DNA of 63,584 bases, counting the filler, from Syncephalis fuscata S228 (taxonomy: Eukaryota; Fungi; Zoopagomycota): assembly GCA_025786725.1 (NCBI GenBank). It is 3 parts of 3 records of this genome, joined end to end, with 100 filler letters (N's around TTAATTAATTAA, not from the genome) between each part and the next. Parts side by side here need not be neighbours in the genome. Positions count along the whole stretch, not along the records: positions 1 to 24,566 come from JAHLTZ010000127.1; 2 more parts are not named here. One strand, 5' to 3'. The translations under genes and the position numbers were made by a program. Positions 1 through 63,584 of the stretch are shown here, one piece after another. Under the pieces are notes generated by a model that was not told the DNA's origin, made no database searches, and saw only the letters and a program-made list of their open reading frames with translations. Every line of letters starts with the position of its first letter. Within the stretch, counting starts at the first letter, position 1.

Positions 1-575
1 AATGCTATTACCATCTAGCCTTGGGTCTTTATAAATTAACTTTTTATCACATTACCAATTATGGTAATAGCAATTAATGGTGATTGCAGTATCACATGAT
101 TTATTTACACCTGGTATTCTTCACTTGCATTTTACGAAACAACAAACGGCACAGAACCTAGTTTAAATCCACTTTCCAGTGATCACCTGATCACCTAATA
201 GTACTACAAACATCTTAGCCTTTTTAAAGAATTTACAATTTTAATCAGGTATGTAACACAATATTAAAATAGTTTCAATTAACAATTATAATGTCTATAA
301 TTTGTTTTGTTATTTGATTAAACAAAATTAAAATGAAACCAAATGTTTATTGCTAGAATTTGGACAACTGAATGAAAAACAGCTAAATTCAGATTTGTAG
401 TAATATAATGGCATCATTAATTATAAGTTGAGTAAACCGGTGCATTGATCGGTAGTTGATATGCGAATGAACTAGACGGCAACTACTTAGAGGTCTTGCC
501 GCCCCAAATGTATATCTAAATGTATAGATTGATAATTCAGTCGTACTATCAATAGCAATGCCTTCGATAAGCCGG

Positions 576-2852
576 TTAATCTATGTTCATAAATTTATAC
601 AGCAAATTTCATGTAGTTAGTGTTTAAATCAACAATATATAAAATTATTTACCAACTATTAGTGCAAGTTATTAAACACACGCAGTGCATAAAGTGTAAT
701 TAGTTTATAACTATTTAATATACAATGGCACTTACACCCTATCAACACAAGTTATTACACAAGAGCAGTACATAACATATGCTTAGTGTATCGATAATTT
801 ATATAAAATGCCACTTACGGACTATTAATGTTGTTATTGAATACATACAGTGTATATCACATGGTCAGTATATATTTGGTTAGTACAAAGTTTCACCTAC
901 AAGCTACCAAATACACGCAGTACATAGAACATGTTTAATATACAGTTGAGTAATATACTATGTCACTTACGACCTATTGATAGCCGTTATTAAAAATGTA
1001 ATCCATGCCGCATAATTAATATATAGCTGGTTAATATACAATGTCACTTACGTTCTATTAATACAAGCCATTAAACATACACATTGCATGGTATATATTT
1101 AGCGTATATTTGCCTAATATATAGAGTTATTTACCAGCTATTAATATAAGTCGTTAAACAGATAGATTGTGTGACATGTTTAACACATAACTAACTAAAA
1201 CATAATTTCATTTACCAGCTATTGATATAAGTTATTACACACACGTAGTGGATGATATATGCTTAGTAAATAGTTAATTAATATAAAATGTTATCTACCT
1301 TCTATTGGTGCAGGTTATCCACATCAAATAATTTATGATTAGCGTATAAATAATTACTATACAATGTCCCTTACTAGCTATTAATACAGATTATTACACA
1401 AATGTGCATGTCATATACTTAGTAAATTATCAATTAACATACAATGTCATTTACCAGTTGTTACTTCAAGATATTAAGCAATCACAGTACATAGCATAGG
1501 CTTAGTTTTTAGTCGATTAATAAACAATGCCATTTACCAGCTATCGATATAGGTTATCAAGCAGACGTAGTGCATATCATATATTTAGTGAATGAACGAT
1601 TAATATACAGTATCACGGGGGGACGTTGCTAGCCCAGTTGGTAAGGCAGCGTCTCCCGAGCTGAAGGCTCCGGGTTCAAACCTCAGTTTGAATCAATCCT
1701 TAAGTGGAAAATCCCCCCCTCCAGTTTTCTCTAGTTAACAAATTGCAAACCAGAACCCAATAAGTAGGTCCGGAAACAAGACCTTGGCCAGAATAGCCGA
1801 GGAAAACCAATTGGGACCAACTTCAAGAGAATAGTGCTGTGTAGCACCATTTAAAGGAAGATGGCCCCCGTGTAAAATCTATATGGACCAGATTTTGCGC
1901 AAAAACGTGGCAGTCCACCCGTTAAAAGTTTGGAAAAGTCCAAATATAGTGGGAAGCAGCGCAAATTCTTTAATTATGCGCAGCGGGGGCTCACAAGCTC
2001 TTCAAAATAAAATAAAATAATATACAGTATCACTTACGTTCTATCAATAAAAATTATTATACAGATGAAATACCCGACATATGTTAGTACATAAATAGCT
2101 AATTTGCAATTCCACTTACTTCCTATTGATACAAGGGATTACACATCATATGGTGCATGCTTAATGTATAAATAATTAACATACAGTATTACTTACCCCC
2201 TAGCAATACAATTTATCATACAAGCATAGTATACAATCTATATTCAGTGCGTAGCTATTTAATATATAATGCCATTTACCAACTATTAATATAAGCATTG
2301 CATAAACGTAGTACATAGCATATGCTTAGCATATAGTTAATTAATATGCAGCGTCATTTACCAACTATTGATACATGATATTAAACAACCACAGGGCATG
2401 ATATTTTAGTATAATCGATTAATATAGCATTTTACTTACAGGCTATTAATGTACGTTATTAAACAAATATGGTACATGTTATATGCTTAGCGTATAGCCA
2501 ATAAATACACGACGTCACTTACTAACTATTGATACAGGTTAGTATACAGGCATGCATGCCACATACTTAGTGTATAGTCAATTAATACATAATTTCATTT
2601 ACTTTCTATTAATACAAGTTATTAAACATAAAAATTATATGGTGTATGTTTAGCATATAATAACTAATATATAATGACGCTTACGATCTATTAACGTGGT
2701 TTTTCAGTGTATACATTATTTAATTAAGTGAATGACTGATTATTGTAATACGACATACCACGACGGCCTAGAGTCGGCATGGCATCCACCGTAGCTGTGA
2801 TAACTACCAAGGCCATAAAAATGGTACATACGACGCCAATAGAAAACTTCAT
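576..2852 (-). CDS. Secreted peptide precursor encoded by an array of 3-nt microexons (copy 1)
   Basis: Exon 1 is 2852-2759 (94 nt, MKFSIGVVCTIFMALVVITATVDAMPTLGRR+G, donor gtatgt). The 3-nt exons (lowest coordinate given) are flanked by tag and gta: 2685 ATC, 2603 AAA, 2523 TTA, 2440 CCT, 2362 TTG, 2280 TTG, 2197 GGG, 2120 GAA, 2038 AAC, 1538 CTG, [1455 CTG, acceptor caa], 1375 CTA, 1299 AAG, 1216 CTG, 1135 CTG, 1052 AAC, 971 GTC, 901 CTT, 819 TCC, 736 GGT, 653 TTG. The last exon is 580-576 AT+TAA. The spliced frame is open and ends ...RR DQITFVGGKPA(A)KAAERPFRFD*. Confidence 0.85.
581..2758 (-). repeat. Degenerate tandem array of ~80-bp units (intron + 3-nt exon)
   Basis: The plus-strand motif 'ttaatatacaatgtcacttac NNN ctattaatacaagttattaaac' recurs about every 70-83 bp, interrupted once by the SINE. 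Confidence 0.9.
1617..2017 (+). mobile_element. tRNA-derived SINE inserted in a microexon-array intron
   Basis: Perfect 16-bp TSD taatatacagtatcac (1601-1616 and 2018-2033). The 5' end is tRNA-like, with A box TAGCCCAGTTGG and B box GGTTCAAACC, and the 3' tail is (AAAAT)n. It is GC-richer than its flanks. Removing it with one TSD restores an 80-nt intron. Confidence 0.88.
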
Positions 2853-4556
2853 GCTGGTATTGATTTGTTAAAATAAACAAGTAGAATGAACAATGCAAAA
2901 TGCTAGGAATAAAATGAACAATGCAATGGTTTTGCAAAAGTAGAATGCGATGATGCTATCACTGGGTAGTTGTGTGTATTTTGTGGGCTATTTAAATATA
3001 CGTCTGTCCTAGAGAATTAGAAAATGTATTCTATCGCCTATACCCTTGAGGTGCAATGTGGCCAATAAAGTGAATTCACATAATAGCTAGAAGCGCGCGT
3101 ACAACAATATACCAATGACGTAGCAGTATGCAATCTAGCTCTTTATTCTAAACATGTTTGGCAATTACACAAGTGATTCAACAATATAAATGATTTAACA
3201 CATATGTTGTAAAATATGTTATCGACTGTTCTTGCGCGGTTACACAATTCAGCAATGGCGCGCAAGCTCAATCTACTAGTTTTCCAAAACAAAAACAATA
3301 AACTGTTGCGTCTTTGATGTTGCCTTTGGTGTTATTTTCGCCGACAAATTCAGTTTCTAATATATTTATGAACATTGAAAAACACGGCTGCAATTCACTG
3401 GCACAAATAACATAATAAGATTGTATTTATTTACAATTCTTTAAACCACAAAAATGCACTGATCAGTTTTTCATGAATTATCTTGACATTTAATATTTGA
3501 TTATGAAATGAACGGTTTATTTTTAGTATTGTACTACCAAATACTGCTAAAGGCTTTATCGCCAACAATTGATTGTTTTTATCAATTATTCATCGTTGTG
3601 TAATGCCATTCTAATAATAAAACACTAGATTCGAGTATCAACGTCATCGATTCTTTGTTTATAAAGTGATGTAAAGGCAATAGAAAGCACCCACTAGGCC
3701 ATCCTAGTTAAATATAGCTGATTTTGGGTGTACAACAGTAATATACGACATATCAATTGGCGACAATGATGTAAAAATAGTTTACTTGATAGTAACTTGA
3801 TGGGAATAACCTGTTTTATTATGATTGTCATGGTTTGCAATAAGTGGACGTAGCAAATTGCATTGTTTTGAGTTTGACTAAAAGTTTGACTAGTCAACGG
3901 CTTTTAAAGGTATACGGCATTTTTATATTTAGAATACATAACTAATATACGCTTTATATAAATATAAACATAATTGCACACACATTTATTTAATCATTAG
4001 TATTCTCATTAGTGTTGCTTTATTGTTATTAATTTGCAATTTTGCAAGAACATATTTAAAATCCAACTTTATCAAATGGTTCCGTTTCCATAATTTTGTT
4101 TTGGTTCAGTTTGCTTTGAATTTTAGCAATTTTTATCACTTGTAACTGTAATAAATATTTATAATTATGCATTCGGCAGATTACAGTAATTAAATTAAGT
4201 TTATATTTGCATAAATACACTTTTAATATACTTGCTTTATTGATGTTTTTTTAATTATTAGATGGTAATAAAATACGAAAGTAGATATAGCACACTAATT
4301 AAATATAATTGAAATGAAACCATATGTTTATTACTAAAGTTTGCACAGATGAATAGAGACGACTAATTCTGGCATATAGCAATATAATGGCGCCACTAGT
4401 TAAAGTTTAATAAACCGGAATATTGAATAAAACTTGATATAAGAATAGACTTGAATGGTAGTTGCTGGATGGTCTTGATTTTGCTAAATGTATACCTAAA
4501 GTTTATAGACTGGCAGCATGTTCACGTCACCAATGCCAGTGTTTTGGATGTGTCGA

Positions 4557-5189
4557 TTACACTATTTTCATAAGTTTATACAAAATGTAACATAGTTAGC
4601 GTATAAATCAATACTATGTAATTCTACTTACTAACTATAGATTGTTAAACACGCAGTGCGCAGTATGTTTAATGCATAGCTAATTGATATATACGTAACT
4701 TACCAGCTATTGATGGCAAATTATCGGGCACAATGCATATGTTAATTTATAGCCAATTGCTATACAATGGCACTTACGTACTATTAGTGTCAAATTATTG
4801 GACACACAATACATAGCATATGTTAATTTATAGTTAATTAATATACAATATCACTTACAAGCTATTAACATCAGGTAATCAAACACGCAGTACATAGCAT
4901 ATGTTAATACATAGTTAATCGATATACAATGACACTTACGCTCTATTGATGTGTGTTATGTATTACCCACAGTAAATTAAACATAAACGATACATTCTAT
5001 TAATATGTAGCATTACTTACGATCTGGTAACATCGGTTGGGTAATGCAAGCAGTATTTAATTAGCTAAGTAGTTAATTATTGTAATACAATATATTACCA
5101 CGAATTGGAGCCGGCTTAGCATCCACCATGGCTGTAGCGGCTATCAAAGCCACGACAATGGCACAGATGGCGGCAATAGAAAGCTTCAT
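4557..5189 (-). CDS. Secreted peptide precursor encoded by 3-nt microexons (copy 2)
   Basis: Exon 1 is 5189-5099 (91 nt, MKLSIAAICAIVVALIAATAMVDAKPAPIR+G). The 3-nt exons are 5021 ATC, 4940 AGC, 4859 CTT, 4778 TAC, 4704 CTG and 4632 TTA, all yAG|NNN|GTAAG. The last exon is 4561-4557 TG+TAA. The product ends ...R DQPLPVM*. Signal exon and flanks are homologous to copy 1. Confidence 0.85.
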
Positions 5190-6133
5190 GGTGATATGGA
5201 TTTGTTAAGAAAAACAAACAAAATAAAAGAGTGTCTAGGGTAAAATAGATGCAATGAACGTTTGGCAGAAAGTAGAGTACGATGATAATGCTACTATTTA
5301 GTTGTGTGCATTTTGTGAGCTATTTAAGTTCATGTTTATTCCAAAGGATCAAGGAATGTATTCTATAGAATGTACGATTAAATGGAGGCTAAACCAATAG
5401 GTTACATCCATATGCTAACATAAAACATGTGTATAACAATATCAATGGTGTGTTAACATGTTGCCAAGTCTTTACTTCTATGCCCTTGGCAAATAATATA
5501 CTGTAGGGTCTTTACTTTAATTTTTTAACAAATAACATGCTGCCAGATTTTACTTCAATTATTTTTAACAATTACGCAGATAAAATGGCAATATTAATGG
5601 TTCAACGTATATGTGGTGGAAATGTATATATTGATGTGTATTTTACCATTTCACATAGTTCAAACGTGCAGTGCAAACTAAATTGATTAATGCTACAGAA
5701 ACAATAGGGATGCATCGCTACACATTTGCTGTTGTTTTAGCCAAGAACCTCATTGCTCAATATCTGCATGCATCTCAAACAGCTCTTAGCGCTGATACAG
5801 CAACAGCATCAATAAATTGGCCTTGTAGTGCTTTACGGCTATTTACTAGTGCGTAGGCTAATTATATTTTTAAATCATAAAAATGTACTGATTAGTTTGA
5901 TCGTTTATTCAATTTGACATTGTAATCATTGCTTAAAATAAGTGGTTCATTTTTAGCATTGTGTTATCAAATGTTACTACATATTTTATTATTAAATAAT
6001 TATATAGCACAATAATTGATCTTTATAATCTTACTGTAAACATTAAACATATTCGTTTCACTAAAGATTATTTATTTAATAATTTATTTATTACAAAGTT
6101 TAATTTTAAAGAATATAAATGCAATATTATAAA

Positions 6134-8598
6134 TCAAGTTTTAATGGCTGTTGCCTCGATAGATGGATTACTGCCTTGTAAGATAATAAATACCAACACA
6201 AGTAGACATGTACCCGCTACATCGCCAATCGCTGTTCTAAATGTTGGACAAGTAAGTGCTCAGCTATCTAGCTGTATTATATCGAATCACTTACATGTAT
6301 GGCAGTGCATAATTATCCGGATCTAGACTCCTATGCCATAATGCAACGACAATCCATCGTGATGCGACTAACAGACCAGCAACCTATCACGTTGAATATA
6401 CATTGTCAATAATTGATAAAATACTATCAATGTCATTCATTCATTCATTAACTTACTAGTAGCATTGAGGCCAGTGTATATAGTAAAAACATGCCAACAG
6501 TAACACTACCATGACCAAGATTAAATGCCCGTACTATACCCAAGAATGGCCATTGGACGGGTAGGTTAAGTAGCCATAGCACGACACCAATAACCAGCTG
6601 CTTCTCTTGTCGTCGTGCATGTAATGCAGTGGATATACGTGAAGCAAATACACAACATAGATTACCTGATACGCCTAACAAATTACAAGTCAGTATTATA
6701 TAGTTAAAAGTATATAATAATACTATACCATTAAGTACAGGAACTAGAACTGCCATGCCGGCATATCGATCAATAAACCGTTCAAGTACTAGACCGGCCA
6801 GACTAATGATCATTATAATGATGCAATTGTTAATAAGCTAACGTATAATATATATATGGCTATTACCTTGAAATAGCCATGGCTAATAGAATGGGTACCC
6901 AACCATCGAACATCGTTTCTCTTATAAGTTCATTTTTGCGTATTAGCCAGAACCATACTGGTAATGAGAATAGCATAATAATAAAAGTACAGTAGGAAGT
7001 ATAGTATCTTTTTAATCAATTAGTAGCAAATCCTATATTAATACAAGTCAATCACACTTACCCATGACGGGGTAAAGCCAGCTGCTAATGATAGCCAATA
7101 CCGCTAGCGTAATTAAATCACCAAAACTCGCGGCAATTGGTGTAGCCACATTATCTGGATTAATGCCTCGTCGTCGGCAAGCGATACATAGGAAACACAT
7201 ACATAGACCAAGTAATGCACTACTTACTGCAGCACATATCATAGCCGATGTAATAATAAGCATTGCTTGGTGAAATGAGAATGGACTAGCTGTGCCACTA
7301 CTACCATGTGTAATGAACCCCATAATAACTGATAATAGACCAGCCAAACACGAGACACTGAGTGCTTGTAGTTGTAGCAAGGCTAAATTGCCCCATACTA
7401 AAAGACGTTGTGATTTTGGCACATCCAAATCACCTAAATTTGCCTAATATTGATTATTCATTTACTAACGAGCTATTAATATTAATGAATACTTACGGCT
7501 GTTGACATTCTTGAGGCAAGATTCATTTCTAGATTGCCTTTAAGACCAAGTAACACGGGAACCATAATAAATAGCTGGGTAATATGCGTAAATACCGTCC
7601 AATGCTAATTATAGTTAATTAACGATTACCATAGAATATTTAATAAATATCGTTTATTGCTGATATACAACTTACCTGTACAACATCGAGTAACCAACCC
7701 GCCATGATAAGACCAACAACGGCAACTAACAATGATGGAAGCGTCTAATGGTTATCCATTTTATATTAATATTTGCAATAATGGCCATATCTACACATTC
7801 ACTTACCTGAAGTGCCACTACAAGTGGACTATCCTCAACCGGCCCATCTTCAGCATTAGTTCGACGGCCACCAAGCATACTTGTATCTGATGCGGCAAAA
7901 CTAAACTTTCGTCTAAAGTGTCCAGCCACATCTTCAAGTAGAATAGTGGAAAAAGACGCGCCTCGATCACGTAATCTTTTACGACTCATATGTAGCCACG
8001 CATCTCCATCCTCCTCGTCGTCATCCTCATTCTCTTCCTCTATTATATCCTCGCCACGGCCTCGTAATCCATGTTGACCTTTTCGTGGCTGTATCGGTGT
8101 CAATGGAACATCTTGCCCATCCAATTCAATAGCTGTATCCAATCGACTCACATTGGCTGCTACACGTCGATCATTTAAATCCATCGTATCACTACTATTT
8201 TCACTCTGCAATAATCTATAAGGCCCACGAGATGGCCCTGTTCGATGCGGCCCTGTCACCGAGTCGTGCAACACTACTGTTTCCTCATCTTCACTATCAG
8301 GTGTTTCATGAAGTGTATGATTGCCTAGATTCGTATAGCCTGTATTCGGCCTATTTAACGAAGGTTCACTGAAGGTAAGATGGCGACCTAGTAAATTGCC
8401 ATCGAGTCGAATAGCTTCTGTAGACGCGGCTTCGCTATTATTAGCCGCTGTTGTCGCGACTGCTCTGTCATGACCACGCTCGTCACTATGACTTGCTTCA
8501 TAGGTAAATGGACGTGTAGGTGTTCGTGGTTCTGAAGAAGCGTCAGACGGTGACGGCAATGTTATTATTGGTAGCCGTGATAATTCTGGTTCAGTCAT
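6134..8598 (-). CDS. SLC41/MgtE-family magnesium transporter (multi-exon)
   Basis: MgtE-repeat motifs: [63 protein letters not shown] and [19 protein letters not shown]. Long disordered N-terminus. Confidence 0.9.
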
Positions 8599-8965
8599 TG
8601 TGAAGCAATGGGGAAAGTAAAGGAGTATAATATATTAGTAGAAGTCGTAGAAGTAATAACAGTATATAGAGTATAAAAGGGAGGGCTATTGACTTTTTAG
8701 TTATTAAAATACTGTCGGTGTTTAATTAACCTACACGTTACCTATATTATTTGTAAGGGATATTTTGTTAAAGATTAATGTTATCGTAATTTGAATCATC
8801 ATAATAATGATAACAACACTTTGATACTTTTATCCTTAGTACTTTCTTTATTGTATCACGTCGTTGTTGCTTTATTACTGATTGACACGATTGCGTAATA
8901 GTTTATTAAACATTGACTATTGATCAAGTATTATAGTGTTGTATAAGCAACTATAACTTTACACT

Positions 8966-9506
8966 ATGACTGTAATTGCCAGTTGGGATGAATTCCATCA
9001 AGCCGCTATTGATCTTGGTCAAGAGGCGCCTAAACAAGTAAGTCTTTACTGCATACAAATACATAGATATGTACAGCGGTTAGTTATTGATTCGATATTG
9101 CATTAAATGATCGTATAGACACGATTTGTTACAAAATATCGACACTGTGATGGTAAGCTTGAACTTAAAGTCACGGATGACCGAACGGTAAGTATAGCGA
9201 CCAAACAGTGTTTATATCTATTCTAATCATTTCAATACAGTGTCTGCAATATCGAACAGATCAAGCAGTCGATTTAAAACGATGGGAACGACTTACACGC
9301 GCTTTAATGCAATCCATGTCCAACCGTGTATCGGAACCAGAAGGTAACTATTGAGTCTATAATGTAAATACTATAATAACCCTCCGTTACATATAAAACC
9401 AGAAGTGGCTCAGCTAGCACCCGTAACTATAACCGCTACTACTACTACCGCTACAGCAACCACAAAAACCACTAAGCAAGGTGGTAAACGTAAAAAAGGA
9501 CGATAA
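8966..9506 (+). CDS. SRP9: Signal recognition particle 9 kDa subunit (SRP9/Srp21)
   Basis: Spliced: MTVIASWDEFHQAAIDLGQEAPKQ|TRFVTKYRHCDGKLELKVTDDRT|CLQYRTDQAVDLKRWERL..., ending in the basic tail KQGGKRKKGR*. Confidence 0.88.
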
Positions 9507-9737
9507 ACATATAGTTATAATAATGATACGGGTGGATATAATTATACATAGATTCATGTATAAATCCACAACATTACTTAATAAACATTGATTATATATA
9601 TATAAACTTTAACTAATAATTCTTTCTTTGATAACAACACTATTCATCATCGACTGTTTCTTAACAAACAAAAAACAATAATTACGCATTCACGTGCAAA
9701 CATCCACGCACACATTGTCTTGCCACGATAAATACGC

Positions 9738-12700
9738 TTAACATGAACTTCTTTTAACAAATCGACACTTGACCAATGTTCTACAAAGCACCCAATCTAT
9801 ATATATATATATGTATATGTATATTGTTAGTGCCATTATTCTATTCAATAAATACAACACTTACCGGTCACGTAATAATTCAACTTCATCTAATAGAATT
9901 TGTGATCGAAGTCTTGATTCCCGTCGAGAAGAGGACTGGTTCAGGTCGGGATAGTTGCCAGGAGGCATGGCGGTGAACGGATTATGGTAGGCAAATGGAG
10001 AAGTCTCCGTACCGGTGTCCTCTTCAATACGGTTGGCCAAATCAATCAAATCTAATAGACGTACTTGTTGAGGTTGGTGTAGTATTTCCTATAATAACAC
10101 AGTGTTAATTAGTTGAATAGTAATTATAATGTACACTTACTTCAAACTCTTCTTCTGTACGCAGATTAAGTAATGTGTCACGACACCCAATAAGTAGAGC
10201 TACGGCAAAGAAGTAAATAAAGGAGGGTGGTCGTGTAAAGCAATGATCCCATAGACGGGCCCAATCTTCTTTACAAAGTACTTCTGAAAAGAGTGATTGT
10301 AATGGAATCCATCCGTAAATCTATTAATATTAATGTTTATAAATATAATAAGCATAGTATTGGTTATCTATCTACTCACCTCATTAGGAATGACATGAGA
10401 CCGGAAGTGCTCAAGTAGTTCAAGGTCATGCTCCGATAGTAATTCATCCAATTTCTCCAAGAATAGCTTAGGGGCAGACGGGAATTGATTCCACCAGCCT
10501 TGGCACCAATTACCTAAGTATAAAATAAATTGATTAATAAACTAATAGTAAATACTATTAAATATAAATATATACGTACTTAATAGTGTAGCTACAAGCT
10601 CAAAGCAAGCAAACAAATCATCGCCCATCATCTTCACAAAGGGGAAGACTAAATAGGGCATATAGTCGAGTTCTTCAAATGCTGGATTCCAATGTACTAG
10701 CAATGATATCATACTATTGTAATGTTAATTAGTAATTAGTAATTGGTAATAATTACTATTATATTATGCTTACCGTTCCATGGCCAGTTGCAATTTACGG
10801 TTCTGCATAGAAAATCGTTCACGGAATCGATCAATACATGAATGTGTACCTTGTGATACCAAATCACGAAATGCATCTATTATTATTATTATTATTATTC
10901 ATTATTCATTATAAATAATGACATCAATATTCATTTAGATTAATAGCTTATTATAGTGTTTACCTTGGTTCTGAGGCAGTACAAGTAAGAATCGCCAGAT
11001 AAGTGTACGATAATCACGTGGAAAACGACCACGCTTCTCTAGAATCTCTACTAAACTCTTTCGATTCATTTCTGGATTGCCATTATGGGTCAGGTCAATA
11101 TCCGAGTCAAGTACCGATCGGTTGGCTTCACTGGATGCATCAGTTGGCGTAGGCGATGCATTAAGATATTCACGATACTGAATATTTGAACGTGAACCGG
11201 AGTTACCAGAACGTGATGGTCCTGGTGCATCCGACATACGACGGTTCGAGTAAGTATCGCGTATCGATTGAGGACGGGCACCCGAAAGACTATTACGAGA
11301 CCTTGTGGAGTTGGCCGTATTCGATAGATTGCGTGGAATCGACGGGGGACCACTAAGACGATTGGGACGATTACCAGACGCTGAGGACACTGAATTACTA
11401 CGAACTGGCATAGGAATACGTGATGCTGATGCACCCGATAAACGACGGTCCTCTTGACGGTTTCGTGTTGGTGTAGCAGCACCACTACGAATACTAGTAG
11501 CGGGTGAAGATGCACCGGAAACTCGACGAGAATGGGTTACTGACATATTTGCATAATCATCTTCAGAGGGCGACTAATAGTGTGTGTGTGTGTGTTTATG
11601 GATCATTCATTAATAAATATAGTGTATACACCTTTATATTCTAAATCACTTACTGGCGCACGTAGTAACGTTTCAACTGACCAAAGTGTGATAAATGATG
11701 GCGAATTGATCGGCAGTGTTGATAGAATTAAGCCATCTGATGAAATGGTAAAATTCTTGGCCTAATTAATCATTTAAATGATTGTTGTTATATTGATATT
11801 TAATAAACTATAAACTATAAACTATAGATTTACTTACTGGCTTAAGACCAACACCTTTGGAAAAGTTTGATATCGCATCAAAAATAATAATGCGGCCTTG
11901 AGCATTAAGTACAACAAGCAATGTAGTTCGCGCGGCAAACTCCATTTGTACAATGCCTGTCTGTAGTCGTTCATCAATAATCTCTCTCTGTAGACGCTGC
12001 TCTTCAACGTTCCATACATGAATAATACCCCTGTAGATCCATGTTACCTACAATATATGCATGCTAATCAATTCAACTTACCAGCCCCCTGTGACCATCA
12101 ATTTACCATCACTTGATAGAGAAAATGAACTTAAACCACCAACAACATCATCATCTAATCCGACTAAATCATCTGGTGTAATCTTCCAGATCTGATCAAG
12201 TGTTTCAGAGTCCCATAGTACAATTGAATCATCGCGGAAATTAGCTACAATCATATCGCCAGATGGAGAGAATTCAGTTTGATTGACGCCCACTGCATCT
12301 ACACCTGTAAGTACATGTCGACGTGACCAATCCAACGTATCCCATAGAACAGATTCTGAGGCTGATGAAGTCAAAACACGAGGACGTGAGGGATGAACAC
12401 TAATACGTGTTACAATATTCTCGTGATGAGAAGTAAGTTTAGCCACTGGTGCGCCCGTGTCTATTCAATAATGTTAAGTAAATAGTTATATAATTAATAA
12501 AAGTATTTGTTATTTATATTTCTAAAGATAACATAAACAACAACTATGTTGTACTTACCCATATTGTAACAGTGAACAGCACGATCCGATAGACCCACAA
12601 TAAGCTCATTGGGTTTGGCAACACCCAGGGCCACAGCTGTACCAGAGATACCTGTACGTGCAATCAACCAGTATTTGTTGGCCTCAAGGTCAAACAAATA

Positions 12701-13075
12701 GATATGGCCTCGTTGATCCACAGCACTCATCAGTGCCGAAGAAGTAGCTGCGCCCTGAGCCATACTGCCGCCTATCGGTGTTGTAAAACGCGCCCGACGA
12801 CCATGATCACGTCGGAAACCAACACAGCCCCACTGAACACCGCCTGTGACCTTGTCACCTTTCTTAGCGGGACGGTTAGCGTTAACAAAGGCCAGACGCG
12901 CGGTGACTCTATATTGAAGCACAGTCTAGTTAGATGTCATCGCAACTGCAAATACTCGTGGAATCTATACTGACTTTTCGCTAGGAGGGGCGGCAAATGG
13001 ATCATCTCTATTCTCCCATAAACTACCTGAACGCGATTCCGCCACATAAACACAGGCTGATGAAGTAACAGACAT
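9738..13075 (-). CDS. TBC1D31: WD40 + TBC domain protein, TBC1D31/WDR67 homolog (multi-exon; 3' end uncertain)
   Basis: N-terminal WD40 segment DQRGHIYLFDLEANKYWLIARTG...ELIVGLSDRAVHCY and TBC start RKSLVEILEKRGRFPRDYRTLIWRFLLVLPQN, then LDYMPYLVFPFVK and NWCQGWWNQFP. This matches my recollection of the TBC1D31 architecture. Confidence 0.8.
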
Positions 13076-14042
13076 GATATAATAAACACGGATATAGATA
13101 CTGAGGTAAGTGTGGGTAAAAGAGAAGTGCTTTGAAAGAAGTAGAGAGTGAAAGAGGATGTGGTGTAGGGGTGTGAAAGTGAAAGAGCAAGTGTAATAGA
13201 GAGAGCGAGAGTAGTTAAATAGGAGTCGTGTTATTAGTGTATTAATAGAGGTGATGGTGTGGGGTTTGTAGCTGATAATGTATTATCAAAATAAAGTAAA
13301 AGTAAAAGTAGTAAGTATTCAAGTAAAAGTAGTAGTAGTAGTAGTAGAGTAGTCGTAATCAATAACAGGATTGAGTATTATTGATAATAGTAATAAAATA
13401 AGGATATATGACGTGAATAGTCAATAAAATAGAAGCAACGACGTAACAATATGAATTTTTTTAAAGGAATTTTAAACAAAAAGAAGAACGGTATTTATGG
13501 TAGTGAATTACAACACACAATTAAAAAGCATGCACTTGCTAACCCGCAGTTAGTATAGTTTGAAAACAAGTAAGCTGCTTTACGTAATGCTGCTCTGTTC
13601 GTTGCCAGCAATAATAGAAAAAGCGTAGCGACAAAAAGCCACAACCACAAACGGTAGACACACACACGCACACCGTTGTGGTACAAAAAGATGCTACCTG
13701 GGAGAAAAAGTAAGTATTAAGAGCGCTACCAACCGCACCAAATCACGCGCGCAGTTATAATCCGCTACACTTTAGTCCCAGAATGAGAATAAAAGCGTTT
13801 TTTAAAGGCGACTAGACCAATAACGACAATAACCACTGGATGAGAAAAGTGAGATGACTAAATGCGTGTTGATACGAAGTACGGAGGAGAAGGAAAAAAA
13901 GCAAGAGCGACGACTGCAACCGATGCTAGATAAAGCATTGATGGCTTCCTTGCCTATTGACTCCACTTTCTATTTACTTGCCATTCTTTTACTTTAAAGA
14001 AAGGAGAATATAGTTGTATTGAAATTCGTCAGCTTTAACGTT

Positions 14043-15264
14043 ATGGCGACAGCATCTACGTCATCGGCCTCTAGTAGTGCTGATGCCGCGAAAACGACAG
14101 AGGTAGTAGCAGCAGCAGAGCCGACAAAGACAGATGAAGTATATGAAATGGTATTATTACAACTACCTGAATGCTTTGGTAAGCTACATTATTTATTGTT
14201 CTATATAAATACGTAGATATAGATAGTTGGATATATAAATGAAGAGAATGTATATTATAATGTATAATACTAACAACAACTTGTATTTTGTATGTACAGT
14301 GTATCGTTTACCACCTCGCACCCGTAGTGGAGGCTATCGGTAGGAAGCAGCGCATAATTCAGTGTTAATTTGTAATATAAACTTAATTAAGACGGTAGGG
14401 CAGAAGAATGGGGACTTGATAATCCAATGTGGACTGGCCGTATACGCATTATTGGTCAAGGAGAGCAATGCTTTATTCGACTAGAGGATCCAAAGACAGG
14501 TAGGAAAGCAAAAGCTTAATAAAATACAGCGAAAGGTCATTTATTATTATAATAGAGGAGTTATTTGCCGTTGGTCCTTACGCATCGGATGGACGAGCAG
14601 TTGAAGTGGCTCTTGATAGTAGTCGGTATTTTGTATTACGTGTTGAAGATGCGGGTAAGTAGATGAATATATTAACAGAGTAGATAAATATAATGAATAT
14701 AATTCATTTATAGGACGGCGGGCATTTATAGGTATAGGATTTCGTGAACGGAATGATGCGTTTGATTTTAATGCTACACTACAATCCTATCTACGGTAAG
14801 TAAATATAGTAGTAGTCTACTAATTAAATCATTTTTAATGTATTTTAATAAACAACTAATTCTACTAGACATCGACGTGCGATTGAAGATCGTGCTTCTG
14901 GCAAGGCATCCGTATCAAATACACCTTCTATCAATTATCAATTAAAGGAGGGTGAAGTTATTCATTTAGCATTAAATGGTGTAAGTTTAAATTAAATAAC
15001 TATTTATGTGTATTGACATAATTATAGATGCCAACTACAAAGGCATCTAATCGAGTAAATGCTACATTAAATGGTAAATAGTTATTTAAATCATTAGCAT
15101 AAATGTTAATGAATGACTTTTAATAATTGAGTCTAGATGTATTACCATTATTACCGCCACCACCACCGCCGACAACAAAAAAAACACAAGATAATGTAGA
15201 TAATAGCAATAACAATGAAGAAGACGAAGAAGACGAAGATTTTGGTGATTTTATGAGTGGTTAA
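14043..15264 (+). CDS. NECAP: Adaptin ear-binding coat-associated protein (NECAP, PHear domain)
   Basis: Spliced: ECFVYRLPPRTRSGGYRAEEW..WTGRIRI..RLEDPKTGELFA..DSSRYFVLRVED.GRRAFIGIGFRERNDAFDFN. C-terminus is EDFGDFMSG*. Confidence 0.92.
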
Positions 15265-15318
15265 CATGACTAAACAATATGCTTCTATTAAATAAAATGA
15301 CGGCTTTGAAACATCTAT

Positions 15319-17176
15319 TTATTTAGTCACTGCTTCTTGTTTTAAGAAGGTCTGTACCAATTGTTCTGCCGCATCTCCCCAGGCAAGTTTACCACTAGAC
15401 ACTACTGGTTCAAGAGAAATGGCTTTGTTATATACTGTTTGATTTTCTTTAAGTCTAATAAATACAACCAATATTAGTAAAGTATTATTATTATTACTAT
15501 TAGCTAGTACTATTTTACTTGCCGTTGTAATAGGTTTGCTGACACTTGATGCCACATCCATCTTGTTCGCTGTGATGATCTTATTTCTTCTAATCGACCC
15601 GTGTCCTATTGACATACATACATACATACATATATATTAATTCATTAAACATTATAATTATTAATGAATTTATTTGATCTTTTCTATACTAAAGCTAATA
15701 TTCTACTTACAATAATTGTTTCTCGATAATCTGACATCTTATCCCATACTCTTTTCATATCATCGACGCTCTTGGCTGATGCACGCATCACCTAAATACA
15801 TGGTTAGACTATCTATCTATCTATATCTATATGCTATTGATAAATAATAATTACTTGAGGTCTCCATTCGGGAATTCGTGGTTGAACAAACTTTAATGCA
15901 CTTGTATATTCTTGTTGGGCTACACGGGCAGCCGGTAACAAATCTCCATCGGCCTTGGTGACCACAACAAGATCAGCCAATTCTACCACACCTTTTTTCA
16001 TTCCCTATTTACATATAATAATTAAATAAATACCAAGTCGATAGAACTAGTTAATGATGTTATCATTTACCTGCAATTCATCACCACCTAAATAATAATA
16101 ATAATAATAATTACCAATTGACTTGTTATAATACTCTAATTGACTTACCACCTGGTGGTACAAATAAACAAAACCTACCGTCTATTATTTAGTAATACTT
16201 TTAATATATAGATACAAGTAACCTATACTTACATATCAACCATCTCTGCAACTGTTGTCTCGGACTGACCCACACCTACTGTTTCAACAAGACATATATC
16301 GAATCCTGCCGCTATTTATTATTAAATATTAGTATTACATTACTATTAGGTAATAGCACTTGACTATTTACCTTCACATAGCATCATAGCTTCGGCCGTG
16401 TTGCGAGCAACACCACCTGCATATTACTACTCATTAAACGTGGTTATTATTGCAGTGTCCTTGAACTTACCAAGAGATCCACTGGTAGGTGAAGGGCGGA
16501 TATAGGCGCGATCATCGCGTGATAGTTCAGGCATACGTGTTTTATCACCAAGAATAGATCCACCGGTTCGTGAAGAAGATGGATCAATGGCCTATAGTGT
16601 ATAATATATTTCAATACAATCTATAAAGTATTTGTTTATTCTATTATACCAGTACTGAGACGCGATGTCCTTCCGCCAAGAGCACTTTGCCAAACTGTTC
16701 GATAAATGTAGATTTTCCCACACCTGGTGGACCAGATAAACCGATGCGAAAGGAGCGTCTATCGTCGTGAGTTGCCTTTAACACGGTCGACAATAGCCGC
16801 GATGCTTCAACTTGATGGTCATGCCGTGACGATTCAACTAGCACCAATCGATAGTCAACATATATATAAACTTAGTATTCAATATACAATTCCTAATTAC
16901 AGTTTATTTTAATTTACCTAATGTAATGGCCCGAGATAGTGCATATCGTTCGCCGTTAATTAATTTGTCGCGAAGCATTAACGTTTCCGACGATAATTGC
17001 TAGTAGAGTGGTAAAGCGGAGTTGTTAGTACCCGTCTAGTGTATATTGCTACGTGTATCGCCTAGTCCTTGCTTGTATAGTGACAGCCTTACCGTAGAAC
17101 TGGCCTGTTGCGCCAAACAGCGTCGTTGGACTGAACGTGCCATTATATTGGCCGCATGCCGTTGAATGAAATACAT
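15319..17176 (-). CDS. MMAA: MMAA/MeaB (ArgK-family) GTPase chaperone of methylmalonyl-CoA mutase
   Basis: Motifs [90 protein letters not shown]. The Arg-rich N-terminus resembles a mitochondrial presequence. Confidence 0.93.
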
Positions 17177-18053
17177 AGTAGAATATTGATTTTCTTTATT
17201 CTTTTGGAATATTATGTCAATGAACAAGTAAACAGATGCAAAAGGGGTGGTTGGTTAAACAAGAGTGGTAAGGAGCAATAAATACAGTAATAGCAACAAT
17301 AGTAATAACAAATACATAATGTCAGATATAGCAATCATTTGATGGTTTATTAATTGTAACAATGACGTCTTTTAATCACTTATATGAATTAAAGTAATGT
17401 CTATTTAAAGGGTATTTAATCCTGCTTGGAATACATAGCACTTGACCACTGATATTCATCGATGGTAGATGGTGGACAATAAAAACCAAAGAGTTGTTAT
17501 TATCGTAATATTAAAAATTAATTGGCCTATTACGAACAATGATGGCTTGGTGTAAAAGAAGGGAACTGTACGTCCAATAGATAGCCACTAATGACGATAG
17601 AAAGAAGAGGAACAAACAAAGACGTATCAAAATGGGTAACATGTGCGCAACAGTTATAGACTTATGGTGGATTTTAGACTAGGAAATGAGTGTGTGCAAC
17701 TCGAGAATTAATTTAGCATTGTTAAAATTATATTCGCCTTGAGATTAACCGGTTTATATGTTAATCTTGGGACCATGCTTGGGACATAACCACCATTGTT
17801 TGTTCGGTCGCCTAGTTGTATGAATGCCTGATCAAGTATAGACAACCATATTATTCCAGGTCTATTTTTATCTAGCACTTCATCACAATAATAACAACAA
17901 CAAAGTTTTGAGTAGTGCTGTTGTACTATGCCAAAGGTCTAAATAAAAGCCACAAGGGGTGCGTCGTCGGTACTTGATTGAAGCATCATTTTTATCATAC
18001 ATTTGCATATTAGCAATAGCAACTTTAGCATAACAATTATAACAACAATAACT

Positions 18054-19958
18054 ATGTTTATTAATTTCAATTCAATTATATTGCTTGTGGTTTGTTCCAC
18101 TTTACCAATCTTTCTTTATTCGTTCAAGCATCCATCACTCTTCAGCATAATAATTTACTTATTCTACTTTTGATGTATTTGGTGCAGCAGTGGAGTTTTA
18201 CATATCACGGGTGTGTTAATGGCACCACAGTTTTCCCAAAATTCGTCCTGTCGTCTAATCACTACTAATTCTACCAATACCACTGCTGTATCATCCCCAC
18301 ATCAGAAAATGCAACCTCTACCATTCTATTGGTATCAAGCAGTCTTTCTAAAAATGCTGGTTGTGCATCATTAAACGATGTAAGTAACTGCTGCGCAACA
18401 AGTACATTGTAATTAACCTATTATTATTACTATTATTATTATTATTACTATTATTATTATTATTATTAGGTGTATGAAGAAGCACTAGCTTATAATCGAC
18501 GACTTGTATTAAATGGAGGATTGCCCATTAGCTCCGTCATTTATTCATTTGTAACACTTACAAGTAATACATTAACTGGACCTTTTAGTCCGTTGTATAT
18601 TTCAAATCAATTTTCATTACCTGGCTCGTTTGGTATACCTTTCATTCTATTACCGCAGCATGATAATGATCAAGTGCATGCCTTAATACAATCAACACCA
18701 GTAGTGGCCACATTAAAACAAGGTAAATTGACGTTATTAGACTTGTTATACTATAAGTAATATTAATATTAATATACTAATTAGAACGTGGGCCCTGGAA
18801 TGATGTTATTCTTTCGCCTGCCTATCGCGCATTTATTTGGTTTATGTTTTCTGTCAATTTATTCCTTATTCTTCGTACATTGGCCATTCTATTCTTTTGG
18901 CTAAATCGAAAAAATTGGAGATGGAACTTCGAACTGTAGTCGTAATCATTGCCCTAGTTTCAACTATAAGTAAGTTAACATTTATTTACTGATTTACATG
19001 GTACTTACCTCGATGATATAGTTTTTACTAGTCAATTTCCATTGAATTGTATAACTTTTGAAGCGCAAATTATCGGCCAATTCAGCTATATTTTGTCATT
19101 TATTGCTATTTATATGCTACTATTATCATGGTAAGCTATTGGTTAAATGGCTGTAAAACACAGTGTTAATATTATTATTACAGGGAATCAGTCCAGACGG
19201 CTATGCGAATTGAACGCCCAGTTACAATCATGCGCGTTATCATTTATAGCTGTTTAGTGCTACATATATTTTCCTATTCAGCTCATTTATTCGGTAAAAT
19301 GTATTTCATTTCTTATTATGAATCATCGTTCAGCTATGTAGTATCGTATTCAACATTATACTTTCTAGCGCCAGTGCTTTTAACTTTTTATACTATGGTA
19401 AGCTTTCATGTTTACACTAATTACCATCATACTAATTCGTCTCTAGGCTTCTTTTTTGTCAGAAAACAAGATGATTATCAAATTAGTTTAGTAACTTGTG
19501 AAGTAATGAGTCGGGTAAGTTGAATGGCAATTAATAGTCAAAATCGATGGGCTAATATGTCCCAAATTATTTAGATGAGCTACATTTCGTTCTCTTGTTT
19601 CATAAGCTATTTTATTCTTGCTGCCTCTAATATAATGGTGAAAATACCATTTGTCAGGGATAACATTGCCGCCAGTATTACATGCCTTGTACTTTTCTAT
19701 TTGGCCAATACGATTCGTTCGTTCGTACTGCTATTTACCCTCGGCATGCGCATATCCCCTGAATCCGTACCTGCCAATTTGGTCAACTGCATGGACGTGT
19801 ACAACCTTTGGGTGCAGCTCCGAAACAATGTTTGTCAGGTGGAAGACAAAGCTGGCACAAAAAAGTGGGACAGTAACAGTAATCGAGTTATGTCGCAATC
19901 CTCTTACACGTCCGATTCGCAATCTAGCGAATACGACATTGCCTATAATTTTTCATAG
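18054..19958 (+). CDS. Ectodomain + multi-pass (7TM-like) receptor-like protein, paralog A (5' part has indels)
   Basis: Hydrophobic N-terminus and Cys-containing ectodomain. VVATLKQE-RGPWNDVILSPAYRAFIWFMF precedes several hydrophobic exons. Confidence 0.6.
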
Positions 19959-20406
19959 TCATTGGCACTCAACAATAATCAGTAATTTAATGAAAATCAA
20001 AAGGCTTTTGTCAATTAATGCCTGTATTAATTTATTCCACACAATAATAATAGTAATAATAAAACAGCTTTGATCATCACATATCACATTTATTACCATA
20101 CATACAGATCACGATATGACAGCAACGTTCAAGTAAGGGGAAGCTAGTGTTGACAATGCCTTGTAACTGGTTTCCCACCTCAATGGGTCGACTATTATGG
20201 AAGGTATGTCACGCATGATTAAACTTGTTTATGCATGTGCCAGCCCATATATGCATATTTTACCATAAGGCTCATAATGTACCAGCATTACATCTTCCTT
20301 ATAAAGTTGATCACTTGTCCCTTGGACTCTAATATTCGCATATTCAACCATTAATCAGTTTTTAATTTATTTTTTGTATACGCTAGTCGGTTTTTGCATA
20401 TTAAAA

Positions 20407-21346
20407 ATGGAGATCCGTGACCCCACGGGTGCTCTAAATGTATTCGAATATTTATCAATGATGTCTGACGATGAAGCTACAGTTCGTCAGCGATACACAA
20501 GCCTTAATCGTGAGCTGTTCTGCTTTTCAATTATGCTTGTCATTTTTGTGCGTAATAGCTATTATGCAGGTAAAATAACTTTTCAGTATTCGAATAAACT
20601 TGCACCATGGTGTTGTAGCTTTATGAACTGTACCGGCCTCTTGGCTCATACAGTATTTACACTACCTTCATGGTTCCCTATTGGACCATCTTGCTACACA
20701 ATGTTATCGACATCCATCATTCTAATGGTATTGGCAACCATAGCGGCCAACACCATACTCTTGGAGCGTGCCTATATTGCTTATAGTCGCAATCGATGGC
20801 TTCTTGCACTGGGTATAATTACCATCGCTTTTCCCGGCCCTATATTCATATATATCACACGCTATTTTGCCATTGTCAAGATAAATGACAAATATGGCTG
20901 CTATCTTGACTATAAGTTTTACGTTCCTTATTTTCGTCTTTGTGTCGATCTTCCCGCCAATATTATTTTCTCAATTGCCTCCTGTCTCGCCATTTACCGC
21001 GAATACCAACGACGTCACGAAGATTGCTGGAAGAAGCTGGCCCGCAACGGTATTCTCACCATGTTACTTGTAGCATCTTCAAATATGCTGTGTTTTGCTT
21101 TACTTATTTCGCCTTCGCTTCGATTTTTGGGCGATCTTATGTTTTTCGCTGATTGGTAAGTGCTATAAAAGCGTATATTTAAAAAACACCAACGCTTTTG
21201 TAATAAGGACGATAGCAAGCGCACTACTTACAAAAAGTGTTGAAAACTTGCATTTTATTGCATCAAACTCCTCATTACCAAGTACCAAGCCCAAATCAAA
21301 TTACAAACAGAGCATCATTCAATTGAACATGTGCAGGGATCCGTGA
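20407..21346 (+). CDS. Orphan multi-pass (GPCR-like) membrane protein
   Basis: About 7 hydrophobic segments, a TM3-like ILLERAY motif, Cys in predicted extracellular loops (GPSC, YGC), and one intron near 21157. Confidence 0.6.
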
Positions 21347-21634
21347 CTAGTATTTGGCTAGCAAATACTGTAACGCCCAATAATAATAACTGTACAATGT
21401 ATATGTAGCTATTAATAAACTATATTATATCTGGTATATTTTACAGTCGTAAAACTGCGTTTCAGTACTAAATAATCATGATAGTAGAAGTTAATAAGTA
21501 TTAATAAAATAAGCTATTCATCTAGCAGGTTAGATATTGTTCTGGACAACTAAAGGTAATTCTTTAAATGTTTATTATAATAAAATATTAGCTATGCACA
21601 TTGTTAATAGTCGATAACATTGCATGGTACATGA

Positions 21635-22939
21635 TTACAGTATAAAACACTGGCGCCGCAGCTTTTGCATTCGCGTACGAAGCGATGCACGCGCTGCTAT
21701 TTCAAATACATCGTCAATACCAGATAGATCGAGCGCAGAGCATTCAACATAGCGCATAGCGCCAATTCTTCTGGCCATCGCTTCTCCCTAAATAATTTAA
21801 ATAAATGCAGTTTAATAATAGCTATTAGATTTAGTATAAGCTGCAATTCACCTGTTCATAAGTAACAATGGCTGTGCCATCCTCAGAACCTGGCTCGCGA
21901 AGCGAATCTAGCCATAGCCCCATATTGCCCAGTTGGCTATTGCACGGCCGTAGCAGCAGCAGACATGGATGTAATCCCCGTGCTTCCTGTACGAGCACTC
22001 ACTTCTGATAAAATACTATTGCGATTGCTTGCGGTATTTTCCGTTCTATTACTTGGGATAGGTGGCGTGAGAGTCGTGGGTAGTTTGGATATGCACTACC
22101 TGTGTTAATGGGCCCGTCCAAGATTTCCATAGGTATGCCTCGATCTACCGGTGTATTATCTTTATAGATGCTTGAACATGCAGATTTGGTGTGCCCTCTT
22201 GAGAGGAACGGCCAGTCCATTCGTGTCGACTGAAAGTTCTCCATTCATAGCCCGTTTACGTAAGTCGGTTTTACACCCAACTAAAATAGTTGGCACATGC
22301 TCACAAAAGTGTGCCACTTCAGGTGCCCACTAATTGAATGAAATATTATTGTATTAGTAAATTAAATGTACTAATTTAGTAGTCAGTCTTAATCAAATTA
22401 CCTTGTCGGCTACATTATAGAACGAACGACCATTAACAACAGAGAAGCAGATTAGAATGACATCCGTTTCCGGATACGATAATGGCCGTAGTCTATCATA
22501 TTCTTCTGACCGGCTGTATCCCATAGTGCAAGTTCGACACGTTTCCATTTGATGTTTTGACAAAAGCCAATAATTTTCAAATACAGTAGGTAAATATCCC
22601 TATTAGCACATGAAGCACACAAACCATTTGCCCATTAGTCGGTTAAAGATTAATAGATATAAAAGTAATATTTACCTTTGGAAACATACCGGTAGAATAA
22701 ACGATAAGTAGGCAAGTTTTACCACAAGCTCCATCGCCGACTACAACCAGTTTCCTTCGAGTAGCAGCGCTCGGACTGCCACTCGTATCAGTGGCAACTC
22801 CTCTTACAGAGTTATTAAGCATAGGAAGTGCTGCTTTTGAATAAGAGCTATTCGTAGATACGGACGCTCGATTCCAATATGATTGCTATACCAAATTAGC
22901 TATCTTATTATTAATTAAAAATACGCGACTTACTGCCAT
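21635..22939 (-). CDS. Rho-family small GTPase (Rho4-like) with a long insert; frameshifted in this assembly
   Basis: [34 protein letters not shown]-(1-nt loss)[14 protein letters not shown], [15 protein letters not shown], and the CAAX end RRQCFIL*. Confidence 0.88.
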
Positions 22940-23679
22940 TTAAACAATAATTAGTGCACAAGTAGTAGCTCTTCAATAGTGACCAACAAATAAAATAAAG
23001 TACAATCTATTGTACGATTTAAAGTAAAGTAAAATAAAGAAGAAGTCAACAGTGGCAAGTCTAGTCGAGTTGATGCACACGCACGCACACAGAGAAACAG
23101 ATAGACAGATAGACAGATAGATACTAGGGGCTCGTTTCTAGCGTGTCAAAACCAAAAGAGACGTGGAATTATCGTGTATTACGAAGAGATGGTTGACAAG
23201 CTATCGACGCTGTCACACAATACAGCTTGTCTTTGTTAAGCACAAATACTATCAAAATTAATTGGGTAAAAGTCGTATCTGTATACGGAACGAACAAAGA
23301 ATAGTTGCGGTTGGCAAGCACAATAAGTCGAATAATGAACGCCTTTTCTTTACGACAGAATAAGATAACCGACAAATAAAACGGATCCACTGATTATAGA
23401 CAACAATAAGAATGGTTGTCCCGGTAACAGATGGCCGTATAGAAACATTGATTTGTAGACTGAATAATAAACAATAGTGATTTTACAAGTAGAAAGTATG
23501 TATGTATTGCTATGTTATTGCTACTGTTATTATTATTATTGCTATTATTACGTTGAGTATTGTTGTTATTACATTGAATATTGTTGTTGGTAACCAACAA
23601 AAAGAAAAAAGAACAACAACAATAAAGGCTTATTTGTTATGACATTTAGTTTATTTGCTCAATGTGTTACATATCGTCT

Positions 23680-24566
23680 TTATAGGATAAGTTTAATATG
23701 GTCATAATCAGTTAGTCTCTCGTTGAATACTGACAGTGGGGATTGCCAAATATCATAATCATTATCAAGAGTATGATCACCCAATGGGCGAAGTGCCAGT
23801 ACCGTTAAATAGTAACGGCCATTAGGTAAATCCGATACAGTGTGCCGATCATCGAGCGATTCAACATCACCAGTCCAGGGAAGGGCCAGTTCATAATTAT
23901 CGGGTGTGTCGTCATTACGGCTTAGTAATTCGCTAATACTATTAGGAACAATACCTAAAAGCTGTTTTGTTTCGGCCGAGTAAATACGAACAAAAGATAG
24001 GCGTGTTGCGTATTCAAGCCGAATGTAGACCCAAGGGAAATCGTAATTTTCATACTATAGGTGGCCGTTTCGTTAGGAAGGGCAATCTGCGTATTATCAT
24101 TTAAATTACGCAAGAATGGATAATTACTGGCCAGATTAAATACGTGAATATCACGGAGACGGCCCTTCATGCCTAAATAAGGCACATAGACGGCATCCTT
24201 ACTGCTCGTACTACTATGACAGCGCCACGATGAATTTGCCGTTGGATCGATCGATAAATAGCCAGAATAAACCCATCTTTCTGCTTCAGGGAGTGATCTT
24301 GGTGGTCGAATGGTTACGGTGATGTCACGTGACTCACCGGCTGGTATTTGAATTTCTTGAGTGGAGAAGGTCACAGCAGCGTAAATACGCTTTTGAAGTG
24401 GTGTAGCTGGGACCATTTGTGAGGCATTAAAGCTTTGTACCGATAGAGCAGGCTGGTGCCTTAAACGATAAGTTTTCGCCTCTTGATCGTTATTGAGAAT
24501 TGTAATAGTTTTTTGAATAGTTGAAGTAGCATCTGCCTGTTGTTGCGTATCATTAAGTGCGAGACG
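23680..24566 (-). CDS. C-terminal part (Fn3-like domain) of an S8 subtilisin-like protease, truncated by the gap
   Basis: RLALNDT...TYRLRHQPALSV...IPAGESRDITVTIRPP...VYSGYLSI...VPYLGMKG is typical of the Fn3-like region of fungal Vpr-type subtilases. There is a 1-nt indel near 24047. Confidence 0.75.
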
Positions 24567-24666
24567 NNNNNNNNNNNNNNNNNNNNNNNNNNNNNNNNNN
24601 NNNNNNNNNNTTAATTAATTAANNNNNNNNNNNNNNNNNNNNNNNNNNNNNNNNNNNNNNNNNNNN
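24567..24666. other. Artificial contig linker (N44-TTAATTAATTAA-N44)
   Basis: N runs flank a 12-nt all-frame stop linker. Confidence 0.97.
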
Positions 24667-25121
24667 TTTTAGCCAAGTTTTTTCCAACAAAGGATAATCA
24701 TTTTTCCATGAATTTCACATTGCAAATAGTCAGTGATATAAGTATGACGAAATAGTACAATTAATGACTGTTTTTTTTGCAAAACTGCATATTACAGTGA
24801 CATTTGACTAAACTATTTAGAAAATGGTTTCAGTGTATGAAAGTGTAGTGCAGTCATGGTTTTAAATGTGCATAACAAATTGCATTTACTAAATAGTAGA
24901 TTTAAATACACTGGCTTAGGCTTTTTGTTTAATTAGAATTAAACAAAGTTTAATAAGTATTGATGTTGTTTATTCTATAAAACTACTTATTCGTAAAATG
25001 CAGCATAAGACTATGTGTGGTTTATACGGCCAAGCCTATCATTCGGAATCAATAAATATAATCTGGAAGGCTACATTTGAATTCAGATATAAAAATTGAT
25101 GGTCTAAAGAATGCTGTCCAA

Positions 25122-27146
25122 TTAGACAGTGCTTGGTGGAAGGGCAGCATCGAAGCCAGTTGGTGTATTAGCTGTTGATACTCCAGTGGCGGTATTGCTA
25201 GTTTGGGATTTATCAGCACTGGCAGACGTGCTGGCACCAGTATTAACATTGCTACTAAGATTAAGATTAATATTAGTATTGTTAGTATGACCGGTGCTAG
25301 CAGTAGTGTTGGCAGTATTGGCAGTGTTGGCAGTATTGGCAGTATTGGCAGTGTTGGCAGTGTTGGCAGTGTTGGCAGTATTGGCATTTGGAATGGTGGA
25401 AGAGCTGGTAGAAAAGCTGGAGTTAGGTAGGCTATTTTGTGTACTCAATGTCGAGTCCAAGTCAGTGCTACTATCTCCATCAAATGAATTATCGAATGAA
25501 TTACCAAAGGTATTATCCGTAGTAAAAGGCTTAGTATTAACACTAGTGGCACTAGCAGTGCTAGTATTCATACCATTGTTTGAGCCGTTGGATAGATTCA
25601 TATCATTGTTTGAACCATTAGATAGATTCATACCATTGCTTGAACCATTAGATAGATTCATACCATTGTTTGAACCATTAGATAGATTCATACCATTGTT
25701 TGAACCATTAGATAGATTCATACCATTGTTTGAACCATTACTCATACTAGTATCAGCTTTCGTAGCCACACCAGAGTTTGTATTGGAACTTGTGCCAGTA
25801 GTCATATCAGTGGCCAGATTCATATTATTGTTTGAACCAGTAAACGAATTCATACCATTGTTTGAGCCGTTGGATAGATTCATATCATTGTTTGAACCAG
25901 TAAACGAATTCATACCATTGTTTGCACCATTAGATAGATTCATACCATTATTTGAACCATTACTCATACTAGTATCAGCTTTCGTAGCCACACCAGAGTT
26001 TGTATTGGAACTTGTGCCAGTAGTCATATCAGTGGCCAGATTCATATTATTGTTTGAACCAGTAAACGAATTCATACCATTGTTTGAGCCGTTGGATAGA
26101 TTCATACCATTGTTTGAGCCAGTAAACGAATTCATACCATTGCTTGAACCATTAGATAGATTCATACCATTGTTTGAACCATTAGATAGATTCATACCAT
26201 TGTTTGAACCATTAGATAGATTCATACCATTGTTTGAACCATTAGATAGATTCATACCATTGTTTGAACCATTACTCATACTAGTATCAGCTTTCGTAGC
26301 CACACCAGAGTTTGTATTGGAACTTGTGCCAGTAGTCATATCAGTGGCCAGATTCATATTATTGTTTGAACCAGTAAACGAATTCATACCATTGTTTGAG
26401 CCGTTGGATAGATTCATATCATTGTTTGAACCAGTAAACGAATTCATACCATTGTTTGCACCATTAGATAGATTCATACCATTATTTGAACCATTACTCA
26501 TACTAGTATCAGCTTTCGTAGCCACACCAGAGTTTGTATTGGAACTTGTGCCAGTAGTCATATCAGTGGCCAGATTCATATTATTATTTGAACCAGTAAA
26601 CGAATTCATACCATTGTTTGAGCCGTTGGATAGATTCATATCATTGTTTGAACCATTAGATAAATTCATACCATTGCTTGAACCATTGGACAAAGTTATA
26701 CCATTGTTTGAACCAGTATTAATACTAGTATCTGTACTAGCACCAATACCAGTAACCACACCATTACGTATAACATTCTTCATACCATTCTCTGTATTAA
26801 TGGCAGAACTGGTAGGCGTAACAGTATTGCCATTTGTAGTAGAGCCGTTATTTAGCGTACCGGAGGTGGAGCCAAAATCAGCGTTATTAATTCCCAATGA
26901 GTTGTCAGTAGCAGGACCAGGTAAATTGGAAGAAGACGCCATAACGGCACCATTGGTGGCCAATGAAGAACTGATTTTGTTCAATGAATTTTCATTGGTA
27001 AAGCCAAAGTTGGTGGGGCTAGCAGTAGTAGTGGAAGCTTGAGTCGAAGTGTTTTCAGTGGTTGTTTGAGGAATTGGAGAAGCGTTAGTCAAAGCCAAAG
27101 CGGCCAAAACCAAGATAGCCGTTAGAGGATAAGCGTGCATTTTCAT
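25122..27146 (-). CDS. Secreted low-complexity Asn/Ser/Gly/Thr repeat protein (674 aa)
   Basis: Intronless ORF with signal peptide MKMHAYPLTAILVLAALALTNA-SP, tandem MNLSNGSNNG decapeptides and a (TAN)n tract. Confidence 0.85.
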   Translation of the reverse strand: MKMHAYPLTAILVLAALALTNASPIPQTTTENTSTQASTTTASPTNFGFTNENSLNKISSSLATNGAVMASSSNLPGPATDNSLGINNADFGSTSGTLNNGSTTNGNTVTPTSSAINTENGMKNVIRNGVVTGIGASTDTSINTGSNNGITLSNGSSNGMNLSNGSNNDMNLSNGSNNGMNSFTGSNNNMNLATDMTTGTSSNTNSGVATKADTSMSNGSNNGMNLSNGANNGMNSFTGSNNDMNLSNGSNNGMNSFTGSNNNMNLATDMTTGTSSNTNSGVATKADTSMSNGSNNGMNLSNGSNNGMNLSNGSNNGMNLSNGSNNGMNLSNGSSNGMNSFTGSNNGMNLSNGSNNGMNSFTGSNNNMNLATDMTTGTSSNTNSGVATKADTSMSNGSNNGMNLSNGANNGMNSFTGSNNDMNLSNGSNNGMNSFTGSNNNMNLATDMTTGTSSNTNSGVATKADTSMSNGSNNGMNLSNGSNNGMNLSNGSNNGMNLSNGSSNGMNLSNGSNNDMNLSNGSNNGMNTSTASATSVNTKPFTTDNTFGNSFDNSFDGDSSTDLDSTLSTQNSLPNSSFSTSSSTIPNANTANTANTANTANTANTANTANTANTTASTGHTNNTNINLNLSSNVNTGASTSASADKSQTSNTATGVSTANTPTGFDAALPPSTV
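25570..26720. repeat. Coding minisatellite: 30-bp units with higher-order blocks
   Basis: The unit ttcataccattgtttgaaccattagataga is repeated. The block encoding MNLATDMTTGTSSNTNSGVATKADTSMSNG occurs four times. Confidence 0.95.
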
Positions 27147-28696
27147 AGTTGTGCTTAGACAAAAAGCAGTAAATCTGTGAGTAGAGGTCGTGTAGAGAGT
27201 TGGAATGCAAGTCTCAAAGAATCAAAAATCGTCTTCAGTAAAATGAAGGAAGGAAGCGTTGCAAAAGTATTGCGTCTAGCAAGTTATGGATAAGAAATAA
27301 GCTTAAACAAGTGCCGGCCATTTTTGCATAGTTTATATAACGTTATATCGCTACGTAAATAGCCTGCGCCCATGATTTCCTAATATAAACAAATAGCGCT
27401 TTTCTCTGTATTATGGCTTGTTTTGGAATGCGCTTTTTCAATCATATCAGACTGCGACGGGCTTTGGGCATATCAGAATGCAACAAAGCTAAGCTCGTTA
27501 AATTGCTAAACCAAAATAAGAAATATTGCTTTATTTAATTTTGTGATGTAAAACACGGAGATTTCGAAAGTAGGAATACGGCCAAAAATGTAAAGGCTTT
27601 AAATAGATTATGTAGAATTCCACTAAATCATAACTTGATAGAGATCAATGTATTAGCATCATCCATTACATTTGATGAGAAGAACTAAAACCAATGTCCA
27701 AATCTATTGATAACGGGTAACTAGAATTTTAAACGGTTAAATTGTTTAAAATTTCATGTAAATTACTACGCTTCGAAAATACTCGATTGCCAAATTAATT
27801 CCATATTTGTTTACTCTAGTATATTTTTGTACACTCAAATACGCATTTAATTGCTATCAACTTAATAATATAAATAAAAGTTGAAATTTTTATTAAAAGA
27901 TATAACTGCAAATAAACCAATAAAAGTCTTGTCATTTTTTGTCGGAAAGCTTTTTCTCAATATTAAGATAGAAAGTTCGCCGACAACTATATGTATTCAT
28001 GCTGTAATCGTTACTATTATAGAAATACTCCTTGTATCAAATACAAAGTCCGTCTCTAGAACTTTGACCAAAATAATTTTTATTTTATTTAGATTTTTTC
28101 ATTTGATTTTTAATTAATCAGTATTGAATTTATAATTACTATGTAATAGCTCAATAATAAATAGCTTTCTAACAAATTGATAGACGAATATAAATATTTA
28201 TAAATTGGATTATTTATTTATTTAAATTTGCGTTTTAATGCTTTAGCATTCTGCTATATGTTAAATGCTTTTGACTATTATGACAATACCGGCTTTTATG
28301 CTGTCGACTCTAACCGTTACGTTTTTATGTGGGCGATCCAGGAACATTATCAGTAATTTATTTAATTAACTATTTTACTCATATTAAAACCGTTAAATTA
28401 ACATTTATCAATATGTTAACACACTAGTACGGTTTCTTAATAGATAACCACCTTTGATAGCAATTGTTGACAATAAAGCTCAAATAATTACCTCTGTCCA
28501 ATTATTTTATAATATATAATACTAAACATTCTAACATCTTGCTTTTATTGATTCAGTAATTAGCTTGATATTTGCTACACTTTTAAGTAAAAAGTTAACA
28601 AAAGCTTTTTAAAACCATTTTAGATTAAACATTAATAGCGTGCTTTATTTATTAATAATCAATAAACATATCAATTACTAAAGCATCAATACTCAA

Positions 28697-31287
28697 CTAA
28701 AGCTGAGCAGCCAATGGCTCTCTCAATTTTACTCGTAATATGTCTATCTGTTCATAAGTAAGCCCACAGCTATGAAGATATGATTCAACGCTGCTGTAAC
28801 GCTCGCGTAATAACGCAATTGTACCAGCCATACAACCTGGTCTGTTATCATTATTATTATCATTGGCTTTAAATCTATATATCGACAATATATCACTTAC
28901 GGCGTTCCAAGCATAGCCTTAGCTTGTTCGACATCAATGTTACCGCTAGACAATTGGACAATCTTGCCAATTGCATAATCCGATGCTATGTTTATTAATT
29001 ACGTTAATCACATTAGTATTATTTAGTAATTTAAAGTACTTACGAGGCGCTAGTGAGCCTGTAAGGCCATAATCCCAGCAAATGTAGCTTTCGTCAACGC
29101 CCGCCAATAGCTGCAAGATCATGGCTACTATTCCGGTACGATCTTTGCCTGCTGAGCAGTTAAAAGCAAATGGACGACCATCTTGTAGAATATATTCACA
29201 AATGCGCTTGAAAACATGTTGTCCCGTCTCCAAGATAGACTCGTATGCTGTATCCATTGTAATGTCAATTACTGCTGTCATCTATAAACTATTATCATCA
29301 CAGCTACCTTTGATAAACCCTTCTGTTCCCTGCGTATACAGGTGAAATCTTTTAACTAATTCAGTAGGCGAGTATTCGCCAATGCTAAATACAGGCAAAT
29401 GCTCAACAGTTACTGATCCCACGTCTCTGAATAAAATGGTTAGGTGTTTAGCTATTTATCTGAAGACAATCTATTACTTACCCGTGAGGCCTAATCTCTA
29501 CTTCCATATCAGAACGTAAGTCAAAAACACGCACAATACCTAATTGTTTTAGCGCATCGCGGCCATTTTCTGTAATCTCTGAAAATCTATTGTAACTCAT
29601 TAGTTTCCAATAAACTGTCCACGCTAAATGCTTACTCGGCACATCGGAATACATATCGTGTACGCATCCAACCACCATGACGAGTGGGATAGCCACCAGC
29701 ATCGCGAAAGTTTCTTACACCTTCAACTGGAATCACCCGAGAGGCCGACATTTGTCGCCAACGAGGATGAATATATACGCCGGGCACTGCAGTGGCTGCC
29801 GTAGATCGTGCCGGGGCTCCAAATAAACCACCGCTCACCTTCACTGCATTCTCCGGTGGAAAAGGCAGCGTAACTAATGCGCCATTTTCACCAAATGTGC
29901 CCAAATCGTGCGTTGTCACACTGTTATGGTCAAAAGGTGGTAGCGTGTCATTAGTGTGATCTACCGCCTTTATTTTCTCAATTTTGTCCAATGATTGTGG
30001 CAAATTGCTATGATCAGCGAATGGCGAGTCAGCCGATGCAACCAAAGTAAGATAACGTTTAGTAACCGCGCACACTTGATCAAAAAAGCCTTTATAGTTG
30101 TGATCGGCACCGGCTATCAGATGAAGCGTGTGCGTTGGAATAAGATTGGCAAAATGGACTGCATTACTGATTGACACCGTCTAAACAATCAAATGCTATT
30201 TAGACATCGTAAATGGCCTGTTGTAATAAACTTACCGTATCTTCTGTTCCATGAATAGTCAGCACCGAAACGCGAGGTGACATATCTATGACTGAAATGT
30301 TGCAATAGTATTAATGTGTTATTAATCGATAAGTATTTAAACCGCTTACCGGCAGACATATCATAGAATGGCACACCAGCGGCATCCTTTTGCGATACTT
30401 CATATGACACAGTTCTTCCTGCTGCAATAAAACTCGTCTGTAATGGCTGCTATTGCGTATTATTATTTCGTCAATAAATATAATATTATTTTAAATCATA
30501 AACAATCTACCTGTTTAAGCAAATTCAACTGATCTTCTGTCGGTATCATATCTGAAAAATCGAACCGAGCACTAATGTTAACAACATGCGGGATTTTATC
30601 ACCATGGATTACTGCATATGTCAAACCTGCCACACTACCTAAATACAGCAATTTAGTTAACGAAATTGTATACATCGACTAGGATTACCCCTAGAATGTC
30701 CAACAATTGCATAAACGTCATAATTGTGCTCTTTGATAAGATAATCTACTGCGCACTCCAAATCATTAACTTCGTCCTAAGGCATTATTATACGCGTTAA
30801 ACATCAATTGCATTTGCTAACATGCGTCATAACCTACAGAGAATCCACCTAAAGTAAATTCGCCCTCACTGCCTCCATTGCCTCGAAAATCAAAGCGGAA
30901 CGTATCGAACGGCAGTTCTCTGGCCAGTTTTGGTAGAAACAAGTAGTTTTTGTGGCCTTCATTGCGTTCAGTTCAGTTACAGCTATAAATACATTCATTG
31001 CCCCTCCTACCTTGATAGCCGTGGCAAAGTATTACAACGCGTTTCCGAGCTGGACCATCTAATACATGGCCTTTTTCGCGCGACCTTGTGCATAGCGTTC
31101 CCGTTAGCAGGTGGCCGTTCCCGTTGACAAACGTGTGGGAGGATTCATGGAGGCCAAGCAGGTTACGATATCCATTTTCTGCTACGATGTAGCGGTCACC
31201 AGCTTCTAGCGGTTGACCAGTACGGCCTGGTGCAGCTGTTGTGTTCGCCTGTGACTCCTGTTGAACATTCACGTTGGTTTCTGACAT
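28697..31287 (-). CDS. Alpha/beta-hydrolase fused to a tyrosine/lipid phosphatase (Y_phosphatase3/PtpB-like)
   Basis: N-half: VILCHGYQGHKNY, FRFDFRGNGGSEG, IVGHSRG, TIHGTED, GADHNY. C-half: VRNFRDAGGY, VFDLRSDME, FNCSAGKDRTG, DYGLT. GADHNY and NFRDAGGY lie in the same ORF (29632-30177). Confidence 0.85.
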
Positions 31288-32458
31288 GTTGAATTTGAAT
31301 TAAACGTCGCCTGAACTCGAGTTAGCAAATAGAGGTGATAGGAATAGAGACAGCGTGGTTGATAGGAAAAAGCTCATCAACATGTACGACATATAATGGC
31401 ATTACTGCGTTTTAAAGACCGATAATATCTGGTTGGTATTGTCGGCAATAGCAAAGCCGATCTTGGGACGCACTTTCCAAGTACGATTCATTTGTAATCG
31501 TACTCCATCAAGTCTTAATCGAGGGGTGTTGAAACTCCGGCTTGAGCCATCTAATAACAAGGCTGTGTATTGCTGACAACATCTGATGATTGGCATAGCC
31601 TTTGAAGCAGGAGGCGCATGCTGTAATTTGACTTTAGGCAGCCAATATTGATATAGCTAACAAGTTTTTCGGTACGGAAAAGTATTGCGCGAGGATAGCT
31701 GAAAACGTGTGTTACATTGAGTCATGTGAAAGACATAACTGCTTGGATTGGTGACTTGTTATCGTTAGTATCGTTATTTGTAGCTGTCGCTAATGTATCA
31801 CCGACAACAAGGCAAGGCCCCAGCATTACACCCATGGCCGATAATAGATGAAATGTAAAACTGGCGTGCTTATAAAACCTATTTAAATATAGTTTTATAT
31901 GAACGTTTGTTATAAATGATATCACGAGATGTCATAAGGGGAGCACGATCGTAGCCCATTCAAGCATCATACTGCTTCAGTCCCCCCCTTTCTTAAATTT
32001 TTTAAAATTGCTGATTGTAGACTGTCGTAAGTTTTTTAGCATAACGAATTAGCAAATATTTTGCTATTAATTGATGGTTGCTAGTAATGGTATTGCTACC
32101 GTGGTTCGGTGCAAATCCAACTGCGCTCATCAATCATACGTGTTTTCCTACATTCTGCCAATCATGGTAGACGCCGCCTAACCATGTGCCTTATCCTAGC
32201 ATGCTCTTCCTTGTACAGTAAACAGCAGGCCGTGTAACCTTTTACGCATGTATCAACTTTAGTCCAAGCACAGTTTGTAGACAGATTCACAGACCTCTGC
32301 GCCTTCTTTTTCTATCTGTTTTCTATCATCCAACTGTTCGTATTTTGATATTAAAGTATTTAATATTTCAGAGTTTTTTCTGTTTGTGCATATTTACCGT
32401 TTTAATAACTTCAATCGCCGACGTTCATTTGATTATAATTAAATCTTGCGGATTATTG

Positions 32459-34532
32459 ATGGCAAAGGCGTTACACATCCCCCGTTGTTGGCAAAAGCTA
32501 TCCTTTCTTTATGGAACGATAATTGCGCTATTGTTTGCCACACTGTGCTGGACAAGTGCTACGGCCGAAATTGTTTTGCGCCCTGGTGCTAGTGGTGGTG
32601 TAAACGCCAGCGACATATCGGAGACTCGATTGCCAACCTATGACTTTTTTCAACGTCAGCAAAGTCCATTTAAACAAACTGGGCTCGCCTTGTTTGTTCA
32701 TTTCGATGACGGCTGTGAATTACAGCTACCGGGTAGCCGTACCAGCGGCAATGTAGAAAATGCTTCCAGTCTAATTGTGGTAGTCAATAATACTATTTAC
32801 AAATCATTATGTGGCTCGTTTAACGAGGTAAGTTACCATTATAGCAATTGTGTGTACACAAGTTTATTGATTACAAGATTAGGCTGCCACTGAAATATAT
32901 GATGCACGAAATGCCTTAAAGACACTAGGCTATCCCCAGCTTAAAGCTATTGTGCTGACGTCACCATTGAGTGAGGATTCAGCCGGAGGTCCATCCGACA
33001 GGTTTTGCAGTGTGCGCGCAGATTACAATTGCTACAAGCTACCATCATTTGCTCGTCAATCGGCATCTGATTCCAATACACAAGATGATGCTAAAAATAG
33101 TACTGATCAGTCTGAGGACGTTGCATTGGTGTTTATGAACAAAGTGGCTGGTAGTACACTTGTGTCGCAAGTGAGCAAAGGGCCCATTGTGATAACTGTT
33201 GAGTCTGGTTAGTTGTTGGTTATTTTGACCATTGCAGATATTAGAACTTGTGTAATTTATAGAAACTGGCGAATGGAACGAGTATTTCCTTTCAAAGCCT
33301 TGGGTCATATTTACCTGGGTGATGTTTGCATTGGTAGGACTATAGTGTTTATTTATATGCATTAATTGCAGTAGTATTAATATGCTGAAATGTAGAATGA
33401 TATTGCTATTTTGATCGCTATTCAACAATTGGTAACAAAATACAATTCTGGCTACGGTGCATTAAAATTTGTTCGTAACAGTGGACTCATTTCAGTTATT
33501 GTTTGTGGAGCATGTAATTATAATCCTGCTTTGGTTGACAATATCTAATTGCCTGATATTGCTCTCTAGTGGACGCTGCATATATTACCATGCCGATACT
33601 TCGGCCAGTTCGTCGTGCTTTATCCGACTTTACTTCTCTATTTTCCGTCATAGCTCTTTTACTATTGCTGTATCTTTGGTAAGTGTTTGAAAGTAATGGT
33701 CTATTACACAGATACTGATTTTTTATTTATTTAACAGGGTCACTTCTTTGCCTACGGCGCGCAACTGGCACCGTTCAGCCATTATAATCACTAGTGGATT
33801 TGTTGCTCTTCTTGAAACAATTGTGTGTGGTGTACATATTTCGCATATTCCCGCGTCATTTAGTTCGGATCATGTTGCGTATAGTTTTACGCAAATGGAT
33901 ACTGCATTGGCATTAGTTCTTATTGTACTCTACGTATTTACTGGTAATGCAATGAAATTCATAGAGAATATATCTAACCTTGTACGTAGCTATCCATTAT
34001 TTCCGCAACTATCGTAAAACTGCGATGACCAATACCGTAAAGCGAGCAACTTTTAAAGTAAGATAGTTAACAGTTTACTATTATTTGATCGACTTACCAT
34101 CGTTACTTATTTGTTAAATAGCTCACTATCGTCACTGGCAGTGTCATGTTAACCTGGCTCGTAGTCGATATTACCGCTTATTCGTACACTACTCCATTGG
34201 CACATACAGCAGGCCACTCAATGATGCTGCAGATATTGCGGGGTACTTTCATTACAATTCGACAATTCGTATTAATATTAGGATTTTCCATGGTAGTTGG
34301 GCGTAATTATCCCGCATCAACTCCACAGTCCCCACGAACACCGCGTATTAATGTTATCGCTACAGGCAATTATGCAAATGCAGGCTCACCATCGCCCATC
34401 TCGCCTGTAGGCACATACACATCTAGGTCAGGACTTAGTAGTCCTAAAAAGCTGTATGAAGATGAAATGGCGGATTTTCCACACGATAGTCGGTTCCCCG
34501 CTTTCCCCGCTTTTATTCCTTTACACAAATAG
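32459..34532 (+). CDS. Ectodomain + 7TM-like receptor-like protein, paralog B
   Basis: Signal peptide, PTYDFF, LGYPQLKAIVL, GGPSDRFC and ITVES-ETGEWNEYFLSKPWVIFTW, then hydrophobic exons and a Ser/Pro-rich tail. Confidence 0.7.
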
Positions 34533-34891
34533 TCAGTATTTCTATGCCAGACTCATATAAATCTGTATACAATTGGCACGTTTTCTCAGTGTATAGTACA
34601 TTTCAACTAAAATTGCTAGTATCGCGTATTGACTACTTAAATCATTGATTATACAGCGTTTATACATAAAATTTTTATTATGGTAAATATATCTCATATC
34701 CCCAGTGCTATAACTACAAAGGTGATAGGCACCGATTATTTAAAAGTAATTATTTGAAAGCAATCTTATAAATAGCAAATTGCTTGATAATTAATAAACT
34801 ATAACTTGACAAATGATAATCTTCAAGCTAGTAGAAATATTACTAAATATTCACTAAATATAATGCATAGGTGTAACTGGTAAATTAGATA

Positions 34892-36905
34892 TTAGAAGGG
34901 ACGATTAGGGTCGACTAGTAAACTAAGGTTGACATAGGCTGATTGCCGGCGACTTGATCGGCCTATAATTGAGCGCCGTGGTATTTCATGGACTGGCCGT
35001 AGTGATTCTGTCGATGTAGTACTTCTATTGTACCAAGTGGAAGTGCGCTCACGCATTGAGTAATTGTCCACTTCTTCGTCTGTTACGCATACGCGTACAA
35101 AATTGATAACAAAAGCATTTTTTAAAGTCATGACAAACATTAATAGATAGAGTATAGTCAGCAATCCTATAGGCTTTTCAGCTAATGATTTAAATGCATA
35201 TAGTATAGCAAGTAATAATAGCAAACTATGAATAAATACTTGTGACATGCACAGCAAGGTCAACTATAATTGTGTTAGAGGTTAAAGGATGACACGTATA
35301 AAGTCGCTTACACGTCGGGTTGCTTTACGTGTTTTTTCGCTAAGTGCTTGAGCACACCATTTTTATGAAAAGCTATTCCTATAATAAAGTATATTAATAA
35401 AAGTTATCTATTGCAAACATTGCTTACCATAAGTTGTAAAGAAAACGATATAACACAAAAATGCAATGCCATTGGCAGCTGTCACAACAATACGTCCTAT
35501 ATAAGTTGGTGCAAATATATTTGGCAAAGCAAGTATATTGCAAATGGCCGCTACTACTACAGCAGTGGCAATAGATATTATGCCAACATAGCAGCATCGG
35601 TGCCATAGAATTGAGCAATATGGCAGTCGTACTAGCCTAAAAATACATAATTACGGCTATTTACTTTGCATTACATGTTATTTTACCCACCATAGAGATG
35701 CCAATAATAGCAAACTAGAATTTCCCATTATATCACCAATTATCTGAACAATATTACGCGAACGACTAAGTAGCGGCTGCGTTGAATAAACAGCTTGGCC
35801 TAAAATGTAATTATTTTTAACAATAGTCATTATCCATTTAATTAGTGATACTTACATAGTGACGAAACAAGAATTAATATATATGCGGTGTTTTTTATGT
35901 TAAATTGAAATTCCTTTCGGAGAATCGATTGAGCAATTCGACAAAGACCAATAAATAAAATAAACCCGTTCTTTGCGTATAACGATAATGTTAGTATAGT
36001 TTTCTAATTCATTTTTACTGCTGGCTTACGGTGCTGGTAATCAGCCACATGAATGCTACATAACTATTGGAAGTAAACTGATCATTCCATGGTCCAGCCT
36101 CTATCGATGTTGTATTAGTATTAAAGACAGTAAATTCAGCTAATTTACCTTCTTGCAATGTTGCTAGCAATACACTATTCTTATTACTTTGAACAGTACT
36201 CCATAGCTCTTGCCCGTCATAATTATTTAATATGGCAATAATAACCTTATTATCTATGTCTGGTGGCTTATAGCATGGGTCATCCAGCATTGAATTACTG
36301 CGGCAATAAGACGCCGAAGGTCCTTGACCATTTCCATCATTGGCTGTAATCAATACTGCCGCTAATTCAGGGTAGCCACTGGTCAACAGTGTTGCTTTAG
36401 AATTAACTATTGCTTGAATTGCCTAAAATAAATAATTTTAACACAATTAGCACACATTGCCATAATCAAAAATACCCACCTCTCTGTAAGATTGGCATCC
36501 ACTAGTGGTCGTTGACTCGGGATTTAACACTATAAATGTTTTATTAGTAGAGCTATTTATTTTCAGTACTTTGGTAGCTGCATCAGAAGGTGCGGGCCAT
36601 GCTTGCAGTGTGCAGTTGTTTGCTAATGATACTGCCACGACGAATCCATTTATTTGACGTGCTGGTTTAGATTGATCAGTTTGCAAAATAGGTGCTGTTT
36701 GAAAATAACTTGATGTGTTATAGCTTCGAGAATTGTTGGCCAGTTGCAATCGAGCTACTACTAGTTGAGGTGTCCATACAAACATAATGGTCATCAATCC
36801 GATCCAATACCAAAACTTTGTCCAGTAGTTGTGACGACTTTTTAATTTTTGAGTCTGTACTGCATTTTCACCACTGCATTGTAAATACAGTTCATTGCAC
36901 TGCAT
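34892..36905 (-). CDS. Ectodomain + 7TM-like receptor-like protein, paralog C (start uncertain)
   Basis: Signal-like segment, SGYPELAAVLI, GQGPSASYC and LATLQE-AGPWNDQFTSNSYVAFMWLI, then hydrophobic exons. It converges with paralog B. Confidence 0.7.
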
Positions 36906-37595
36906 GGCTGTAGTTGAAATCAATGTACTACACATGATTGGTGTGGCAATAATTAAATTAGTAGCGCTTAGTACAAGTCGATTGACCAAGCAAAGTAGCG
37001 ACTTTCGCAACTGTATTACGGTAAATAATGGTAGTAATAATAATAATAATAAAAAGGCAGAGAGGCAGAAAGTGAGAAAAGAAACAAAAAGATGAGCTAT
37101 GATCGTGCCTTCAAGGATATACCATTTCTATCTAAAGAAAGCCCCAGCATATGATGGCCAATCAATATATTAAGGCAAATGAAGATCATTCGGATAATTG
37201 TACGCCAATGCGAACAAATAGCCATTTTCGGCCGTGCAAAAGGCTAAAAATACTATATTGGTAGAGAGTTGCATTACAGCCGTATTTGTATAACTTCAAT
37301 AGGCATTAAAAATATTATATGCATGGCAACAGTAGTAGATAGTTTGTAGATTGATTTTAATAAACTAGTTAAACGCAAAATTGTAGATTAAAAGTATGAA
37401 TTGTTAGTAATAACTATGCCAACAGATAGTCTTGATTACTATATTAATTAATTTATTAATAGTGGCTTTAGTAAAACATAAAATAATTATAAGCGTGCTA
37501 TTAATTAGTAAAGAGTGGATTAGCACGACTTTGATATAAAATATTACTGAATAATCATAAGCAAGAAAGAAGGAATAGTTTAAATTACACAACAA

Positions 37596-40500
37596 TTATC
37601 GTAGTTTTGATTCAATATTTGAACTTAGTGGCGACAGCGAAGGTCGGTCTCTTGATGTCGAGTCATTTTGCCCATTCTGTCGCACAATAACTGTATTTTG
37701 ATCAAATTCCGTCTCCTGTCTTCCTGATTGATCAGGATTCACCACATGAAGTGATCTGGGCAATAGTCCGCGGCCGAATGTTGAAGCAGGTGTACCTGTA
37801 GCATCGACTGCAGCCCCTGTCGCTCCCGTTACCCATGGTGCTGATGGTAACGGCGCAAGAACATCATCGGTGCCTATATTATCTTGCTGGGCTGCCCATC
37901 TCATAATACCTTGCCCGGATGGAGGCATAGACAATGGCCGAGCACTTTGTGGTGCTGATTCAGATGACTGTATTTCAGAGTTAAATCCACTGCCATCCAA
38001 ATCACCATCTATACTATTAAGTGACGCTATATCTACTCAAACTAGTTAGTTACTATATTTACAGGCGTATATAAAAACTATTTACCTGATGTTATCGGCA
38101 ATTCTACATTTGAATCCAATTCAATGCCTGTTATTTAATGTTAATAAATTGCATACCATTAACCAATAAACACTCGTTGATAATTACCTTGAATACCATA
38201 GTACGTAGAGTACACTTTATTGGTGGATCGTTCCCCACCGCGACTAGATTCTTTATCAACTAAATAATTATAAATGAGATAATGCAAAGTAGTTTCTGAT
38301 TATCCCTGCTAACCTTTGCTGTTATCTTTCTCGTCATCGTCGTTATCATCAGGCGGACGATCACTCCAAGAAGCTGGATGAGTCACGTAAATGGGTAACT
38401 CGACCGTCAAATCTTTACTATTAAAAAGCATTATTAGTTTAATATAAATATAAACTAATCTAATTGCTATTACCTAAATTGCATCTGAAGTGCTATCTGT
38501 AGAATATGACTAACATTTAATAGAGTTGTATTCCGTAATGATATTGTATTGCTCTATTATTATAAAGTTAAAAAAGCTCTACTTATCATTATAATAAGAC
38601 TTACCGGCACAGGCAGTGATAGTGTAACTTCCCGCTCTTCATCTGGTTCAAAGCGCCAGTCGTCGCCTTTATAAATACGCTCAGCTACCAGTCGGGAATT
38701 TGAATCAAGCACAGATTGTGTCTGCTGCGCCAATTCGCCTTCTATACGTGCTTCCCGCTTTGTTTTAACACGATGCCAAAGCGAAAACCGAATACTATTA
38801 ACCTATAACACTTGTTAATCACGCTTGCTTATTACATAAGTTATTAATAAATAATTACCCGTTTTTTCGTATGATTACGAACACCTAGACGTACGTAGAC
38901 TAGACCACCCGCCGATACTAAGCGACGCGTAGATTCGGCCACACAAGAAAGATGGCCATCGCCACCAAGAAAGGCTCGTTTACGAGCTTCAGCACGGACT
39001 CGTTCATTGCGTGCTTGTTTTACTTCTTCCGGCGACCATCGTTCATAAATGCAAACAGACCGGGTATGGGCAATTGTTTCCGCTCGATTACCTGAAGCAC
39101 AAACTTGTGCCGCACTATATAACATAAACAAATAAATAAATACCATATCCATGATTTAAGTAAATGACTAATTACCAAGCAATGACATATCGAATAGAAC
39201 CAGCTTTTGAACGAAAACTACTGGGTAATTTATCAGACAACGAAAAGGCAAATTGAAGTGTAGTCGTCGTCTTGCGTGCCTGCCAATAGCCATCTCGATC
39301 TAATAGCCATTTTATAATTATTAATTAACTAAGTAATATAACAATGTACTTTTTATTACCTGGTGGTAAACTGCGTACAACCGCATCACAAGGCGATGAT
39401 GATTCATGCAATAAATTACGTGCACGATAAAATAAACGACGCCGTCCACCAATTGTACTACTCATCATAGCATCTGATGTCACCTCTAAATATAAATACA
39501 CAACCTATTAATGCAACAATAGCTAATACACTATTTTAATTACCTTCGATACCAATTACTTCAATTGAAATCTCCCCAATACGCACCGATGACGATTGAC
39601 ACTGAATTTCTGCCCTGCCCGTCACCATACCGCCAGCACAGAAGAAGGGCCGGTCAAAACGCATCGATAGTTTGAATTTACCATTCTTTGATGTAGGCCG
39701 TGCCACTAATAGTGTAGACACCGCTGGACCGTCACCATCGTTGTTATTACCACCATTTGTAGCAAGTGCTTCAACGGTGCCATTTGAATGCGCTTCACGC
39801 GTACGTTGACCCGGATCAGGCAATGGGCTAGCAATGGTGGGTCGATCCGACCGACTAATTAGTGGAAAAGCCAGTGGTACCTGCGATGTTTGGGCACCCG
39901 CTACTGATTGTACAAATACCGTCGATGGCCGCGATGAAGCCGCCGATGACGATGAATGCCGTGGCCGTAAATCAGGCCGTGGTGGCAATGATGATACAGA
40001 ATCACGCGGTGAATATTCGGTCGATGTAGGCTCTGAATCTCTCGATGTCGTTCTAGATGGATTGCGTAACAGTTGATCATCAATAATATCGAGTGAAATA
40101 GGCGAAAATGGTCTTGGTAATTCCCCTTGGCTCATATGTCGCGGTCTATATTGCTGTAACGACGAAGCAATCGGTATTGTTGAAGTATTTGCTGGTAATT
40201 GATCTGATGATACAACACGTCGATGATTTGGACTATGCGTAGTATGACTGCTATTAGCCGTATAAGCATAAGATGTGGCACTATCATTTCTATGCACCAT
40301 AGAAGAATCAATACTGTCTCGATAACCAGTAGATATAGGCGATATAGCCGTAGATCGATCATAAAAGTGTTGAGGTTGTTGATAGTGCATCACTGTACTA
40401 TTTTGATCAGTATAATTTACTCCATTAGCAGTAGTATATTGTTGTTGTGGATAGTTTGAATAAGAAGAGAGTGGATAGGATACTTGTGAGAAGGCAACCG

Positions 40501-41335
40501 TTGATACAGGTGGTGATACAGTAGATTGACGATGAATACCTCCATTCATATGATTATGACTATTAATACGGTCATCAAAACTATCATTATCGTCACCGCT
40601 TGTTTCATGTCGTTGAAGTGATGACACAGAATAGCGTGAATTTAAATGACCAACATAATGACTAGATGCTGAGGATGAAGCAGGAAATGGTGCTGAAGAA
40701 TATGGCTCATTCGCTGCAGTTGTCGTCGTAGTAGACGGTGTTGGTCGTGGTGGCAATGCAGACCAATGCCCATTAGACTGTGTCGCTGTAGGTCCATTAT
40801 AATTCGATACATGATTTGTGACTGGATAAGGTGCAGTATATGACATGGGACGGTGTCGATGACCCATCTCATTAGAAGGCGTAGATGCTTCATAAAATGG
40901 ATGTGAATGCTCATTGACTGCTGAATGTCGATAATAATTATGGGATGGATCAGATACAGGTGGGGCCATGTCATTAGATGTGTATGGTGTTGTTAACGGT
41001 GTTTCATTTGATAATTGATTAGTATAATGATCAGATGACGTTAAGTTATTAATATGGCTATTAATATGGTTACTATTGATATTATTGACTGTTCTGTCCT
41101 CAGATACAGTATTGTTTGAATGAATAGATGGATAATTACCAGATGATACAGATATTCTTGATAATTGATCATTACCTATACGTACCTGTTCATTTGGTAA
41201 TTGATAAGGTGGGCGAGAAGAAATTGATGTTGGTGTAGTTGTTGTTGTTGTAGCAGTTATTGCAGCAGGTGCCATATTATCCCGCGAATATAATCGCGGT
41301 GATATTGGTTGTGGTTCTTCATTGATACTTGACAT
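37596..41335 (-). CDS. Alpha-arrestin-like protein with a long disordered N-terminus
   Basis: FKLSMRFDRPFFCAGGMVTGRAEI, FSLSDKLPSSFRSKAGSIRYVI, VRLGVRNHTKKRV and SIRNTTLLNVSHILQI..DLTVELPIYV match arrestin N and C folds. Confidence 0.8.
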
Positions 41336-41695
41336 CAAAGTTTGAATAATAAATTAATACAAAACTATTACATCATAATAAATCATATTAGCCTTCATTA
41401 CGTTACACAACACATGAAAAAGTCTACAAATGAATACAGGAATATTGCCAAGAATTAACGAGTTAACCGTTTATCTTGTCATCTCTAATGAATAGCTATA
41501 TTCAATGAATGTACACTATAGAGTATATACAAGCTCAAAAAGGAGAATATTGTTTGTTTAGCGTTGTTATTGTTACTAATAAGCAATGCAACACACTATT
41601 ATAATAATAGCCCTACTAGACTATAACAATTGTCATCGTCTATAGTTATACTATTATATTGTTTAATAAAAGCTATTAAAACAATAGAATGACTT

Positions 41696-41696
<1 letters not shown>

Positions 41697-41728
<32 letters not shown>
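41697..41728. repeat. (TAG)n microsatellite
   Basis: About 10 perfect tag units. Confidence 0.85.
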
Positions 41729-43777
41729 CTATTACTGTCATAGTAGTAGCTATTGTAATAATAGCAACAGCTCTATTAATACACCAATAAAGAATATCCA
41801 CACCATACATAATAGTAATAAAAAGTACCTACATTTATTAGTAGTAACCTCTGATATATCCACGAATATTGCTAGAAGCAAAGCGTAAAGTGGTCAGTCT
41901 GTACTATTGAAAGCGTATATACTCAGTGGAAAGCGAAAGACAAAGAATAAGCACAAGTTGATTGAAAGGGAGAAAAAAGAAAGTGTGCTGGTGACGTTTG
42001 TTCTAAATCATCACTCATTATTACTATAGTCATTACAATTCATCTGTTTATTATTGTTATGGTGGTTGGTGGCTATTAGATGACCTCCATAGACACAGTA
42101 ATGGATATCCATAACAATAACCCTGGGTTGTGTATCTGGTGAAGGTCGCGTGTCACTCAACCAATAGTCATAGAGGCATATGGGTGTTCACGTGCCTATC
42201 AAATCTAAATAGTGTTTAAACTTGTCATTCATCTAACAATATATCTATATACATTTATATATCTATGTATATATAGATGCCATTGGCAGCCACGCTTTCT
42301 ATATCGGAGTTTGGATCTATTTTTTACTTTCGGAATTGTTAACTTTTATTTTCTCTTTACTTCATTGGCAGTCCATTCCTTTGCATTCATTCGCCTTATG
42401 GTAGCTATTTTTGACTCTACCATGCCATGCTTCGTTTGGTAAACAACACCGCTTTTTCACACCATTGCCACATACAGATCGACCATAGCATTCACCTTGT
42501 TAGCCATATCCATTGCATTCGTCAGTGTTGTTTAAATCTTGTTTCTCTAGCTGTTATTTGTTGATTGTGCTTTTTAGTGTATATATATAGTCAATATATA
42601 TATATATTGATATAGTACGGTACGGCACGGCACGGCAACGACGCAATCACTGCGGCCATCGATATCGGCACACGCGTCAATAGCTGCTGTTTCGTTTCCA
42701 CTCTCTCCTCAAACCTGGTAAGAAACCGTTGTATTTTATTGACAAAGGTAGTGACAATAGACTGGCCTCGTTGTAGTCGATGGCCTGAAAGGCGTTTTTA
42801 AAACTTAATCGTTACAGAATGTTTAGAATAATTGTGCGTAAAAGTAGATATACCTGTATATGCTCGGTAAATGTCTGTGTGTGCATACATCGATGACTAT
42901 CGGCATAGTAACTGCCTTGATCGTCATAATAGTCATTATGCCGGGTAAATACACTTACACCCACGCTCATCCATTCACTTAATAATCAGAGGCATTTTTA
43001 CACCTTTGATACTCGATCGTAAAAATGATGGGAAAGTGATGCACGTGTTAGTAATAGAGGCACACTATTGAGCATTAATCCACTCTGTCAATACCACATT
43101 GTTTTTTGCCGTTGTTACTCGTTCTTTCACGCTCAAGGTGTGTTTCTTTTCGCCTGAATTATTGTTGTTCGCTATTTATTCGTCTAGCTGTCTGCCTATC
43201 AACCAACCAATTAACTGCTTCTCCTTGTTTCCTTCTTTGCTCAACGCTGCATTTATTATATGAAACAATTAGCGTCAAGTCAACTATCCATCTCTTTTCA
43301 ATTCTAATCTCGCCGTATTGCTACTGTTAACAACACTACTCATATCTTTATCGCCTGTTCTTATACCGCGGTAGTGAAGATTGCAGGCCAATTCTTCCCC
43401 TTTCGCTTCCACTACTACTTCTATTATTAGTACTAGTTCTATAGTACCACCTTCTCCTTTTGGTGATCAGGGCATTTTACTTTTCATTCTTTTCCCGTAA
43501 CAACATCCTTAAGCATTCTTTGAATTGTATGTATTGCACATGTTTTAACTGATCGCTAACCAACCAACCAACCACTAATCAATATATGCTATGTATATAG
43601 GACGTTTTACCCGTGTCCTCTCCTACACTCCTGCATATCCAGTGTTTCGACACAGCAACCTTGGTCGCTACCATCTTCAACTACCATAGCAATCGCATAG
43701 GCATACATCGGCAGAATTTGGCTTGCCATACTATTTCTTATTTCCTTATTTCCATCGTGCTAGTGCTGCCCTCCATC

Positions 43778-46715
43778 ATGGTAGCACAGTTTTATCAATT
43801 ATGGCGATTTAGGAAATTGTCGGAAGGTTGTTCTATAATGAATGGCCGCCTAGTTATGCTATTGTTCGCCATTCTAATCGTCACAATGACGACGCCGATT
43901 AAAGCCGAGATGATTAATAGCTCGATTTTTGTTCCGTGTTCGTCCAATTCTATTTTATCAGTTGAAACGTTGAGTTACAACTACGATACATCCAGCGATA
44001 GCATTAGTATTTCAGTGTCCGGCATAGCAAATGAAGATTTGACAGGTTTTGATGGCAAACACAATGGACGAGTCGAATTGGCTATGCAGTCATTTGGCGG
44101 TCTAGAACAGACGGTTAGTCTAGGTGCCACTTGTGACCTATTTAGTCAATGTCCAAATGGACGTGGACCGGCTATTCCTAAAGGTGCATGGTCATTAGTA
44201 AAAGTAAGCCTTTTTAAATATTAATACTAACAATACTAATAATATCCTATTTGTTGTTATAGAATGACATTTCACTTGCCACACCTATTCCATGGATTGA
44301 TTATAATATTACTTTTCGTATGCCGGTTGAATCGGGTAAAGGCAATTATGTCTGTGCAACTATTCCAATCACCCAAAAAAACGCCGCCTATAATAAATTA
44401 GCCGGCCAAATATCTGCAGCATTCCCACCTTTGGCCTTAGCTGCTGGCGTTCTAGACTCCTATTTGGGCCATGAATACAGTTTATTAACATTTGTTATGG
44501 GTGATGGTTCATCGTTTCGATTGCCTGGATTCTTTGATTTATGGGAACATGCTCAATGGGTCACTATGACGGGTATGTTGGGTGCTCATTATACAGGGCC
44601 ATATGAATCATTTGTCAGTGGATTTGGATGGAGTTTCTTCAATTGGAACATTCCATTTATTGATAGTATAGCTGGTAAATCAATTGCTCAGCCAGATCTG
44701 CCATCTGTTACCTCTTCTTCAGTAATTGGTAATAGTAATGCCGGATCAACCGCAAAGGCAAGTACAAACGGTGCAACTGTAGCTCATTTGGTAGCCCGTC
44801 AAACATTGCCAGCTTGTTCACCTAGTAATGCTGGTCCAGCTGGTTCTTGTCAAGACTCAACGCATTGCTGTAGCATTTCTGGCTATTGCGGTACTGGTGC
44901 GAGTTATTGTGGCCCTGGTAGTGGTCCAGCTCGTAATAGTCAACAATCACCATCATCTTCTACGACACCATCTTCGGCAAATTCGCCAAAAGCACCGACA
45001 AACATTAATGGATCCGATTCTATTAATCAGAATGGGCCGGCAAGCGATAATGAAGCTTTACCGTATTCAAGCTCTCGTTCTGGCATTGCTGCATATGCTA
45101 ACTCGTTGAGCATTGCGGTTGATCGACTTGTACACGTAACATTCTATACGTTTATTATGGTCATAGTTATATTTTTAATTCTGGCCGGATTCGGTATATT
45201 AATTTATGAGCGAGTTCATGAATATCGCGGTGTATCGGCCAAGACATGGCCTAAAATAAGCGTTATTATCGATGCAGCTATCGGTATTCTATTACGTATT
45301 GTAATATTGGCATTTGTGCCATTATTACTTACTTCTATACATTATTTGGCACTACCCTCACCTAGTCAGTTTGGTACAGGTGGTGTAGCTATTGGATCGG
45401 TTGTTGTTATGATTTTAGTGTGTGGTCCCATCTATTTACTTTTCCTTCTTTTTACTCGACACTCACCTACCGCTCTATTTGAATCATCGGCGTATTTACT
45501 TCGTATGGGACCGTTGTTTAACACATTTGTCGCTGGCCGTATCCACTATGCTGTAGTGCCTATTGCTCGTCGTATGGCCTATGCAATCATTATTGGTGCT
45601 GGGCAAAAAAGCGGCATTGCTCAACTTGTCTGTTTAGTGCTACTAGAAGTCGGACTGGTCCTTGTAGAAATGTGGCTTGTTCCTCGTTCCTCGTCATTTG
45701 GCAATCAATTGGCAGCTAGTAACGGTATGCTCCGCACCATTGGCTGGCTATTTATCATTCCGCTATTGCCTACCGTATCGTTGAGTGAAGGAAAACGACA
45801 AGCTACTATATTTGCATTTGTACTGTTTCATCTGATACTAATGCTCATCTGGCTAATACTTATTATACGTTCTTTGGTTAAAATACTTTTGCACTATCGC
45901 CAACAAACGATGTTCAAAGGTGCTAATGCCAATGGTGGTCGTCAAATGCCCAATATACGCCATCCACTGCATCAAATCAATCGTGAGGAAGAAAGCTTAA
46001 GCAGTGAACAATTGGCCGGCAATGGTACAGGCAATGCAGGCAGTCCAATGACTGTGGGTGACTTTGAATTCATTGTAAGAGATGGCGGTGATTCATTTGA
46101 CCGATATCATCCACCCACGGCACGATTCAGCAATATGCCACGAATGAGTGTTGTATCCGGTGCTTATAGTGTATCTAATTCAGGTGAACCATCCGGCAAT
46201 AATGCTGTTAGTGGCGGACAGCGCCATCATCATCAACGTGAAGGTAGTCAAACGCTATCGATAGAATCATCGCCAGCGTCACGACCACGTCGACAAAGTG
46301 ATTCAGACTTTTTACGTTCAAGTACACCTACAACTACCGATGCACTTATTGGCCCATCACGTGGTTATATTACTGATGGTACAGGCGGATCATCAATGCG
46401 TTCCTACCCAGATAGAGCAGGTACACCTGGTTATGCGGATATGAATGAGTATGGTGACCAGGTGGCGATATGATGGGTGACGACGATGTTCACTCTCAAG
46501 GTGACGAGCTATTCTATTATGGTGGTGGTGAAGTGCCCAATGCCGCAGAAGATGCAACGGGCGCGGCCAGTGCCAATCAACCTCGATTAATGCCGGCCTT
46601 TTTGCGGCAACATGATGCTCAGGAGAGTTCCGGTGATGAAATGGCCTCGCCAGCACAAGCCACATTTCCTCGTTACATGAAACGAGCAACTACAGAGACA
46701 CAAAACCGTATATAA
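43778..46715 (+). CDS. FLC/Pkd2-type TRP-like membrane protein with ML-like N-domain and inserted chitin-binding (hevein/CBM18-like) module
   Basis: Signal peptide and Cys-containing ML-like domain. TRP-family segments include PGFFDLWEHAQWVTMTGMLGAHYTGPYESFVSGFGWS, GIAAYANSLSI, MGPLFNTF and IIIGAGQKSGIAQLVCL. The inserted module is CQDSTHCCSISGYCGTGASYCGPG. A probable 1-nt indel near 46460 joins ORF 46470-46715. Confidence 0.82.
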
Positions 46716-47171
46716 TCACCTTCATCATCATCATCATAATAGCAATTACAATAGTAATAATAGTAAAAGTATTAATATTAATAATAGCAATCATTCTATC
46801 TTGGTATGATGGCTGTTACCCAACTACTCTTTATTTCCTTGCGCTGATCCTTTTTTTATGTTTTACTGCGTCTAGCATATATTTTTCAATGCAGTTTTTT
46901 TATCTACTATTCATGGCCCAGTTGATAACAATAGATTATTATATTATCTCTAATTAATAAGTAGTCATTAATGTACACGTGTGTTACTGTATGAACTATT
47001 CATTTATAAAAGTGTCGCGTATTATGCTAATTAATTATTCAATAAAGTTTTAGTAACTTGTGACATATTTCTCTCATTGCGTGTATATATATAATAAGGA
47101 TTTGTCCACAGTAAATAATCCACTAATTATTAGTAATCATTTAATGTGATTTAGTAGGTATAGCTAATTTA

Positions 47172-48047
47172 ATAATGTTTGCGCAACCAGTCCAATACAT
47201 ACTTTTAATAAAACATCAAGCTTATTTATTTATTTTATTTGTACGTATGGCTCAATAAGTAAGTTAATCAAAGTCTATTGGCAATTGAACTAGGAAGAAA
47301 TGGGCAACAGTTATGAATAGTGCATGACTATTACAAATAAATAATATGGAATAGAACAAATATACAATGGAAAGTGTGTGAATAGTTATGTTGAACTTAC
47401 GATGCATATATTGGTATTTCAAATTATTATACATAGAAAAGGTAATTTGCTGTAATTATAGCTATCAAAAAACGAAATATTAAACTTCTACACTGGTCAT
47501 GTTTACTAATAACAAATAATCCAATTTTGCAATGTTTATGAATATTGTGCGTCAATAGTAAAATTTTATGCATTGTAAATTTAACACTACTAGTTATATA
47601 TTTTCCATTTTATATTTGTTCTATTCCATATTATTTATTTTGTAATAGTCATGCACTATTCATAACTGTTGCCCATTTCTTCCTAGTTCAATTGCCAATA
47701 GACTTTGATTAGCTTACTTATTGAGCCATACGTACAAATAAAATAAATAAAATAAGTAGACATAAGCTTAATGCTTTATTAAAAATATGTATTGGACTGC
47801 TCGTTTATGTCTATTAATTGCTGGATTAGCCAATGTCAAATAAATCTGTATGGGACTGGTAGAAGGTTGAATAATACTATAATGCAAGTATCAATATTGC
47901 AATACTGCGAGAATGTAACGATATGTCTATTGTATAAAATAAGCATGATAATAGATTTATCATGTAATAAATTTGACGGCCGACATAACTCACTACTCGT
48001 CTCCATGTTCCATAGAACAAATGTGTAGTTAGTTGCGCGAACATTAT
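47172..48047. mobile_element. Non-autonomous foldback/MITE-like element with nested inverted repeats
   Basis: ~190-bp near-perfect inverted repeat (47188-47373 vs 47601-47799), plus an outer 16-bp inverted repeat ataatgtttgcgcaac / gttgcgcgaacattat. Confidence 0.75.
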
Positions 48048-48511
48048 AAATATATCCATTTGATCCCAAATCATACTGAGATTAATAGATTATTTATAAA
48101 CAACAGATTGTAAAATAGTGTTAAATGACACACAGTATTCATGCTGTACACATTTTATTAATAAATAAACTAAAAAGTAAATAATACATATATATAGTTT
48201 TATCGATAGAAATAGTTATTAGATAGCTATTTCTTATAAATAGGGTGGCAAAAAGTGCGCATTTAACAATTCTGAGCGTGGGAAAATCTAGATATTATAG
48301 TGAGCAAATATAGTAAAGCAGAAATTATACTTTATTCGATGACAAATTCTTATTCAAAGGCAATAATTGCGCATTGTGTTATTTGGTTATCTAATACAGT
48401 CTGGTGGTTGTGGCGTATTCTCTCTCCCCTTATATGCATGCGTAACCATGTATAACTAGCGATTCCCTCGCGATATCCTAATTAAACCGTTTCTTAGTAA
48501 TTTGTGACCAA

Positions 48512-51437
48512 TGGCAATAATTGCTCAAGAATACACAGCACCAAGTTATTTTGATAAACCAGTCAAAGTTGTCGATAAATAAGTCTGAATTGCCATAGCA
48601 TCTCTCTCTAGTAAGTCATCATTTGAATGCCTACCAAATCTTACTGAACTTCAACAAGATAGCACATCACTGCTCATATTTATCAAATACAGCTTGCAAG
48701 GTAACAGCAATAGTAGGCTTTTAAACACTGCAATAATAACGCATTAATTGTCAAAACAACCAAATAGACCGATAGCTACGTCCAATCTTTATAATTTTAG
48801 TTACACTCTATTTCATAACTGCTTTAAAGGTAATTAAGCTAGTAGTAAAACATTTATATGCTAATCAGAAATATACAATTAATGAAACACAGCATCAATT
48901 GGACCAATGCTTGATATTATCGTTGATAGCCATGACCAATATGCGAATGGACAATCGTTAAACATAGTAAAGATGCACGTTTATGGCATGATGTGTTCAA
49001 GTACGTGATTATTAAATAGCTATAGCCTACAATAACTATTGATAGGCTGTGAAGCATCTTTAACCAACGGATTGGAAATGCTGCCGGGTGTTTGCAAGGT
49101 ATTTGCCAGCTCGATGCTACAATTAGTCAAAGTTTCCTATGTCTCGACGCCAACATTAAATAACGAAGCTATTATTAATCAAATACGCACTATGGGCTAT
49201 GAAGCTGAAATGGCTGGAGACGATGAACCTTCTGCTACAACGTTGATTATCTATGGCTATCTATCGTCTTCACAGCAATTATCCTCGGGGTTGGTAGTCA
49301 ATGTATTAAAAAAGCAACCTGGAGTACATCAAGTAGAAGAACGTCGAGATACAAAATCTTTTGCTCTATCATTCAATTCTGGCCGTGCTCTTTCTTCTTC
49401 AAAGAATCCTCTTTACATTTACCATATTATTTATGATCTCGATATTACTGGCCCACGTACACTTTTGCGCGCTTTATCGCTTGCCGATATAAATGCTGGA
49501 CTACCAGAGCAAATGCCGATTAGTGATCGTACGCGAAAGCACCAGCATCGACGGCTTATGCTGTTACTGCTATGTTCTTTCTTTGCCATTCCAGCCATTG
49601 TTATTGAACTGATTTTTCCAAATATTCTTCAGCATCCTATGTATCGAGCACTTATGCCCCGTGACTGGCTAATGTTTGTATTAGGCACTATAGTTCAATT
49701 ATTTGTATGGCCGTTCTACTTGGCTACCTACCGTTCACTGCGCTATACACGACAAGTTACAATGGATGCTTTACTGACTCTTTCGACTACAGTTGGATAT
49801 GGCTTTTCATTGGCCGCCATTATTATAACAGCAGTCACTCTTGGTGATGTTCGTTTAGCCATGTTCTTTGACATGAATGCCATGCTGGTTATGTTCTTTT
49901 TATTAGGTCGGTATTTGCACAACTTTGGAAAATATAAAGCAGTTCGTGCACTATCAGAGTTGAAAGAACTACAAGCCAACACAGCACGCCTTATTCTAAA
50001 TAAACCCGATGTTTATTCATTTGGTGCAACACAGCCAGCAGGCTTTCCGGCAATAGCTGATGCTTCTAATGGAGTCAAAGCAATGGAACCTAATCCACAG
50101 TCTACAATAGCAGTAATCGATGAACCGCTCCAGTCAAAGATTATAGATATTCGTTTGGTGCAGCGCCACGATGAGCTTTTAGTACTGCCAGGTGAATCAA
50201 TTCCTGTTGATGGACTTGTATTAGATGGTTCAGGGGAAGCTGATGAGTCGCTCGTTACAGGGGAAGCCGTTCCTGTTGAGAAAAATCCTGGTATCCGAGT
50301 TACTGGTGGCACAATCTTAGTGACCGGACAGTTACGTATCCGTTGCGTAAAAGCTGCAACTGAGGGAACATTGGCCGAGATTGGGCGATTAATCGAATCG
50401 GCACAAGCATCGAAAATATCGGTGCAAAAACTGGCCGATCGTATTGCTATGATATTTTGCCCAGCGGCCATTGCATTTGCATTTCTTGTCCTATTCACTT
50501 GGCTGGGGCTGACTCTTGGAAATGTAGTGACTGATACGGAAAATCTACCACCTGTCATATTTTCGCTCAATTTCTTTATTGCTGTACTTGTTGTGGCATG
50601 TCCATGCGCCGTGTCATTGGGTAAGTGCTCTATTATTAACAAGTCTTTATCTCACCTTTTGTTAGCTGTCCTACTGTGCTGGTCGTGGCCACAGGTCTTG
50701 CATCAAAGCTTGGTTTTTGGTTCGTGATGGAAATGCATTTGAACAAGGCGCCAAGGTAACAGCTGTCGTATTCGACAAGACCGGCACACTTACCGAAGGA
50801 ACATTTAGTGTAGTAGCTGCTAGCGTATATTGCTTAAACAATACAGATAACCATGCTGGTTTTCATGAAATAATCGGTGCAGCCTCTACGGCCAGCCGAC
50901 ACCCAGTATCTCGGGCATTGACACGTCATTTTGCCAAATACGATGACCCGGAACAGAACGGAGTTGTAGACATGGTAGAAGTGCCAGGAGATGGTTACAC
51001 CTGTAAAATCAATGGTGAATTAATTGCAATTGGCAAGTCTGAATGGATTATTGCCAACTGGATCAACAGTCAAGATTGTATTGCAATTGATGCTTTAAGA
51101 AAATGGGCTGCTCAGCACGAAAAGAGAGGTAGTACTGGTGAGTAGATGTTGATGTATTAGTTTAGCTGTTTAATGTTAATACAACAATAGTTGTAGTAGC
51201 ATTAGTTGTAAATATTCTACATGCTTATGCACTTGAAGATAAGCCGCGGGACAATGCAGAAATGGTCGTTAAATGGCTTCACTCTCTAGGCAAACAAATA
51301 CACTTGGTGAGCGGCGATAATGTCGGCGCAGTTCATCGTCTTGCTTTGCGTGTAGGTATTGACATTGAACATGCACATGGAGCATGTCTACCTAGCGATA
51401 AAGTAAAAGCTATCGAACGTTTGCAAAATATGGGCCA
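48512..51437 (+). CDS. P1B-type heavy-metal (Cu) transporting ATPase, 3' truncated by the gap (start uncertain)
   Basis: HMA motif GMMCS|SC, TMDALLTLST, DESLVTGE, ACPCA, FDKTGTLT, SRHPVS, SGDN and PSDK. Confidence 0.93.
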
Positions 51438-51537
51438 NNNNNNNNNNNNNNNNNNNNNNNNNNNNNNNNNNNNNNNNNNNNTTAATTAATTAANNNNNNN
51501 NNNNNNNNNNNNNNNNNNNNNNNNNNNNNNNNNNNNN
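51438..51537. other. Artificial contig linker
   Basis: N44-TTAATTAATTAA-N44. Confidence 0.97.
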
Positions 51538-54085
51538 ATATTATTCGTAAATTTCAAATTGATTCACTTTGTCATATACATATATACATATTATACTTTA
51601 TCATCAATATCCATGCACTTTCTTTGACTATTCAACTGAGTTTACCTCATTTTATTAGCTTACAGCCAAGTATACGATATAAATAGAAAATAAAGACAAA
51701 AAGCAGCGAGTCTACAACAACGGCTATATCAGATTGTGAAATAGTCAATGGTTTGCTAGTTAGTATAGTTTATGCACACCAATATCGTATCTATAATTAC
51801 AAACATAGTAAACATTTGTCAATGTATGTTATTTAGTATTGGCAGCTAATTAACAAAGTTTAGTATTATTTAACTTTGTAATGATCATCATATTAGCTTG
51901 TTGATAAATCTAAATAAACATCTAGCAAAATTCAACATAGCTTAAACGCAATCATAATAAAATGCAATGCTAAACAGTGTTTATTTGATATGTTGATGGC
52001 CTAAACTCCCACCCATCAGCGTCGGTCTATACGGTCTTCAGCTATCATAATCAAGATGTGCCGTGGCTGCTGTTTTACCATTGCTTATAACACAAACAAT
52101 ATCAGAAACTACTCAGTCAGGCGACATACATGACTAGATAAACAGAAACGAACAACCAACAACGCTGAACCCATACCCACGTCTAGGCCATCTACACACA
52201 AACAAGAAATCTAAAATGCAATAACAGCAGTGCAATAGCACACTGTTGCGATATTATACAGCCAACACAACTACATCGCCATTTTTACGCAGTTGAAGAT
52301 AACAACTTAGATGGCACAAACAGTATAGCACCTTAAACCAAAGTTGTGCCAATTAAGGCGCTTTAACTGCCAAAACAACAATGCCATTATGACAACTGCT
52401 TAACATCACCTACAAGCAAGAAATAGTGATATGTATATACACACACCTGAGTGTACATACAAGCACCACCATACAATACACATAGTGGACTACAGCATAA
52501 ATTAGGTTGCTTTAACACAGGGCTGCCGATCGGCGCACTGTGGTCGAGCCGGCTACTTCCCTCATTTAGACAAGTAAAGTATGCCGAGCAGTTGCATATT
52601 GTATGGCTTCACAAGCAAGCAGTTACAGTGCGCCATATAAAGCTATGCATTCCGCTAAACATTGTAAGTTACGAACATATGAAATAGTAGAATGCACCTG
52701 CCAATTAGTTAAAGAACAAATGTAAAATCAAAAGGCGTAATTAAGATTACGTGTTTTAATGGGGAATGTGTTATGTAGGCACACGTGTGTACGTTTAGCG
52801 CAGAAGCAAGCACTCAGCATTATCCAATGGATTGAATCCATTAAGCAGAGTGAAAAAAGAAACAGAATAGGCCAGCTTAAAGAAAGGCGTGTTATGCAAT
52901 GGTGTGTAACATAAATGCATATTCAGTAAGGGCGAATATCATTGCAAGGCAAAGAACTATTTGTTCAATTGAACAGTGCGATGATTCAGTAAAAATAAAA
53001 TGGTTGAATACGGATTATTGCGTTACCAATATACCAATCTAATGTAAATGAACAAATAATAGTGATTTACTTATCTATCGCGGTAATACAATTACGAAAT
53101 AGTCTGAACTTGTTTCATTGCTTTCTTTGATGGATATGCACGTCAGTGCTAGCAAAAATGCAAGCTAGTGAAAAAAGTTGCAACATAAAAATAGGCGTAT
53201 TACCATTTCAAGATTGCAGTCTTGTTTAAATTATCATCAGTTGATGGAATATGTCTAAGCAATTACCAATTAAATAAGATATGTATGCTATTAATCAATG
53301 TTGAAATAACATCCAGTTGAAATAAAAGACTTTGCACTGAATTTTTAAATATCTTTGTTAAAAATGATTTACAAGTATGTACAGTAAGCTATACATTCAA
53401 GCCTTAGCTATAAAACAAACGTTTTTGTAAAGCCAATTTATTTGGTATTTCATGCATGTTACACAGTGTCATTAGCATCAATCATTAGCACTTGTCTACT
53501 TTCCTATACAACTTGCTATATTATAGTAACTAAATATAGCTAATAAAGATTATATGTTATTTGAATACGTTGTTATATTTTATTTATCTCAGTAGCATCC
53601 ATATTGCCAGATATTTTTGCATAAACTTTATTAAAATATGCCCACTATTTGCGTATGAATGTCAATCAAACTAACTCTCAAAATGCTTACTCTGTGCTAC
53701 TGCGTGTGTGCCGGTGCGTTTCCCAATCGGTAAACGGTGGTTTTAGCAACACATCTTTCAAGCTTGACAATCAGTTGCACTCATTGATTTGTTGTACAAT
53801 TGCTAGCCAATTGGTCATATACTGACATATGATTAATAAAAAACCAAATGTTTAGAAACACATTTATAGCGCAACTAGTCATGTCGTAATGGTGCTGTTT
53901 CAAATGTACTATGACACATCGCCCATGCTTGTTAGCCTATTTATTAAATAAATATATGAGTTGTTCAATATAGTATTCGCGTAATGAACTTTTTCTAAAA
54001 GCTTTATATCATTATTTGATACGTGTGTTTTGATTTTATCTTGCAGTATTATAACATCTCTTAAATATCTAAGTTTATATACATC

Positions 54086-56726
54086 ATGGACAGCCCAAAC
54101 AATCCATTTAGTTGTATCAATGCTGCTTCGTCTATAAATAATCCTCCTCGTATCTCATTGCCTCCTCCCGCTTCGCCATTTGTAGCTGAACCTGTTACAT
54201 ACTCTGCTACTAAAGATATTTCTTATGAATTATCTTCAGCGGTCCAAGTAACAAACACAGCCTATGTGCCCGCTCTTGCCTCGCCATTCGTTACGCCTAA
54301 TAACTCTGTAGGAAGCATATATGAAAAGCTTCCTACAGCATGGGCAACATTGAGCGAGGCAGAGCGGGCAGAGGTAGCGGGATGGATTGAAGTTGTTGAT
54401 GACAAAAATACAGGTAAGTAAATATATCATTAATAAGCAATTGACATAACCATCTATTTAAAGAACATCTTCTGAAACATGGAGAAATATTCAATGCTGG
54501 CCAAGTTATTTCCAGGTAAGTTATACAGCGTATAAAACTAGTACTTTACTATATAGTACTATATCATGATTTGTATTACATAACAAATATATACAAACCA
54601 ACAATAGCTGATTTAATTAAACATAATGCTAATGAACCATACCACACAACATTTATTAATACAATGATTTATTTGATTTAGCACAAGTGAAATTCAAAAT
54701 AATAAGCAAGCTAATTATTTCTCCATATTTATGGTAAGTAATATATGTCATTTTATTAGAATAGCAATAATAACTGCAATTACTATTTAGGAAAATAATG
54801 AGATAACATTTAAAGTAAGTAACTGCTATAACAATCAATAGTAGTATTAAATATGTAATTAGAGTTTGATGAACGGAGAAATAATGGGTAAATAACAATT
54901 ATTATTAGCCATTACACAGCACTGATAAAATGTTTAGTTAACGGCGCCAAAATCGAATCCGAAGCCACATGTGTGTTAAATAACAATAGCTTTATTCAGC
55001 TTTATAACCACAATGGTAAGCTCTATTAATTTATAAAAATCACTGCTAATCAGTTATTTTAGTATTTTATATTGTATATAAATTTGAAAAGCTGGAACTG
55101 AGAATTGGCGATCCAAGTCTCGATTTTGGCCTGGTAAGTTGGCAATATCTAAATATGATACTTTATAACAGCCAACACAGTTATAGGCCATTAACAATAA
55201 ATATGCTGTGACAAGCCAGCTACTTGGACAGTAAGTGTGTATATCATTCAAACTGTATTATCTTTAACCTGAATTTAGTGGCACATACGGCGACGTGTTT
55301 TATGGTGAAACACGCGACAACAAGACGCCCATTGCTGTCAAAATATGTGACAAAAAGAAGATTAAGGGAGCGACAGAGGATGACAGTGTGAATGAACTTG
55401 AAGAAAAAAATGCCATGGTCGCTGCTGCTCAGGGCCATCCAAATATTATCAAGCTAGTGAATACCCATCAAACAGAAGGGTATAACTACTTGATATTTGA
55501 GTATGCAGCTGGCGGCGACCTGCTCAGCTACTGCAAATGCCATGGCCGGCTAGCTGAGCAGGAGGCCAAACACATATTCAAACAATTGTTAGAAGGAGTT
55601 AAGGTAAGCAATAATTTTATTTAATAATGTTACTAACTTTAAATTAGCATCTTCATGCAAAAGATATTGTTCATCTTGGTAAGTTAAAATTAAAATTATT
55701 TATATAGCTAACAAAACTGCTATTACTATTATTTAGATATTAAGGTAATTAACTAAATGAATGTTTACATTCATTATTTCAATTCTAACCACACATTAGC
55801 CGGCAAATATTCTACTCAGAAAGCATGTCAAATATCCGTCCATTATAATTACGGATTTTGGCACGGCACTCAGACTGAAGCCAGAGAAGCCAGTATTTAA
55901 TAAGATACGTGGCAGTAATGGCTACATGGCACCAGATGTTATTCTTCGCGCCGGTTCTAGGGATCAATTGATTATGAAGTTACTACGACAACATAAAAGC
56001 TTATCAGCTATATTAAATGTGCAATTTCTTGAACAAGGATACGGTAAAGAGGTTGACCTATGGAGTCTTGGTGTCACATTGTGTTATATGCTTTCAAGTA
56101 AGTATTTGTAAATTTGGCAGCTTTATTAATTTATTATTTTAATCAAGACAAACTTCCATACAAAGCTGATGATAGTAGTACAACTGAAGATTATATCATC
56201 GATATACTAAGCAGTCCACTGAATTTTGGTGATAGCTGGGATGGAGTATCAGAAAAAGGTAAGTATTTTACAAGATAATACTAAATACAAAACCAATTTT
56301 GATTTTTCTGTAGCACGCAATCTAATCTGCGGTCTTTTGGCTGTTGACCGCACATTGCGTTTAACGGCAAAACAAGCTTTGGAAAGCGAATGGCTTACGG
56401 AATCACCAGAAAACCCCAGCGATTCAGAGTTGATTCAAGCGACATTAGAAGAAGAAGAAATAGTAGTAGTAGAAGCAGAGGCTGACCAACAAGAAGTAGT
56501 AATAGAAGAAAAAGAACCAACCGAGAAGGAAGAAGAGATAATAACTAACAATGCTGAAGAGGAAGTATACAAAAATTCAACTGCATCAAACGCGGAAAAT
56601 GCAGTTCAAGAACACGCTGCTGTTCCTACAAATCAATATGGTATTAAACGGGCGCGTTCAACAAGTATAAGTAGCGACCAACGTCCAGTCAAGATTTCCA
56701 AAAAATGTAGGTGTTTATTAAAATAA
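54086..56726 (+). CDS. CAMK-group Ser/Thr kinase, possibly with a degenerate N-terminal FHA domain (multi-exon)
   Basis: LG|SGTYGDV, IAVKI, HPNIIKL, FEYAAGGDL, HL|DIK|PANILL, TDFG, GSNGYMAPDV, DLWSLGV and RLTAKQAL. An upstream exon, NGAKIESEATCVLNNNSFIQL, resembles an FHA C-terminus. Confidence 0.85.
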
Positions 56727-56914
56727 TTTGGTACATATGCTAATGGAATAATTACAGGCAACATTTTGTAATGATTTGTGTCATTCAATATTCATATATT
56801 AAAATAAATATTGAAATTAGTACAACGTAATGATTTTTATTTATATTAGTTTTATGCTAATATTAAATTATCTATTTATTATTAACATGATATGGGATTA
56901 AATGATTTTTCTTG

Positions 56915-57964
56915 TAACATTCGCGTAGTTAAACTACATTTTTGTTCTATTGAACATGAGACAAGTGGTGAGTTTTATTTAATCATCACATCATCACATT
57001 TATTGTGACTTGGTAGTCAAATGACTATTTTTAATAACACCCAATCTATTGAACATGATGATGGGTGGTGAGTGACATTAATCATCAAATACTCATCGTT
57101 GTGGATTCATTATCCAATATGCATATATTCAGTATACATATATAGTATATGCACTTATATCATTCCCATTCTATCCACACTATCATATATCATTTTACGA
57201 TATACTAGATATGTTTTATTGTTTATATGTTCCATTACATTTCACTTATTCCACCCATTGCATTATATGCACTATAACTTCAACATTGTTTTATGTACTT
57301 TCTTACCGTACACTTTTCATTTTATTTATTATTCCATACTCATATAGCCATGCTCTATCCAAAACCATTTTAATTTTTGATTTTGATTTATTATTAATAA
57401 ATTCAACTAATGTCGGTCATTTGCTCATGCATTTATACTCAATAACTTTAACTGCCAATATCGTTCAATATTGCATATTCATTATAATGTTTATCATTTT
57501 ATTATACATTGGCCATACGCTGTCTATAACCGTTGTCGGTATGGTTTCAACTTTTTTATTAATAAAAATTAACTTATTGCACTTAGTTTATTCACTAAGT
57601 TATATTAGTGGAACAAATAATATGAATATGAATTGAATTGTTTTATTAAGATTATTTATAAATAAACTAGATCATGCTAATTAGTTATTATTTTAATGTT
57701 AATCAAGCAAATTGACGGATATAAATAGTAATAACACATACTATGATGATATATGCATACTGGACAATAGACCTACAATGATGAGTATTTGATGATTGAT
57801 GTCACTCATCACTCATCATTATGTTTAATAAATTGGCTGTTATTAAAAATAGTCATTTGACCACCAAACAAAAGATAAATGTGATGATGTGATGATTAAA
57901 CAGAGATTACCACTTAATTCCATGATTAACAGAACAATTGTGAGGTTCACGTAAGCGAATATTA
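56915..57964. mobile_element. Non-autonomous element with long diverged terminal inverted repeats
   Basis: 56915-~57105 is an imperfect reverse complement of ~57772-57964, e.g. aatcatcacatcatcacatttat / ataaatgtgatgatgtgatgatt and tcaaatgactatttttaataaca / tgttattaaaaatagtcatttga. Confidence 0.75.
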
Positions 57965-58039
57965 TTAAATTTAATAATTTGCAAATGGCTATGGTTTTCA
58001 TTAATAAATAATGATAATAAAGCTTTATTTATTTTTTGT

Positions 58040-58553
58040 TTACAATCGAGCTTTATCACCATCTACTAAGATACAAGGACCGCCATATATAATGTTGAGC
58101 TGTGCTTCAGTGGCATATTGAATACATTCCTCGTTTTCTGCACCAGGTTGTAGCCAAAGATACGGTATACCTAATTCCTTGGCTTGTTTCAATACGGCCA
58201 GCGTCACTCGCGGCGGCGTAATAACCGAAACAGCCGTATGAGTAGGCTCGGAAAGTGTTGTTAGATTGGCCAAGCAAGCAAGACCTTCTATTTCTTGTTC
58301 ATTCTATATTTACGACAGTTTAGAATAGTTTAATATAGTTGTACCGTAATACTTACTGGATTAATTGGTACTACTGGTAAGTTGCGTTCTTGGTACCTAG
58401 AATAATTTAGCGATTGAATGACTGTAGCAATGAAGTAGTGCGCTTAATAGCTTACCAGCGTAGCACTTTGTTTCCAAACTTTTCACGTGCTATACTAGCA
58501 CCTACAACAGCGAATTGCTTTTGAAGCATGAATTCCTTTAGAAGATGAGGCAT
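58040..58553 (-). CDS. CoA-binding domain protein (YccU/CoA_binding_2 family)
   Basis: Spliced: FAVVGASIAREKFGNKVLRWYQERNLPVVPINP...VSVITPP...LWLQPGAE...GGPCILV. Confidence 0.9.
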
Positions 58554-58798
58554 ACTATAATAGTAGAGTAAAAATGGTAACAGTAATGGCAGCAGTAGTG
58601 GTGATAATCAGTTTATAAACTGGTCACAGGAAACTATAAATCAATTATAATTATTTGTAATAAATAATAGTAGTAATAAATGTCATAATATTAATATTAT
58701 ATTCATCTAGTAGCTATTGTCATTGCATGGAATACATGGCTCACCCGTTGACTTAAGGCGAGTCTTTTAAGTTTATTAAGATAATGTTAGTTATTTGT

Positions 58799-59719
58799 TT
58801 AGCGGCTTTGTTGGACTGATGGTCCAAAACTACACTCGGCCAAATGGCTGATCGTTTCAATAGGTGCGCCACGTCCCTGCCATAGATGGGGCATATCGAT
58901 CTGTTCCTCATCGATTGATCCTGCTGCTTGTCGTCGTGGTCGAACCCAGACGAGCCGACCAACAAACGTACGTACTAGGCGAATGGTTTCGAGATCTGCG
59001 TCGATATGAATTGCCGGTGTCAAATGCCGTACAATATGCGCTACTCCTTCAGACGTCTCGCAAAATACCACCTTGTGTTCATCGAGACATGCACCGCTTG
59101 ATTGCTGATTCGTTTTAGCACTGGTATCCGTATTCTTAGCCGGCGCCAAAAGTCCAGCATCGCTTAGCATGCGCATCACTTCATCCTTTTCCTCAATCGT
59201 TGTTACCGGCATTATAAGATACAAATCATAATTGGCCGCATAATAGCGTAGCAAACTAACTGCATGCTGAAGAAATCCAAGCGTGGGTGTACTCGGATCT
59301 GGTGATGGATTCCAAAGAATAACCTACAATTTATCAAGTATTAGAGGATATTTGCGTGTCTTTAATTAACGGCAACATACATTACGTAAAGATATTGTCA
59401 TGGCACGGCGGACGGCATTTGCTGATTTACCTGACTGGTTCAAGTTATATTATAATATACAGGTTAATAAAACCGCTAAGCCAAGTCTTTCAACGATCTT
59501 GCTTACCCCGGAGCCGGCCGACAGGTTACCATTATTGGAACGGCGCCCATTACGCGCAACGTTTGGATCGTTATTGTTACTGTCACCTCCACCGCCAAAC
59601 CATAGTCGACGGTATAAGTAGAATCCAATGGCTACAGCTGCTGTGGCCACAACCACGGTAGCTGCAATACCGCTATTATGTAAAGCAAGGCTTTGTGTTT
59701 GCTTTCGTCGGTTTGTCAT
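58799..59719 (-). CDS. PEX22: Peroxin PEX22-like protein
   Basis: Single N-terminal TM segment followed by basic residues. The C-domain DLYLI...LSDAGLL...KVVFCETSEGVAHIVRHLTPAIHIDAD resembles plant-type PEX22 (VLFCST..GR.SFVRQL.P..HID). Probable indel in exon 1. Confidence 0.7.
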
Positions 59720-60956
59720 GTTGCAGTTGTAATTACAAAAGCTCCACTATAATAATTAATGCTAATAATCAACAAACAAACGTGGAAATGATCAAGGTTA
59801 CAGCGAACAATGAGCTGAACCCACAATTGTTTATAGTCTTCAAAGGTTCTTGTGTTTCTTTAGGTAGATAACTTCAGTGTGCTTACTTAAATAGACAAGT
59901 AGTGGAAAAAGACATAATGGAAATTAAATCGTGCTTTGACTCCCACATTATAAGTCCCCAAAGTAGAATTTGTTCCAATCAAGTTGTATTATTATGCATA
60001 GCATAGATATATTACTTTCTATTAAAATAATGTTAATAAATTAATTTAAATAAGTAATGTAACATATAATTTAATTTCTTTGAAACATTTGAGGTCGAGC
60101 ATTATTGTTGTTGGCTATGTGTAGAAAGATTGATCGAATATTAATAGAAGCCATATAATTACGATTCCATGTCATTCTGCATTTGTTGTTATTATATCTA
60201 TGTACAGCATGGATTATTGCATCTGAATGGTCTGTTTTATTTTCTACTATTCTACTATTGCATTTTGGACATATTTGTAATGTAAACTCAAGATTAATAT
60301 AATTATTATAAAAGTCGTTTATTAAACAGTCATTTCCCTATAGCCAATCTGACTAAATAAATGACAGTATATATATTAAAGAAACAATAAATATAACTAA
60401 TCAATTACATTATTGTATTGATAATTACACATAAATTAATTAATGTTGGATGTAATATTATACATGGAATAGTGATGGATAAGTGCTTAATTGTATTTAA
60501 AAGTGTTGAGGAGTGAAATAGATAAATAAAAATGTGAGAGTCAAAGTACAGTAGCTCCAACTCTATAAATAATAAATAAATTAATAATACTGAATAATAT
60601 ACATCATGCTATATTGTAGAAATGCTGTCTAAATAACAATAAAACATTATTAGTGAAAAGATTAATGCTTTACTAAAATATAAATAGTCATGCGTGTATT
60701 TATATTGAGCGCGCGTTGCACATATTTAAATATGAGAATATTCGATATTTTAAAAGCACGTTGCCAGTCGGACTTTCAGTCTAATTTGTGGTAGTACCAT
60801 TTGCTACTATCTGAATTCAGTCAGATGATCAGACATGGTTTTTTCTCTTATTGTTTAATAATATCGTTGTTTTTTTATTGCACAGACTTGCACTTTTGTG
60901 CGTTTACCACTTTATTTGTCACAGAACTATTTGTCTAAACAATAGAGAGGCTTAGT

Positions 60957-62631
60957 ATGGATGAATTGTTTTCTAAGTTTACTGCTGACGCAATATCGTC
61001 AGTAGGCTGGGCTATTCTTGGTGCTGCTAGCTGTATCACTGTGGTAAGTATATGCTTTTAGCTTATGTTTTTGTTAGTCTATTTTACTTAATAATGTTTA
61101 TTTGTTATAGCAAAAAATCAACAATTATCTAAAACATGGCCAGCGACATTGTTCTCGAAGGTATCGTTATAATGATGCTACAGACGATTTATTGCTTTTA
61201 CGGGATCGTTTTGAAATTAAGTTAAAAATTGTTACACCTGCCATTGATTTGGTGGAGATTATTGCTGCTCGTGGCAATACAGCACTTGCATCTGTCCTTG
61301 AATTAACTACCGCATTAAGGCGGGATATGGATCGATTTGCTATCCGATTAGACGCGGATATAGCCAAGTTGCATGCCGGAAGAAGAAGAAACGCAAATGC
61401 GAAAGAACACGCAGAGGCACAAGCAGTGTCGGCAACATGCTTAACGCAAGAACTTAAAGCACTATTTGCTCGTATCGAAGATGCTGTGCCATTCCTTAAT
61501 TTGGCACTGACTACTTCTGGTGCGAATTTGGGTACAAGTTTGCCTACAAGTGTATCGCCATCACGTTTAATGCAAGCTTCATCGGCATTGGCTGACTGTG
61601 CACGTCGTTTTAACAGCAAAAATGGGCTAAGTGAAGAATTAGTAGGATTTAAATTTAATTTGCAATTATATAGAGTATTCCATGGCTCAATTCGGTCAAG
61701 ATCGTGTAAAGATTGGACATGGGTCATGGAAATGGCTCGATGCACTGGACGTGTAGCACGCGTTCCAGGTGGAGAGGCTGCGGCTGCAGCTTCATCAGAT
61801 CCGGATAATGTACTTGTCAGTACAAGTGACGGTCTTGAATTTGTCTACGATCTAGTGCTTGAAGAAGACTTTAACGACGGTCTTTATCACGAAGAAATTG
61901 CCGACAAAGAAGACGGTGTAGATGCAGGCGAAATACGTGGTCGTGAATGGCGTATTGCTGTTGAAGAAGTTGAGCGGCTTTATTACAGCTCTTCTGGACG
62001 TTTGTTAAACATCGAAGGGGCCAAACACCCAGTGCTTGTATTCAAGGTTGTACGTGGTGCTGGTCGATTAAGGTCGATTGAGCCTGTTCGTCCAAGTACA
62101 CCGCCGCCACGTGGATCGTCAGCCGATAATGCCGATGTCGATTGGTTTGCTATTGAGCTTTATCAAGAAGGCGATATGGTTGGCGATGTTTCCGACGAAG
62201 AGGATGAAGAGGAAGAGGACGCCATAGAGGACGAAGGCAGCGAAACCATATCGTTAACCGACAAATCTCAGTCTAATAATACAGATACAGCTTTTACTAA
62301 TAACAAAAAGCAAAATGATCCATCTCCTTTCTTGTTAGGCTCACCCGCCCCACTACCAATCGATGAAGCATCTAGGCCTACGGCAGCAGCCATGATTGGT
62401 ACACTCAGTCTACTTGAATTTGTTGTTAGATTAAGTGCACTTGAAGTATGTTTACAACGATCGCATTTAGAAGCACCGGATGAAATGATCAATCTATTCC
62501 TTAAAGACGACCAAATGTCAAAGGATAGTGTTGATATCGATGTGGCTGCGTCAAATGCCACATCTATCAACATTTTTACTATTATTGCTATTGCTGTGTT
62601 TATTCTGATAATGTACATTAAATTTACTTAA
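60957..62631 (+). CDS. YRB30: RanGTP-binding protein (Yrb30 family)
   Basis: MDELFSK.., KIVTPAIDLVEIIAARGNTALAS, ARIEDAVPFLNLALTTSGANLGTSLPTSVSPSRLMQAS, EDFNDGLYH, SSSGRLLNIE and LSLLEFVVRLSALE. Probable indel near 61150. Confidence 0.85.
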
Positions 62632-63065
62632 ATACAATCAATTACATTATCAGCACGTATTAATAAAATTCTTAAATATTAAATTGTTAACCAAATGATA
62701 ATGTTGATATAGTCACATTAATATAGCTGCCTAGCTAATGAAGCATATATTACAAGCTTATTGTTAGTATATTTACTTGGTTGTTATTTGCTAGGCATTA
62801 AATTTAAATAAACTTGATTATGATTATACTAGTTTAGTTACATATGTTTAAAATAAAATTGTTGTTTATTGCTAAAAGCTTTTATAGCTGAATAAGTACA
62901 ACTGAGTGTAGACTTGTTGCAGACATTACAATCCCATTGAATAAAGAATGAATAAATCAAAATATTGACTGAGAATCGATATTTAAATAAACTAGTCGGC
63001 AATTGTTGGATAATCTTGATTTTTTACCAAAGATATACCTAAAATATATTAAACTGGTAGTCAGA

Positions 63066-63584
63066 TTACGCTAAAATCCCCGTTTTTCTTATCAAATTAT
63101 CCTTTTATATTTGTAGATACATACGATAAACGTTACATAGTTAATATTCAGGTTATCAATAACTTTTTTAACTTACAATCTGTTAATATCATAGTGCACA
63201 CAGTAGACAGTATATAGTTGGTTCATGTTTGATTAATATATAATTCCACTTACCCTCTATTAATAGCAAGTTATTAAGCACGCATAACACAAAGTATATA
63301 TTTACCACATAGTCAATTAGTATACAAAGCCATTACTTTTTATTAGCGCAAACTATTAAACATATGTAATGTATGATGTGTGTTTAAAGTATAGTTGATT
63401 AATCTACAATTTTACTTACAAGCTAATAGTATTAATTTATTAGTAAACACACAATTCATATTATTTAATTAGTACGTAATTAATTGATTTATAGTATTAC
63501 TTACGGTTGATTAATATTAAGTTGTTGGAACAAACAGCACATACCATTTAATTAGTGCATAATCAACTGCTTTATAATATTGTT
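63066..63584 (-). pseudogene. 3' part of a third 3-nt microexon array gene (runs off the window; possibly decayed)
   Basis: Same ~80-bp unit. Exons are 63505 ACC (acceptor broken), 63420 CTT, 63337 AAA (acceptor taa), 63254 AGG and 63177 ATT, with terminal CG+TAA at 63070-63066. The downstream flank resembles those of copies 1 and 2. Confidence 0.6.

Follow-up and report, generated by a model that had tools for sequence, protein, structure and literature searches.

Arrays of three-base, phase-1 microexons in a large family of predicted secreted-peptide genes of Syncephalis fuscata

Introduction

Can a secreted peptide be assembled from a run of exons that are each only three bases long? The question is raised by a locus on the minus strand of a 63,584-nucleotide stretch of Syncephalis fuscata DNA (hereafter the window), where a signal-peptide exon is followed by an array of regularly spaced triplets bounded by splice-site motifs. 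The S. fuscata genome comprises 29.36 Mb in 371 contigs, and Syncephalis species are obligate mycoparasites of the Zoopagales (PMC6784888). The first-pass annotation read the locus as a microexon gene and compared it with the micro-exon genes (MEGs) of Schistosoma, 35 genes with 10–20 such exons each, mostly of about 15 nt (range 6–81, or 3–81 according to the abstract) and separated by introns of 0.1–5 kb (PMC10526429, PMC4350168), whose variants are made by alternative splicing and exon skipping (PMC4350168). The present analysis indicates, with a probability of roughly 0.88 that also covers the mechanism and function proposed, that the window holds real, transcribed members of a large S. 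fuscata family of secreted peptides with phase-1 microexon arrays; the gene structure as modelled is highly probable. An intron in nearly every codon across 20–37 consecutive codons, repeated in thousands of cases within one genome, brings exon-intron structure near its limit and offers a natural test bed for the spliceosome on runs of 3-nt exons, in respect of intron definition and removal order, and for intron multiplication by tandem duplication.

Structure of the two window genes

Gene 1 occupies positions 2852–576 of the minus strand and consists of exon 1, 21 units spaced at about 80 nt and a terminal exon (Table 1), the 94-nt first exon, the number of units, the AT+TAA end and the joined frame all agreeing with the earlier description. 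The motif AG-NNN-GTA is present in 20 of the 21 units, as had been claimed, the only departure from AG being unit 11, and the introns measure 67–80 nt with the exception of one of 497 nt that carries a SINE-like insert. The signal peptide of exon 1 was called by eye from the sequence. Joining the exons gives the frame DQITFVGGKPA(A)KAAERPFRFD*, while of the two alternative frames of the triplets one contains three stops and the other is open but out of frame with exon 1. The exons are thus three bases long as originally described; in contrast, the notion of one exon per residue does not hold, since the array lies in phase 1 and every codon straddles two exons. The three-base exons of gene 1 are predicted to be included in mRNA, and the peptide would probably be cleaved by Kex2 after RR and secreted. 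ORF listing and ARAGORN returned nothing at the gene 1 locus.

The AA that replaces the AG acceptor of unit 11 is also found in the other haplotype (L051). Retention of the unit gives KPAAKAA, skipping gives KPAKAA and a 9-nt exon gives KPVTTAKAA, the frame remaining open in all three cases; unit 11 is probably either skipped or spliced as the 9-nt exon, using an AG 6 nt upstream. The SINE-like insert is flanked by a 16-bp target-site duplication (1601–1616 and 2018–2033), ends in an AAAAT tail and contains tRNA-like A and B boxes, recognised by eye; RNA depth over it is very high and an Rfam search gave no match. The insert is not present in the other haplotype, and this polymorphism suggests recent retrotransposition. 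Inserts of 410–500 nt also occur in array introns of loci L033, L035, L059, L061 and L062, and integration may favour the recurring intron motif.

A second, similarly organised gene, overlooked at first pass together with the genome-wide family described below, lies at 5189–4557 on the minus strand and has six three-base exons. Gene 2 has a single R where gene 1 has RR, and its mature part reads DQPLPVM*. In two other copies of this gene a 65-nt deletion removes the exon at 4942, thereby taking away one exon and one residue. The peptides of both genes are free of cysteine, gene 1 being an atypical family member in this regard, and the two could represent linear effectors, signals or degenerate copies. 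A loose read end at 5116 in the RNA-like run may derive from a spliced paralog. Between the two genes a low-depth RNA contig lies at 3736–3913 (minus strand); it has no ORF, and three of its four variants agree with the C79 haplotype.

Table 1 Features of the two microexon-array genes of the window.
Feature	Positions	Strand	Details
Gene 1, 5' UTR and putative promoter block	2853..3060	-	common to family; TATA-like TTTAAATAG near 2996-2988
Gene 1, exon 1	2759..2852	-	94 nt; signal peptide, short pro-piece, dibasic RR (LGRR), +1 base (phase 1)
Gene 1, array of 21 three-base exons	653..2687	-	introns 67-80 nt, alike one another
Gene 1, exon starts, units 1-11	2687, 2605, 2525, 2442, 2364, 2282, 2199, 2122, 2040, 1540, (1457)	-	
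Gene 1, exon starts, units 12-21	1377, 1301, 1218, 1137, 1054, 973, 903, 821, 738, 655	-	
Gene 1, unit 11	1455..1463	-	triplet 1457-1455; acceptor AA in place of AG
Gene 1, SINE-like insert in intron 10	1617-2017	+	401 nt; 1601..2033 including target-site duplication
Gene 1, terminal coding piece AT+TAA	576..580	-	start of last exon
Gene 1, 3' UTR	340..575	-	homologous throughout family; AATAAA at 351-346; RNA contig over 410-580
Gene 2, exon 1	5099..5189	-	91 nt; signal peptide ending PIR, +1 base
Gene 2, array of six three-base exons	4632..5023	-	exons at 5023, 4942, 4861, 4780, 4706, 4634
Gene 2, terminal coding piece TG+TAA	4557..4561	-	

A genome-wide family of microexon arrays

A genome-wide scan for the unit motif, an experiment suggested at first pass, found the strict motif with a 3-nt core 2,752 times against five in the control, and pairs of adjacent 3-nt units 3,274 times against none, counts so far above control that the array of gene 1 cannot be ascribed to chance. 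The enrichment is specific to exon length, as motifs with a core of 2 nt (26 against 36) or 4 nt (15 against 20) stay at background and that with a core of 6 nt (149 against 43) is modestly enriched. Similarly, 565 of 568 exons identified in the fetched loci by a frame-blind caller, trained on strict units, are 3 nt long. The longest arrays contain about 37 phase-1 exons, which are 3 nt and occasionally 6 or 9 nt long.

A search with exon 1 of gene 1 identified paralogous exons at no fewer than 150 dispersed loci (150 scored among 271 candidates), with haplotype duplicates counted. Models cover 31 array loci and about seven intronless copies; the first exon ends in phase 1 at each of the 31 array loci, a phase that the triplets preserve, and RR is present in most members including gene 1. 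The conserved exon 1 would thus supply the signal peptide and usually the RR, while the mature peptide would be assembled from the microexons. A profile search of 1.8 billion proteins gave 15 matches, in which all nameable family members belong to S. fuscata and the only match from elsewhere is a marginal, unrelated leafhopper protein (E 9.5e-4). Metagenomes scanned with the protein and with the unit pattern gave no match, and a protein search with exon 1 and its intron read-through gave no candidate. Few members are found in public protein sets; the two that could be placed on fetched DNA are intronless and others appear mis-modelled.

Near-identical pairs of loci are common, among them C79:316346 and C79:346696 and others on C1, C2, C24 and C350, some being inverted on the same contig, and locus L023 has single-base gaps at sites where RNA shows substitutions. 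These two features indicate that the assembly probably mixes haplotypes and that locus counts are inflated. About 14 loci, including L011, L032, L036, L043 and L045, form a subgroup with at least 1.4 kb in common 5' of the ATG, compared with the family promoter of about 300 nt, and this longer block may be a cassette of larger extent, either mobile or duplicated. In L052, L054, L055, L061 and L024 a second KR falls within the array-coded part, where the pro-piece itself is spelled by microexons. Two annotated proteins, P0011 (KAI9599469.1) and P0017 (KAI9593866.1), combine the family signal peptide with long Cys-free tails; that of P0011 contains KR-separated, amphipathic-looking segments rich in Lys and His, like an antimicrobial-peptide precursor.

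Coding properties of the triplets

The coding character of the triplets is most apparent at their junctions. Not one of the 349 phase-1 junction codons, taken from adjacent pairs in near-non-redundant genes, is a stop, against 19.7 expected on shuffling, and none of 5,000 shuffles gave a count as low; phase-2 junction codons contain 24 stops against 26.8 expected. Joined models are stop-free in 29 of 31 cases, while shuffling the exon order leaves about 20 with stops. Cysteine is the residue most frequently spelled by the triplets, with a pronounced codon bias (34 TGC, 7 TGT), and the spacing C-x2/3-C-x3/4-C occurs in 11 of the 31 joined models, several of which are shortened by locus length, against 0.4 under shuffled exon order. 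Many of the sampled members are thus predicted to be cysteine-rich, joined paralogs often spelling a six-cysteine frame. Intronless copies possess the signal peptide, 3' UTR and six-Cys frame of the array members and align with the joined exons of array genes, L044 with L062 at a score of 78 (null maximum 44) and L069 with L059 at a score of 59 (null maximum 43). This homology provides sequence-based coding evidence that is independent of the RNA data.

An opposing explanation treats the arrays as minisatellite or introner-like repeats within one long intron or within dead genes, with peptides made from the intronless copies only. The units are indeed about 70% alike and AT-rich, and the few members in public protein sets include two placed ones that are intronless. 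In contrast, AG and GT are invariant around a freely varying triplet: among the 27 window units the information content of the three exon positions is low (0.05, 0.44 and 0.09 bits) and the A-G and G-T-A on either side scarcely vary, a pattern that fits splice sites around a coding triplet and not a satellite. Stops are absent in phase 1 only, the Cys frame is held in common, and introns are removed exactly in RNA. RNA joints, stop avoidance and joined-model homology already largely refute the repeat-DNA explanation, which is hardly credible. Stop avoidance and RNA junctions, together with the intronless paralogs, back the microexon structure proposed at first pass.

Splicing and exon order

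The RNA evidence consists of contigs from a single run that is presumed to be RNA and has GT-AG joints and very uneven depth. A 420-nt contig lacks exactly positions 4562–4631 and 4781–4858 of gene 2, both of which run from GT to AG on the minus strand. At joint 4561–4632 a 70-nt intron is gone, with 147 letters on the shorter side, and at joint 4780–4859 a 78-nt intron is gone, so that two 3-nt exons abut; here the short side has 27 letters and the joint was flagged 'between: not known'. The variants and the 65-nt gap of the contig agree with those of L023, a genomic copy in which both introns remain; thus the joints result from splicing, and deletions in DNA are ruled out as their origin. 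The two introns between the spliced joints are still present. With these retained, the contig resembles a precursor caught midway through splicing, with introns removed out of sequence, and it may be a mosaic of molecules. For gene 1, the match of one contig ends exactly at donor 2759 with 33 letters beyond it and that of another begins exactly at acceptor 580; the gene 1 contigs have a depth below 3 and carry variants absent from both assembled copies. Splicing of a full-length array was not seen among the contigs of the one RNA-like run.

Intron definition is established in fungal splicing and could operate here, as the introns are short. Each short intron would be removed singly, the tiny exon next to it still being lengthened by introns not yet excised, such that a 3-nt exon need never be recognised by itself. 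Removal would not follow a strict 5' to 3' order, and all exons would normally be retained in sequence.

Random skipping of real exons, by which each gene would generate many peptides as a MEG-like isoform library, is very unlikely. Any skip would keep the frame because all exons are symmetric, Schistosoma MEGs behave in this way (PMC4350168), and unit 11 of gene 1, having no AG, is probably skipped. However, stops are missing only from joins of adjacent exons, whereas joins that skip one exon contain 16 (13.3 expected) and those that skip two contain 20 (11.6 expected). With stops purged from adjacent joins only, the normal product is probably the full ordered string. The cysteine spacing also needs full ordered inclusion, and both RNA joints connect adjacent exons. 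The stop pattern and spacing point to ordered constitutive splicing rather than MEG-type skipping; the earlier analogy with MEGs thus survives for the signal peptide followed by many small symmetric exons but not for tolerated skipping, of which there is no sign.

Intron homology and unit turnover

Array introns are mostly 75–80 nt long, and their identity is 0.72 between neighbours, 0.69 between introns six or more units apart and 0.64 between genes, compared with 0.55 after shuffling. As judged by these values, the array introns are homologous repeats. Divergence between close paralogs amounts to 31% of sites in the triplets, compared with 10% in mid-intron and 4–8% in the signal exon, the contrast of 31% with 10% arising partly from the alignment of non-equivalent units. 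Positive selection on point mutations was rejected as the cause of this rapid change, since pN and pS of the triplets are equal (0.35 each) and changes accompany changes in the flanking intron. Flanks differ by 0.17 at changed triplets and by 0.025 at unchanged ones, changes are grouped in blocks, and 36 of 46 changed units are nearer a sister unit than their positional partner. These block changes and the affinity for sister units indicate that whole units are replaced, gained or lost; a single-unit indel of 83 nt distinguishes L037 from L063.

The unit of evolution would thus be an intron of about 80 nt plus its triplet, and unequal crossing-over or conversion among similar units could add, delete or replace one codon without a frameshift. 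Tentatively, and at somewhat less than even odds, this can be extended to a codon-cassette mode of diversification in which the peptides are strings of interchangeable 80-nt modules, single residues are swapped by intron recombination, some 3,000 exons of three bases undergo constitutive splicing and retrocopies fix successful variants.

Intronless members and their predicted fold

The intronless members are probably reverse-transcribed derivatives of array genes; one of them is identical to KAI9593079.1 of S. fuscata. On the tree they nest in a well-supported Cys-rich clade amid array genes and call for three changes, a single clade of intronless copies being compatible with the data (p-AU 0.07). 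In L044 and L026 the homology stops within the 5' UTR, a short A-run lies past the poly(A) signal and the copy is bounded by 14-bp repeats that match at all but two positions, and both thus resemble processed retrocopies. Both flanks are preserved in L032, as in-place conversion by cDNA would predict, and L045 shows a mixture of features. The intronless L069:5381-5701 (minus strand) has a frame that extends into the 3' UTR of its relatives, through a lost stop or a frameshift. L044 and L031 (G000 C212:181795-183939) are intronless copies arranged in tandem at a distance of about 1.25 kb, and a decayed remnant of exon 1 lies after each of them.

AlphaFold models the mature part of L044 as a two-helix hairpin (pLDDT 79). 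The small-peptide fold neighbours of the model are VBP-8, the Jug r 2 leader and Luffin P1 (TM 0.65–0.73), nigellin-1.1 (TM 0.54) and BWI-2c, none of the matches being significant (Foldseek E 4–10, VIA Z 5.5 or less). Searches of Pfam, PDB sequences and Atlas features assigned the intronless members to no family. The model suggests that many members may be disulphide-braced helical hairpins.

Comparison with known systems

Like MEGs, the S. fuscata genes have a parasite's secreted products, a conserved signal peptide, many small symmetric exons and fast evolution, and are missed by gene finders. In contrast to MEGs, their exons are nearly all 3 nt, with up to about 37 per gene, their introns are about 80 nt long and mutually homologous, the family has at least 150 loci with intronless copies among them, and skipping leaves no signature, as stops are not purged from skip joins. 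No homology to MEGs, which are restricted to flatworms, was found, all named family matches being from S. fuscata. The aphid bicycle genes form a large family of secreted Cys-motif effectors in which about 17 small internal exons almost all have the same phase (bioRxiv 10.1101/2021.09.24.461719) and, like those of S. fuscata, begin at codon position 2. Bicycle genes differ in being insect genes with CYC motifs and protein-sized products, and have not been described with one-codon exons or repeat-derived introns; no CYC frame was found in the joined models and no aphid match in the protein search.

Plant alpha-hairpinins and vicilin-buried peptides are helix-loop-helix peptides braced by Cys at i and i+4 (PMC7191063; PDB 2nb2, 6o3q, 9q1l, 6o3s, 2lqx), the alpha-hairpinin motif being CX3C-Xn-CX3C. 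The two-helix model of the intronless member, whose paralogs have a related six-Cys frame, is similar, with fold matches that are non-significant. The fungal family differs by usually having six cysteines instead of four and one peptide per precursor, and the window peptides have none; the likeness is most likely convergent. Fungal Kex2-processed repeat proteins (KEPs), which release small peptides, share the signal peptide followed by a dibasic site (PMC7329392, PMC6339444), which is RR in gene 1 and replaced by a single R in gene 2, cleavage being presumed, and some S. fuscata members have a further KR inside the array-coded part. In contrast to KEPs, the precursor lacks tandem repeats of a core peptide, the repetition sitting in the introns and not in the protein. 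Three-base exons can be spliced in fungi, as illustrated by 27 of them in 26 genes of Coprinopsis (10.1101/2024.05.10.593147) and by the isolated microexon of Trichoderma Xlr2 (PMC11121469), at about one per gene compared with thousands in arrays here. The S. fuscata family further shows a conserved signal exon, a hypervariable mature part set in a Cys frame and a bias among Cys codons. Conotoxin and nodule cysteine-rich (NCR) peptide families combine a conserved signal exon with a hypervariable, Cys-framed mature part and a biased Cys codon, the mature peptide being encoded in one exon.

A literature search of incomplete coverage found no account of the S. fuscata family, of fungal arrays in which introns interrupt almost all codons, or of introns that derive from repeats and serve as codon modules. 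We rate the family as a new, extreme variant of the microexon-effector design with an independent origin, outside MEG, bicycle and KEP membership, and there is a real chance that the codon-module mechanism merits its own category. After schistosome MEGs and aphid bicycle genes this is apparently an independent case of a parasite encoding secreted products in same-phase microexons, one in which diversity is apparently made in DNA and not by skipping, and it suggests a rescan of other early-diverging fungal genomes.

Possible functions of the peptides

The family is large, hypervariable, secreted and Cys-framed and belongs to an obligate parasite, and for these reasons we lean, with some reserve, towards diversified secreted effectors or antimicrobial peptides directed against host fungi, their bacteria or competitors. 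Alternatively, the same genes could encode signals or recognition tags for the fungus's own receptors, acting in mating, self/non-self recognition or host sensing. This is unlikely, although the signal peptide and dibasic site recall fungal signalling peptides matured by Kex2 (PMC6339444), some members, both window genes among them, are short and linear and putative receptor-like ORFs with multiple membrane spans lie in the same window, as the tandem repeats of one core peptide are absent. A family that is spread over no fewer than 150 divergent loci, built on a braced hairpin frame and provided with numerous basic residues is more typical of defence or effector peptides than of pheromones. 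It is improbable that the peptides serve structurally, in a spore coat, as adhesives or as surface-active agents. Such a role would accord with the summed contig depth of about 1.2e5 at exon 1 and the 5' UTR, a poor gauge of expression because paralogs are pooled, but the mature part is extremely divergent and shows neither the eight-Cys pattern of hydrophobins nor a Pfam match. The arrays conceal a large family of predicted secreted peptides in an obligate mycoparasite, for which little is known of the molecules that act on its hosts, and such peptides may give antifungal leads.

Neighbouring features of the window

An MgtE-type cation transporter is encoded at 6448–8598 (minus strand) and a WD40/TBC protein, which clusters with Thamnocephalis TBC1D31, at 10935–12922 (minus strand). 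The segment at 23955–24416 (minus strand) encodes part of what is probably a subtilase, including an fn3_5 domain. On the plus strand, 18470–21346 contains several hydrophobic ORF pieces with multiple membrane spans and only a weak TMEM128 match, possibly representing tandem lineage-specific receptor-like genes.

Follow-up and report, generated by a model that had tools for sequence, protein, structure and literature searches.

An array of introns that are copies of one another, held apart by single nucleotide triplets, raises the question of what kind of gene, if any, such a structure belongs to. Arrays of this type occur in the window analyzed here, a stretch of 63,584 nucleotides joined from three parts of the genome of Syncephalis fuscata S228 (GenBank assembly GCA_025786725.1), a mycoparasite, i.e., a fungus that parasitizes other fungi. 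A preliminary description had counted three arrays; two of them lie in the 24.5-kb piece analyzed in the current work, and the third falls outside that piece. With a probability of roughly 0.8, the two arrays are the coding bodies of two genes of a large secreted-peptide family, in which the mature peptide would be spelled by exons of 3 nt.

Gene 1 is located on the minus strand (330-2915), and sequence parsing divides its body (581-2758) into intron 1, 20 exons of 3 nt and a last intron. Exon 1 (2759-2915) contains the 5' UTR, which extends at least to 2915, and a coding part (2759-2852) of 31 codons plus 1 nt; its open reading frame gives a signal peptide and a short pro-piece with a terminal RR, and ends in phase 1 at the donor G/GTATGT. 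Intron 1 (2688-2758; 71 nt, GT..AG) differs in type from the repeat unit; its orthologue is intron 1 of gene 2. The first part of the array (2038-2687) comprises nine microexons of 3 nt, at 2685-2687, 2603-2605, 2523-2525, 2440-2442, 2362-2364, 2280-2282, 2197-2199, 2120-2122 and 2038-2040, and eight homologous introns of 74-80 nt. The second part (653-1540) comprises 11 microexons, at 1538-1540, 1375-1377, 1299-1301, 1216-1218, 1135-1137, 1052-1054, 971-973, 901-903, 819-821, 736-738 and 653-655; its introns measure 67-80 nt, apart from a fused double unit. All 20 internal exons are exactly 3 nt long and lie between an AG and a GT, and the internal introns are 67-80 nt, GT-AG and mutually homologous, with two exceptions (1541-2037 and 1378-1537). 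The last intron (581-652; 72 nt) is again orthologous to that of gene 2. It is followed by the last exon (330-580), which holds 2 nt of the final codon, the stop codon TAA (576-578) and a 3' UTR with AATAAA at 346-351; its 3' end at about 330 is approximate. The sequence downstream of the TAA is homologous to the 3' UTR of intronless paralogues. The mature peptide predicted for gene 1 has 21 residues, DQITFVGGKPAKAAERPFRFD. The units in this piece are just about 75-80% alike, and for this reason Tandem Repeats Finder detects only fragments of the array; the units of both parts were also picked up by a hidden Markov model (HMM) of the intron interior.

Both exceptional introns are altered repeat units. 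The one at 1541-2037 (497 nt) is a unit intron enlarged by a tRNA-head SINE of 401 nt with an A-rich tail (1617-2017, plus strand, antisense to gene 1), which has 16-nt target-site duplications on both sides (1601-1616 and 2018-2033); a copy of gene 1 on contig C79 has an 80-nt intron at this place. Nearly all of the other SINE copies compared have the same position in the unit and are likewise antisense. ARAGORN and Rfam gave no match at the SINE or anywhere else in the searched piece. The intron at 1378-1537 (160 nt) is a fused double unit whose internal acceptor has decayed from AATAG to AACAA at about 1458-1462, a state that is also present in the C79 copy. Because of this decay, the former microexon 1455-1457 has become part of the intron, which removes one codon without shifting the frame. 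The same unit is the single exception behind the earlier count of AG/GT and 3-nt spacing in 20 of 21 units.

Gene 2 (minus strand, 4310-5189) is a paralogue of gene 1 with six microexons in an array at 4562-5098, and the claim that the introns are themselves the repeats, with 3-nt exons between them, is confirmed in both genes. The coding part of its exon 1 (5099-5189; 30 codons plus 1 nt) gives a signal peptide and a pro-piece ending in R, again in phase 1. Parsing places intron 1 at 5024-5098 and the last intron at 4562-4631; the microexons are located at 5021-5023, 4940-4942, 4859-4861, 4778-4780, 4704-4706 and 4632-4634, and the unit introns are 69-78 nt. The last exon (4310-4561; 3' end approximate) consists of 2 nt, TAA at 4557-4559 and a 3' UTR with AATAAA at 4327-4332. 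A 65-nt stretch that includes microexon 4940-4942 (4886-4950) is missing from both C79 copies of gene 2 and is also skipped in a contig of run X1 (see below), so that near-identical copies differ by one codon. The predicted mature peptide is seven residues long, DQPLPVM.

If the units were a neutral minisatellite, their splice dinucleotides should be no more conserved than the other columns. Units were located by interior homology only, with an HMM from which the 8 nt at each end of the intron had been left out. In 176 junctions found in this way, the conservation of AG was 0.994/0.966 and that of GT 0.989/0.977, against a mean of 0.79 for the interior columns of the intron; donor positions +3 to +6 (AAGT) reached 0.89-0.97, and the three exon bases, at 0.42/0.60/0.36, were the least conserved in the unit. 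The dinucleotides (97-99%) thus stand above the other columns, which speaks against neutrality and for the selection on splicing that had been proposed. Among 231 junctions between adjacent units, 218 had the form AG-NNN-GT and 2 the form AG-NNN-GC, an arrangement that chance does not account for; donor variants are mostly GC (12 among about 767 intact junctions). A mid-unit CTAA is conserved at about 0.9, and a TAATAAC-like motif is located about 14 nt before the AG; either may be the branch site. The repeat-unit introns have U2-type terminal dinucleotides and the extended donor consensus, and they are mutually homologous and 67-86 nt long, with internal exons that are all 3 nt. RNAalifold found 0 pairs and no conserved structure in 23 units, and recognition of the microexons through RNA structure was dropped on this result.

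Broken junctions were found in 5 of 220 cases behind an intact exon 1 and in 7 of 64 behind a broken one (P = 0.007), i.e., about five times more commonly, which also argues for selection on splicing. In the frame set by exon 1, stops account for 2 of 527 codons, against an expectation of 3.6% (P = 1e-6); another frame of the same triplets contains 46 stops in 527, near expectation. These two in-frame stops, which lie inside arrays, count against the coding reading. Genome-wide, spacings that would break the frame (2 and 4 nt) are no commoner than in the control, i.e., at chance level, in a test of limited power (about 45 expected, excess 7, counting noise about 15), and a spacing of 6 nt barely exceeds the control. 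That the frame, the scarcity of stops and the splice sites are kept up over hundreds of junctions implies that a translated product is under selection.

The two genes are members of a large family of genes predicted to encode small secreted peptides, so far confined to S. fuscata. Promoter and exon 1 together gave at least 40 scored paralogues among 196 candidates. The pattern AATAG-NNN-GTAAGT had 3,227 matches in the 29-Mb genome versus 28 for the reversed control pattern, and this strict motif fits just about half of the locally parsed junctions; the longest chains contain at least 35 strict junctions, and the paralogue arrays sampled cover up to about 18 units each. Among 18 aligned members, the residues M1, K2 ... 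R30, R31 are invariant; gene 2 has a single R. Dibasic RR is the kind of site cut by kexin-type proteases, and the order of signal peptide and dibasic site is that of kexin-processed fungal pro-peptides. Intronless members of the family carry additional KR/RR sites, and one intronless paralogue (L056) is 100% identical to a S. fuscata protein. Zn2Cys6 domains were detected and nuclear receptors were not; with these results and the protein match, an animal source (sponge or flatworm), considered at first, was discarded. The public protein set contains 14 family members, mostly intronless and every one from S. fuscata, and some of these protein models read into introns. Word-based protein searches, with contiguous open reading frames and single-exon references as queries, found relatives from S. 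fuscata only, and the exon-1 open reading frame as query gave no match; Pfam had no family for four intronless members. For one intronless paralogue (L059), AlphaFold predicts a confident helix-loop-helix in the mature part; no fold family is claimed, because a Foldseek search of this model against the PDB gave no match. Recurring CxxxC patterns appear in the array-encoded peptides, two of which begin with CxxCxxxC, as do their intronless relatives. When array-encoded and contiguous peptides were compared, 12 of 1000 and 123 of 1000 codon shuffles reached the observed score, so that the likeness between them is only suggestive.

A single run, X1, covers the locus; it is available as contigs only, and its designation as RNA is a guess. 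The gene 2 contig of this run lacks 4781-4858 and 4562-4631 with exact GT..AG ends and no positional ambiguity. Both introns are kept in all three genomic copies (the C79 DNA copies are 99-100% identical). Exact excision of unit introns is thus shown for two units, in a run guessed to be RNA. In the sole informative contig only some of the introns have been removed, and X1 has considerable depth over intron-like sequence; the arrays may be spliced with low efficiency, with many transcripts never reaching maturity. Among the X1 contigs there was no fully spliced array, and no joint from 2759 to 580 was reported. A contig over 2759-2915 ends its alignment exactly at 2759 with 33 unplaced letters, which correspond neither to intron 1 of gene 1 nor to its last exon, and a contig over 410-580 ends exactly at 580 with 5 letters unplaced. 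Depth was about 3 for the exons of gene 1, about 40 for the gene 2 contig, and up to about 130,000 for paralogue contigs over the signal-peptide exon (including 5099-5189); the loose ends of these deep contigs read like intronless-type signal peptides. Two further X1 items, a joint of 1077 to 2566 (24-nt sides with 20 foreign letters between them) and an item at 5278/2970, were taken as paralogue contigs and not as splices.

Turnover of the units was expected from the preliminary description to proceed by unequal crossing-over, codon by codon, with neighboring units clustering. Adjacent units do resemble each other most. In the arrays the same triplet may also recur several times in a row, and there are repeats of higher order; a 162-nt indel of two units separates near-identical copies, and whole units have been duplicated together with their triplets. 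Along with the 65-nt indel and the dead acceptor described above, these observations support codon-wise gain and loss. Unequal crossing-over does not stand as the sole process, however. The one-codon deletion of 65 nt is not the unit period, so not every indel can be homologous unequal crossing-over. Moreover, introns that are 95-100% identical often sit beside unrelated triplets, with 0.42 differences per exon site versus 0.03 per intron site among near-identical introns. Duplication followed by point mutation does not explain this combination; therefore, the introns must also undergo homogenization or replacement in which the exons take no part. As the main cause, hypermutation of the triplets was discounted, because in position-matched copies with intron divergence of at most 1.2% the triplets diverge equally (2/282).

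Three other explanations can be weighed against the coding reading. Tandem units homogenize in the manner of a satellite, intron-like sequence is present in X1 where the informative contig is partly unspliced, and the annotation contains no such proteins; the arrays could thus be a neutral minisatellite in a large intron or UTR, skipped or left unspliced, with a product of signal peptide and pro-piece only. Such a reading is very improbable in view of the exact excision of individual unit introns, of stop depletion confined to the exon-1 frame, of triplets that vary far more than the introns at constant length, and of junction decay in copies with a broken exon 1; skipping of the array also finds no counterpart in the reported joints or in the 33 letters that follow exon 1. 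A different objection accepts that the arrays are spliced and holds that they are mostly non-productive, slow or prone to decay, the functional output coming from the intronless, highly expressed members. The great difference in depth between the two genes and the signal-peptide contigs, as well as the intronless-type loose ends of the latter, are in line with this idea, which is nevertheless unlikely, since frame, stop depletion and splice-site upkeep imply selection on a translated product.

The remaining alternative, an introner-like origin, had already been raised in the preliminary description. Mobile introns would copy themselves into or beside existing copies, and arrays would grow by insertion between pre-existing codons. 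Identical introns beside unrelated triplets could arise in this way, intronless paralogues with related peptides exist, and introner-like elements are known in fungi (PMC3609843, PMC4457414). Piecemeal insertion should leave longer exons, whereas the exons between units are always 3 nt and neither the 6-nt spacing nor those of 2 and 4 nt rise appreciably over control. Whole units were duplicated with their triplets, and no structure, conserved or stable, was found in the units. The other genes of the 24.5-kb piece hold no solo copies: all 25 HMM hits of this piece fall in the two arrays and none in the other approximately 19 kb, and the genome-wide strict-junction matches, among those listed, are overwhelmingly clustered. 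The intronless members are more simply explained by cDNA-mediated intron loss. An introner-like origin of these arrays is thus quite unlikely, and dispersal of the unit finds no support in the sequence covered.

Under the coding reading, exon 1 would supply a conserved signal peptide and a pro-piece ending at the dibasic RR, where a kexin-type protease may cut; the chain of 3-nt exons, once completely spliced and translated, would form the mature peptide, and the last exon would add two bases, the stop and the 3' UTR. All introns being in phase 1, codons are divided 1+2 between adjacent microexons. Each intron of about 80 nt brings its own signals (GTAAGT at the donor end, CTAA(C/G) and the TAATAAC-like motif in the interior, and AATAG at the acceptor end). 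With such strong signals inside the intron, recognition would take place singly, by intron definition, leaving all three exon bases free; and because adjacent splice sites are only 3 nt apart, neighboring introns are probably removed successively and not together. Every exon being 3 nt, the duplication or deletion of units, deletions that fuse introns, and the decay of acceptors all alter whole residues without frameshift, and the introns within an array also stay alike irrespective of the triplets. The most likely role of the peptides in this mycoparasite is that of effectors or toxins directed at the host.

More tentatively, the arrays might constitute an evolvability device, and possibly also a device for diversity at the level of expression, in which introns are replaced or homogenized exactly to the exon borders. 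The frame survives the skipping, duplication or loss of any set of 3-nt exons. A single locus could therefore give rise to a mixed pool of variant peptides, and across the family both the length and the sequence of the peptides could be sampled in steps of one residue. One possible route of homogenization is the reinsertion of excised introns at neighboring junctions, followed by recombination with cDNA.

Several known systems share features with these genes. In the micro-exon genes (MEGs) of Schistosoma mansoni, exons are mostly 6-81 bp (typically 15 bp), with 10-20 per gene, and introns are 100-5,000 bp (PMC10526429). Their products are secreted, a signal-peptide first exon precedes a body of very short symmetric exons, lengths in multiples of three keep gain, loss and skipping in frame, and the highly variable mature regions are difficult for automatic annotation (PMC10526429). 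The S. fuscata genes have the same signal-peptide exon and symmetric micro-exon body; their exon and intron sizes, however, fall outside the MEG ranges, with internal exons all of 3 nt and introns (67-86 nt) that are tandem copies of one unit of about 80 nt. The host is a zygomycete fungus, and no homology to schistosome MEGs was found, as the word searches returned S. fuscata proteins only and Pfam no family. To our knowledge, MEG introns homologous to one another have not been reported. Fungal introner-like elements (ILEs) and Introners are similarly present as many near-identical spliceosomal introns in a single genome; ILEs lie scattered over unrelated genes, exceed regular introns in length and are predicted to form stable structures (PMC3609843). 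The S. fuscata units, in contrast, are tandem, of ordinary length (78-80 nt), unpaired in RNAalifold and, as far as tested, restricted to one gene family.

Recursive splicing uses ratchet points, i.e., zero-length exons at which an acceptor adjoins a donor. In fungal stwintrons an acceptor likewise adjoins a donor and removal is stepwise (PMC5639578). Nothing, or a regenerated splice site, remains at such points, whereas S. fuscata keeps three coding bases per step. Conotoxins and frog skin peptides form large clustered families with a conserved signal and a hypervariable mature region. The SSSGPs of the Hessian fly also combine these two features (PMC2955719). In all of these families, as in S. 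fuscata, conservation is higher in the signal peptide, the UTRs and the introns than in the part that codes for the mature peptide; the exons of the other families, however, are ordinary, and these families vary by substitution and not by codon-sized exon units. The precursors of proline-rich macrocyclic peptides in sponges also have a signal peptide and a repetitive build, and their introns, likewise repetitive, have been suggested to act as sites of recombination through which the peptides diversify; however, these introns are long, the exons are whole recognition or core units, and there are no 3-nt exons (PMC10945851). No description of such 3-nt-exon arrays was found in the open-access literature.

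Exons of 3 nt have otherwise been met singly, as rare oddities. In S. fuscata they are the norm across an entire gene family, with more than 3,000 strict junctions in a 29-Mb genome, and the usual pattern is reversed: introns are conserved and exons hypervariable. Under the coding reading, the spliceosome of this fungus can, or must, cope with long runs of acceptor/donor pairs 3 nt apart, which makes the family a natural system in which to study intron definition, the recognition of microexons and the order in which introns are removed. It also provides a concrete mechanism through which a peptide can change in length and sequence by single residues while the frame is preserved. The gene structure is missed by genome annotation; with only the 14 members in the protein set, some of them misread into introns, a probable effector repertoire is largely invisible to gene finders and secretome studies. 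If the more tentative reading of the arrays as a device for evolvability is true, they would represent a new way to build and diversify effector peptides, with the intron as the repeated element and a single codon as its cargo.

The body of a small gene, gene 1, was parsed from the sequence at 581-2758 on the minus strand. Starting from an ATG at 2852, it encodes in 31 codons a signal peptide and a pro-piece ending in RR, and exon 1 ends at 2759 with one extra base before a GTATGT donor; it is therefore of phase 1. Directly 3' of this exon lies a first intron of 71 nt, followed by 20 exons of exactly 3 nt, every one with AG before and GT after it. The internal introns are mutually homologous and 67-80 nt long, with two atypical members: 1541-2037 contains a 401-nt SINE, and 1378-1537 consists of two fused units between which the acceptor has decayed to AACAA, the reason why the preliminary description counted 20 of 21 units as conserved. 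The last intron (581-652) precedes a last exon that supplies two bases, a TAA stop at 576-578 and a 3' UTR carrying AATAAA at 346-351, all on the minus strand. Gene 2 (4562-5189), a paralogue, shows the same layout with 6 microexons, and these two are the only family genes in this 24.5-kb piece. When the triplets are joined in the frame of exon 1, the predicted peptide has 21 residues after RR in gene 1 and 7 in gene 2.

Selection on splicing had been proposed from the sequence of these arrays, and it was asked whether the arrays exceed a MINISATELLITE. Circularity was avoided by building an HMM from unit interiors, with 8 nt omitted at each intron end, and inspecting the sequence between adjacent hits. 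Most junctions defined in this way (212 of 231) are 19-20 nt long, and 220 of the 231 contain AG-NNN-G[TC]. Among the 176 junctions of 19 nt, conservation reaches 0.994 and 0.966 in AG and 0.989 and 0.977 in GT, with 0.89-0.97 at the remaining positions of the GTAAGT donor. Interior columns average 0.79, and just 9 of 61, the CTAA motif among them, reach at least 0.95; the splice dinucleotides thus stand out from the other columns, as a neutral minisatellite would not predict. The exon columns (0.42, 0.60 and 0.36) are the least conserved of the whole unit.

Tests of stops, spacing and decay point the same way as splice-site conservation. In 51 arrays without broken junctions, only 2 of 527 codons in the exon-1 frame are stops, where position-specific composition would give 3.6% (P = 1e-6), whereas a control frame holds 46 of 527 against 10.2% expected. 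Genome-wide, frame-breaking spacings of 4 nt (56 versus 51 in the control) and 2 nt (60 versus 58) remain near control counts, in a test of moderate power, since the density of indels in unit interiors led to an expectation of about 45 one-base changes; the 6-nt spacing is slightly enriched (38 versus 19). Four junction-motif matches with a 6-nt spacer lie within about 800 nt at 94721-95544 of contig C314 of the assembly (G000) and may represent an array whose exons hold two codons, as the loss of single introns might leave it. Where exon 1 is intact, 5 of the 220 junctions that follow it are broken; where exon 1 is itself broken, the figure is 7 of 64 (Fisher P = 0.007), an excess that fits decay after loss of function.

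In the exon-1 frame the best-conserved exon base falls third in its codon, and the bases in first and second place are near saturation. A T is kept at this middle exon base in 60% of junctions. A T-rich third position beside saturated first and second positions fits amino-acid diversification; the same pattern could instead reflect a splicing preference. The array-encoded predicted peptides look non-random: CxxxC patterns occur in many of them, and one consists of a PRP repeat.

Near-identical copies of the two genes (compared with window 1-5200) lie on another contig, C79, at about 342.7-346.8 kb and 315.7-316.4 kb, representing either a haplotig or a segmental duplication of about 30 kb. They are set apart by the SINE, by a single triplet of gene 1 with a nonsynonymous change (TTA/TTG) and by a 65-nt deletion of one microexon in gene 2. 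The SINE (1617-2017, plus strand, antisense to gene 1), absent from the C79 copy, has a tRNA-like head and an A-rich tail, and lies inside a unit intron between 16-nt target-site duplications at 1601-1616 and 2018-2033. In the sampled loci (L001-L030 included), 30 of 32 SINE copies are in or beside arrays, all antisense, in a sample biased by a query that held the SINE plus array. In the flanks of 26 copies, nearly all array copies prove to be inserted at one and the same point of the unit, after TGTATATTA, and are bounded by separate local target-site duplications; this site preference looks real.

Only one public sequencing run, X1, contains the locus; its contigs, whose RNA label is a guess, were compared with 300-5400. 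The alignment of one contig, over 2759-2915, breaks off precisely where exon 1 ends, and the 33 extra letters of this contig, the length of 11 triplets, match nowhere on the stretch; that of another, over 410-580, breaks off precisely where the last exon starts, leaving 5 letters unplaced. A 420-nt contig on gene 2 lacks 4562-4631 and 4781-4858, with GT..AG ends and no positional ambiguity, retains the two introns between them, and also lacks 4886-4950. Both C79 copies of gene 2 lack the same 65 nt and keep both excised introns, at 99-100% identity; this contig is therefore partly spliced RNA of a C79 copy. Two unit introns are thereby proved to be excised and 3-nt exons to be ligated; for a whole array, splicing is predicted. 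Splicing may be slow or incomplete, since intron-like sequence occurs at appreciable depth in X1. One contig of depth 247 joins 24-nt matches at 1077 and 2566 with 20 foreign letters between them, and is probably intron-containing RNA of a paralogue.

Neighbouring units of an array, which had been expected to cluster, have an identity of 0.79; at a distance of twelve units this has fallen to 0.75, and for units of different arrays it is 0.71. An identity of at least 90% is reached by 14% of neighbour pairs versus 0.8% of between-array pairs. Identical triplets often stand in runs, and higher-order repeats are frequent, such as the three-unit period that encodes the PRP repeat. A gap of 162 nt between two near-identical copies is exactly two units with 100% identical introns, the gene 2 copies differ by one microexon, and gene 1 has lost one codon through its dead acceptor. 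The earlier proposal that each duplication adds one codon is thus correct in essence, with two amendments. Non-homologous deletions that fuse two introns also occur, because the one-codon deletion in gene 2 spans 65 nt and not one unit period. Introns are also homogenised apart from their triplets: unit pairs with introns at least 95% identical differ at 0.42 of flanking exon sites versus 0.03 of intron sites, and some 100% identical introns adjoin unrelated triplets. Hypermutation of triplets was considered as the main cause; in positionally matched copies with at most 1.2% intron divergence, the divergence in triplets is 2/282, which is the intron rate, and this explanation was rejected. In more distant copy pairs triplets change 2-3 times more than introns. 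Introns must thus be homogenised or replaced without their triplets, which selection keeps. Unit intron lengths over all arrays are bimodal, 78 nt (176 units) and 80 nt (212 units), with periods of 81 and 83 nt, suggesting two unit subfamilies.

Syncephalis fuscata is a zoopagalean fungus that parasitises other fungi. In its 29.4-Mb assembly of 371 contigs, the promoter and exon 1 of gene 1 have at least 40 scored paralogues among 196 candidates. The motif AATAG-NNN-GTAAGT occurs 3,227 times, versus 28 for the reversed control, and runs of at least 35 matches at about 80-nt spacing are among these; the true number of junctions is higher, because this strict motif fits only about half of the locally parsed ones. 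Sixty loci of about 3.5 kb each were sampled, long arrays being included in part, and this sample is non-random since array or exon-1 queries retrieved it. The protein database holds 14 family relatives, all from S. fuscata, whereas exon-1 candidates number at least 196. Of the small set of annotated proteins, several run on into introns, and the microexon genes are in effect unannotated. In the annotated models P0005 and P0006, compared with loci L044 and L047, apparently the first intron or two are spliced at most and the next is translated.

Some paralogues run straight on after RR as ordinary open reading frames of 50-111 aa with more KR/RR sites or six cysteines; one of them, L056, matches a hypothetical protein of S. 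fuscata at 100% identity. The stop and 3' UTR of these paralogues align with the last exon of the microexon genes. In two of the latter, whose signal peptide is almost that of intronless relatives, the peptide opens with the CxxCxxxC motif of these relatives. Nucleotide similarity between array-encoded and intronless peptide regions is suggestive only, the observed score being reached by 12 and 123 of 1000 codon shuffles. The intronless members are read as putative products of cDNA-mediated intron loss. For one of them the AlphaFold model is a confident helix-loop-helix, and a PDB search with this model gave no match.

The repeat unit is absent from the other genes recognised in this 24.5-kb piece: a MgtE/SLC41-like exon (7048-7428, minus strand, E = 1e-13), a Fn3-like domain typical of subtilases (23955-24416, minus strand, E = 9e-9) and a sub-threshold TMEM128 match (20374-21159, plus strand). 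TAT microsatellites occur at 10878-10912 (11 copies) and 18419-18468 (17 copies). Elsewhere in the assembly, all seven Zn2Cys6 matches fall in two clusters (C57, 27-51 kb; C68, 456-470 kb), and no nuclear receptor was detected.

The nearest concept is that of the schistosome micro-exon genes, which likewise have secreted products, a signal-peptide first exon and symmetric micro-exons, but their exons measure 6-81 bp and their introns 100-5,000 bp (PMC10526429), whereas the exons here are of 3 nt. Fungal introner-like elements, which are long and structured, lie dispersed (PMC3609843), in contrast to the tandem, short and unstructured units of S. fuscata. The open-access literature yielded no account of serial 3-nt exons or of this family; the arrays are classed with the micro-exon genes, at an extreme for which no description was found there. 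Because of their secretion signals, processing sites and hypervariability, and the mycoparasitic lifestyle of the fungus, the predicted peptides are proposed to be host-directed effectors or toxins.
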